The notes beneath the pieces were generated by a model that worked only from the letters and a program-made list of their open reading frames with translations, did no database searches and was not told the DNA's origin. Made by a program: the position numbers and the translations under genes. A stretch of DNA of 38,260 bases, taken from NCBI GenBank assembly GCA_023267735.1, contig JAHFMT010000001.1, positions 1-38,260 on the forward strand. Reading direction: 5' to 3'. Of the stretch, positions 1 through 38,260 are shown piece by piece (the first letter of the stretch is position 1; each line of letters starts with the position of its first letter). Source of the DNA: Candidatus Kaiserbacteria bacterium (lineage in GTDB: Bacteria > Patescibacteriota > Minisyncoccia > Phycocordibacterales > Phycocordibacteraceae).

Positions 1-321
1 ATAGAAGAGGGGAACGCGGCTGCAATTATTGCAGATTGGGAGAGCAATCCAGATTCATATATTCAGTACGGACTTCCTATGTTCCCTGGTGGTCGTCCGC
101 TCGTTATGCTGCTGCGTCTCACACGTAACTGCGCAGATCGCCAAATCACCCAGAAGGAAGCCATCATTAGTATACAAAGTAGGTACAGTGAAATGGGTGG
201 TAACCACTACCAAGAGCAGTGTGTGACCGACGGTACGCCTGATCAGTACTACGATGAAGCCGTGACCAGCATGCCGGTTATTGAAGTGCCTGAGGAAGAG
301 GATCCGGAGGAATCAGTCTAA
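1..321 (+). CDS. Hypothetical protein, C-terminal part (5'-truncated by window edge)
   Basis: Frame is open from base 1 (ATA GAA GAG...) to TAA at 319-321 and ends in an acidic tail. No recognisable motif. Confidence 0.7.
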   Translation: MEEGNAAAIIADWESNPDSYIQYGLPMFPGGRPLVMLLRLTRNCADRQITQKEAIISIQSRYSEMGGNHYQEQCVTDGTPDQYYDEAVTSMPVIEVPEEEDPEESV

Positions 322-348
322 AAGAGGACGCGGTGTTACTATGCCGCT

Positions 349-915
349 ATGCATCACAAATACAGCACGCGGGCGATAGTGCTCGCACGCCGCCCACTTG
401 CTGAGGCCAATATCCTGCTTGTGCTCCTTACTGACCTGCTTGGGTTAGTGATGGTGCGTGCACAGGGGTTGCGCAAAGGAAGTTCAAAGCTCGCACACGC
501 ACTGCAGACACTTTCTGAATCAAACATTATGTTGGTGCGTGGGCGGGAAGGGTGGCGTCTTACCGGAGCGATTCTGCAAGAGGCGCACGCAGGAAAAATG
601 ACGGCAGCAGCCCGTGCTCGTGCTGCACGAACTGCAGAACTTTTGTTTCGACTGGTTGGCGGTGAATCACACGACGAAGCATTCTTTAGCGTGTACCGTG
701 CGTTTATAGAAGCACTCCCTTCGCTCTCTGAAGAGCAGGCTGAGGTTGCAGAGATTCTTGCAGCACTGCGCATTCTTTCGGCACTTGGTCTTGATGCGGC
801 AGAACCAGAAGGCACCCTCACTGAGTACACCCCTGAAACGCTTGCGCGTGCACTCACAAAACGTACAGAACTCATTGCCCGCATTAATAGGGGAATTGCT
901 GCGTCAGGTCTCTAA
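349..915 (+). CDS. recO: DNA repair protein RecO (short form)
   Basis: N-terminal OB-fold pattern AIVLARRPLAEANILLVLLTDLLGLV..RAQGLRKGSSKL..ALQ typical of RecO_N, followed by a helical C-terminus. Confidence 0.85.
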   Translation: MHHKYSTRAIVLARRPLAEANILLVLLTDLLGLVMVRAQGLRKGSSKLAHALQTLSESNIMLVRGREGWRLTGAILQEAHAGKMTAAARARAARTAELLFRLVGGESHDEAFFSVYRAFIEALPSLSEEQAEVAEILAALRILSALGLDAAEPEGTLTEYTPETLARALTKRTELIARINRGIAASGL

Positions 916-938
916 GTACGCGGTATACTTGTTTGAGT

Positions 939-2840
939 ATGGCAGAGTCACATGATGAAGAGGGTGCGCTTGAAGCATTGCGCAAGCGCATGTATTCCCC
1001 TGAAGGAGTGACCGATCGTCCTCTTGATCGGGAGTTGCGAAAACGCACCCCCGGGCCCTCAAAAGGGTGGGAGAGGGCGGAGCCTGCTCCAGACACTATG
1101 AAAAAACACAGACACACCATGTCGGGCGCCGCAGTATTCTTTGCGGTTTCAGTACTCTTTTTCTTTATTGCTGCCGGTGTCTCGGCCTATCTGTTTTTAG
1201 CTGGTGGTCGTTCGGTATCAACCGATAACGTGATTATCTCGGTGCAGGGTCCAACCACTATTGCGGCAGGAGATACGGTGCCACTTTTAATTACGATTGA
1301 TAACAAGAATCCAGTACCGCTTACGGACGCAGAGTTTGTCGTAGCGTTTCCTGAAGGATCACGTTCTGCTGATGCGGTTACCGAACCTATCGCACGTTTT
1401 GCAGAGGGTATAGGACAAATAGCGCCAGGGGAGCGGGTTACCCGTACGGTACGGGTGGTGCTCTTTGGTGAAGAGCGACAAGTGCTTCCTATACCCATGA
1501 CCCTTTCATATCGTACGCAGGCATCAAATGCAGTCTTTGTGAAGGAAAAGAAATATGAGATTGCGATGACCTCGTCTCCGCTCTCCGTTTCGGTATCGTC
1601 ACTGTCTGAGATAAGTGTGGGACAGCCACTGACGTTTTCGGTACTGGTACGCTCAAATGCGTCAACGCCACTTGAGAATGTTGCACTTGCCACAGAGTAT
1701 CCGTTTGGGTTTACCGAAGCTGAAATGTCAGAGCCGGCACTTTCCCCAGGACTCTTTTCACTTGGTACCCTTGAGCCAGGTGCAGAAAAACGTTTTACCC
1801 TCACGGGTACCCTCACCGGTCTTGAAGGCGATGATCGGGTCTTCCGGTTCTCTGCAGGTACGGTGGATGGTTCAGGAAAGAAACTTGCGCTTTCATACAG
1901 TACGCGTCAGCAAGAGGTAAAAATCACCGCACCATTCCTTGCAACAAACCTTACCCTTGAGGGCTCCACAGATGACACTATCTCAGTGGCTCCTGGGGAA
2001 ACGGTGAATGGGGTACTTGCATTTGCGAACACGCTTGCGGGGCCAATACATGATGCAGAAATACGCATTGAACTTAGCGGGGATGCTATCGACCGTGAGA
2101 GTGTGCGCGTGAGTGGTGGGTCATATCTTTCTTCGCAGTCCTCAATTGTGTTTAATCAGGAAAGTAACCGGCAGCTGGCTGTGCTCCAGCCAGGAGATAA
2201 AGGAGACGCATCCTTCTCCTTTAAGGTACAGGATACGGCAGGTATTGGTTCACTTCGCAACCCAACCATTTCAGTACGTCTTTCCGTATCAGGTCGTCGG
2301 GTGTCTGAGCGAGATGTGCCTGAGCAGCTTGCGTCAACCGTGGTACGTACCGTGAAGGTTGCAAGCGGCATCGCACTTACCTCAGATGCCGTGCGTACGA
2401 TTGGGCCATTTGAAAACCAAGGACCATGGCCACCAACTCCTGATGTGGAGACGACCTACACCATTCGTCTTGGTGCAACAAACACCGTGAACAGTGTTGC
2501 TGACGCGGTAGTTACCACGACATTGCCATCCTATGTTCGCTTTACGAACATCACCTCGGCCACTACTGGTACAGTGACGTATGACGAAACCACCAGGGAA
2601 GTGAAGTGGAATTTGGGGGCACTCTCACCAGACGCCTCGGCCAGTGCCGCATTCCAAGTGGCACTTCTGCCAAGCATTTCTCAGCGCGGCGCCGCACCGA
2701 CCTTGGTGACGAACCAGACACTTACCGCCTTTGACCGGTTCGTTCAAAAGACGATCACGAGCACCGAAAACGCGCTCTCTACTCAGCTGCCTAACGATCC
2801 TGCATACCAGGCTGCATACGGCCCTGTGCGCGCAAATTAA
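939..2840 (+). CDS. Membrane-anchored extracellular protein with repeated Ig-like/DUF11-type beta domains
   Basis: Single TM helix (AAVFFAVSVLFFFIAAGVSAYLFL), then repeated beta-rich units (PGE/GQ..V.L...N, LG.L.PG). ATG 939 follows a TATACT box. Confidence 0.75.
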   Translation: MAESHDEEGALEALRKRMYSPEGVTDRPLDRELRKRTPGPSKGWERAEPAPDTMKKHRHTMSGAAVFFAVSVLFFFIAAGVSAYLFLAGGRSVSTDNVIISVQGPTTIAAGDTVPLLITIDNKNPVPLTDAEFVVAFPEGSRSADAVTEPIARFAEGIGQIAPGERVTRTVRVVLFGEERQVLPIPMTLSYRTQASNAVFVKEKKYEIAMTSSPLSVSVSSLSEISVGQPLTFSVLVRSNASTPLENVALATEYPFGFTEAEMSEPALSPGLFSLGTLEPGAEKRFTLTGTLTGLEGDDRVFRFSAGTVDGSGKKLALSYSTRQQEVKITAPFLATNLTLEGSTDDTISVAPGETVNGVLAFANTLAGPIHDAEIRIELSGDAIDRESVRVSGGSYLSSQSSIVFNQESNRQLAVLQPGDKGDASFSFKVQDTAGIGSLRNPTISVRLSVSGRRVSERDVPEQLASTVVRTVKVASGIALTSDAVRTIGPFENQGPWPPTPDVETTYTIRLGATNTVNSVADAVVTTTLPSYVRFTNITSATTGTVTYDETTREVKWNLGALSPDASASAAFQVALLPSISQRGAAPTLVTNQTLTAFDRFVQKTITSTENALSTQLPNDPAYQAAYGPVRAN

Positions 2841-2873
2841 CGATTTTCTCGTATTCTGGTACTATACGTTTCT

Positions 2874-4223
2874 ATGGAAACCACCCCAGTCACAATGGAA
2901 AAAATAGTTTCACTGGCAAAGCGCAAGGGCTTCATCTATCCAGGCTCTGAGATATATGGCGGTCTTGCTGGTACCTACGACTATGGCCCACACGGCGTGG
3001 CGCTTAAGAACAACATAAAGACACTGTGGTGGAAGACGTTCGTATCTGACCGTGATGATATGTACGGCATTGATGCTGCCATTTTAATGAATCCAAAGGC
3101 GTGGGAAGCGTCGGGGCACGTTGCTGGCTTCTCCGATCCGTTGGTTGAGTGCAGTGCCTGCAAGGGACGTTTTCGTGCAGATCATCTTGAAGACAAAAAC
3201 ACCTGCCCATCGTGCGGAAAGAAGGGGACACTTGGTGAGGCGCGTCAGTTCAACATGATGTTCAAGACAAAGGCAGGCGCTGCAGATGATGATTCAGCAA
3301 CCGTATACCTTCGTCCTGAAACTGCCGGTGGCATGTTTGTAAACTTCAAGAACGTGGTGGACTCTTTCCATCCGAAGCTGCCATTTGGTCTGGCGCAGAT
3401 AGGGAAGGCATTTCGTAATGAGATTGCACCGCGTGATTTCATTTTCCGCTTGCGTGAATTGGAACAGATGGAGATAGAGTATTTTGTTGATCCCCGTAAT
3501 GCTGATGCGGTGAATGCTATCTTTGACGCATGGTTTGATCGTCAAATTGCGTTTCTTAAGCTACTTGGTCTTACCGAAAGCAAGATGCACAAGATAGATG
3601 TGCCTGCAGAGGACCGTGCCCACTACAGCAAACGCAGTGTTGATACGGAGTTTGATTTCCCGTTTGGTCAGAAAGAACTTCTTGGTCTTGCGTATCGTAC
3701 TGACTTTGATCTTTCGGCACACGCAAAGATGTCTGGTGAGAACCTCACGTATCTTGATGAAGAGACTAAGGAGAAGTTCGTGCCGCACTGCATTGAGCCA
3801 ACGTTCGGTCTTGATCGTTTGGTGCTTGCAGTACTTGCTGATGCGTACCGTGAAGACGAGCTTGGTGGGGAAGTGCGTACCTATCTCGCGTTGTCACCGC
3901 GTGTTGCCCCGATAAAGGCAATGGTATCGCCACTCCTTAAGAACAAGCCGGAGCTGGTGGCTAAGGCTGAAGAGGTGCGCAAAGCGCTTCGTACGGTACA
4001 TCCTGCTATTGCGTGGGATGATAACGGAAACATTGGTAAGCGGTATCGTCGTCAGGATGAAATTGGTACACCGTTTTGTGTCACCATAGACTTTGATACT
4101 CTCGGTGAGACGCCAGAACTCAAGGATACGGTAACGCTTCGTCATCGTGATACCGGTGCGCAAGAACGTGTCACTGTCGCTGAAGCCGCTGCGCGGATAC
4201 GGGAGGCCTGCGTGGTAGGATAA
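2874..4223 (+). CDS. glyQS: Glycine--tRNA ligase, alpha2 (GlyRS-1) type
   Basis: EIYGG..G.YDYGP.G, YLRPETA.G.F.NF, AQIGKAFRNEI.PR.FIFR.RE.EQME.E, IEP.FG.DR, IGKRYRRQDEIGTP. Confidence 0.97.
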   Translation: METTPVTMEKIVSLAKRKGFIYPGSEIYGGLAGTYDYGPHGVALKNNIKTLWWKTFVSDRDDMYGIDAAILMNPKAWEASGHVAGFSDPLVECSACKGRFRADHLEDKNTCPSCGKKGTLGEARQFNMMFKTKAGAADDDSATVYLRPETAGGMFVNFKNVVDSFHPKLPFGLAQIGKAFRNEIAPRDFIFRLRELEQMEIEYFVDPRNADAVNAIFDAWFDRQIAFLKLLGLTESKMHKIDVPAEDRAHYSKRSVDTEFDFPFGQKELLGLAYRTDFDLSAHAKMSGENLTYLDEETKEKFVPHCIEPTFGLDRLVLAVLADAYREDELGGEVRTYLALSPRVAPIKAMVSPLLKNKPELVAKAEEVRKALRTVHPAIAWDDNGNIGKRYRRQDEIGTPFCVTIDFDTLGETPELKDTVTLRHRDTGAQERVTVAEAAARIREACVVG

Positions 4224-4227
4224 CGGT

Positions 4228-5280
4228 ATGGATAAGAAGCTCATCGCCATCACTCCGGGCACCCTAGTCACGGTGTTGGTTGTTGCGGTGTCTGCGTTCG
4301 CACTCTGGATCTTGCGTGACCTTCTCTTGCTGGTGCTTGCAGCGGTGGTGATTGCCTCAGCTATTGAGCCGGGTGTGCAGTTCTTCATACGTCACCGCTT
4401 GCCTCGTATTCTCTCAGTACTGCTTATGTACGTGGCAGTGTTTGGTTCCGTTGCCACGATTGCATACTTCTTTCTCCCGCCAATTATTGATGATTTGCAG
4501 GGGTTGGTGGCGTCTGCACCACAGTACGTACAGGCGCTCGCTCCAGAGCAGGGTCTTGGTACTGAACAGGCACTTCTTGCAACCAGTGCAGGTGGGGAAG
4601 CACAGTCATTCGTAAACACACTGCTGCAGTTTAGAAGTGCCTTCGCGGACACCTCAGGCGGTCTGCTCCGTCTCTTTGCAACATTCTTCGGTGGTATTTT
4701 CTCATTTTTCTTAGTGGTGATGTTGTCGTTCTATTTTGCGCTTCAGGAGACAACGGTGACGGACTTTTTGCGCATTGTGACTCCTGCAAGGCATGAGGAG
4801 TATGTGCTTGATCTCTGGCGCCGGGCCCACAAGAAAATTGGGTTGTGGATGCAAGGTCAGGTCGTCCTTTCTCTTATCGTGGGTGTATTGGTATATCTTG
4901 GTCTGCTTATCGCCGGAGTGCCGTATGCACTGCTTATCGCAGTTATTACTTCTATGTGCGATCTCATCCCAGTATTCGGGTCCATTGTTGCAGGTGTGCT
5001 CGGGGTGGCTGTAGCACTGGCACATGGTGGTATCCCGCTTGCTCTTATCGCTGCAGGTCTCTATCTCATCATCAATCAGTTTGAATCAAACCTCATTTAT
5101 CCGCTCGTAGTGAAGAAGGTGGTGGGTCTCTCTCCAGTGCTCGTGATTCTTGCGATTATTGCAGGAGGTACCCTTGCTGGATTCCTTGGTGTGCTTCTTT
5201 CCATTCCGGTTGCAGCAGCGTTGCAAGAGTTTGTGACTGACATGGACAAGAAGAAGCGCCACGCGCATTCGCGCAGCTAA
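4228..5280 (+). CDS. AI-2E family transporter (PerM/UPF0118)
   Basis: 350-aa polytopic membrane protein with W..GQ, IPVFG and NQFESNLIYP.V....VGLSP....GG.L.G.LG.LLSIP motifs. Confidence 0.9.
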   Translation: MDKKLIAITPGTLVTVLVVAVSAFALWILRDLLLLVLAAVVIASAIEPGVQFFIRHRLPRILSVLLMYVAVFGSVATIAYFFLPPIIDDLQGLVASAPQYVQALAPEQGLGTEQALLATSAGGEAQSFVNTLLQFRSAFADTSGGLLRLFATFFGGIFSFFLVVMLSFYFALQETTVTDFLRIVTPARHEEYVLDLWRRAHKKIGLWMQGQVVLSLIVGVLVYLGLLIAGVPYALLIAVITSMCDLIPVFGSIVAGVLGVAVALAHGGIPLALIAAGLYLIINQFESNLIYPLVVKKVVGLSPVLVILAIIAGGTLAGFLGVLLSIPVAAALQEFVTDMDKKKRHAHSRS

Positions 5281-5285
5281 CTAGT

Positions 5286-6704
5286 ATGAGTGCGCGCTAC
5301 ATTACCACTGCATTGCCATACGTTAATGCAAAGCCGCATTTAGGGCACGCGCTTGAGGCTGTTGCTGCTGATGCCTATGCACGTAGTCTGCGCTTGGCAG
5401 GGGAGGAAGTGTTTTTCAATGTGGGCACTGATGAGCATGGCGCAAAGATTCTTGCCAAGGCAGAAGAGGCGGGCGTGTCTCCTAAGGCATACACTGACGG
5501 GTTCGCGGCAATATTCAAAGCATTTTATGACCGCCTGAACGTCTCATATGACTCATTTATTCGTACCACTGATCCGCACCATATACAGGCAGCACAGGAG
5601 TTTTGGAAGCGGTGTGACGCAGTAGGAGATATATACAAAGCAGCATATGAGGTGAAGTACTGCACGGGCTGTGAGCTTGAAAAGACTGACTCTGAGCTCG
5701 TAGACGGACGTTGCCCACTGCACGCGAATCAAGAGATTGATATACGCACTGAAGAAAACTACTATTTCCGATTCTCAAAGTATCAAGACGCATTGCTTGC
5801 ACGCTACAATGCTTCACCAGCGTTTGTTATTCCTGCAGAACGTCAAAATGAAATACGTTCATTTGTACAGAGTGGCTTGAAGGACTTTAGTATTTCCCGT
5901 CCACGCGAGAAGCTTTCATGGGGCGTGCCAGTGCCAGGGGATGAGACGCAGACTATGTATGTGTGGTTTGATGCGCTCGTAAACTACGTATCCGTCATTG
6001 GCTGGCCTGAAAATCAGGACATGTTTTCGAAATGGTGGCCGGTGACGCAGTTTGCAGGGAAGGACAATCTCCGTCAGCAGTCTGCCATGTGGCAGGCCAT
6101 GTTGCTTTCCGCAGGACTTCCGTTTTCAAAAGAAATATATACGCACGGATACCTTATTTCTGGTGGGCAGAAGATGTCTAAGTCGCTCGGGAATGTTATT
6201 GACCCAATGACTATTGTTGAGCGCTACGGTACCGACACACTTCGCTACGTGCTCTTGCGTCACGCACACCCCTTTGAGGACTCTGACATTACTGAAGCAA
6301 GTATTGCTGAGTGGTATACCGCAAACCTAGTGAATGGGCTGGGGAACCTTGTTGCGCGCGTCATGAAGCTTGCGGAGACCCATCTAGCAGCTCCAGTACA
6401 TACAGAGGACAAACCACTGCCATCAGAGTTTGTGGCGCCGATAGAACACTTTGAATTCCAGAAGGCGATTGATTCTGTGTGGGCACGTATACAGGCAGCC
6501 GATGAGCGCATTACTAAAGAAGAACCGTTCAAGCTAGTGAAGGTTGATGCTGAAAAAGGGAAACAATGTATCCGTGAACTTACCGAAGAGGTGTACGGCA
6601 TCGCATGCACGCTTGCGCCGTTTATGCCCGCTACCAGTAATCTCATACAGGCTGCGGTGAAGGAGAATAAGAAACCTGAGAATCTTTTTCCTCGTCTATC
6701 GTGA
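5286..6704 (+). CDS. metG: Methionine--tRNA ligase (short, no C-terminal tRNA-binding domain)
   Basis: YITTALPYVNAKPHLGH, GTDEHG.KI, FIRTT, YVWFDAL.NY and KMSKSLGNV. The TGA stop overlaps the tatD GTG. Confidence 0.97.
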   Translation: MSARYITTALPYVNAKPHLGHALEAVAADAYARSLRLAGEEVFFNVGTDEHGAKILAKAEEAGVSPKAYTDGFAAIFKAFYDRLNVSYDSFIRTTDPHHIQAAQEFWKRCDAVGDIYKAAYEVKYCTGCELEKTDSELVDGRCPLHANQEIDIRTEENYYFRFSKYQDALLARYNASPAFVIPAERQNEIRSFVQSGLKDFSISRPREKLSWGVPVPGDETQTMYVWFDALVNYVSVIGWPENQDMFSKWWPVTQFAGKDNLRQQSAMWQAMLLSAGLPFSKEIYTHGYLISGGQKMSKSLGNVIDPMTIVERYGTDTLRYVLLRHAHPFEDSDITEASIAEWYTANLVNGLGNLVARVMKLAETHLAAPVHTEDKPLPSEFVAPIEHFEFQKAIDSVWARIQAADERITKEEPFKLVKVDAEKGKQCIRELTEEVYGIACTLAPFMPATSNLIQAAVKENKKPENLFPRLS

Positions 6705-7495
6705 AGTATTTTGATGCACACTGTCACGTGCAATTTGATGACTACGACGTAGATCGTGATGCGCTTATTGCACACATGCAAGAAGAAGGTGTTGGTGGGG
6801 TAGTGGTTGGTATTGATCGTGCGTCATCAGAAGCAGCACGTGCACTCGTGCAAAACCATCCGCATTTGTATTCATCTGTCGGATTGCATCCAAACTACGA
6901 AACTCAAGAATCATTTGATGAGGCACACGTACTTTCACTCCTTGCCGATCCGAAGGTGGTAGCGGTGGGTGAGTGCGGGTTGGATTACTATCGTCCCGCG
7001 GAGGTGACTGATGAATTGAAGCATGCACAGAAGGCGCTGTTTGAGCAACACGTAGAGGTTGCGGCAAAGACCGGTACGCCACTTATTGTGCATGGACGTC
7101 CTGCAAAGGGCACCATGGATGCGTACAAAGATATTATCGATATTCTTTCGTCTAAAAAGAAAGAATATGGAGACCAGCTTCGCGGGGACATACATTTCTT
7201 TGTAGGTGGCATAGCAGAGGCGCGGGCACTCATAGACCTTGATTTTACCGTCTCATTCACCGCCGTGGTTACCTTTGCTCGTGACTATGACGACGTGGTG
7301 CGTTTTGTGCCGCTCACCCACATACTATCTGAGACCGATGCTCCATATGTTGCCCCCGCGCCTCGTCGCGGCAAACGCAACGACCCCTTGGCAGTTATTG
7401 ATGTGGTGCGTGCCCTGGCGGGTATCCGTGGGGAAGAGGAGGGTTTGGTGCAGGCCGCTTTGGTAGATAACGCAATGCGGCTATTTCGTATATAG
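6701..7495 (+). CDS. tatD: TatD family hydrolase/nuclease
   Basis: DAHCH, GLHP, VGECGLDY, ETDAPY..P.P.RGKRN.P. The metG-tatD adjacency is common. Confidence 0.95.
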   Translation: MKYFDAHCHVQFDDYDVDRDALIAHMQEEGVGGVVVGIDRASSEAARALVQNHPHLYSSVGLHPNYETQESFDEAHVLSLLADPKVVAVGECGLDYYRPAEVTDELKHAQKALFEQHVEVAAKTGTPLIVHGRPAKGTMDAYKDIIDILSSKKKEYGDQLRGDIHFFVGGIAEARALIDLDFTVSFTAVVTFARDYDDVVRFVPLTHILSETDAPYVAPAPRRGKRNDPLAVIDVVRALAGIRGEEEGLVQAALVDNAMRLFRI

Positions 7496-7567
7496 CCCCA
7501 AGTGGGTGGTACAATTTTGCCCAGGCAAGTTCTATACAACCTGTTGTAACCAAGGGAGACCACGTAC

Positions 7568-8101
7568 ATGAATGCACACGCAACCCATCTGCGTGACCTG
7601 TTCAAGCAGATGTTTCTGCCCGATAAGGAGAATCCGGAAACGGCAATGCTCCGTCAGGACAATAAGTGGCAGGAGTGGCTCGAGAAGGATCCCAATCCTG
7701 AGCAAAGCCTGCTTGATCTTCGGCGTGGCGCAGAGATGCGCTCGGCGGATTTCGTGGCAAGGTCGTTCGCGGTACTGCTGGCCCCACGGGGAGATCTGGT
7801 GCCGTTTTTCGTACCGCCGAAGGTGGCGCTCCTTGGTGAGCGCCCACTGCACGAGCTCGAGCACCTCTTCGCATCACCGAAAACGCGGCTGTCCGCACTT
7901 ACGTTCGCGACGCAGGTGCTCGTGAGCGGGTATCGCGCAGCTGAGGAGGGGGAGTACCTTTCTGAGGCTCTGGTTGAGCGATACGCACTTCTGCTGCCCA
8001 AGGCGCTTCGGTTCCTGTCGTTGGGAAACAGTCTCGCAAACCAGGTGCTCGATTGTCATGAGCGCAATGAAGCGCTGCGTGAGCACTCCCTGGCTCACTA
8101 A
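7568..8101 (+). CDS. Hypothetical protein
   Basis: 177-aa ATG ORF that fills the gap between an extended -10 (TGgTACAAT 7507-7515) and a terminator at 8121-8148. No recognisable motif. Confidence 0.6.
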   Translation: MNAHATHLRDLFKQMFLPDKENPETAMLRQDNKWQEWLEKDPNPEQSLLDLRRGAEMRSADFVARSFAVLLAPRGDLVPFFVPPKVALLGERPLHELEHLFASPKTRLSALTFATQVLVSGYRAAEEGEYLSEALVERYALLLPKALRFLSLGNSLANQVLDCHERNEALREHSLAH

Positions 8102-8120
8102 CCTGCAGAAAGGGCAGGAC

Positions 8121-8150
8121 AAAACGGTTCCCTCGGGGGCCGTTTTTCGT
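8121..8150 (+). terminator. Intrinsic terminator
   Basis: AAAACGGTTCC...GGGCCGTTTT hairpin with T tract. Confidence 0.7.
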
Positions 8151-8200
8151 TTCTTTCCCGTTTTGACTTACAGAATAGGGAATGGTACGATGCCCCCACT

Positions 8201-8698
8201 ATGGCTCGAAAGACCAAAGAAGTAACTGCAGACGAGATGGAGACGCGTGATGAAGATCAGGCGGAGGTTCGTGTATACGAACTCGGTTTCCATATTGATC
8301 CAGAACTTCCTTCCGAGGAGGTAAAGAAGGTGTATGAGGGTGTACGTGCCATTGTTGCAGGTGCGGGCACTGTTGTTGCTGAAAACGCTCCAATGAAGGT
8401 CCAGCTTGCCTACACTATCTCCAAGTCTGATACTGCTGGCCGTCGTGATTTTGATACCGCATTCTTTGCATGGATTGCATATGAGGCAAACGGTGAGGGT
8501 CATGAGGCAGTGCTTGCTGCCGCTCGTGAGGAAGGCCGTATATTCCGCCACATAGACCTCCGTACCACCAAGGAGCAGGCGCTCCATATGGCTGAAATGG
8601 CCCAGCTTGCCGCTACAGCCGCGGCAGAGGCACCCCAGGAGGCCGATGAGGTCTCAGATGCGGAGCTCTCCGCAGCCATTGAGGAAGCCGCGGTATAA
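8201..8698 (+). CDS. rpsF: 30S ribosomal protein S6
   Basis: VYELGFHIDPEL, LAYTI.K, F..AFF.W and an acidic tail. First gene of the rpsF-ssb-rpsR cluster. Confidence 0.9.
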   Translation: MARKTKEVTADEMETRDEDQAEVRVYELGFHIDPELPSEEVKKVYEGVRAIVAGAGTVVAENAPMKVQLAYTISKSDTAGRRDFDTAFFAWIAYEANGEGHEAVLAAAREEGRIFRHIDLRTTKEQALHMAEMAQLAATAAAEAPQEADEVSDAELSAAIEEAAV

Positions 8699-8774
8699 GC
8701 CGCGGTTTTTTCTTTCCTGTAGTACAATAGCGGGGTCGGAGTGCCCGGCGCACCATTCATTATTTCACTAGCCT

Positions 8775-9224
8775 ATGTATCTCAACAAAGTATTCCTGTA
8801 CGGTAACCTTACTCGCGATCCTGAAGCCAAAGGGCTTCCTTCAGGTGGGCAAGTAGTGAGCTTCAGTATTGCCACTAACCGTACGTATAAGGACAAAATG
8901 GGCGCTAAGCAGGAACAGGTGGAGTACCACAACATTGTTGCCTTTGGTCGCACTGCAGAGGTCATGGCCCAGTACCTTAAGAAGGGCCGCCCCGTGTTTG
9001 TTGAAGGTCGTATACAGACCCGTTCATGGGACGATAAGGAGACGGGGAAGAAGAACTACCGAACTGAGGTTATCGTAGAGAACTTCCAGTTCGGTGCCCA
9101 GGGGGCAGCGGGGGCAGGGTCTCATGCGCCTGCGCATACTGAGGAGCCAGCTGAAGCCGGATCTTCTGAGGGTAGTATCCAGTATCCTGAGGAGGAGATA
9201 AATCCTGAGGATATACCGTTCTAG
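8775..9224 (+). CDS. ssb: Single-stranded DNA-binding protein
   Basis: LNKVFLYGNLTRDPE, FSIATNR, VEGRIQTRSW and C-terminal EDIPF. Confidence 0.98.
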   Translation: MYLNKVFLYGNLTRDPEAKGLPSGGQVVSFSIATNRTYKDKMGAKQEQVEYHNIVAFGRTAEVMAQYLKKGRPVFVEGRIQTRSWDDKETGKKNYRTEVIVENFQFGAQGAAGAGSHAPAHTEEPAEAGSSEGSIQYPEEEINPEDIPF

Positions 9225-9262
9225 TTGCATTTTTTAGGCATTTCGGGCATACTGCTCCCACT

Positions 9263-9469
9263 ATGGCTCACCAAGCAGAACGCGAAGAAATCGAGGCACG
9301 CAAGTTCGTGGATTATAAGGACGTGGCATACCTCCGCCAGTTTACGAACCCATACTCAAAGATTGTGTCTCGTAAGCGCACTGGTCTTTCCGCTGAACGC
9401 CAGCGCGAAGTAACGAGTGCTATCAAGCGCGCTCGCTTCATGGCGCTTATCCCGTACATCACGGCGTAA
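9263..9469 (+). CDS. rpsR: 30S ribosomal protein S18 (cysteine-free form)
   Basis: VDYKDV..LRQF, KI.SRKRTG, QR.V..AIKRARFMALIPY. Confidence 0.96.
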   Translation: MAHQAEREEIEARKFVDYKDVAYLRQFTNPYSKIVSRKRTGLSAERQREVTSAIKRARFMALIPYITA

Positions 9470-9480
9470 CGCGAGTAGAT

Positions 9481-9522
9481 ATAACAGAAAAGCCCCGCAT
9501 TCTAGTGGGGCTTTTCTGTTAT
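9481..9522. terminator. Bidirectional intrinsic terminator after rpsR
   Basis: ATAACAGAAAAGCCCCGC / GTGGGGCTTTTCTGTTAT inverted repeat. Confidence 0.8.
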
Positions 9523-9562
9523 ATACTTACTAGCGTAACAAATTAAAGATTAAACCTGATTT

Positions 9563-10369
9563 ATGAGACGCGCCCTTGTGCTCTTTATTGCCCTTGCGCT
9601 CCCCTTTGCTGCTGGGGCACAGACCACCACTCCAACCCTGCCTGATCCTGGAATGCTTCCAGACAGTCCGTTGTATTTCCTTAAATCATGGGGCGAAGGT
9701 CTCGGGACAATCTTCACCTTCAATGCTGAGAAAAAAGTAAATCGCTTGGTCCATCTCGCCGGTGTCCGACTCGCTGAATACGAGAAGCTTGTACAGGAAG
9801 GTAAGACTGAGATTGCTAACCAAGCGCTCAAGCGATATGAGGAAAGTGTTGACCGGACAAACGAACGAGCAGAGGCGATAAAAGATCGTGCACCGGAAGT
9901 CCAGAAGCACGTCGCAGAAGTAATAAAAATACAGCATACGATTTTGGAACAGGGAACTGAACAGGTCCCTGAGCCCGCCCACTCGGCAAACGCTCGTCCT
10001 GAAGAGGCAGGTGCTAAAGAAAAACAGGTTCCAGAATCTGGAGTCTCAGTATCTATCGTTTCTCCTGCAGATGGTATAACTATAGGTCTCGGAAAAACAA
10101 CACTCTTCTCTGCCGAAGCGCACGGTGGTTCAGAAAAGTATCACTATGTCTGGAATTTTTCTGATGGCACCGGTCCACGATACGATTTGAGCAGTTATAA
10201 GGGAAATACTAACAGTATTTCATACTCCTTTGATCGCGTCGGTACATATACGGTGACCGTAACAGCGTCCGACTCAAACGGGGTAACGGCAACCGCTCAA
10301 AACAAAGTTTCTGTTTTTGAATTCTCTTCAAAAACGCCTGGAGGAATAAAAGGTGATATAGAACAATAA
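9563..10369 (+). CDS. Secreted DUF5667-type protein with C-terminal PKD domain
   Basis: Signal peptide, PGMLPDSPLYFLK.W.E (DUF5667 signature) and PKD motifs Y.WNFSDG and YSF...GTYTVTVTASDS.G. Confidence 0.85.
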   Translation: MRRALVLFIALALPFAAGAQTTTPTLPDPGMLPDSPLYFLKSWGEGLGTIFTFNAEKKVNRLVHLAGVRLAEYEKLVQEGKTEIANQALKRYEESVDRTNERAEAIKDRAPEVQKHVAEVIKIQHTILEQGTEQVPEPAHSANARPEEAGAKEKQVPESGVSVSIVSPADGITIGLGKTTLFSAEAHGGSEKYHYVWNFSDGTGPRYDLSSYKGNTNSISYSFDRVGTYTVTVTASDSNGVTATAQNKVSVFEFSSKTPGGIKGDIEQ

Positions 10370-10403
10370 AACAAAAGCCCCGCAATTGCGGGGCTTTTGT
10401 TTT
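10367..10403. terminator. Bidirectional terminator between converging genes
   Basis: TAAAACAAAAGCCCCGC-AATT-GCGGGGCTTTTGTTTTA perfect palindrome. Confidence 0.85.
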
Positions 10404-10409
10404 AGAGCA

Positions 10410-10985
10410 TTACGCCTTACTTACACGCTCAACGTACTCTCCCGTCTCGGTGTTGATCTTCAGCACGTCACCAACGTTGATAAAGAGTGGGGCAGTCACT
10501 ACCGCGCCAGATTCAAGGGTTACCTGCTTGTTGCCACCGGTTGCCGTATCTCCCTTATTTGAAGGAGGTGCATCCTTCACCTCAAGATCAACCTTGAGAG
10601 GAATCTTGATGGACATTGGCTTCTCTTTATAGACCATCACTTCCACTTCATCATTTTGCTTCAACCACTGAATCTTTTCGTGGAGGGCGTCTTCAGGGAA
10701 GGCGAAGCGGTTCTTTGCATTTCCTGTCTCTGCAAACCATGACTCACCACGGTTGGTGTAGAGGTAATTAGCGTCCATGGTCTCAATTTCTGCCTCCTTT
10801 ACGGTCTCGTTCTGGTGGAAGGAGATTTCCTGCACACGGCCGGAAACGAGGTGGCGGAGCTTGGTCTGGTTCACTGGTTTACGCATCTGCATGCGGAATA
10901 CGTGTGACGAGAGCACTTCGTATGGTTCGTCATTGTATTCAATAACGGTCTTAGGAACGATTTCGTTGTACGAGAGGATTGCCAT
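10410..10985 (-). CDS. efp: Elongation factor P
   Basis: KGDTATGG.K.VTLESG..V..PLFI.VGD.LKINT.TGEY.ER C-terminal signature. The tip loop is atypical (RMQMR). Confidence 0.95.
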   Translation of the reverse strand: MAILSYNEIVPKTVIEYNDEPYEVLSSHVFRMQMRKPVNQTKLRHLVSGRVQEISFHQNETVKEAEIETMDANYLYTNRGESWFAETGNAKNRFAFPEDALHEKIQWLKQNDEVEVMVYKEKPMSIKIPLKVDLEVKDAPPSNKGDTATGGNKQVTLESGAVVTAPLFINVGDVLKINTETGEYVERVSKA

Positions 10986-11078
10986 AGGGATAAGAGTTGC
11001 AATAAAAAACCGCCAAAGGCGAGTAGGGGAATACTACCACGCCTCGTGATGCTTTTCACCCCAGTAGCGGGTGAGATA

Positions 11079-11106
11079 TTGACAAGCGTTTCAGATAGAG
11101 TAGATT
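11079..11106 (+). promoter_or_regulatory. Sigma70-type promoter facing into the efp-recA gap
   Basis: TTGACA 11079-11084, 16-nt spacer, TAGATT 11101-11106. Confidence 0.6.
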
Positions 11107-11111
11107 ACGTC

Positions 11112-11277
11112 GGCTGGTGTGGCGACGGAGCGGCCCAGCATACTCGGCAGTTGTGCCGTACAAAGACAGCTCCTCTTGAGCGTATAGGGAAAACCCAGGG
11201 CAACGTGTTCCCCCAAATATACACCATCAAGCAATGCCGCCCACGGCGGGTTCCATCTCGGAACCCGCCGTTTCTTT
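11112..11277 (+). ncRNA. Candidate structured non-coding RNA, family unknown
   Basis: Bracketed by a promoter and an 11-bp terminator plus T tract. Several internal stems and no ATG-started ORF of useful length. Confidence 0.5.
11244..11277 (+). terminator. Intrinsic terminator (T tract on + strand only)
   Basis: CGGCGGGTTCC-ATCTC-GGAACCCGCCG-TTTCTTT. Confidence 0.75.
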
Positions 11278-12325
11278 ATGCGTTCTTAAGCGCTTCGCGT
11301 ACCTGCTTCAAGAGATCGGTTGCAATTGGCTTGTTCTCGCGGAGGAAGGTACGTGTAGCGTCGTATCCAACGGCAAGCTTCGTATCACCCATCTTGTAGG
11401 TAGCGCCTGATTTGGTGACAATACCGAACTTCTCACCAAGGGCGATAAGCTCACCTTCACGGCTAATGCCTTCGTTGTAGAGGAGATCAAACTCAGTGGT
11501 CTTAAATGGGGCAGCGACCTTGTTCTTCACCACCTTTACGCGTACACGACCACCCACAACCTCCTCACCCTTCTTAATGCTTGCGATGCGGCGAATGTCC
11601 AAGCGTACGGAGGTATAGAACTTAAGCGCCTTGCCTCCTGGCGTGGTCTCTGGGTTCCCAAACATGACACCAATTTGCATACGTATCTGATTGATAAAGA
11701 TCACAATGGTCTTGCTGCGCGCAACAATGGCCGTGAGTTTGCGGAGCGCCTGTGACATGAGACGCGCTTGTTTACCCACATGCTGCTGGCCCATATCACC
11801 CTCAATCTCATCTTTCGGGGTGAGTGCCGCAACGGAGTCCACGACAATCACATCAATGGTGCCACTGCGTACCAATGACTCCACAATCTCAAGCGCCTGT
11901 TCACCAGTGTCTGGTTGGGAGATAAGAAGCTCATCAAGTCTCACACCAATGCGCCGTGCATACTCTGGATCAAGTGCATGTTCGGCATCAATGAAGGAAC
12001 AGACACCGCCTTTCTTCTGCGCCTCAGCAATGACGTGGAGGGCGAGCGTTGTTTTTCCTGAAGACTCAGGACCAAATACCTCAACGATGCGGCCGCAGGG
12101 AAGTCCGCCAATACCAAGTGCGGCATCCAATCCTATGGAGCCTGTAGGAATTGCAGGAATTGCTGCAGGCTTCTCACCCTTGGCGAAGGTCATGATGGAA
12201 TCATCACCGAACTTCGTCTTAATTTCTTTTATCGCTAACTCAATAGAGCGATGCTTTGCATCGGTATCACCTGAGGTATCACGTGCGGTTAGTGTTTTTG
12301 GTGCTTTGGTTACTTTCTTTTTCAT
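11276..12325 (-). CDS. recA: Recombinase RecA
   Basis: [58 protein letters not shown]. Start placed at ATG 12325. Confidence 0.99.
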
Positions 12326-12335
12326 ACAATAAAGG

Positions 12336-12659
12336 TTAGGGAACAAACACCATCCGCCGCACTGTATCGGTTCGCCCAAAGCGGTCCGTGGCTGTAAGGG
12401 TAAGTATAGCGCTCCCTGGCGGAAGCGTCAGGGAGGTGGAAAAGGTACCCGTGCTGTCTATAAGAAGCGTACCGTCGTTGAGAGTGAGGGATTCGGCACG
12501 CTTCGCTACGCCCGTAATAGCAACGGCGCCACCGTCCGCACGGAACCCATCCTCAGGGGAGGAAAGTCGTATAGCAGGCCCCAACATAAGGGGCGTAGCC
12601 TCAATCGCGCCATATCCCAGCACAAGGATAACGAGGCCGCCAAGCACCAGCCGGATCAT
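12336..12659 (-). CDS. Small membrane-anchored Ig-like protein
   Basis: N-terminal TM, then ITG.A...LTLN...GTFS..L.L.PG...[10 protein letters not shown]. The start overlaps the ftsK stop (ATGA). Confidence 0.8.
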
Positions 12660-14869
12660 ACCGGTTCACTTACGCTTTCTGGCTCAGGAGCCCCTGCTTT
12701 GGCGCCCGTAAGGACATCACGTGGGCGAGAACCATCGGCAGGGCCAATCACCCCTTTTTCTTCAAGGATATCCATGAGGCGGGCTGCACGGGAATAGCCA
12801 ATACGGAGCTTGCGCTGGAGATAGGAGGTAGAGGCGCGGCCAGCTTCTTCAACAGCAGTCTTTGCTTCAAGGTACATGTCGTCATCAACATCGTCCTCAC
12901 CATTGGCAAGCATGATGGCGACGTTTGGGTCGGTACCATTAGCACTTGCACCACCGACACCTCCCAAATCAAGGAGGGAACCGTCCCCAGCGTTGTACTC
13001 CTTTATATGCTTCACAATCTTCTTGGCTTCGGTTTCGCTGATGTATGCGGTCTGGATACGTACTGGCTTTTGCATATCAGCAGAAAGATAGAGCATGTCA
13101 CCGGCACCAAGGAGTGTTTCGGCACCTGCACCATCAAGAATGGTGCGTGAGTCTATCTGGGATGCTACCTGCAGCGCAAGACGTGTTGGTACGTTTGCTT
13201 TGATGAGGCCGGTAATGACATTCACGGAAGGACGCTGGGTGGAGAGTACCAAGTGAATACCAACCGCGCGGCTCATCTGTGCCAGGCGTACGATGCCCGC
13301 TTCAAGTTCACGAGGGAAGCTCTGCATGATATCGGCGAGTTCGTCTACCACAATCACGATGTACGGCATTGACTCTGGCAGCTCCTCTCCCTCTTTTGCG
13401 TTCTGTCGTGCTGGCTCAACGATAGTGGTGTGATATGACTCAATATCACGTACCTGCTCTGCCTCAAGAATGTTGTAGCGGCGTTCCATTTCCTTGGTTG
13501 CCCACTTCAGTGCCATGATGGTCTTCTTTGGATCGGTAATCACCGGGGTGAGGAGATGCGGGATACCGTTATACATCGTGAGCTCCACGCGCTTTGGATC
13601 CACCATGATAAAGCGAAGCTGGTTTGGACCATTTCTGTACAAAAGGGAGGTGATGATGGCGTGGATGGCTACTGACTTTCCAGAGCCGGTTGCACCCGCT
13701 ACGAGCGCGTGTGGTGCTTTGGCGATATTCAAATAGCGTGGCACACCGCTGATGTCACGACCAAGGGCAGCAAGGAGTGGCTTCTTGCTCTCAGTCCACT
13801 CAGAAGAGGTGAGAGTGCCTTTGAGGCCCACCATCGCCTTGGAAGAGTTCGGCACTTCAATACCTACCAGCGACTTACCAGGGATAGGGGCTTCAATACG
13901 TACTGGGTGTGCGGCAAGTGCAAGCTCTAGGTTGTTTTGCAGGGAGAGGATCTTTGAAAGACGTACGCCCTCTGCAGGCTTCATGGCATAGCGGGTCACG
14001 GTAGGACCTACGGACACCTCATCCATCTCTACCGGTATGCCGAACTTCTCAAGGGTGCGCTTAATGATGTTTGCATTTGCCTTGATGTCACCAGTACCTG
14101 GTTTGCCAGAGTCATCTCCGAGCAATGAAAGGGGGGGCGGGTTGTACTCACTATCAATAGTAGGAATGGCATGTGCAGATACGGGTGCGGCTCCTTCACC
14201 AAACATCTTCACTATGGGATCAGCTGCTGTTGGTACAGGAGGGATGATTGCGGGCATAACATCCTCTTTCATCTTTGTAGGCTTCTCAGCAACAGGCTTT
14301 TCTTCAGAAGTCTCCTCTTCCTCAGCCTGTGCTTTTTGTGGGCGACGTGCCCAGAGATACTGCAGGCCAGAAAGAAGTGCTCGGCCTATAGCAACGAGCA
14401 TGCGCATGAGTGCGTCAAAGAATCGATCAATACCAAATACAATCACTCCTGCAACGAACGCTACTGCAAGCAGGATTACTACCGCACCCCAGAACCCAAA
14501 CATTCCTGAAAGAGCGTTACCGATATCACGGCCCACCATGCCGCCTGCTTTTGTAGTGGTGATACCAAGCAACGAGAGAAGGGAGAGACAGATGAGTATG
14601 AAGCCAACACCATGAAGTGTGGAGACAGGATTCTTGCGCATGATGACCGCACCTCCCGCGAATATAAGTGCGGGTGGAATTAGGTACCCGCCGATACCTA
14701 TGAGATCAAAGAGAAGAGTAAAGCCCGCACCGCCTGCAGCTCCTCCTGCTCTACCTGCACCAAGGGCAAGGATGATGCCGAGCGCAACGAGCGCAATACC
14801 GAGTATCCACGAAAACGCAGCCCGACCCTCCGTGCTCTTTGGTGCGCGAGACTGCTTTTTACGTGCCAT
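12656..14869 (-). CDS. ftsK: DNA translocase FtsK
   Basis: N-terminal TM helices, RIEAPIPGKS.VGIEVPN, Walker A GATGSGKS, VVDELAD and gamma domain ASTSYLQRKLRIGYSRAARLMD. Start placed at MARKK (14869). Confidence 0.97.
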   Translation of the reverse strand: MARKKQSRAPKSTEGRAAFSWILGIALVALGIILALGAGRAGGAAGGAGFTLLFDLIGIGGYLIPPALIFAGGAVIMRKNPVSTLHGVGFILICLSLLSLLGITTTKAGGMVGRDIGNALSGMFGFWGAVVILLAVAFVAGVIVFGIDRFFDALMRMLVAIGRALLSGLQYLWARRPQKAQAEEEETSEEKPVAEKPTKMKEDVMPAIIPPVPTAADPIVKMFGEGAAPVSAHAIPTIDSEYNPPPLSLLGDDSGKPGTGDIKANANIIKRTLEKFGIPVEMDEVSVGPTVTRYAMKPAEGVRLSKILSLQNNLELALAAHPVRIEAPIPGKSLVGIEVPNSSKAMVGLKGTLTSSEWTESKKPLLAALGRDISGVPRYLNIAKAPHALVAGATGSGKSVAIHAIITSLLYRNGPNQLRFIMVDPKRVELTMYNGIPHLLTPVITDPKKTIMALKWATKEMERRYNILEAEQVRDIESYHTTIVEPARQNAKEGEELPESMPYIVIVVDELADIMQSFPRELEAGIVRLAQMSRAVGIHLVLSTQRPSVNVITGLIKANVPTRLALQVASQIDSRTILDGAGAETLLGAGDMLYLSADMQKPVRIQTAYISETEAKKIVKHIKEYNAGDGSLLDLGGVGGASANGTDPNVAIMLANGEDDVDDDMYLEAKTAVEEAGRASTSYLQRKLRIGYSRAARLMDILEEKGVIGPADGSRPRDVLTGAKAGAPEPESVSEPV

Positions 14870-14976
14870 GTGTGAACTATTGTAGCATTTATACACAAGG
14901 GTTTCCGCATCATTTTTACAGACACAAATACTAAAGGGTTGCACATAGAGACATGAGGTCTATAATTGTCCTCAAC

Positions 14977-15759
14977 ATGTCTTATACGCAAAAGACACCC
15001 CACGACACTGATGCAAAGCATGTGTCTTTGAATGTCCGCAAGAAGCAGAACGACATGGATTCATTTGTTCTTGAAAAGGCAATATTCTCAAATATATTTG
15101 AAAAGGACATACAGCGTGTGTACCTATACAAAAAGGCAGAACGACTCGCCAAGGCAGTGTCTTTGATAGCTCCAGGATTGGCTGCAGTGCCTGATCTGGC
15201 ACGTCGGGTAGAGAAGCTTTCGCTCGCACTTGTGGACGCGTCTCTTGAAGTGCCTGCTATCTCCCGTGACCTTCTTGCGAAGGAGCTTCTGGCACTTTCA
15301 AGTTTGGTCGGCGTGGCGCGGGTACGTGGCCTCCTTTCTCACATGAACACAGAGATTATTGCGGGCGAAGCAAAGAATCTTCTTGATGAGATTGCGGCAT
15401 ATGAGCCGCCGCACATCACCTTGCCAGAGGCGCCAACCATCCCGGCACTTTCACGCAAGGTGGCCATGCTTCCACACGACTCGCAGAAGAGCGTATCGGT
15501 ATCACGCGTGCAGGCTGCTACGCATAAAGGACAAGTGTCTGATAAAGGACATATAAAGGACACAGTAAAGAAGGAGAGCCGTGCTTCCGCTATTATTGCG
15601 GTTCTCAAGGAGAAGGGAGCTACTGATATAAAGGGTATATCTACTATTGTGCGTGGGGTAAGTGAGAAAACGATCCAGCGTGAGCTTACCCAGCTTGTAG
15701 CAGATGGCAAAGTTGTGCGTTCTGGTAGTCGTCGTTGGACGGCATACTCGCTGGCATAA
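14977..15759 (+). CDS. Conserved hypothetical protein with C-terminal winged HTH (DeoR-like)
   Basis: C-terminal R...II.VLK......IK.I......VSEKTIQREL..LV..G.V.R.G.RRW..Y. ATG 14977 follows TTGCAC-16-TATAAT. Confidence 0.8.
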   Translation: MSYTQKTPHDTDAKHVSLNVRKKQNDMDSFVLEKAIFSNIFEKDIQRVYLYKKAERLAKAVSLIAPGLAAVPDLARRVEKLSLALVDASLEVPAISRDLLAKELLALSSLVGVARVRGLLSHMNTEIIAGEAKNLLDEIAAYEPPHITLPEAPTIPALSRKVAMLPHDSQKSVSVSRVQAATHKGQVSDKGHIKDTVKKESRASAIIAVLKEKGATDIKGISTIVRGVSEKTIQRELTQLVADGKVVRSGSRRWTAYSLA

Positions 15760-15773
15760 GGTATAGGGGTCTA

Positions 15774-15802
15774 TTGCGAAAAGGCCTTCTTTTTGGTATA
15801 GT
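15774..15802 (+). promoter_or_regulatory. Sigma70-type promoter
   Basis: TTGCGA-17 nt-TATAGT with TG extension. Confidence 0.65.
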
Positions 15803-15808
15803 CCAGGG

Positions 15809-15907
15809 GTGGATAAAAGGGGTAACCGCCACTAGGTGAGACAGCCATATCTTGTTCTGCTTCGGCAGGGCAGGGTATGGCTTCTTTGCGTTATCCCCTT
15901 ATCCACA
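15809..15907 (+). ncRNA. Candidate rod-shaped RNA, or 5' part of a long leader
   Basis: 18-bp stem with four G.U pairs and a cUUCGg loop (15843-15882), enclosed by GTGGATAA/TTATCCAC and GGGGTAAC/GTTATCCC. Confidence 0.45.
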
Positions 15908-16271
15908 TGTGTGTACTGCCTTTGTTTACGCAGGTCTCGGTATATACTTGGTATACGCCGATACTTGTTGAAGTATTCGGGGCGGTTTGGCCTTTGAAAA
16001 TTTAATACGTGTCTAGCCAACACGAATGTGTTTCTTTCTGCACGTCTGTTTGTCCCGTTATGGATGCATTACCGAATGAAACATTACGTTTGCCAACTAG
16101 CCCATGGAGCGCACGTCGAGCGTGCTCTGTGGGGTAGTGTGAAAATCGTCAACTGCATTGCTTCGCAAGAAGCAGGGTGGAAGACATTACAAAATTGCAC
16201 GCGGGCGCGTGCGCACTCAACTCAATAAACCGAGCGCGTGCGCGCCGCCTTAAAATTACTTACAAGAAAAT

Positions 16272-18191
16272 ATGAAAAGCATGACTATGAGCATGGCCAA
16301 GGTTGCAGCTATCGTTGCATCTGTAGGTCTTGTTCTCGGTTCGTTCGCTCTCGTTTCCTCTGCTCGCGCAGCTACTGTTGCTGAGCTCCAGGCGATGATT
16401 GCACAGCTCACTGCACAGATTGCAGCGCTTTCCGGTTCTACGGCAGCTCCAGCAGCATCTTTCACTAAGGACCTCACTATTGGTTCTACAGGTGCAGATG
16501 TTACTGCGCTCCAGAATTGGCTTATCAGTGGTGGATACAGCGTTCCAGCTGGCGCAACAGGCTACTTTGGTGAACAGACCAAGATGGCACTTGCTGCATA
16601 CCAGGCTAAGGTTGGAATCACTCCAGCTTCTGGTTACTTTGGCCCGATCACTCGCGCTAAGGTAAACATGGCTGCTCCTTCTACCTCTACTACAGGTTCT
16701 ACTTCAACCGGTTCTACTGGTTCAGTAGCTCTCTCAGGTGGTGAAGGTCAGGTCTCTAACATCGACGCTCTTGGTGATATCGAGAGCACTGTTGATGAAG
16801 GCAAGACTGAGCAGGTTGTTGGTGCAGAAATCGAAGCTCAGGATTCTGACATCGCTGTGCAGCGCGTTGACGTAGAAATCAGCACTGCTGATGCTTCTGG
16901 CAACGAAAGCTCACACCTCGATGACTACATCACTGAGGCGTCCCTTGTCTTCAACGGCAAGACGATTGCAACTATGGATGTTGATGAGGCAGATGAAGAT
17001 AACGATGTTTACACATTCCGCTTCTCTGGCTTGAATGCTGTTATTAAGGAAGATGACACTGCAGATCTTTACGTTGCAGTTACCGCAGTCAAGAACGTTG
17101 ACTCCGCTGACTCTGCTGTAAACCTCGAAGTGAAGATTCCTGAAGATGGTATCCGCGCAGTTGATGCTGCAGGTATCTCCGACACGTACGTTTCCTCTTC
17201 TGAGGAGACTGCACTCACTGAGACCTTCGGTATCGGTGAGCCAAATGGCGGTGAACTCGACATCAATGAAGGTGATACCAACATTGATAGCAAGACTGTT
17301 CAGGCTGACGAGGAAGATGACACCAATGGTGTTCTCGCTCTCGCTTTCAACCTTGAAGCAAAGGAACAGGATATAAACGTTGACTCTATTCCAGTAGGTC
17401 TCGTAACTTCTGAAAACGAAGGTGTTGATGGTCCTGTAAAGCGCGCTATCCTCAAGATGGACGGCAAGACCATTAAGACTAAGACAATCCCAGCTTCTGC
17501 AGGTACAAGCTACGAAGTTCTCTTCGACAACCTTGATCTCGATATCAAGGATGGCGATGAGCCTGAGTTCGAAGTGTACGTTGACCTCAACGACCTCGAC
17601 CTCACAACCTTCGCTTCTGGTACTACCCTCTACGCAACGACGACTGGTTCCGACTACGACGATGCTGAGGATGAGGCTGGTGACAACGTTTCAGTTGATG
17701 GTTCCGTTGACAACTCTTCTGACGGTCTCTTGACCTTCCAGGCACAGGGTATCGACGTGAAGCTTGTTAGCATGAGCTCAGTAACAACTACTGTTGACTC
17801 TACTGACAACGACTACGCTACGTACACCATGGTGCTTGACGTAACCGCCTTCGAAGAGGATGCATACATCCTTCAGGCAGGCGCGAGCGCAATCACTTAC
17901 CGCTTCGAGAACGCTTCGAGCGCAGCTAACCTTGGAACTTCGACGGCAACCACTACGGTTATCTCGTCAAACGCTTCAACTAGCGGCAGCTCGTACAAGG
18001 TTGGTGCAAACCAGACCAAGCGCTTCACGATTACGACAACTCTCGATCCGTTGGCAGCTAACGAAGGCGCTTCATACCGTATGCAGCTCCTCTCCGTTAT
18101 CTTCGGCTCCGACAACTCTGGCACTGGCCAGTCTTGGACCGCAGCTCCTGCGACAACCTACGAGACTGTTGGTACACTCATTGCTGACTAA
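16272..18191 (+). CDS. Secreted peptidoglycan-binding, S-layer-like surface protein
   Basis: Signal peptide (..ARA-A), coiled coil, PG_binding_1 pattern (LTIGSTGADV.ALQ..L...GYFG..T..AL..YQ...GI...GYFGPITRA), S/T linker and an acidic beta-rich body. The true start may be a Met a few codons downstream. Confidence 0.85.
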   Translation: MKSMTMSMAKVAAIVASVGLVLGSFALVSSARAATVAELQAMIAQLTAQIAALSGSTAAPAASFTKDLTIGSTGADVTALQNWLISGGYSVPAGATGYFGEQTKMALAAYQAKVGITPASGYFGPITRAKVNMAAPSTSTTGSTSTGSTGSVALSGGEGQVSNIDALGDIESTVDEGKTEQVVGAEIEAQDSDIAVQRVDVEISTADASGNESSHLDDYITEASLVFNGKTIATMDVDEADEDNDVYTFRFSGLNAVIKEDDTADLYVAVTAVKNVDSADSAVNLEVKIPEDGIRAVDAAGISDTYVSSSEETALTETFGIGEPNGGELDINEGDTNIDSKTVQADEEDDTNGVLALAFNLEAKEQDINVDSIPVGLVTSENEGVDGPVKRAILKMDGKTIKTKTIPASAGTSYEVLFDNLDLDIKDGDEPEFEVYVDLNDLDLTTFASGTTLYATTTGSDYDDAEDEAGDNVSVDGSVDNSSDGLLTFQAQGIDVKLVSMSSVTTTVDSTDNDYATYTMVLDVTAFEEDAYILQAGASAITYRFENASSAANLGTSTATTTVISSNASTSGSSYKVGANQTKRFTITTTLDPLAANEGASYRMQLLSVIFGSDNSGTGQSWTAAPATTYETVGTLIAD

Positions 18192-18227
18192 TACTCAGCC
18201 TGAGCTTCCAACCGGAATCGGTTAAGC

Positions 18228-18264
18228 TAAACAAAAACACCCCGAAAGGGGTGTTTTTGTTTTA
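18228..18264. terminator. Intrinsic terminator
   Basis: TAAACAAAAACACCCC-GAAA-GGGGTGTTTTTGTTTA. Confidence 0.85.
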
Positions 18265-18291
18265 TCTGCTTTTAGAGTATGCTCCCTATGT

Positions 18292-18444
18292 ATGCGCGAC
18301 ATGCTCTACAACTTCGCCAAATTCACTGCTGGATTCCTGGCTATTGTTGCCGTATCCCTTTCTGTGGTTGCCATAACGGGTGGTCTGGCAGGGAGTGGGG
18401 AAGCCTCAGTGCTCTCTGCGGTAAAGGGATTCTTCACTAAATAA
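18292..18444 (+). CDS. Small (50 aa) single-pass membrane protein, absent from the ORF track
   Basis: MRDMLYNFAKFTAGFLAIVAVSLSVVAITGGLAGSGEASVLSAVKGFFTK*. TATGCT box 8 nt upstream and a terminator AAACCCC-GAAA-GGGGTTTT directly after. Confidence 0.7.
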   Translation: MRDMLYNFAKFTAGFLAIVAVSLSVVAITGGLAGSGEASVLSAVKGFFTK

Positions 18445-18502
18445 CAAACCCCGAAAGGGGTTTTGTTGTATCTAGTAGCCCTGCATGATAGGGTAGGTAG
18501 GT

Positions 18503-18615
18503 ACGAACCGAAGACCGTAGGTGGCGAAAGCCTTAATGTCCTGCGCAGGAGATTCGTCAGATACCTTTTATATAAGCTGGTATCTGATAGGGTCGACCCT
18601 CTCCTTTTCGTTCGT
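18503..18615 (+). promoter_or_regulatory. Ribosomal protein L10 leader
   Basis: AAGACCGTAGGTG..TTAAT..CCTGCGCAGG kink-turn-type pattern plus flanking stems immediately upstream of rplJ. Confidence 0.8.
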
Positions 18616-18660
18616 TACATAGGTAACTATTGAGAAGCATTTGCTTTTCACAAAACACAC

Positions 18661-19152
18661 ATGGCCATTACCAAAGCCAAGAAACAAGAAGTTATCGCGA
18701 AAGTAACCGATGCACTCGCTGATGCGTCGTCTGTCGTCTTTGCTCGCTTCAACAAGCTTTCTGTTGCAGATACCTCTGCAATGCGAAAGAAGATGAAGGA
18801 GGAAGGCGTCGGCTACTACGTTGCAAAGAAAACGCTTATCCGTCTCGCACTCGCTGATAAGGGATACGAGGGCACCCTGCCTGAGCTCCCTGGTGAGATT
18901 GCTATGGTATGGAGTGCGGACGCAACGGCTCCAGCACGCACGGTGTTTGAACACGGCAAAAAGCACAAGGGCGCCATCTCCATTGTGGGAGGTGTCTTTG
19001 AGGGATCATATGCTGATGCAGCCAAAATGACTGCCATCGCTACTATTCCTCCGCTGCCAGTGCTTCGCGGTATGTTCGTCAATGTTATTAACTCGCCGAT
19101 CCAGTCTCTGGTTATCGCACTTGATGCGGTAGCAAAGAAGAAGGCGGCATAA
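18661..19152 (+). CDS. rplJ: 50S ribosomal protein L10
   Basis: K..K..VI, L.V.....MRK......V.KKTL..LAL, GG.FEG, A.IP. Directly precedes rplL. Confidence 0.95.
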
Positions 19153-19162
19153 CGTACATCGT

Positions 19163-19594
19163 ATGTCTGACGTAGAAAACCAGAACGTAGCTGAGGAGAC
19201 TGTTGCGGAAGCAGCGGTTGAAGTACCAGCGAAGTTCGCAAAGATCGTGAAGGAAATCGAAGAGATGACTGTTCTCGAGCTCTCTGAGCTTGTGAAGGTG
19301 TTTGAAAAGAAGTTCGGCGTGTCTGCTGCAGCGGTTGCTGTTGCAGGTCCTGCTGCAGGTGGTGCGGCTGCTGAAGAAGGCAAGTCCACTGCTGATGTTG
19401 AGCTCACCGATGCTGGCGGCAACAAGATTGCTGTTATCAAGGTAGTGAAGGAAGTGCTCGCACTTGGTCTTAAGGAAGCAAAGGATCTCGTAGATGGTGC
19501 TCCATCTATGGTGAAGGCTGGCCTGAAGAAGGAAGAGGCAGAAGAGCTCAAGAAGAAGCTCGAAGAGGCAGGTGCAAAGGTTACCCTCAAGTAA
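19163..19594 (+). CDS. rplL: 50S ribosomal protein L7/L12
   Basis: [28 protein letters not shown]...[25 protein letters not shown]. Confidence 0.98.
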
Positions 19595-19611
19595 CTAAAC
19601 CCTGTTTTACA

Positions 19612-19647
19612 ACAAAAAGACTCAGGAGTACTCCTGAGTCTTTTTGT
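19612..19647. terminator. Intrinsic terminator after rplL
   Basis: ACAAAAAGACTCAGGAG-TA-CTCCTGAGTCTTTTTGT perfect palindrome. Confidence 0.8.
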
Positions 19648-19717
19648 GTATAAGGACACGCAAAAAGTACTCTGGCTAGTAGTAGGGGAGGGGGTCTTTT
19701 GATACACTAGTCGCCAC

Positions 19718-20275
19718 ATGGAACCGCTCGCAAAACTCTTCGGATCACCCGCTCGCCTCAAGCTGCTCCGCCTCTTCTTCTTTAACGATGACACCACCTT
19801 TACCGCAAACGTAGCTGCTTCCCACGCCAAGGTGTCACTTGCGCTTGCGCGCAAAGAAATCGCTATGCTCTTCGGTGCAGGTATCCTGAGAAAGAAAACA
19901 GGTGCGTGGACTATTGATAAACGCTTTGCGCACCACGAGCCACTCTTGGCATTTCTTCGCCAAACAACGGCACTGCAAGATGGGGTGATTGTTGACACGT
20001 TGAAGCGTGCAGGAAACTTGCGTCTCATAGTACTCTCCGGTCTTTTTACCGGTACCATTGAAACAAAAATAGATGTCTTGATTGCGGGCGACCGGCTTGA
20101 TGAGCGCGCGCTGGGGCAGGGTGTACAGAAACTTGAAGCAGAGCTCGGACGTGAATTGTGCTACGAAAGTTTTACCACTGAAGATTTTAAGTATCGTCGT
20201 GGTGTGTATGACCGTCTCTTGCGTGATGTCTTTGATTATCCGCGCCGTGTGATTTTGGATAAGATAGGGGTTTAA
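19718..20275 (+). CDS. Putative transcriptional regulator (N-terminal wHTH plus nucleotidyltransferase-like domain)
   Basis: L.KLFGS.AR.KLL.LF, LSGLF, IDVLI.GD and LE.ELGREL.Y......F.YR, an architecture common in CPR genomes. Confidence 0.75.
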   Translation: MEPLAKLFGSPARLKLLRLFFFNDDTTFTANVAASHAKVSLALARKEIAMLFGAGILRKKTGAWTIDKRFAHHEPLLAFLRQTTALQDGVIVDTLKRAGNLRLIVLSGLFTGTIETKIDVLIAGDRLDERALGQGVQKLEAELGRELCYESFTTEDFKYRRGVYDRLLRDVFDYPRRVILDKIGV

Positions 20276-20593
20276 TTTTTCACCGCGTACGTATTGACTT
20301 CTTGTCTAGGCACACTAGGCTTTAAATACAAACGGCTTCGGCCTACTCCCCCGCTAGCAGTAGTGGGGGAGAGAACTTTTATACTGAGTGCTTTGTGTAT
20401 AAAGCCTAAGAGGCCTTTTTCATTTATATACAAGCTTTTAGGGTATCCACAGTACGGGGAAGGAGCCCCCCTATTTCTGCCTCAGTTGGTACACTTATAG
20501 GGTATGCAAGGTTGCGCCTGTATAGGCGTAAGCTCGCATTACCGGTAGTGCGTGTGCGCTTATGTACTAATCTTACGTTTCATTACAGGTCAT

Positions 20594-21277
20594 ATGTCTC
20601 TCTACGCTTGGGCAGATGTTCTCAACATGTCTTTCCAGAGTCTTCTCTACGGACTTGTTGGGTTCATCCCAAACTTGGTTATCGCTATCCTTATCTTTAT
20701 CATCGGCTGGCTCATCGGCGCAGGTCTTTCCCGCGTTGTTGCTCAGGTCGTTGCTTCGATAAAGGTAGATCAGGCACTTCGTGCAGCGGGTGTTGAACGC
20801 GTGCTTTCACGCGCAGGCTTCTCGCTTAACTCAGGTGCGTTCCTCGGTGCATTGGTGAAGTGGTTCTTTATTATCGTGTTCCTCGTTGCGTCTCTCGAAG
20901 TGCTTCACCTTTCAGCGGTGACCTTCTTCCTTCGTGACGTGGTACTCGGCTACCTTCCACAGGTTATCGTTGCTGTACTCGTGCTCTTGGTTGCAGCAGT
21001 GGTTGCTGATGTAGCACGCCGCCTCGTGGTTGGCGCTGCGAAGGCAGCAAGCTTGGGCTCAGCAAATCTCTTGGGTTCTATCGCGCACTACGCGATTTGG
21101 ATCTTTGCGATTCTCGTTGCGCTTGATCAGTTGCAGGTTGCACCAGGCTTCGTACAGACGCTCTTCACGGGCATCGTGGTTGCGGTAGCTCTTGGTCTTG
21201 GTCTTGCCTTTGGCCTCGGTGGTCAGCAGGCAGCATCTCGTTACCTCGACAAGTTGAGTGCTCAGATTAGGGACTAA
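20594..21277 (+). CDS. TM-helix repeat membrane protein (CmpX/MscS N-terminal-like)
   Basis: Two repeats (FIPNLV.AILIFIIGW and YLPQVIVAVLVLL) and C-terminal GLAFGLGG. Confidence 0.85.
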   Translation: MSLYAWADVLNMSFQSLLYGLVGFIPNLVIAILIFIIGWLIGAGLSRVVAQVVASIKVDQALRAAGVERVLSRAGFSLNSGAFLGALVKWFFIIVFLVASLEVLHLSAVTFFLRDVVLGYLPQVIVAVLVLLVAAVVADVARRLVVGAAKAASLGSANLLGSIAHYAIWIFAILVALDQLQVAPGFVQTLFTGIVVAVALGLGLAFGLGGQQAASRYLDKLSAQIRD

Positions 21278-21292
21278 TACGTTCCTTTGAAG

Positions 21293-21326
21293 AAACAAAA
21301 AGCCCGCAATTGCGGGCTTTTTGTTT
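21293..21326. terminator. Intrinsic terminator
   Basis: AAACAAAAAGCCCGC-AATT-GCGGGCTTTTTGTTT, near-identical to the one at 10367-10403. Confidence 0.85.
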
Positions 21327-21342
21327 GCCCTATATAGTCGTC

Positions 21343-21371
21343 TTGACAGGGAATGGTCGACCGCGTACACT
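21343..21371 (+). promoter_or_regulatory. 23S-5S rRNA promoter
   Basis: TTGACA-17 nt-TACACT, with a boxA-like TTGACAACTGAATA downstream at 21494-21507. Confidence 0.75.
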
Positions 21372-22152
21372 CTTTAAACGTGTCAAATACAAAGAAATTC
21401 TACCAAAAAACGAAGCGCAAAACCGCCTAGGCAATTCGTTGCCAAATGCGGACCGCTTCAGGCGGTCTTTCTTTTTAAGTAGACACGGGATCGTTGACAA
21501 CTGAATACGCAAAACAGGTAAGTAGCTCGTGTCAGAAGGACACGAGCGAATCAAAAGCATTAAGAAATTGTATTGTGGTATTCACGTTTCCGTACAGGAG
21601 ACGTGAAGGGTGCACGGTGGATGCCTAGGCTTACGGACAGCGATGAAGGACGCGGCTAGTCTGCGATAAGCTTCGGGGAGACGATTTGCAGTCTTTGATC
21701 CGAAGATTTCCGAATGGGGAAACCCTTCCGCGTATGCGGAAACCGATTGAGTAATGTCTTTCGGAGCTCACTCAGGGAAGTGAAACATCTCAGTACCTGA
21801 AGGAAAAGAGAACAACGTTGAGACGTGTTCTGTGCGCGTGCAACTTCACGCGTATAGAACACGGCTCTTGTGATTCCCCAAGTAGCGGCGAGCGAAACGG
21901 GAATAGCCCAAACCCATTTCTTCGGAAGTGGGGGTTGTAGGGCAGAAGCGCGATACTTGTATCGGAAAAGTTACAAACTGTTTTCATAGCAGAAGTTTCT
22001 GGAAAGAAACGCCACAGAGGGTAATGGCCCCGTATGCGAAATGAATAACAACTTTTTGGCTTCTGTTCCTGAGTAGCTCGAGACACGAATAGCTCGAGTG
22101 AATCTGCCGGAACTAACCGGTAAGGCTAAATATGTCCGAAGACCGATAGTGA

Positions 22153-22186
<34 letters not shown>

Positions 22187-23631
22187 GAGAGGGGAGTGAA
22201 ATAGAACTGAAACCGTGTACTTACAAAGGGTTAGGGCGGGCTCCGGTCCGTCCTAGCGTGCCTATTGAAGAATGAGCCTGCGAGTTTTCTTACGCGCTTC
22301 GTCTAAGTGGCAAACCCACGGAGGCACAGCGAAAGCGAGTGTGAATAGCGCGTATCCATTTATGGAGAGCGCGTAAGAAAGACCCGAAGCTAGATGAGCT
22401 TGCCATGAGCAGGGTGAAGTTCGGCGAAAGCCGGATGGAGGCCCGAACCCGTTCGTCGTACAACGCGTTGGGATGACTTGTGGCAAGGAGTGAAAAGCTA
22501 ATCGAATCTAGTAATAGCTGGTTCTCTCCGAAACAGCTTTTGGGCTGGCGTCGTGCGTTCCCACTGGGGGTAGAGCACTGGAAGGGGTCAACAGGGAGAA
22601 ATCTCGTGACTCCTATCAACCTCCGAATACCAGTGGTCAAGAGCACGGCAGTTAGAAGGTGGGGGCGAAGCTCCATCGCTCAAAAGGGGAAGAGCCCGGA
22701 TCGCCAGTTAAGGCCCCAAAATCGATGCTCAGTACATCACAAGGAAGTGGGAATCCATTGACAGTGAGGATGTTGGCTTAGAAGCAGCCACCATTTAAAG
22801 AAAGCGTAACAGCTCACTCATCGAGGGTTCCTGCGCCGAAGATAATCGGGGTTAAGCATCGTGCCGAAACTGCGGGTGTGCACATTATTTATAATGTGTA
22901 CGCGGTAGGAGAGCGTTCCAATTGCGCTGAAGCTAAAGAGGTGACTCATAGTGGAGCGATTGGAAGTGAGAATGCAGGTACAAGTAACCACAATGCGGGT
23001 GAGAGCCCCGCACGTCGAAAGACCAAGGTTTCCTCAGCAACGGTGATCGACTGAGGGTTAGTCGGGCCTAAGGGGATGGCGAAAGCCGCACCCGATGGAC
23101 ACATGGTTAATATTCCATGACCGTTTTCTGTGCGATGGAGTGACGGGCCTTTGTATGCGTCGCCCACTATTGGATGTGGGTCAGTGCCGTGAGGAGGTGC
23201 TCTAGGTAAATCCGGAGCGCACATACTCCAAGCGGAGCCGCAACTTTCTCCTTCGGGGGAAGGGAGGACGCAAAGCAGGGCTTCGAGAAAAACTTCTAAG
23301 CTTCAGCAGAAAACGACCGTACCGTAAACCGACACAGGTGGTCAGGGCGAGTAGCCCAAGACGAACGAGTGAGGTGTCCTCAAGGAACTCGGCAAAAAAG
23401 CGGCCGTAAGTTAGCGATAAGGCCTGCCCGTAGCAATACGGGCTGCAACAAAAGATTCCCTAGCGACTGTTTACCAAAAACACAGCTCCCTGCGAACTCG
23501 TAAGAGGAAGTATAGGGGGTGACGCCTGACCGATGCCGGAAGGTCAACCATGGCTGGTATGCATAGCAATATGTATGCTGGGCTATGTAAGCCCCGGTGA
23601 ATGTCGGCGATAACTATAATCGTCCTAAGGT

Positions 23632-23820
23632 GCTGGATACAATCTTTCGGGATTGCTTCCAGCAGGACTAGGACGATTATAAGAACGTAAACAGTGTAAA
23701 TCGCCAAGTTACCTTTGTATTGAGTAATTAATACATTGTCCAATCATGGCACGAAGAGACCATACGCCATGCTCCTGAGTAATCAGGATGAAGATATGAT
23801 CCAGGTTCGAGAAATACCTG
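23632..23820 (+). mobile_element. 189-nt group I-like intron at 23S position L1931, lacking P4-P6
   Basis: Interrupts CCTAAGGT^AGCGCAATTCC and ends in G. P2, P3 (CATGGC/GCCATG), P7 (GAGACCA/TGATCC), P8 and J8/7 GAAGATA are visible. Confidence 0.85.
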
Positions 23821-24482
23821 AGCGCAATTCCTTGTCGGGTAAATTCCGACGTGCACGAATGGCGTAACGACTGGGGAACTGTCTCGAGGACTTGCTCGGT
23901 GAAAATGCGATACCGGTGAAGACGCCGGTTACCTGTGGTTAGACGAAAAGACCCTAGAAGCTTTACTGCAGCTTCGTATTGGGTCTACGGAATGTATGCG
24001 TAGCATAGTGGTGAGAGGTTGAAGTGCCGTTTTCGGGTGGCATGGACTCGTCAGTGAAATAGCCATCTTACATTTTGTAGTTCCTAACCGACGTGATGAA
24101 CCACGTCGGGACCGTGCGTGGCAGGCAGTTTTGGTGGGGCGCTATCCTCCTAAAAGGTAACGGAGGAGTCTATTAAGGTCACCTAGGCGCGAATGGAAAC
24201 CGTGCCGATAGTGTAATGGCACAAGGTGGCTTAACTGCAAGGGGTACATCCCGAGCAGATGCGAAAGCAGGGCATAGTGAACCGATGGTACGCCTTAGAC
24301 GCGGCCAGAGATTAACGGATATAAGTTACTCTAGGGATAACAGGCTAGTTCCGCCCAAGCGTCCATAGCGACGGCGGAGTTCGGCACCTCGATGTCGGCT
24401 CACCTTAGCGCGGGGCTGGAGAAGGTCCCAAGCGTTTGGCTGTTCGCCAATTAAAAAGGTACGCGAGCTGGGTTCAAACCGT

Positions 24483-24774
24483 TGAGCACCTAATACGGTG
24501 CATACTGTATTGGATGCTCAACCCGTTTGAACCCCATTGATGTTACTGTTATCGAAATAAGAAAGTTTTTTCGTCCATATAAAAGAAGAGAAGAACCAAC
24601 CAAGACACGGCGGTCTTCTGCAGGAATGCAGAAGAAACAAATCAACTAGTATCGGTAAAACCCCACGTGGGTAATACCGAGGGAAGCTTCGGCGCCCGTA
24701 GAGACTAATTGTTGATCATCGAGAACCGATGAAGTTATAGTCCGATCCCTTCAGCAATGAAGGTAAACGAAATG
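24483..24774 (+). mobile_element. 292-nt group I intron at 23S position L2593, no intact endonuclease gene
   Basis: Interrupts AAACCGT^CGTGAGACAG. IGS CACGGCGGT 24606-24614 gives the U.G pair. P2-P9 are all present, with P7 GAGACTA/TAGTCC and a terminal G. Confidence 0.93.
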
Positions 24775-25159
24775 CGTGAGACAGGTTGGTCTCCTATCTA
24801 CCACAGGCGTTGATTTTTGAGGAGGGTTGTCCCTAGTACGAGAGGACCGGGATGAACTGACCTCTGGTCTACCAGCTGTCCTGCCAAGGGCACCGCTGGG
24901 TAGCTATGTCGGGTTGCGATAACCGCTGAAAGCATCTAAGCGGGAAACGTGCTCCAAGATTAGAAATCGTTATGAGACTCCTGGAAGATTACCAGGTTGA
25001 TAGGCTGTTAAAGTGTAAGCGCAGCAATGCGTTGAGCTAAGCAGTACTAATATGTCCAGTCTCTTGTGCGGAATCGTGAATGGCACAGTACAGATTCTTA
25101 CTGCATACTGTTTTGCGTACTTTGGTTGCATCAATCAATAGATTGAATGCACCCAGAAT

Positions 25160-25272
25160 GTTGGTGCTTTGTCGGAGGGGGTACACCCGTTCTCATTCCG
25201 AACACGGCAGTTAAGTCCTCTTGAGCCAATGGTACTTACCGTTACAGGTGGGGAGAGTAGGCAGGCGCCAAC
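25160..25272 (+). rRNA. rrf: 5S rRNA
   Basis: ACACCCGTTCTCATTCCGAACACGGCAGTTAAG, ATGGTACT, GGGAGAGTAGG, and terminal helix GTTGGTGC/GCGCCAAC. Confidence 0.95.
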
Positions 25273-25290
25273 ATTCTGGGCGTATTCTTT

Positions 25291-25327
25291 TATAAAAACA
25301 CCCGCACTTGTTGCGGGTGTTTTTATA
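25291..25327. terminator. Terminator of the 23S-5S unit
   Basis: TATAAAAACACCCGCA / TGCGGGTGTTTTTATA inverted repeat. Confidence 0.85.
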
Positions 25328-25367
25328 TCCGAATGATTTTCCCGTACCACGGGGTATACTGTCGGAT

Positions 25368-26123
25368 ATGTCATGGGCATCACGAAGGCAGTCACTTATC
25401 GCAGGCGGCGTGCTCGCGGTCGTCGCTGCGTTTGCTTCTGTGGTCGCATTTGTGTCGTTGTATGAGACACCATCGTGTACTGATGGGAAGCGCAATCAAG
25501 ATGAGGAAGGTATTGATTGTGGTGGTGGGTGTGCCTTCTTGTGCCGAGAGACCGTAGCGCCACCGTCGATACGGTTTGCCCGCGCGTTTTCCTCTGGTGA
25601 GGGAAGAGTAAATGTTGTGGCGTATATTGATAATCCAAACCCGCGCGCGGCAGTGAAAGACGCACTCTTCACTGTTGAACTCTTTGATGCCAGCGGTACC
25701 GCGGTAGGTGCATATAAGGGTGCGGTAGATTTGCCTGCAGGAGTAACCGTGCCGGTGTTTGCTCCGGGCATTGCGGTGTCCGCAGCACCTACACGCACCT
25801 TCGTTTCTTTTGATGAAGCATCACTTCGCTTTGAGGCGAATCGTTCTACGGATGAGGTGCCGGTGGTAACTGACACGCTACTTACGCAACTACCCACACC
25901 CCGCTTGACTGCGAATGTGCGTAACGATTTGCCGTATACGCTGTATAACGTGCACGTGATTGCAACAGTGTTTGATACCACGGGGAATGTCATGATGGCC
26001 TCTGAGACATTACTGTCGCGTATTGCGGGGAGCGCCACTGAGCAGGCGGTCTTTACATGGAATACACCACTGCCTACTGAACCAGGGCGTATAGACGTGG
26101 TGCCGGTGTTGCCGCTTCGGTAG
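25368..26123 (+). CDS. Conserved membrane-anchored protein with Cys-rich motif and two beta-sandwich (FxLYD-like) domains
   Basis: TM helix, then PSCTDGKRNQDEEGIDCGGGC...C. ATG 25368 follows TATACT. Confidence 0.8.
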   Translation: MSWASRRQSLIAGGVLAVVAAFASVVAFVSLYETPSCTDGKRNQDEEGIDCGGGCAFLCRETVAPPSIRFARAFSSGEGRVNVVAYIDNPNPRAAVKDALFTVELFDASGTAVGAYKGAVDLPAGVTVPVFAPGIAVSAAPTRTFVSFDEASLRFEANRSTDEVPVVTDTLLTQLPTPRLTANVRNDLPYTLYNVHVIATVFDTTGNVMMASETLLSRIAGSATEQAVFTWNTPLPTEPGRIDVVPVLPLR

Positions 26124-26126
26124 GGT

Positions 26127-27278
26127 ATGGGTGGACTTGGCACACGCAGTACACGTGCACTAGTTGATACTGACTGGCTGCTTGGTATTGTACCGGCGCT
26201 CCTTGCGGGTATTGGGATACTCACCATGCATACGTTTGGTGAAGGTGTGTCTGTCGCACCGCGGCAGCTTATATGGCTTGGTATTGCAGTGGCGGTATTC
26301 ATAGCGCTCGCATTTTCTGATCTGCGCTTTATTCGTCGTACCCCGGTCATTATTGCGGGATATGGACTGGTACTTTTCTTGCTCGTGCTATTGCTTATCG
26401 CTGCACCAACTATTCAAGGTGCCAAGGCATGGTTTGCGCTCGGACCAATATCATTTCAGCCTGCCGACGCGGCAAAGGTGGTGATTATCGCACTATGTGC
26501 AAAATACTTTTCCCGTCGTCATATTGAGATACGTAATATCCGACACATCATTACCTCTGCGGTGTATGTCGGTATTCCATTCTTACTCATTCTGGTGCAG
26601 CCAGACCTCGGTACTGCTGCAATTATCGGCATACTGTGGTTTGGGCTTATGTTGGTATCAGGGGTGTCTAAAAAACATATTGCCATCGTGCTTGCGCTTG
26701 GTGCCGTGGTTGCAGGGCTTTTCTGGACATTCGGTCTGCATGACTACCAGCGTACCCGCATTGTGTCGTTTCTTAACCCCGCGGCTGATCCGTATGGGGC
26801 AGGGTATAACGCGTACCAGGCAGTGATTGCTACCGGTTCAGGAGAATTGTTTGGCAAGGGTATAGGGTATGGGACGCAATCGAAACTTCGCTTCTTGCCG
26901 GAATATCAAACTGACTTTATCTTTGCAGCGTTTGCCGAAGAGTGGGGGTTTGTTGGGGTAGCGCTTATCTTGCTGCTCTATGCATTGTTGTTTATGCGTC
27001 TGGTTGCCATTGCACGCTACGCCGCTACTAACTTTGATGCGTTCTTTACCTTAGGGGTAATGATACTGCTGCTGGCACACATGTTCTTGCATGTGGGGAT
27101 TAACATGGGCGTACTGCCAGTGACGGGCACCACGATACCGTTTATGAGTGCCGGTGGCTCGCATCTGCTCATGGAGTTCGTGTTGCTGGGTATTGTAGCG
27201 TCGCTTGCGCGACATGGTCGCGAAGTGCCCCGTGGTGCGCTTGCAAAGGAATATCATGGGTACGGTTCGGAAGCTTAG
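26127..27278 (+). CDS. rodA: SEDS family peptidoglycan glycosyltransferase RodA
   Basis: GAKAW..LG..SFQP, QPDLGT, YQ..RI..FL.P..DP.G.GYN, G.GTQSKLRFLPEYQTDFIF...AEEWG, PVTG...PF.S.GGS. Confidence 0.92.
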   Translation: MGGLGTRSTRALVDTDWLLGIVPALLAGIGILTMHTFGEGVSVAPRQLIWLGIAVAVFIALAFSDLRFIRRTPVIIAGYGLVLFLLVLLLIAAPTIQGAKAWFALGPISFQPADAAKVVIIALCAKYFSRRHIEIRNIRHIITSAVYVGIPFLLILVQPDLGTAAIIGILWFGLMLVSGVSKKHIAIVLALGAVVAGLFWTFGLHDYQRTRIVSFLNPAADPYGAGYNAYQAVIATGSGELFGKGIGYGTQSKLRFLPEYQTDFIFAAFAEEWGFVGVALILLLYALLFMRLVAIARYAATNFDAFFTLGVMILLLAHMFLHVGINMGVLPVTGTTIPFMSAGGSHLLMEFVLLGIVASLARHGREVPRGALAKEYHGYGSEA

Positions 27279-28393
27279 CGGTTATATATCTCGAGCGTAT
27301 CGGCAAGCATCTCGTCTTCAGAGAAGTTGCGTACGACATGTACGTGGAGCTGCTCACGGGTGCGCTCCCGCAGTGTCGCGTCTGCAATCATGGTGCGCAT
27401 GGCATCTGCGAGTGCACCGGGTGCCCGTGGAGGAATAAGAAGCCCTGTTTCATTATTGATAACCACATCCGCAACACTGCCAACGTTGGTCGCGATAACC
27501 GGTACGTGTGCCATGCCTGCCTCAAGCAGTACAAATGGCAGACCTTCTTTGCGAGAGGCAAGTACGAAACAGTCTATTGCAGAAAGATAGGCACGGGCGT
27601 TTTGTACAAAGCCAGTAAATACCACCCGATCTTCTATACCGGCATCACGAACCTTTTCCATAAGTGCCCCGCGTAATTCACCATCGCCAATAATGACCAG
27701 ACGGGCACGCGCATGTTCTGCGGCAACAGGAACGAAGGCGGCTATGGTGCGATCAATGCCCTTGTTGGGGGTAAGTTCAGTACCCGCAGCGAACCAGAAT
27801 CCATCAGAGAGCCCTAAGGTTTTGCGAGCATCGCCGCAGGAGCGGAGGGTGTAGGGGGCAATGCCTATGGGAATGATGCGGAACTTCTTTCGGCAGAAGA
27901 ATGCGGGTGCAATGCGGTACTCACGTGGAGAAAGCACGATGACGGTATGGGAAAGAAGTACCGTTGCGTATGATGCGAGCCAGATAAGTAGCTTCTGCCA
28001 CCAAGGACGATTTTCTTGGTGTGGCCATCCGTGTGCAGTAAAGACAATGTGCGGCACACCGGCAAGTCGTGCGGCAAGGGCACCAAGTCCTGCAGCTTTT
28101 GAACTATTTACGTGAAAGACATCCGGACGCTCTGTTTTAAGGATCCGCAGGATATCAAAGAATGAACGAATCTCTGTGGTGAGAGAAATATCTCGTTTGA
28201 GGGTGGGGAGGGGAATGAAGCGTATATGGGCTTCGGTAAGCGCATCTACCAATGTACCCTTGCCACCACTAACCACCGCTACCGTCGCTCCTGATTCCTT
28301 TGCTGCTCTCGCAAGCGTGTGGACATAGTGCTGGGCACCGCCCCAGGTGGTTTTGGTGATAAGGAAAAGAATGTTTTTGGCAGGGGTCTCCAT
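27275..28393 (-). CDS. Glycosyltransferase family 4 (GT-B)
   Basis: GGAQ, H.NSSKA, FTAHGW, S.KEGLP..LLEA, P.IAT.VG. Start placed at METPAK (28393). Confidence 0.93.
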   Translation of the reverse strand: METPAKNILFLITKTTWGGAQHYVHTLARAAKESGATVAVVSGGKGTLVDALTEAHIRFIPLPTLKRDISLTTEIRSFFDILRILKTERPDVFHVNSSKAAGLGALAARLAGVPHIVFTAHGWPHQENRPWWQKLLIWLASYATVLLSHTVIVLSPREYRIAPAFFCRKKFRIIPIGIAPYTLRSCGDARKTLGLSDGFWFAAGTELTPNKGIDRTIAAFVPVAAEHARARLVIIGDGELRGALMEKVRDAGIEDRVVFTGFVQNARAYLSAIDCFVLASRKEGLPFVLLEAGMAHVPVIATNVGSVADVVINNETGLLIPPRAPGALADAMRTMIADATLRERTREQLHVHVVRNFSEDEMLADTLEIYNR

Positions 28394-28469
28394 GCGGGTA
28401 CTGTACCGCATTCGGGCGATTTTTGCCGTCCCCCAAAATGGCAAATGTGGTGTAGTATGCGGGATATCT

Positions 28470-29798
28470 ATGGCACCAATGCGACGTATGGCCGTTGTGC
28501 TGTTTTTGGGAGACATAGCCTTTCTGGCGGTGTCGCTTTGGCTGTCGCTATATGTGCGTGCCTTCAAGGTACCTGCCTGGTCCTATTTTGGGGATCACGT
28601 GCTCGGATTCATTCCGGTGTTTCTGGTGTCGATAGGTATTTTCTTTATCGCAGGTCTGTATGAAAAGCAGACACGCGTTATCCGCTCATTCATGACGGGC
28701 CGCATTTTCGGTGCTCAGATAGCCAGTATCTTAGTCGGTGTCGTGTGCTTCTTCTTCTTGCCGCTTGATATTGCACCAAAGACAGTCCTCGTGCTCTACC
28801 TCATTATCTCTGTGGTGTTGGTGAGTGTGTGGCGTTTTCTCGTAGCACCGCGGGTAAGTACCGGTGCTCGAGTACAGGCGATATTGGTGGCAAATGGTGA
28901 AGCAGCAACTGAACTTGCGGAAGAGATTAATAGTACTGCCCGGTATGCCATGGAAATTGCTGAGCATATTACCGTTGCTGACGGGGAAGATGTCTCCGCT
29001 CGTGTACATGCGGCGGTGGCCAAGGGTGCACGTATGCTTATTGTGGATACCCGCAATCCAGTATTAGGGAACACACAGCCATCTCTATACGACATGACCT
29101 TTTCACAGGTGAGTGTCATAGAGTTCACGACGCTCTACGAAGACGTGTTTGATCGTGTACCACTCGATCATATTGATTACGCGTGGATACTTGAATGTCT
29201 GCCAAAGCGACATCGCCTGTATGAAGTAGGCAAGCGTGCTTTTGATGCGGTGCTTGCGCTTGTGGGTATGGTGATTGCCGTGCCCATACTCATTATTCCC
29301 GTACTCGTCCTTGCCTGTTCGGGCGGGCATCCGTTTATCTTCTCGGGACGTATAGGGAAGGATGGCCATCTGGTGCGTATTATCAAACTCCGTACCAAGC
29401 TGTTTTACGATGGAGGTGATCCTGAGAAGCAGAAGATCAATAGAGAAACAACATTTGGTACCTTTTTACGCCGTACCCGTATTGATGAATTACCACAGCT
29501 CGTAAATATCTTGCGTGGCGAGCTTTCCTTTATTGGTCCACGTCCAGAACTGCCAACTATTGCCGCGGTATATCAAAAGGAGGTGCCATATTACGACGTT
29601 CGCCACCTCATTACCCCAGGACTTTCTGGGTGGGCGCAGATACGTGACTACGATGCACCCCGAGGTGGGGCAGATATAGAGCGTACGCGGCGCAAGCTCT
29701 CCTACGATTTGTACTATCTTACGCGTCGTTCGTTTGTGCTTGATCTAGTCATTACGCTTAAAACCATACGCGCACTGGTTGCCGTATCTGGTCGCTAG
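28470..29798 (+). CDS. Polyprenyl-phosphate sugar phosphotransferase (WbaP/WcaJ-like priming transferase)
   Basis: N-terminal TMs, KR.FD, R.GKDG, KLRT, LR.TRIDELPQL.NILRGELSFIGPRPE, PGLSGWAQ, YDLYY. Confidence 0.93.
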   Translation: MAPMRRMAVVLFLGDIAFLAVSLWLSLYVRAFKVPAWSYFGDHVLGFIPVFLVSIGIFFIAGLYEKQTRVIRSFMTGRIFGAQIASILVGVVCFFFLPLDIAPKTVLVLYLIISVVLVSVWRFLVAPRVSTGARVQAILVANGEAATELAEEINSTARYAMEIAEHITVADGEDVSARVHAAVAKGARMLIVDTRNPVLGNTQPSLYDMTFSQVSVIEFTTLYEDVFDRVPLDHIDYAWILECLPKRHRLYEVGKRAFDAVLALVGMVIAVPILIIPVLVLACSGGHPFIFSGRIGKDGHLVRIIKLRTKLFYDGGDPEKQKINRETTFGTFLRRTRIDELPQLVNILRGELSFIGPRPELPTIAAVYQKEVPYYDVRHLITPGLSGWAQIRDYDAPRGGADIERTRRKLSYDLYYLTRRSFVLDLVITLKTIRALVAVSGR

Positions 29799-29802
29799 TC
29801 CT

Positions 29803-30597
29803 ATGCGTATTGATGGTCGTCAGATAGCGCGTCATATACTTGCGCGTACGCGGGAAGCGCTTGATGGTGCATGTCCCGTGGTACGGGCGATAACGGTCGC
29901 GCCAACAAGAGCAACAGAGTCGTATCTTGCGATTAAGTCTGCACGTGCGAAAGATGCGGGGATGGTACTTGAGGTAGTACGCCTTGCTGATGTTGCTTCT
30001 ACGCAAGAGGTTATCGCTGCAGTTACTGCTCCCGGTGCTGATGCGGTTATTGTGCAGCTACCACTCCCTGCGTCTATTGATACAGCAGCAGTACTTGCTG
30101 CTATTCCCGTAGCGAAAGATGCAGACTGTCTTTCTCCCCGCTCGCGCATTGAAGGTGCGTTGCTCCCACCGGTTGCTGGTGCAGTGCAGGCAATACTTGC
30201 GCAGGCGAATGTGTCTGTGACAGGGAAACGGGCAGTGGTTATCGGCGCTGGGTGGTTGGTGGGGGAGCCGGTTGCGGCGTATTTAACGGCACAAGGTGCA
30301 AACGTGGTTGTTATAGAGAAGACCGATGATCTTGCTACAGCAGTGGCTGATGCAAATATTATTGTTTCCGGTGCTGGATCCCCGCACCTTGTTACACCGA
30401 ACTTGTTGAAGCAGGGTGTAGTACTTATTGATGCGGGAACTTCTGAGTCGGGTGGTGCAGTGGTGGGGGATGTAGACCCGTTGTGTGAAGCGGTGGCAGC
30501 GGTATATACCCCTGTGCCAGGTGGGGTGGGACCGGTTGCCGTTGCCTGCCTCTTTGAAAATGTGGCTAAAACAGTGCTTTCCGGCACCCCATTTTAA
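29803..30597 (+). CDS. folD: Methylenetetrahydrofolate dehydrogenase/cyclohydrolase
   Basis: IDG..IA, Y...K, IVQLPLP, KD.D.L, ID.G, GDVD, TPVPGGVGP. Confidence 0.93.
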   Translation: MRIDGRQIARHILARTREALDGACPVVRAITVAPTRATESYLAIKSARAKDAGMVLEVVRLADVASTQEVIAAVTAPGADAVIVQLPLPASIDTAAVLAAIPVAKDADCLSPRSRIEGALLPPVAGAVQAILAQANVSVTGKRAVVIGAGWLVGEPVAAYLTAQGANVVVIEKTDDLATAVADANIIVSGAGSPHLVTPNLLKQGVVLIDAGTSESGGAVVGDVDPLCEAVAAVYTPVPGGVGPVAVACLFENVAKTVLSGTPF

Positions 30598-30627
30598 AAA
30601 ATGCCGTAAGGAGTATACTGGCGGGAT

Positions 30628-31932
30628 ATGCTGAAATACCGTATTTTTGCGTTCTGGATTTTGGTCGCAGGTGCGCTTTTATCATGGTTCGTGTTCGCTA
30701 CAAACACTGCAGATTCTAAATACACCACGAAGCTTGGGTTGGATCTTGCTGGTGGTACGCAGTTGGTGTATCGCGCAGATACTGCAAATCTCGCAGGTCA
30801 AAAGGATGAGGTGCTTGCCGCACTTCGTGAAGTTGTTGAGCGTCGTGTGAATCTCTTTGGTGTTGCGGAGCCGTTGGTGCAGGTGGAGCGTTCAAGTGCG
30901 GTTGCTGGTGAAGCAGAAGATCGTCTTCTGGTAGAGCTTCCAGGTGTTACTGATGTAGATGCCGCGGTTGCCGCGCTCGGTCAGACACCACTGCTTGAGT
31001 TTAAGCTTGGCGGTGAAGCAGTTGATGGCAAGGTGGCATTTATGCCCACACCCCTTACGGGTCGGTATCTCAAGAACGCTGAGCTGCAGTTTGGCGCAGG
31101 GAATGGCCGTCGCAATGAGCCAGTGGTGGTGCTCCACTTCACTGACGAAGGAGCAGCGCTCTTTGAAAAGATTACGAGCGAACATGTAGGGAAAACACTC
31201 GCCATCTTCCTTGATGGTCAACCTATCTCTACGCCAGTTATCCGTGAAGCTATCGCCGGTGGTACTGCCGTAGTGAGTGGGAACTTCACTCCTGCAGAGG
31301 CACGTGACTTGGTGAAGAATCTTAACTTCGGTGCGCTTCCGGTTGCGATCACTCTTACAGGAAGTGGCACGGTTGGTCCTACCCTTGGTGCCGCAGCGCT
31401 TAAGGCAGGTGAGTTTGCAGGTATGCTCGGCTTCCTCCTCATCACGCTTTTCATGGTGCTCTGGTATCGCTTGCCAGGGCTCGTGGCATCTATATCACTC
31501 GCTATTTATGTAGCGATGAACATTGCGCTCATCAAGTTTATTCCTATCACGCTCACTGCTTCTGGTATTGCCGGTTTCATCCTCTCCATTGGTATGGCAG
31601 TGGATGCAAACGTGCTCATCTTTGAGCGTGTGAAAGAAGAGTTGCGCAAGGGAGTGGGAACACGTGAAGCGTTACGTCTTGGCTTTAAGCGCGCATGGCC
31701 AGCGATTCGTGATGGTCACTTCACGATGCTTATCTCATCCATCATCTTGTTCTGGCTTGGTACCAGCGTGGTGCAAGGCTTTGCACTCGTGTTTGGTCTC
31801 GGTATCATCACCTCACTTCTCTCCGCTATCACTCTTACCCGCGTTATGTTGCTCGCCATTCTTCCTGAGAAGCCAAATCGTGTATGGCGCTTCTTGGTAG
31901 GAAGCGGGCTTCGACTCACTAACCACGACTAG
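30628..31932 (+). CDS. secD: Protein translocase subunit SecD
   Basis: LGLDLAGG, RVN.FGVAEP.VQ, VELPG, GALPV, VGPTLG, IGMAVDANVLIFER.KEE. Confidence 0.97.
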   Translation: MLKYRIFAFWILVAGALLSWFVFATNTADSKYTTKLGLDLAGGTQLVYRADTANLAGQKDEVLAALREVVERRVNLFGVAEPLVQVERSSAVAGEAEDRLLVELPGVTDVDAAVAALGQTPLLEFKLGGEAVDGKVAFMPTPLTGRYLKNAELQFGAGNGRRNEPVVVLHFTDEGAALFEKITSEHVGKTLAIFLDGQPISTPVIREAIAGGTAVVSGNFTPAEARDLVKNLNFGALPVAITLTGSGTVGPTLGAAALKAGEFAGMLGFLLITLFMVLWYRLPGLVASISLAIYVAMNIALIKFIPITLTASGIAGFILSIGMAVDANVLIFERVKEELRKGVGTREALRLGFKRAWPAIRDGHFTMLISSIILFWLGTSVVQGFALVFGLGIITSLLSAITLTRVMLLAILPEKPNRVWRFLVGSGLRLTNHD

Positions 31933-31933
31933 T

Positions 31934-32839
31934 ATGTTTATCATCAACCATCGTCCGTTCTTCTTCTGGCTTACAGGTGCACTGCTTGCCGGTGCCGTTG
32001 CCGCCATTGTGTTCTGGGGCTTACCGCTCTCGGTTGAATTTACCGGAGGCTCTCTTGTGGAGGTTCGCTATACCGAGACACGTCCAGAGCTCGCCGCACT
32101 TCACGAAAAACTTCAGCCACTTGCACTCGGTGAGGTCTCACTGCGTGACAGTGGGGAACAGAATATTGTGCTGCGTAGCCGGACACTTTCACCAGAAGAT
32201 TACACGGCCGTGCTTGCTGCACTTGCACCTTCTACCGGTACCGTTGAGGCACTACGCTTCTCATCAGTGGGCTCATCACTAGGTAACGAGCTGACGCGCA
32301 AGGCGTTGTGGGCTATTGGTGCCGTGATGCTTGCCATCATGCTCTACATTGCATGGGCCTTCCGTAAGGTATCAAAGCCAGTACCCTCATGGGGCTATGG
32401 CGTTACGGTGGTGTTAATGCTCGCTATCGACATTATTGTCCCTGCTGGTTTCTTTGCTGGGCTTGCGCACTTCACGGGTGCTGAAGTTGATACGCTGTTC
32501 GTGATTGCGCTCCTGGCACTTCTTGGATACTGCGTGAATGACGTGATTGTTATCTTCGATCGTATTCGTGAACACTTGGCACACAATGAACAGAAGGGCA
32601 TCAGGGAGCCATTTGAAGAGACGATAGGGAAGTCTATTACCGAAACACTCGGTCGCTCTATCAACACATCACTTACGGTGGTCATCGCACTTCTTGCGCT
32701 GGTATTCTTCGGTCCTGCAGCAACCGTGAACTTCTCATTAGTGATGTTGGTGGGTGTGCTTGCGGGTACGTTCTCCTCTATCTGCCGTTCGGCACCGCTC
32801 CTCATTCCTATCGCTCGCTGGATTGGAAAGAAGGCATAG
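31934..32839 (+). CDS. secF: Protein translocase subunit SecF
   Basis: EFTGGS, VG.SLG.EL, GY.VND.IVIFDRIRE, RSINTS.T, GTFSSI. Confidence 0.96.
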   Translation: MFIINHRPFFFWLTGALLAGAVAAIVFWGLPLSVEFTGGSLVEVRYTETRPELAALHEKLQPLALGEVSLRDSGEQNIVLRSRTLSPEDYTAVLAALAPSTGTVEALRFSSVGSSLGNELTRKALWAIGAVMLAIMLYIAWAFRKVSKPVPSWGYGVTVVLMLAIDIIVPAGFFAGLAHFTGAEVDTLFVIALLALLGYCVNDVIVIFDRIREHLAHNEQKGIREPFEETIGKSITETLGRSINTSLTVVIALLALVFFGPAATVNFSLVMLVGVLAGTFSSICRSAPLLIPIARWIGKKA

Positions 32840-33040
32840 TTGTTTCTAAACAAACAAAAAACACGGGGCAGATGCTCCGTGTTTTTTGTTTATAAAAGGG
32901 GTAGGGACAAGCAAACACCGCGGCACTTTCCTCAAGTGCGCTTGGCAAGGCTTGACGGCTTGTGTGTACTATACACCCCCACCCCCGGAGCACAATCTTG
33001 ACACAAGAATATAGGCATTTCTGCGCTTTAGAGGTAGTGC

Positions 33041-33069
33041 TTGACGCCCTGTCTCTAGTCGGATACTAT
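33041..33069 (+). promoter_or_regulatory. 16S rRNA promoter
   Basis: TTGACG-17 nt-TACTAT, with a boxA-like TTGACAATTCAATA at 33148-33161. Confidence 0.7.
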
Positions 33070-33261
33070 TGCCACACCAGTCCGAAAACGGATGGGCAAA
33101 CACACTGAAGGGGCCCGAAAGAGTCCCGAGGTGTCTTGTACTGTTTTTTGACAATTCAATAGTTACTAAATCATGACCATCTTGTGAGAGATGGAGCAAT
33201 GCTCCATCCCCATAAGGTAAGAAAAAAGAAGAAAGAAGTAAGTTATTGTGTTCCGCCTATT

Positions 33262-34726
<1,465 letters not shown>

Positions 34727-34914
34727 GAATCGTCTCTTCGGAGACCATCCTGGTCGGTCCATTTCGTTGAAATGGATAGTGGAGATAGTACTTGTCCCAA
34801 AACAGTACTCGGAGACCGGTTAACGTTACCGGTGTCAGGTTGGAGCGCTCAATTGACGCCCCAAACCTGGCGAATAGGCGGAACACAATAGTTCGCTTCT
34901 TTCTTTTTCATGTA

Positions 34915-34942
34915 GCAAACACCGCCCTAAGGCGGTGTTTGT
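34915..34942. terminator. Terminator of the 16S unit
   Basis: GCAAACACCGCC-CTAA-GGCGGTGTTTGT. Confidence 0.75.
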
Positions 34943-34987
34943 GTTAGGGTGGCGATTTGTATCCAAATTTGGTAGCATCTCTTTACT

Positions 34988-35063
34988 GCGCGTGTAGCTC
35001 AGCTGGTAGAGCACTCGACTGATACTCGAGCGGTCGTAGGTTCAAATCCTACCGCGCGCACCA
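34988..35063 (+). tRNA. tRNA-Ile (GAU)
   Basis: 76-nt cloverleaf: acceptor GCGCGTG/CGCGCGC, D arm GCTC/GAGC, anticodon arm CTCGA-CT GAT AC-TCGAG, T arm GTAGG-TTCAAAT-CCTAC and encoded ACCA. Confidence 0.95.
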
Positions 35064-35068
35064 AAGGT

Positions 35069-35103
35069 AAAAGAAAAACCGCACATACGCGGTTTTTCTT
35101 TTT
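35069..35103. terminator. Terminator after tRNA-Ile
   Basis: AAAAGAAAAACCGC / GCGGTTTTTCTTTT. Confidence 0.8.
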
Positions 35104-35152
35104 GTGTTAATAATCGATACTCTTGCGTGGGGTACGGGATATACTAATGAGT

Positions 35153-35641
35153 ATGAAAGAAGCATTGGTGGTGGGGGTGTTGGTACTACTTGCAGCGGCA
35201 GGCGGCGCATGGCTCTTCGTGAAGGGCTCACCATTTGCGCACACGGAGGCACCAGCTGCAGTTTCCTTTGCGCTTCTTACCAAGGGGGATCAATCAGGTG
35301 AAGTGCCTCCTGCGGTAAACTATCGGGTTACCAATACAGATGAATTGGCGATGCTGTGGACCATGCTTGGCCGCACTGATGCCATGCCAGAGGTAGATTT
35401 TACTATGAGTGAAGTGCTGGCAGTGTTTGATGAAGAGCGCCCTTCAGCAGGATATGCGGTAGAGGTGGTGTCGGTGTCAGACGCAAACGATACGCGCACG
35501 GTAACCATACGCCACCTGCTCCCAGGAGAGAGCTGTACGAATGCACAGATGCTCACAAAGCCATATGTACTGATAACGGTGCCAAAGACGACGCTCCCCC
35601 TTACTCATGCACGTGAGAGTGTGACCGTGCCGTGCGAGTAG
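35153..35641 (+). CDS. Membrane-anchored PrcB C-terminal domain protein
   Basis: N-terminal TM, P.VDF....VLAVF..ERPS.GY.VEV and P...C...Q..T.PY.LI.VPK. Confidence 0.8.
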   Translation: MKEALVVGVLVLLAAAGGAWLFVKGSPFAHTEAPAAVSFALLTKGDQSGEVPPAVNYRVTNTDELAMLWTMLGRTDAMPEVDFTMSEVLAVFDEERPSAGYAVEVVSVSDANDTRTVTIRHLLPGESCTNAQMLTKPYVLITVPKTTLPLTHARESVTVPCE

Positions 35642-35671
35642 TTTTCTTTTGAGAGTCTGATACAGTGTCGG

Positions 35672-35810
35672 AGACCGCTGCCTACCCTGGTTGCACCAGA
35701 CCTTGAGAGGTGGTCGTCGTGCGTAACTGTAACGCACCAAAAAGCGTCCCACCGGGACGTCAGGGAGACCTGGGCCACACGCGACTTGTTCGCGTGTGGC
35801 TTCCTCTTTT
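35672..35810 (+). ncRNA. Candidate structured non-coding RNA or attenuator upstream of rsmI
   Basis: TGaTACAGT -10 at 35658-35666, four to five hairpins, and an 11-bp terminator followed by TTCCTCTTTT. Confidence 0.5.
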
Positions 35811-35824
35811 GCTACAGTGCGTGT

Positions 35825-36505
35825 ATGACTGGCAAACTTTCAGTAGTGGGTACGCCTATAGGGAACTTGGGGGATATTACCTTGCGTGCACTTGAGACGC
35901 TTAAACAGGCTGATGCGATTGCCTGTGAAGATACCCGTGTTACCGCAAAGCTGCTTGCACGATACGAGATAGAAAAGCCACTCCTTATGTACCACGCCCG
36001 CGCCCATGCGCGTGGTGCAGAAAAGATATTTGGTCTGTTAGAGGAGGGGAAGCACATTGCGCTTGTCACTGATGCAGGTACCCCGGGTATTTCTGATCCA
36101 GGTACCGAGTTGGTATATGAAGTGCGTCGTCGATTCCCTGAGGTGACGATTGAAGCTGTACCAGGACCTTCCGCACTTGCCGCAGCACTTTCTATCGCAG
36201 GTGTGCCCACAGCAGAATTTATATTCTTAGGTTTTTTGCCGCACAAGAAAGGGCGACAGACACTATTTCGTGAGATAGGGGAGACGGAGCGTGCAGTCGT
36301 GTTTTACGAGTCTCCGCACCGTATACAAAAAGCATTAGCATCTCTTTCTGATGTACTTACCGACGCGCGCCGCGTGGTGGTGCTTCGTGAACTTACCAAG
36401 ATGTTTGAGTCAGTGGTAACGGGAACGGCAGCAGAGGTGCGTGATTATTTCACACTTCATGCTGACAAGGCACGGGGTGAATTTGTAGTGGTTGTTGCGC
36501 CTTAG
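35825..36505 (+). CDS. rsmI: 16S rRNA (cytidine1402-2'-O)-methyltransferase
   Basis: VGTPIGNLGDITLRA, ACEDTR, DAGTPGISDPG, PGPSA, YESPHRI, RELTK.FE, GEFV. Confidence 0.97.
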   Translation: MTGKLSVVGTPIGNLGDITLRALETLKQADAIACEDTRVTAKLLARYEIEKPLLMYHARAHARGAEKIFGLLEEGKHIALVTDAGTPGISDPGTELVYEVRRRFPEVTIEAVPGPSALAAALSIAGVPTAEFIFLGFLPHKKGRQTLFREIGETERAVVFYESPHRIQKALASLSDVLTDARRVVVLRELTKMFESVVTGTAAEVRDYFTLHADKARGEFVVVVAP

Positions 36506-36523
36506 TTCAGGTATACTTTGCCC

Positions 36524-36745
36524 ATGACTCGTCCAAGCATACTCATTACCCTCGGGGTTATTATCGTGCTTTTGCCATTCTCTGGTCTGCCTATTTCTTT
36601 CCGTTCCTTTATCATGCCACTTGCTGGTCTTGCGGTCATTGGTGTCGGTATCTCACTCCGTGCACCGAAAGCACTGCCACCACTTGAATCTGCAGCTCCT
36701 GAGCCAGAGTCAGCACCTCCTGCACATCCGCAAGCAATGGGATAA
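36524..36745 (+). CDS. Small two-TM membrane protein
   Basis: LITLGVII.LLPF.GLP...hydrophobic hairpin with a Pro/Ala/Glu tail. TATACT lies 6 nt before the ATG. Confidence 0.75.
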   Translation: MTRPSILITLGVIIVLLPFSGLPISFRSFIMPLAGLAVIGVGISLRAPKALPPLESAAPEPESAPPAHPQAMG

Positions 36746-36787
36746 CATACTGCCGCTAAGCGCGGCAGTGTTGCTATACTAATACGC

Positions 36788-38260
36788 ATGATAGAGAACC
36801 CGGAACGGGTAACGTACTTTGCTGCCACGGATAATCGCGGTCGTCGCACGCCGTTTGGTATTAAACAGAAGGACCGTTCTAAGCATATGTACATCATTGG
36901 GAAGACGGGTATGGGTAAGTCAACCCTTATCGAGAATCTTGCCATTCAAGATATCAGGAACGGTGAAGGTCTTGCGATTATTGATCCGCACGGTGGTACT
37001 GCAGACAAACTCCTGTCATATATTCCACCAGAGCGCGTTAATGATGTGGTGTATTTTGCACCATTTGATCTTGAACACCCTATCGCCTTTAACGTGATGG
37101 AAGATGTGGGGTATGACAAGCGCCACTTGGTGGTGTCAGGCCTTATGGCCACCTTCAAAAAGATTTGGGTAGATGCGTGGTCCGCGCGTATGGAATACAT
37201 TCTTTCCAACACACTCTTGGCGCTTTTGGAATATCCGGGTGCCACACTGCTTGGCGTGAACCGTATGTATACCGACAAAGGGTTCCGCAAGAAAGTGGTC
37301 GACAACGTGAAAGATCCTGTAGTGAAGGACTTTTGGACAAAGGAGTTTGCAAATTACACGGATCGCTTCACCCAAGAGGCAACACCAGCTATTCAAAACA
37401 AGGTGGGACAGTTTATTTCCAACCCGCTTATCCGCAATATTATCGGTCAACCAAAATCATCTTTTGATATTCGCCAGCTGATGGATGACCGAAAGATTCT
37501 CATCGTCAACCTTTCCAAGGGACAGGTGGGTGAGACGAACATGCGTCTTATCGGTTCCATGATTACCACCCGTATCTTCTTGGCAGCAATGAGCCGTGCC
37601 GATCTTTCTGGTGAAGACATAAAGAAGCTCCCGCACTTCTTCTTCTACGTAGATGAATTCCAGAACTTTGCAAACGATACGTTTGCAGACATTTTGTCTG
37701 AGGCGCGTAAGTACAAATTGAATTTGGTCATTGCGAATCAGTACATTAAGCAGCTTGAAAGTACTGACAGCACCGTGGTGAAGGATGCCGTGTTTGGTAA
37801 CGTGGGTACCACGATCGCATTCCGTGTGGGACCGTTTGATGCTGAACAGCTTGAAACTGTCTTCATGCCTGAATTTACCAAGGAAGATTTGGTGAATCTT
37901 GGATTCGCGCAGGTATATCTCTCACTCATGATTGATGGGGTGGGCTCACGTCCTTTTTCTGCAACAACTATTCCGTCCATAGAACCTCCAGCAAAGATTT
38001 TCCGTGAAGAGGTGATTGCCGCGTCGCGCCGTCAGTTTACGGGCGTGCGTGCAGACATTGAGAGCGCTCTCATGCAAGAACTTGCAGAGGCAACACAAGC
38101 TGCTGAAGCTGACGCGCCAGCACCACGTAAGATGGGAGGGAAGCCACCAATGCGTCGTGATGAACCACGTGTTGAACGTGCTATGCAAGCCCCAAGAGAC
38201 ACACGCCCTCCTCCCCAACGGGAACCGATGCGTGCGCCAGAGCCTCGTGCAGAGATGCCG
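36788..38260 (+). CDS. VirD4/TraG/HerA-like P-loop ATPase (3'-truncated, absent from the ORF track)
   Basis: Manual translation MIENPERVTYFAATD..FGIKQKDRSKHMYIIGKTGMGKST (Walker A), IIDPHG, FYVDEFQNFA (Walker B), LSEARKY and ANQY. Open to the window end. Confidence 0.9.
   Translation, partial: MIENPERVTYFAATDNRGRRTPFGIKQKDRSKHMYIIGKTGMGKSTLIENLAIQDIRNGEGLAIIDPHGGTADKLLSYIPPERVNDVVYFAPFDLEHPIAFNVMEDVGYDKRHLVVSGLMATFKKIWVDAWSARMEYILSNTLLALLEYPGATLLGVNRMYTDKGFRKKVVDNVKDPVVKDFWTKEFANYTDRFTQEATPAIQNKVGQFISNPLIRNIIGQPKSSFDIRQLMDDRKILIVNLSKGQVGETNMRLIGSMITTRIFLAAMSRADLSGEDIKKLPHFFFYVDEFQNFANDTFADILSEARKYKLNLVIANQYIKQLESTDSTVVKDAVFGNVGTTIAFRVGPFDAEQLETVFMPEFTKEDLVNLGFAQVYLSLMIDGVGSRPFSATTIPSIEPPAKIFREEVIAASRRQFTGVRADIESALMQELAEATQAAEADAPAPRKMGGKPPMRRDEPRVERAMQAPRDTRPPPQREPMRAPEPRAEMP

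Follow-up and report, generated by a model that had tools for sequence, protein, structure and literature searches.

[quoted passage not shown] Our preferred reading, to which we give a probability of roughly 0.45, is that each rod is an exon-capture helix, or clamp, which has grown within loop L1 of a group I intron and presents the splice site. The predicted structures, their conservation and covariation, and the small energetic cost of exchange between rod and P1 support this reading, while the splicing steps themselves are what we infer.

Two introns in one 23S rRNA gene

Within the window (the whole stretch of DNA analysed, 38,260 nt), the limits of both introns were taken from alignment of the exons to the Rfam LSU model and to intron-free relatives (Table 1). 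Each intron is preceded by a U and ends in G, and the bacterium appears to carry a single 23S gene and a single rRNA operon. We take the names of the two sites, L1931 and L2593, to follow E. coli numbering. Ordinary group I introns at these sites are known from Thermotoga, Simkania and organelles. CPR rRNA introns at the two sites have been catalogued by Tsurumaki et al. 2024 (PMC11270868, in the sections available here), where the site list agrees with our naming.

Contigs from four groundwater metatranscriptome runs of one study contain the joints 23631>23821 and 24482>24775, with sides of less than 30 nt and 93% likeness, and these contigs may come from intron-free organisms. In one run, intron 2 had a depth of 3.8 as against about 500-640 for organism-specific exon sequence; intron 1 had no cover in any of the four.

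Table 1. Features of the 23S rRNA gene and its two introns, in window coordinates.
Feature	Position	Strand	Basis or remark
23S rRNA gene, host of both introns	21594..25069	+	Rfam LSU_rRNA_bacteria, 2338 bits
Rod 1 lower stem, exon strand (exon -17 to -5)	23615..23627	+	intron-paired in 52-59 of 59 relatives
Exon AGG, in rod 1 internal loop opposite GGAC (23665-23668); also 5' strand of P1	23628..23630	+	RNAfold
Rod 1 upper part: 23631-23637/23658-23664 (7 bp) and apical 23640-23645/23650-23655	23631..23664	+	RNAfold; covariation
Intron 1, site L1931, putative group I-derived mini-intron without P4-P6; last base G 23820	23632..23820 (189 nt)	+	exon alignment; relatives' alignment
Rod 1 lower stem, intron strand (exon complement, 13 bp)	23669..23681	+	tracks exon variants at -12 and -11
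Intron 1 guide GTT|ACCT: GTT with 3' exon AGC (P10), ACCT with exon AGGT (P1, U-A)	23708..23714	+	invariant; 100% paired in 22 of 22
Intron 1 P2, GTAA loop	23716..23735	+	8 of 8 pairs covary
Intron 1 P3 (23745-23750/23766-23771), enclosing 5' strand of P7 (23758-23764)	23745..23771	+	P3: 5 of 6 pairs covary
Intron 1 P8 (23774-23778/23783-23787, GTAA loop), J8/7 and 3' strand of P7 (23795-23801)	23774..23801	+	P8: 5 of 6 covary; likeness to Rfam group I consensus J8/7-P7
Intron 1 terminal hairpin, closing on its last G	23802..23820	+	sequence; covariation by eye
Rod 2: 24470-24479/24525-24534 (10 bp), 24481-24488/24515-24522 (8 bp), 24490-24499/24504-24513 (10 bp)	24470..24534	+	RNAfold
Intron 2, site L2593, putative group I	24483..24774 (292 nt)	+	Rfam Intron_gpI 36.5 bits, E 6e-8, below gathering score of 50
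Intron 2 guide CACG|GCGGT: CACG with 3' exon CGTG (P10), GCGGT with exon ACCGT (P1, U.G)	24606..24614	+	relatives
Intron 2 P2, GGAA loop, immediately 3' of guide	24615..24634	+	

Each splice junction folds as one continuous rod

RNAfold resolves each exon-intron junction as one continuous rod, of 26 bp at intron 1 (-37.0 kcal/mol, z -8.3) and 28 bp at intron 2 (-39.7 kcal/mol, z -7.5), and in neither case was any of 200 shuffles as good. An earlier note on this DNA, made from the letters, had read four complementarities around the junctions and drawn from them rods of about 25 bp or more with the exon U paired to A. All four are present at the positions given, and the folds give both the length and the U-A pair, which is formed by U 23631 and A 23664 in rod 1 and recurs in rod 2, where the splice site follows 24482. 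The further claim of one architecture in unrelated sequences is also borne out by the folds of the two rod-bearing introns, each rod being complete about 50 nt into its intron. An extra pairing seen in the fold, between exon GGCGAT and intron ATCGCC (23700-23705), is not kept in relatives and was set aside.

Rods are kept and covary among relatives

Automatic classing gave 63 rod sequences at site 1931 and 31 at site 2593, from which four and two ordinary introns, respectively, were taken out by eye; the classes are defined by the rod itself, and the resulting 59 and 29 distinct rod introns describe the class and do not test it. An alignment of 22 mini-introns has 90% of its cells paired, whereas shuffles reach 73% and slid controls 36-45%; double changes occur in 34 of 55 pairs (13 of 14 in the upper stem). 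At the level of single positions, the 59 rods at site 1931 have UA, UG and CG at -12 in 17, 8 and 33 cases, and CG, GU and GC at -11 in 28, 25 and 4; position -6 of the 29 rods at site 2593 is AU in 19 and GC in 10. The intron strand of the lower stem follows host exon variants at both sites. With this many distinct rods, covarying stems and an excess over shuffles, the exon-complementary hairpin is kept among relatives, as the earlier note had expected.

G.U pairs are frequent (UG at position -6 in 37 of 59 at site 1931), and their number in the lower stem fits pairing at the RNA level, on the rRNA strand. An origin at the DNA level, as an inverted target duplication or a transposon hairpin, was considered and is not favoured, given the many G.U pairs and the compensatory changes. 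The same changes bear on whether the rod is a neutral by-product, a functionless L1 insertion self-complementary with the exon by chance. The rod does look like an L1 insertion, and the ordinary and rod classes have a common layout of guide and P2; yet rods are carried at three independent sites, and their pairing survives many double changes and tracks exon variants. We consider neutrality highly unlikely.

Nearly every rod at sites 1931 and 2593 continues as a helix through the splice site; of the 59 and 29, respectively, 55 and 25 have the exon U opposite A, and none and three have it opposite G. The length of the upper stem is highly variable, as the 3' end of the rod falls between 39 and 242 nt into the intron. 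A third site, occupied in relatives (window 24148|24149), adds five distinct introns, each with a clamp on the exon and, ahead of P2, the distal guide GGGGGA. In four of these five the splice site lies in a single-stranded hairpin loop, which suggests that the clamp, and not burial of the splice site, is the element common to the three sites.

Rods go with short introns

Rods mark a CPR-labelled, mostly ORF-less subclass of introns. Once the six sequences misassigned to the rod class had been moved back to the ordinary class, introns of short, ORF-less size accounted for 18 of the 20 rod-class introns at site 1931 and 25 of the 29 at site 2593, as against 0 of 5 and 1 of 18 in the ordinary class. 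The longest mechanical ORF overlapping 23600-24800 would span 90 aa, lies on the minus strand and is largely exon. The suggestion in the earlier note that the hairpin creates a 5' end for leaderless translation of intron ORFs was rejected on this ground, and because neither intron has room for a homing-endonuclease gene and rods accompany short introns.

This association with introns too small for an endonuclease gene would suit a role after excision, in which the 13-nt complement and the 4-nt guide together recognise about 17 nt of 23S rRNA, either for site-specific reverse splicing or for holding or inhibiting the ribosome. That the exon complement tracks host exon variants agrees with such a role, as does the limited reach of ordinary reverse splicing, which normally uses merely 4-6 nt according to sections of PMC3984707. 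In those sections, however, mobility by reverse splicing is without direct experimental support, and the role needs neither the upper stem nor the U-A pair; we give it little credence. Reverse splicing with an extended guide would provide for spread or retention without an endonuclease.

A downstream guide adjoins P2

The earlier note had placed the real internal guide sequence further downstream, after an A-rich linker, and in both introns the guide does adjoin P2, following linkers of 46% and 42% A. The distance from rod to guide is 26 and 71 nt in the window introns and 8-144 nt across the rod class. The possibility that the rod is the true P1 was ruled out, since a conserved guide with P10 complementarity adjoins P2 just as in the ordinary class. 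Of the 31 sequences that automatic classing assigned to the rods of site 2593, 27 have the guide of intron 2 with at most one mismatch. At site 1931, the base of the guide opposite the exon U is A in 35 and G in 17 of the 63 sequences as first assigned, the guide being not found in 11. Intron 1 of the window and all 22 aligned mini-introns have U-A and are without the U.G wobble at the 5' splice site; P1 and P10 carry zero covariation support here because they are invariant in the alignment. A relative, L053, has a rod that fits its host exon at -4 and a guide that does not, an observation that counts against exon capture.

Rod and P1 overlap by one to four pairs

Rod and P1 had been described in the earlier note as mutually exclusive. 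Overlap there is, in that one to four central pairs must switch, but exclusion of the whole rod does not hold, as P1 starts only at the point where the lower 13-bp stem stops. At site 1931 the clamp reaches to -5 and P1 takes -4 to -1; positions -4, -3 and -2 are intron-paired in only 9, 1 and 9 of the 59 relatives, and AGG is unpaired inside the rod in at least 50. Freeing -4 to -1 there costs a median of 2.2 kcal/mol, and 2.7 in the window. All 29 relatives at site 2593 have exon -13 to -5 paired, and the rods there also pair -4 in 28, -2 in 28 and -3 in 13. This pairing means that P1 must displace part of the rod, which counts against exon capture, and freeing -4 to -1 costs a median of 9.0 kcal/mol (7.4 in the window). 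The P1 duplexes themselves are worth -2.5 to -5.3 kcal/mol with the bimolecular start penalty included, and have 4-5 bp in the rod class versus 7 bp in ordinary introns.

These values bear directly on the view of the rod as an off-state or timer, that is, an inactive alternative to P1 that blocks the 5' splice site until the ribozyme and the 3' exon have been made or until a cellular event opens it, so that splicing would be delayed or gated. Such a timer would draw on the early completion of the rod, which forms first, on its overlap with P1 by 1-4 nt, and on the costly exchange at site 2593; moreover, the preference for U-A over U.G, seen at both sites, would stop the rod from serving as a substrate helix. 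At site 1931, by contrast, the P1 strand is already free in at least 50 of 59 relatives and the cost of exchange is low, so that there is little to time; the splice site is in a loop in four of the five third-site clamps, and no trigger is known. We therefore regard an off-state as unlikely. The timer option of the earlier note, in which rRNA helices are kept unfolded, overlaps with the exon-capture reading and may hold.

Intron 1 keeps a P3-P7-P8 core without P4-P6

Judged by their sequences, introns 1 and 2 are putative self-splicing introns of the group I type. Intron 2 aligns to the full model length of Rfam Intron_gpI at 24549-24764, with a score below gathering, ends in the terminal G 24774, and has a guide for P10 and for a P1 with U.G. 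Intron 1 has the P3/P7/P8 pseudoknot core and the terminal G of group I introns. Across the mini-introns the pairing of P7 stands at 87% and includes an invariant G-C, and the terminal G is present in 38 of 43 complete family members. In the window, the 5' strands of P3 and P7 are separated by 7 nt (about 10 alignment columns), which leaves no room for P4-P6, and P4-P6 is absent from all 22 aligned mini-introns of site 1931. On the loss of P4-P6 from intron 1 and, for this genome, of U.G, the alignment of relatives agrees with the earlier note. The loss of P4-P6 presumably removes the receptor of the wobble pair as well.

Rfam scans at site 1931 covered two mini-introns and one ordinary intron; intron 1 had no match at E<=10, and a relative (L080) none at E<=1. 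Because mini-introns escape the Rfam model, they may have stayed unclassified in Rfam-based surveys of CPR rRNA insertions. A literature search covering main texts, few of them from subscription journals, returned no account of such rods and none of a group I intron that naturally lacks P4-P6.

RNase III products end in a 3'-OH, and it is the first splicing step, not the second, that requires the wobble pair. An RNase III-like cut at the exon-intron junction, suggested in the earlier note as a substitute for GTP attack, could leave an exon 3'-OH, so that the core did the ligation alone; intron 1 of the window, with U-A in P1 and without P4-P6, is in keeping with this. The genome encodes an RNase III (PF14622, 144 bits), and the rods, as helices of 26-28 bp with an internal loop beside the splice site, have the length of an RNase III-type stem (about two helical turns). 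Several observations point the other way. The site-2593 family, as far as its sequences indicate, retains a U.G P1, P10 and a complete core; G stands opposite U in 17 of the 52 site-1931 guides found; upper-stem length varies widely, and the splice site is single-stranded in four of five third-site introns. A cut elsewhere on the exon strand would, in addition, destroy what is apparently the sole 23S gene. We find nuclease-assisted splicing very doubtful on this evidence. Still more doubtful is its specific form for site 1931, in which the mini-intron would be one half of a hybrid system: rod geometry would set the 5' site, a host RNase III-like enzyme would cut, and P3-P9 would join the exons.

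A model of exon capture by the rod

We postulate that, within about 50 nt after transcription of the splice site, an intron segment would pair with the last 13 or so bases of the exon to form the lower stem, on which the variable intron hairpin, as the upper stem, would stack. The lower stem would keep the exon from its native rRNA helices, namely H69 at site 1931, and at site 2593 would keep it out of the peptidyl-transferase ring and H93. The rod could in this way tether the 5' exon to the intron during both splicing steps and position the short P1 strand at an internal loop or junction. There the downstream guide beside P2 would take over no more than the final 4-5 bases of the exon, through a local swap of one to four pairs, giving a junction of clamp, upper hairpin and P1, from which the usual group I chemistry could follow.

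We count in favour of exon capture the division of labour between a long clamp and a short P1, where the ordinary class has a local P1 of 7 bp. An analogy is known from phage T4 introns, in which, as sections of PMC3984707 suggest, upstream exon sequence that would compete with productive folding is sequestered by the ribosome. An rRNA intron has no translating ribosome for this. Against exon capture we count the U-A bias (55 of 59 and 25 of 29), which a clamp alone would not need. Continuity of the helix across the splice site fits an off-state or a double-strand nuclease site equally well.

Comparison with known systems

Ordinary introns at sites 1931 and 2593 share with the rod class the insertion sites, the preceding U, the terminal G, a P1/P10 guide beside P2 and the same P3-P7-P8 core. 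They differ in lacking the rod and in having a local 7-bp P1 with U.G and a loop of about 10 nt, whereas the rod class has a P1 of 4-5 bp, a guide 8-144 nt past the rod, an exon-intron rod of 20-30 bp between and, at site 1931, no P4-P6. In Tetrahymena pre-rRNA, Woodson and co-workers reportedly described an alternative P(-1)/P1 pairing in which the last bases of the 5' exon enter a helix competing with P1. This is likewise an rRNA intron with its last 5'-exon bases in such a helix, but P(-1) is short and lies within the exon, between two exon segments; the partner strands of the rods lie in the intron (23669-23681 and 24525-24534), and the rods consist of 13 bp plus a stacked hairpin and are mostly compatible with P1. 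For the core, Ikawa, Shiraishi and Inoue are said to have made, in 2000, a P3-P9 Tetrahymena ribozyme lacking P4-P6, a laboratory deletion of weak activity. It shares with intron 1 a group I core without P4-P6; the mini-introns, unlike it, occur in nature as a family with no fewer than 59 distinct members, each of which has an exon rod.

Engineered trans-splicing ribozymes offer the same layout as the rods, in that their extended guide sequences combine an antisense duplex, an internal loop and a short P1-region helix, with better binding and efficiency (PMC6155759, in the sections available). The engineered antisense there lies 5' of the guide and pairs with the substrate 3' of the splice site, whereas rods pair with the 5' exon in cis and form a pseudoknot-like junction with P1. 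In PMC11270868, supplements aside, the word 'hairpin' has no occurrence. Intervening sequences of 23S rRNA processed by RNase III are, like the rods, long hairpins in the 23S gene that are removed from mature rRNA, and in the accessible text of that article they occupy helix tips (23IS2, 23IS4) and leave fragmented rRNA. Rod introns, unlike intervening sequences, occupy conserved core sequence of the 23S gene and have group I cores and guides.

Implications

Group I introns are textbook ribozymes, whose 5' splice site is set by a short local P1 with a U.G pair that docks on P4-P6. The introns described here depart from this in two respects: a widespread natural class has its guide moved far downstream and a long exon-gripping helix in its place, and one family lacks P4-P6 and often the wobble. 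If they splice unaided, they would represent a new natural way in which a splice site is held and selected, together with a minimal natural ribozyme core that comprises about 120 nt in addition to the rod; the rod design could then be of use in ribozyme engineering, as with designed extended guide sequences. Were the hybrid reading true, bacteria would have a splicing pathway started by protein and finished by RNA. If a host factor is needed, intron removal would be newly linked to ribosome biogenesis in bacteria that apparently have a single rRNA operon.

Rod-like hairpins at the 5' splice sites of two 23S introns

The genome is 0.56 Mb in size, and the insertion points of its two 23S introns (see the table) are what we take to be E. 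coli sites 1931 (intron 1) and 2593 (intron 2). According to Tsurumaki et al. 2024 (PMC11270868), both are among the frequent CPR 23S insertion sites. Intron 2 gave a full-length match to the Rfam group I model at 36.5 bits, under the gathering score of 50, and intron 1 gave zero Rfam matches at E<=10. The gene order in the window is 23S, 5S, other DNA, 16S and tRNA, with the 16S gene downstream and the usual linkage absent. Domain I of the 23S rRNA also has a 54-nt surplus relative to the Rfam model (window ~21900-21960, near model position 228).

Coordinates of the rRNA genes and introns in the window
Feature	Position	Length	Remarks
23S rRNA gene	21594-25069		interrupted by two insertions
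23S and 5S genes	21594-25273		
16S gene and tRNA	33262-35060		~8 kb past the 23S-5S genes
Intron 1	23632-23820	189 nt	preceded by exon ...CCTAAGGT; last base G
Intron 2	24483-24774	292 nt	preceded by exon ...AAACCGT; last base G

When exon plus intron start are folded, each junction forms a single rod, consisting of a lower stem between exon and intron (the clamp) and an upper stem within the intron. Rod 1 (13 + 7 + 6 bp) folds at -37.0 kcal/mol (z -8.3) and rod 2 (10 + 8 + 10 bp) at -39.7 kcal/mol (z -7.5), with 0/200 shuffles folding as well as the native sequence in either case. All complementarities listed in the earlier note were found where it had placed them. Its description of a splice site 1-2 bp from an internal loop, with the exon U paired to A, likewise agrees with both folds, the distance being one pair in rod 1 (loop AGG/GGAC) and two in rod 2 (loop C/CC).

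The rod is distinct from P1 and marks an intron subclass

Ordinary introns (at least 55 at site 1931 and at least 21 at site 2593) have a local 7-bp P1 with U.G, GCCUUAG/CUAAGGU or GCGUUCU/AGAACGU, a P1 loop of ~10 nt and P2 immediately after; 5/5 at site 1931 and 17/18 at site 2593 exceed 700 nt. In the rod class, lengths are 185-293 nt for 18 of 20 introns at site 1931, and they do not exceed 491 nt for 25 of 29 at site 2593. Here the guide, the segment pairing with the 5' exon (P1) and the 3' exon (P10), lies directly before P2, 8-144 nt past the rod, in keeping with the downstream guide that had been proposed from the sequence. The site-2593 guide reads CACG|GCGG, where CACG matches 3' exon CGUG (P10) and GCGG(U) forms P1 with (A)CCGU, placing U.G at the splice site. 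At site 1931 it is GYU|ACCU, where GYU pairs with 3' exon AGC and ACCU with AGGU, giving U-A; among the 63 sequences of the wider class as first assigned, the guide presents A to the exon U in 35 and G in 17, and in 11 this base was not found. This separate guide rules out the rod as P1. The rod is therefore a distinct element that marks an intron subclass at both sites and, since comparison with the ordinary class places the retained guide next to P2, it appears to be an elaborated L1 loop.

In the 80 titled records listed from a scan of one genome per species, the ordinary class is mostly non-CPR. At least 31 rods were classed among them, 24 under lineage names that we take to be CPR, four as 'bacterium' only, and three as Bdellovibrionales or Gammaproteobacteria, these three on contigs of 2-19 kb.

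Conservation and covariation of the rod

Sixty genomes from the genus and order of the window contained 10 distinct introns at site 1931, all with the rod, and 26 at site 2593, all with the exon complement (farther downstream in three). Adding draws from the phylum (17/301 and 29/401 genomes with an insert) and the species scan brought the distinct junctions to at least 138 at site 1931 and at least 51 at site 2593, with rods in at least 59 and at least 29, respectively, after removal of six misassigned sequences by eye. The exon-complementary hairpin is thus conserved among relatives.

In an alignment of 22 site-1931 mini-introns, 90% of cells are paired in the structure, against 73% for shuffles and 36-45% for slid controls. 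Double changes occur in 34/55 pairs (upper rod 13/14, P2 8/8, P3 5/6, P8 5/6). The exon strand of rods has little freedom to change, and the intron strand matches where the exon varies: counting upstream from the 5' splice site, the pairs at site 1931 are UA 17, UG 8 and CG 33 at position -12 and CG 28, GU 25 and GC 4 at position -11 (59 rods), and those at site 2593 are AU 19 and GC 10 at position -6 (29 rods). The many G.U pairs argue for pairing at the RNA level, in the rRNA-sense transcript, and disfavour a DNA repeat as the basis of the complementarity.

Predicted exchange between rod and P1

The rod had been described as mutually exclusive with P1. The two do overlap, and central pairs must switch, but exclusion is not complete, as the clamp and the upper hairpin would keep pairing. 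At site 1931 the lower stem takes exon positions -17 to -5 and P1 takes -4 to -1; positions -4, -3 and -2 are paired in 9/59, 1/59 and 9/59 rods, so that the P1 strand is predicted to be exposed in the internal loop, with U-A alone needing to switch. Opening -4 to -1 costs a median of 2.2 kcal/mol at this site (window 2.7) and 9.0 kcal/mol at site 2593 (window 7.4), the latter being higher because -4 and -2 are each paired in 28/29 rods and -3 in 13/29. P1 duplexes range from -2.5 to -5.3 kcal/mol, bimolecular start penalty included. These pairing states and opening costs suggest that the switch would swap pairs locally, midway along the rod, with clamp and upper hairpin left intact. We infer that P1 joined to the rod would give a pseudoknot-like junction.

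A family of mini-introns at site 1931

Intron 1 and at least 58 further relatives make up the rod class at site 1931, a family whose members, ~180-300 nt long, combine the rod with P2, a P3/P7/P8 core and a terminal hairpin that ends in the final G of the intron. P4-P6 is absent: the 5' strand of P3 is separated from that of P7 by 7 nt in the window (~10 alignment columns), as in 22/22 aligned members. The Rfam group I model fails to match the mini-intron in either locus scanned, the window or the relative L080. Because the J8/7 and P7 sequences resemble intron 2 and the Rfam consensus, we file the mini-intron, on this likeness, as group I-derived, short of a full member.

Just 3' of the rod lies a conserved GUAAACAG or GUGAACAG (window 23687-23693, alignment columns 91-97), the G(U/C)AA loop of P2 is conserved, and a CC:GG step in the clamp is invariant. 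Under tetraloop-receptor rules, these elements could dock. In L080 a second group I intron (1022-1306, minus strand; Rfam 65.9 bits) starts ~10-20 nt downstream of the mini-intron, the tandem introns flanking a very short exon.

Other insertion sites and RNA contigs

In relatives, ordinary short P1 hairpins were seen in the insertions at window-equivalent 23617/23619, 24338, 24389, 24393, 24423 and 24838. A third site in relatives, window-equivalent 24148|24149, carries the exon clamp GGGGCGC/GCGCCC in 5/5 distinct introns (L002, L003, L004, L005, L026), all of which also place a distal guide GGGGGA right in front of P2; the splice site lies within the hairpin loop in 4/5. Our search of full-text literature, largely outside subscription journals, found no description of rods or of natural group I introns that lack P4-P6; new here are the family at site 1931, the introns of the third site, the comparison of the two classes and the largely compatible P1 and rod.

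Intron removal from mature rRNA is known in CPR. In contigs of four metatranscriptome runs from one study, those identical to variable parts of the window 23S reach depths of ~500-1000, intron 1 has zero cover in 4/4 runs, and intron 2 is covered by one contig (run X1, window 24483-24661) at depth 3.8, consistent with such removal. Exon-exon joints in these contigs have sides of <30 nt, possibly from other organisms. The X1 contig opens precisely where intron 2 does, three unmatched letters preceding that first base, and its start may correspond to the free intron's 5' end; RNA ends as such are not shown by contigs. Contigs of three runs skip 66 nt near the 23S 3' end (window 24852-24917) and probably come from organisms without an expansion found in the window.

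A possible exon-capture clamp

The earlier note offered an RNase III cut in place of GTP attack as one role for the rod. This is chemically coherent and the genome encodes RNase III, yet we find no direct support for it and consider it very improbable: the site-2593 family retains all that self-splicing requires, one in three of the guides found at site 1931 keeps the wobble G, upper-stem lengths vary widely, and a misplaced exon-strand cut would destroy the rRNA. The A/G variation opposite U is better explained by P4-P6 loss. The wobble receptor is located in J4/5 and, if it is gone, any pair at the splice site suffices.

We tentatively favour exon capture by a clamp as the role of the lower stem (probability roughly 0.45). 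Support comes from P1, whose 7 bp are cut to 4-5 bp at the very point where the clamp begins, and from the third site, where the clamp occurs alone. This role resembles what PMC3984707 describes for phage T4 introns, where the translating ribosome is proposed to sequester upstream exon sequence, and the rod/P1 layout resembles the designed antisense, loop, P1 arrangement of trans-splicing ribozymes in PMC6155759. Left unexplained by the clamp are helix stacking across the splice site and the strong bias in which base the exon U pairs with in the rod (A in 55/59 and G in none at site 1931; A in 25/29 and G in three at site 2593). Both fit an off-state that avoids being taken for P1, or a gate on the first step, making a timer component, also raised in the earlier note, plausible. 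The exon-capture clamp itself would form once ~50 nt of intron have been transcribed, keeping the captured exon sequence out of rRNA folding, namely the 3' strand of H69 at site 1931 or the peptidyl-transferase ring and the 5' strand of H93 at site 2593; it would provide binding energy missing from a 4-bp P1, and would retain the 5' exon during both splicing steps.

Follow-up and report, generated by a model that had tools for sequence, protein, structure and literature searches.

A conserved family of mini group I-type introns without P4-P6 in the 23S rRNA genes of Patescibacteria

A 189-nt intron in the only 23S rRNA gene detected in a small Patescibacteria (CPR) genome belongs to a conserved family of group I-type introns that have lost the entire P4-P6 domain, a structural element thought to be essential, yet still look built to be spliced out. 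The intron lies in a 38,260-nt stretch of Candidatus Kaiserbacteria DNA (contig JAHFMT010000001.1 of assembly GCA_023267735.1, hereafter the window), and the assembly comprises 561 kb in 32 contigs and is 95.6% complete. We collected 69 distinct homologs (178-231 nt) from Patescibacteria genomes and metagenomes, none with P4-P6, together with three more divergent copies, and found no published description of such introns. The features observed in the preliminary description of this insert were all confirmed at their positions, whereas its interpretation was only partly supported: it was right about the anatomy, too strong in proposing that the splice-site wobble and its receptor were lost together, and its suggestions on mechanism (protein-assisted splicing, complementation in trans, or exon ligation only) remain hypotheses.

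Anatomy of the insert at the L1931 site

The 23S rRNA gene spans 21594-25069 and was the only LSU match in the assembly. Covariance model alignment across 23560-23900 showed a ~192-nt insertion between CCUA and GCGCAAUUCC, which exon consensus places at 189 nt and ending in G. The insert carries the P1/P10 guide, P2, P3, P7, P8, J8/7, P9 and a terminal G, although only 5 nt occupy the place of P4-P6 (Table 1). It folds better than its shuffles, with z = -3.3 alone and -5.1 with flanks (0 of 200 shuffles as good). The Rfam group I model (RF00028, gathering threshold 50 bits) gave no hit on 23560-23900 even at E<=10, the only other hits being chance matches to SNORD38 and mir-1902. The same model detected the second insert of the gene (24483-24774, the L2593 site, 660 nt downstream) at 36.5 bits, a mini-intron in another genome (G180) at 21.7 bits, and a relative that retains P4-P6 (intron L260) at 30.2 bits.

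Defining features of group I introns were only partly present. The P3/P7 pseudoknot with P8 between its strands and a J8/7 strand, the predicted guanosine-binding site (a G-C pair next to a bulged A) with a terminal G, and an internal guide complementary to both exons were found, whereas the P4-P6 domain with its J3/4 and J6/7 junctions and the U.G splice-site wobble were absent. An assembly deletion, a possibility raised beforehand, was ruled out, as the same architecture occurs in independent genomes and metagenome contigs, and a DNA contig of sequencing run X2 spans the whole stretch, intron included, with 27 differences and 9 gaps. A DNA contig of another habitat carries a ~94% similar copy with the intron.

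Table 1. Features of the intron and its exon flanks (window positions, + strand). Pair changes and counts refer to the 69 distinct family members.
Feature	Position	Sequence	Observations
5' exon strand of helix E (H69 loop and 3' strand)	23615-23627	TATAATCGTCCTA	13 nt, 100% complementary to 23669-23681; 96.3% of cells paired; 2 of 13 pairs change on both sides and five on one side
5' exon strand of P1	23628-23631	AGGT	U23631, the last exon base, faces A23711; pairs with ACCT 23711-23714; paired in 69 of 69, TACCT being imposed by the search pattern in 59
Intron	23632-23820		189 nt between CCTAAGGT and AGCGCAATTCC; 191.5 bits with family model R1
Hairpin A	23632-23663		Starts at intron nucleotide 1; minimum free energy fold; 11 of 11 modeled pairs change on both sides
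Helix X, 5' strand	23665-23668	GGAC	Pairs with 23738-23741; 3 of 4 pairs change on both sides; one pair is UA in 35 and CG in 32 sequences
Exon-binding strand of helix E	23669-23681	TAGGACGATTATA	Tracks exon variants (see text)
Conserved linker motif	23687-23694	GTAAACAG	Present in most members, not all
Internal guide	23708-23715	GTTACCTT	Complementary to AAGGT/AGC with one G.U; GTT pairs with the 3' exon (P10), ACCT(T) with the 5' exon (P1); GYTACCT in 69 of 69, the G and the Y lying outside the search pattern
P2 hairpin	23716-23723 with 23728-23735	loop GTAA (23724-23727)	8 of 8 pairs change on both sides; loop GNAA in 69 of 69
Helix X, 3' strand	23738-23741	GTCC	
P3, 5' strand	23745-23750	CATGGC	5 of 6 pairs change on both sides
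J3/7, in place of J3/4, P4-P6 and J6/7	23751-23755	ACGAA	5-8 nt in 69 of 69 (by construction for the 59 pattern-derived copies)
P7, 5' strand	23756-23762	GAGACCA	Bulged A23757; G23758 of the presumed G-binding pair G23758-C23801 (G-C pairs in 69 of 69, pattern-constrained); C23760.A23799 mismatch, found in 7 of 69 and in the P4-P6-bearing copy of genome G507; 98.3% of cells paired; 1 of 6 pairs changes on both sides, most of P7 being fixed by the search patterns
J7/3	23763-23765	TAC	69 of 69, but imposed by the search patterns
P3, 3' strand	23766-23771	GCCATG	
P8 hairpin	23773-23788	TCCTGA-GTAA-TCAGGA	3 of 4 modeled pairs change on both sides; register differs between subclades, so only 69.7% of cells are paired in the fixed register
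J8/7	23789-23796	TGAAGATA	Matches the RF00028 consensus UgAAGAUAUAGUC; AGATAT imposed by the search patterns
P7, 3' strand	23797-23802	TGATCC	
P9 hairpin	23803-23819 (23803-23806 with 23816-23819)	loop contains GAAAT (23811-23815)	3 of 3 pairs change on both sides; loop matches GGAAT, the complement of 3' exon ATTCC, at 5 of 5 bases in 50 of 69 and 4 of 5 in 19 of 69 (about 2.5 of 69 reach 5 of 5 when shuffled); AGGAAU in 49 of 69; 4 of 5 in the window copy
Terminal G (omega G)	23820	G	69 of 69; not part of any search pattern
3' exon	23821-23831	AGC (P10 partner); ATTCC (23827-23831, partner of the P9 loop)	P10 100% paired, the middle pair being C-G in 51 and U-G in 18; G180 has exon variant AAUACC with loop variant GGUAU

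Family members and covariation

A BLAST search of 60 relatives found homologous inserts at the same site in 7 of them (6 of 36 other genomes within the genus), and a genome of the same genus (G014) holds an intron identical to one on a contig labeled Candidatus Nomurabacteria. A core-pattern scan of genome contigs returned at least 120 matches, mostly ordinary group I introns from many phyla and three minis, and a metagenome scan combining TACCT with the core likewise returned at least 120 matches. Together these gave 83 copies with the mini architecture at the same site, of which 69 were distinct (eight from BLAST, two from the core pattern and 59 from the metagenome pattern). In those 59, the motifs TACCT, GAGRCYATACG and AGATATRRTCC and their spacing were imposed by the pattern, and much of the conservation of P1, P7, J7/3 and J8/7 is therefore not independent evidence. 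Three more divergent minis (introns L259, L293 and L299) came from searches that did not use those patterns.

The 69 sequences were aligned with 22 nt of 5' exon and 10 nt of 3' exon, used to build a covariance model (R1, 235 positions), realigned to it, and assessed for pairing in a structure with four bracket types. Overall, 94.3% of 4216 cells were standard pairs, against 78.1% when shuffled (0 of 500 shuffles as high) and 32-46% when the 3' partners were slid by 1-3 columns, and the covariation score was 0.480 against 0.167. The bracketed part of the alignment was fitted to the model, whereas E, P1, P10 and P7 were not in the model.

Several elements were absent from the preliminary description, namely helix E, hairpin A, helix X, the invariant GNAA loop of P2 (L2) and the complementarity of the P9 loop to the 3' exon. 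Helix E pairs the intron with the H69 loop and 3' strand, and intron A-to-G changes are absorbed as G.U, while exon variants are followed by the intron (AUCG/CGAU becomes ACUG/CAGU, ACGG/CUGU or AUUG/CAAU), as also in P4-P6-bearing relatives, where GUUC pairs with GAAC. The 12-bp duplex that ViennaRNA pairs within helix E is worth -15.7 kcal/mol, against -5.5 for the H69 hairpin. In 4 of 69 members another intron interrupts the E target in the DNA, such that the pairing partner exists only after that intron has been spliced and its exons ligated. Helix X encloses the exon-binding strand, the guide and P2, and is followed by P3 after 0-5 nt. By connectivity, E, P1, P2 and X meet in a four-way junction, although E, P1 and X cross in sequence order, implying either a knotted topology or alternative states formed at different stages. 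P8 starts with C-G pairs in most members, which is the usual kind of receptor for a GNAA loop, although docking of L2 on P8 is inferred.

Relatives that retain P4-P6 and the splice-site wobble

Class and phylum searches with R1 and with a pattern on the 5' domain, which did not constrain the region between P3 and P7, found 15 L1931 introns with the same hairpin A, helix X, exon-binding strand and P2 that do contain J3/4-P4-P5-P6-J6/7 (L260-L264, L266, L288, L289, L292, L296 and L300-L304; 242-793 nt). In some of these direct relatives the short P9 is also the same. Alignment with them shows a clean ~70-77-column gap in the minis between homologous P3 and P7 strands, indicating that the minis descend from a lineage of L1931 introns with an enlarged 5' domain, and that the absence of P4-P6 is a conserved family trait. 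In a tree of 71 minis and nine P4-P6-bearing relatives on 201 shared columns (omitting L266, which is incomplete in its locus, and L300-L304, which were found later), the free tree needed two changes of state, whereas the tree with the minis held as one clade was 39 log-likelihood units better (p-AU 0.935). A single loss is not rejected. No compensating element gained only by the minis was found, as the linker motif GUAAACAG and the short P9 also occur in some P4-P6-bearing relatives.

The guide identified in the preliminary description was the right one, given that relatives with P4-P6 carry G at exactly the position of A23711, giving the canonical U.G. Among copies found without constraint at the guide, the base opposite the last exon U was A in all 13 minis, and G in 12 and A in three (L289, L303 and L304) of the 15 P4-P6-bearing relatives. 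For L262, L263 and L292 the guide assignment rests on 2 of 3 P10 pairs. The association is strong, but the sequences are related and the counts are not independent. The proposal that the wobble and its receptor were lost together is too strong, as U-A is not confined to the minis, and U-A therefore looks permissive for, or earlier than, the domain loss. The domain seems to have been lost only where U-A already existed.

Proposed mode of removal

The insert sits in the conserved segment between H69 and H71 of the only 23S match in the assembly, and every helix is under selection, both of which argue that it must be removed. RNA evidence was weak. Of the runs searched, none contained half of the sampled words, and in three groundwater metatranscriptome runs (contigs only) no contig covered 23650-23809. 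Exon contigs identical to the window were present (run X1, 23521-23612; run X6, 23495-23615; 0 differences each), and joints from 23631 to 23821 that skip exactly 189 nt occurred in X1 (two contigs, side 21 nt) and X7 (one contig, side 19 nt). However, these sides are short and lie in conserved exons, cannot be assigned to this organism, and may come from intron-less relatives, and we do not count them as evidence for or against splicing.

We propose, with moderate confidence, that the insert is a working intron, a reduced derivative of L1931 group I introns that is removed from the pre-23S rRNA by ordinary group I chemistry: guanosine attack after U23631, the terminal G23820 in the P7 pocket, and then exon ligation. 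The retained P3/P7 pseudoknot, P8 and J8/7 would be the catalytic core. In this model, P4-P6 and its J4/5 wobble receptor no longer position the substrate helix, and an enlarged 5' domain does so instead, whereby helix E clamps the 5' exon to the intron, E, P1, P2 and X form a four-way junction, X abuts P3, the GNAA loop of P2 probably docks on the G-C-rich P8, and P10 and the P9 loop hold the 3' exon. As the same 5' domain exists in relatives that still have P4-P6, it looks like a pre-adaptation that made the scaffold dispensable. The anatomy, the family, its covariation and its link to P4-P6-bearing relatives rest directly on our analysis, whereas splicing, catalysis, guanosine binding, autonomy and tertiary docking are inferred. 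The occurrence of minis in at least two classes of the phylum is easier to explain if splicing does not depend on a host-specific factor. In model ribozymes, however, both deletion of P4-P6 and replacement of U.G by U-A lower activity strongly, and the window copy has a C.A mismatch in P7, a 4-of-5 match in the P9 loop and a mismatch at the outer end of helix E.

A bolder and more tentative reading is that this is a natural two-domain self-splicing ribozyme, and the smallest natural group I-type intron architecture, in which a long intron-exon helix and a four-way junction take over the positioning role of the P4-P6 scaffold, and the splice site is chosen without the U.G wobble and its receptor. 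In effect, nature would have run the P4-P6 deletion experiment and found a compensating solution that uses the rRNA exon itself as part of the ribozyme.

Of the alternatives, the least improbable, though still unlikely, is that the RNA keeps a group I-like fold but cannot splice on its own, with a host protein or the assembling ribosome supplying the scaffold. The absence of both P4-P6 and the wobble would fit this, as would the extended pairing to H69 and to the start of the 3' exon if splicing were coupled to ribosome assembly, and lichen group I introns lacking about 100 nt fail to self-splice in vitro yet are fully removed in vivo (PMC8527467). However, no candidate factor was identified, the hosts have genomes of 0.5-1.2 Mb, a spread over at least two classes with patchiness within a genus is harder to reconcile with a dedicated host factor, and the complete G-site, terminal G, J8/7 and P10 are conserved. 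Supply of P4-P6 in trans by another group I intron of the same cell, such as the L2593 intron, is very unlikely. Nine of 10 mini-bearing genomes tested have at least one RF00028 hit at E<=0.01, often in the same 23S gene, so help in trans cannot be excluded for them, but G037 (100% complete, in 4 contigs) has the mini and no RF00028 hit, which argues against an obligatory donated domain, albeit from a single genome. Moreover, the co-resident introns are of different types and sit at different sites, and nothing in the minis suggests a docking site for a foreign P4-P6. A pattern search for a free-standing P4-like element in genomes G000, G037, G293, G180 and G288, whose allowed gap was too short for the P5 of the intended positive control (G288) and so did not match it, gave a single hit, in G293, that was matched by the reversed-pattern control as well, and this search carries no weight for or against a donor.

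Excision without ligation, leaving the 23S rRNA in two pieces as for intervening sequences removed by RNase III, is also very unlikely. RNA contigs gave no cover inside the intron, and short unclassified inserts in CPR 23S genes have been suggested to be such sequences (PMC11270868), but the site (CCUAAGGU/AGCG) is a conserved single-stranded core segment rather than a helix tip, and the two ends of the insert do not pair into a long stem, the 5' end forming its own hairpin and the 3' end closing P9. Furthermore, the guide is complementary to the ligated junction, conservation of the terminal G and G-site only makes sense for ligation, and descent from true group I introns is clear. Least likely is a decaying remnant that stays in the rRNA or marks a dead gene. 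Loss of a core domain, U-A at the splice site and the C.A mismatch could suggest decay, yet compensatory changes occur in every helix across 69 sequences, which means selection on the fold, the insert sits in the only 23S match of the assembly, and the C.A mismatch is shared by otherwise diverged members and by a P4-P6-bearing relative.

Comparison with known systems and implications

Canonical L1931 group I introns of bacterial and organellar 23S rRNA (Thermotoga, Simkania, Synechococcus; PMC1995217), and those found here (e.g., L084, L265 and L267), share the insertion site, a nearly identical 3' core (AGAGRCYAUACG ... AAGAUAURGUCC), the P3/P7 pseudoknot, P8, J8/7 and terminal G, but have P4-P6 and a short guide GCCUUAG that gives U.G, lack hairpin A, helix X and the 13-nt exon-binding strand, and many carry a LAGLIDADG gene. 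An engineered td intron with P4-P6 deleted, a core reduced to the P3-P9 domain plus substrate helix, reportedly keeps some, weak activity under special conditions, whereas the present family is natural, conserved and has an elaborate exon-binding domain. The degenerate introns of lichen-fungal nuclear rDNA are also natural, shortened and removed in vivo, but are eukaryotic and reported as unable to self-splice and dependent on unknown host machinery (PMC8527467). The engineered td deletion and these lichen introns are the nearest precedents. The GIR1 lariat-capping ribozyme is small (179 nt) and group I-related with a rearranged core, but keeps a P4-P6 domain, catalyzes branching rather than splicing, and is not an intron of its own (PMC2219692). 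RNase III-processed intervening sequences are likewise short inserts without an ORF in 23S genes that Rfam intron models do not detect (PMC11270868), but sit at helix tips, form a long terminal stem, have no guide, G-site or terminal G, and are not followed by ligation.

In a survey of CPR 23S inserts, 45% were classed as group I by Rfam, while the rest, mostly short, were left uncharacterized or suspected to be RNase III-type sequences, and position 1931 was named as a LAGLIDADG site (PMC11270868). Neither this nor the other work examined (PMC9297842, PMC1995217, PMC2219692, PMC11417360, PMC8527467) describes a natural group I intron without P4-P6, although our search left out most subscription journals and supplements and so does not prove absence. 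P4-P6 is the textbook folding scaffold of group I ribozymes, and the U.G wobble is their nearly universal splice-site mark. A conserved, covarying family that lacks both, in an essential position of a single-copy 23S gene and with close relatives that still have the domain, gives a ready-made comparison for asking what P4-P6 is really needed for, how a substrate helix can be positioned without it, and how small a self-splicing intron can become. A class of short unclassified inserts in CPR rRNA genes thus escapes the Rfam intron model, which the covariance model built here would find, and the tight pairing to H69 hints at coupling between splicing and late 50S assembly.

Distribution

In a 401-genome sample of the class, 11 genomes have the 5' domain pattern at this site, three of which carry minis, and G180 adds a fourth mini from the class search with R1, which the pattern itself missed. 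Of the 67 genomes matching R1 in that search, about 50 match only the 32 nt of uninterrupted exon junction and have no intron there. A mini of 189 nt also occurs in another class of the phylum (genome G480, 172 bits).

Other features of the rRNA genes

Besides the mini-intron, the same 23S gene carries a second intron, at the L2593 site, which is 292 nt long, ends in G and has a normal P4-P6. The Rfam group I intron model RF00028 scored it at 36.5 bits (E = 6.7e-8), which is below the gathering score. A long inverted repeat around its 5' splice site (GGGTTCAAACCGTTGAGC / GCTCAACCCGTTTGAACCCC) also suggests extended exon pairing. Domain I of the 23S was further found to contain a 54-nt insertion relative to the Rfam model, which is probably an expansion or an intervening sequence at a helix tip. 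The rRNA genes themselves are unlinked and in an unusual order: 23S-5S comes first, while the 16S lies about 8 kb downstream on the same strand and is followed by a tRNA.

Coordinates of additional features of the rRNA genes and of pairings within the mini-intron
Feature	Position in the window
Second 23S intron (L2593 site)	24483-24774
Insertion in domain I of the 23S	about 21815-21868
Unlinked rRNA genes	21594-25273 and 33262-35060
5' strand of hairpin A, and J8/7 plus the P7 3' strand	23633-23646 and 23791-23804
Linker AAATCG, and CGATT of the exon-binding strand	23699-23704 and 23674-23678

Possible alternative pairings and variation among related introns

Two further possible pairings were noted within the mini-intron. 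The 5' strand of hairpin A is 79% complementary (over 14 nt) to J8/7 plus the P7 3' strand, which could reflect an alternative, inactive pairing in this subclade, or chance; hairpin A differs in most other members of the family. In addition, when the intron was folded alone, the linker AAATCG paired with CGATT of the exon-binding strand. The linker imitates the exon there, so the exon-binding strand may be masked until the exon is available.

We also noted variation around and within the related introns. In four mini-intron copies (L007, L165, L170 and L249), the 23S gene carries a further intron of about 400-800 nt inside H69, only 8-14 nt upstream of the mini-intron, implying an order of splicing. 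Two of these copies, L007 and L165, also share an extra base in the exon-binding strand. Among the P4-P6-bearing relatives, five of 637-793 nt (L261, L262, L292, L296 and L303) hold long inserts upstream of P7, which are presumably homing-endonuclease genes. In the 3' exon, the 23S of both the mini-intron L259 (genome G180) and the P4-P6-bearing relative L303 (genome G582) has AAUACC instead of the usual AAUUCC just after the insertion site, and in both cases the P9 loop has the matching GGUAU. Lastly, one mini subclade (L133 and about 30 related metagenome copies) has an extra small hairpin with a GAGA loop in the linker between the exon-binding strand and the guide. The stem of this hairpin covaries (GUU/GAC, UCU/AGA, CCC/GGG, CUCC/GGAG), and it may be a further tetraloop contact.
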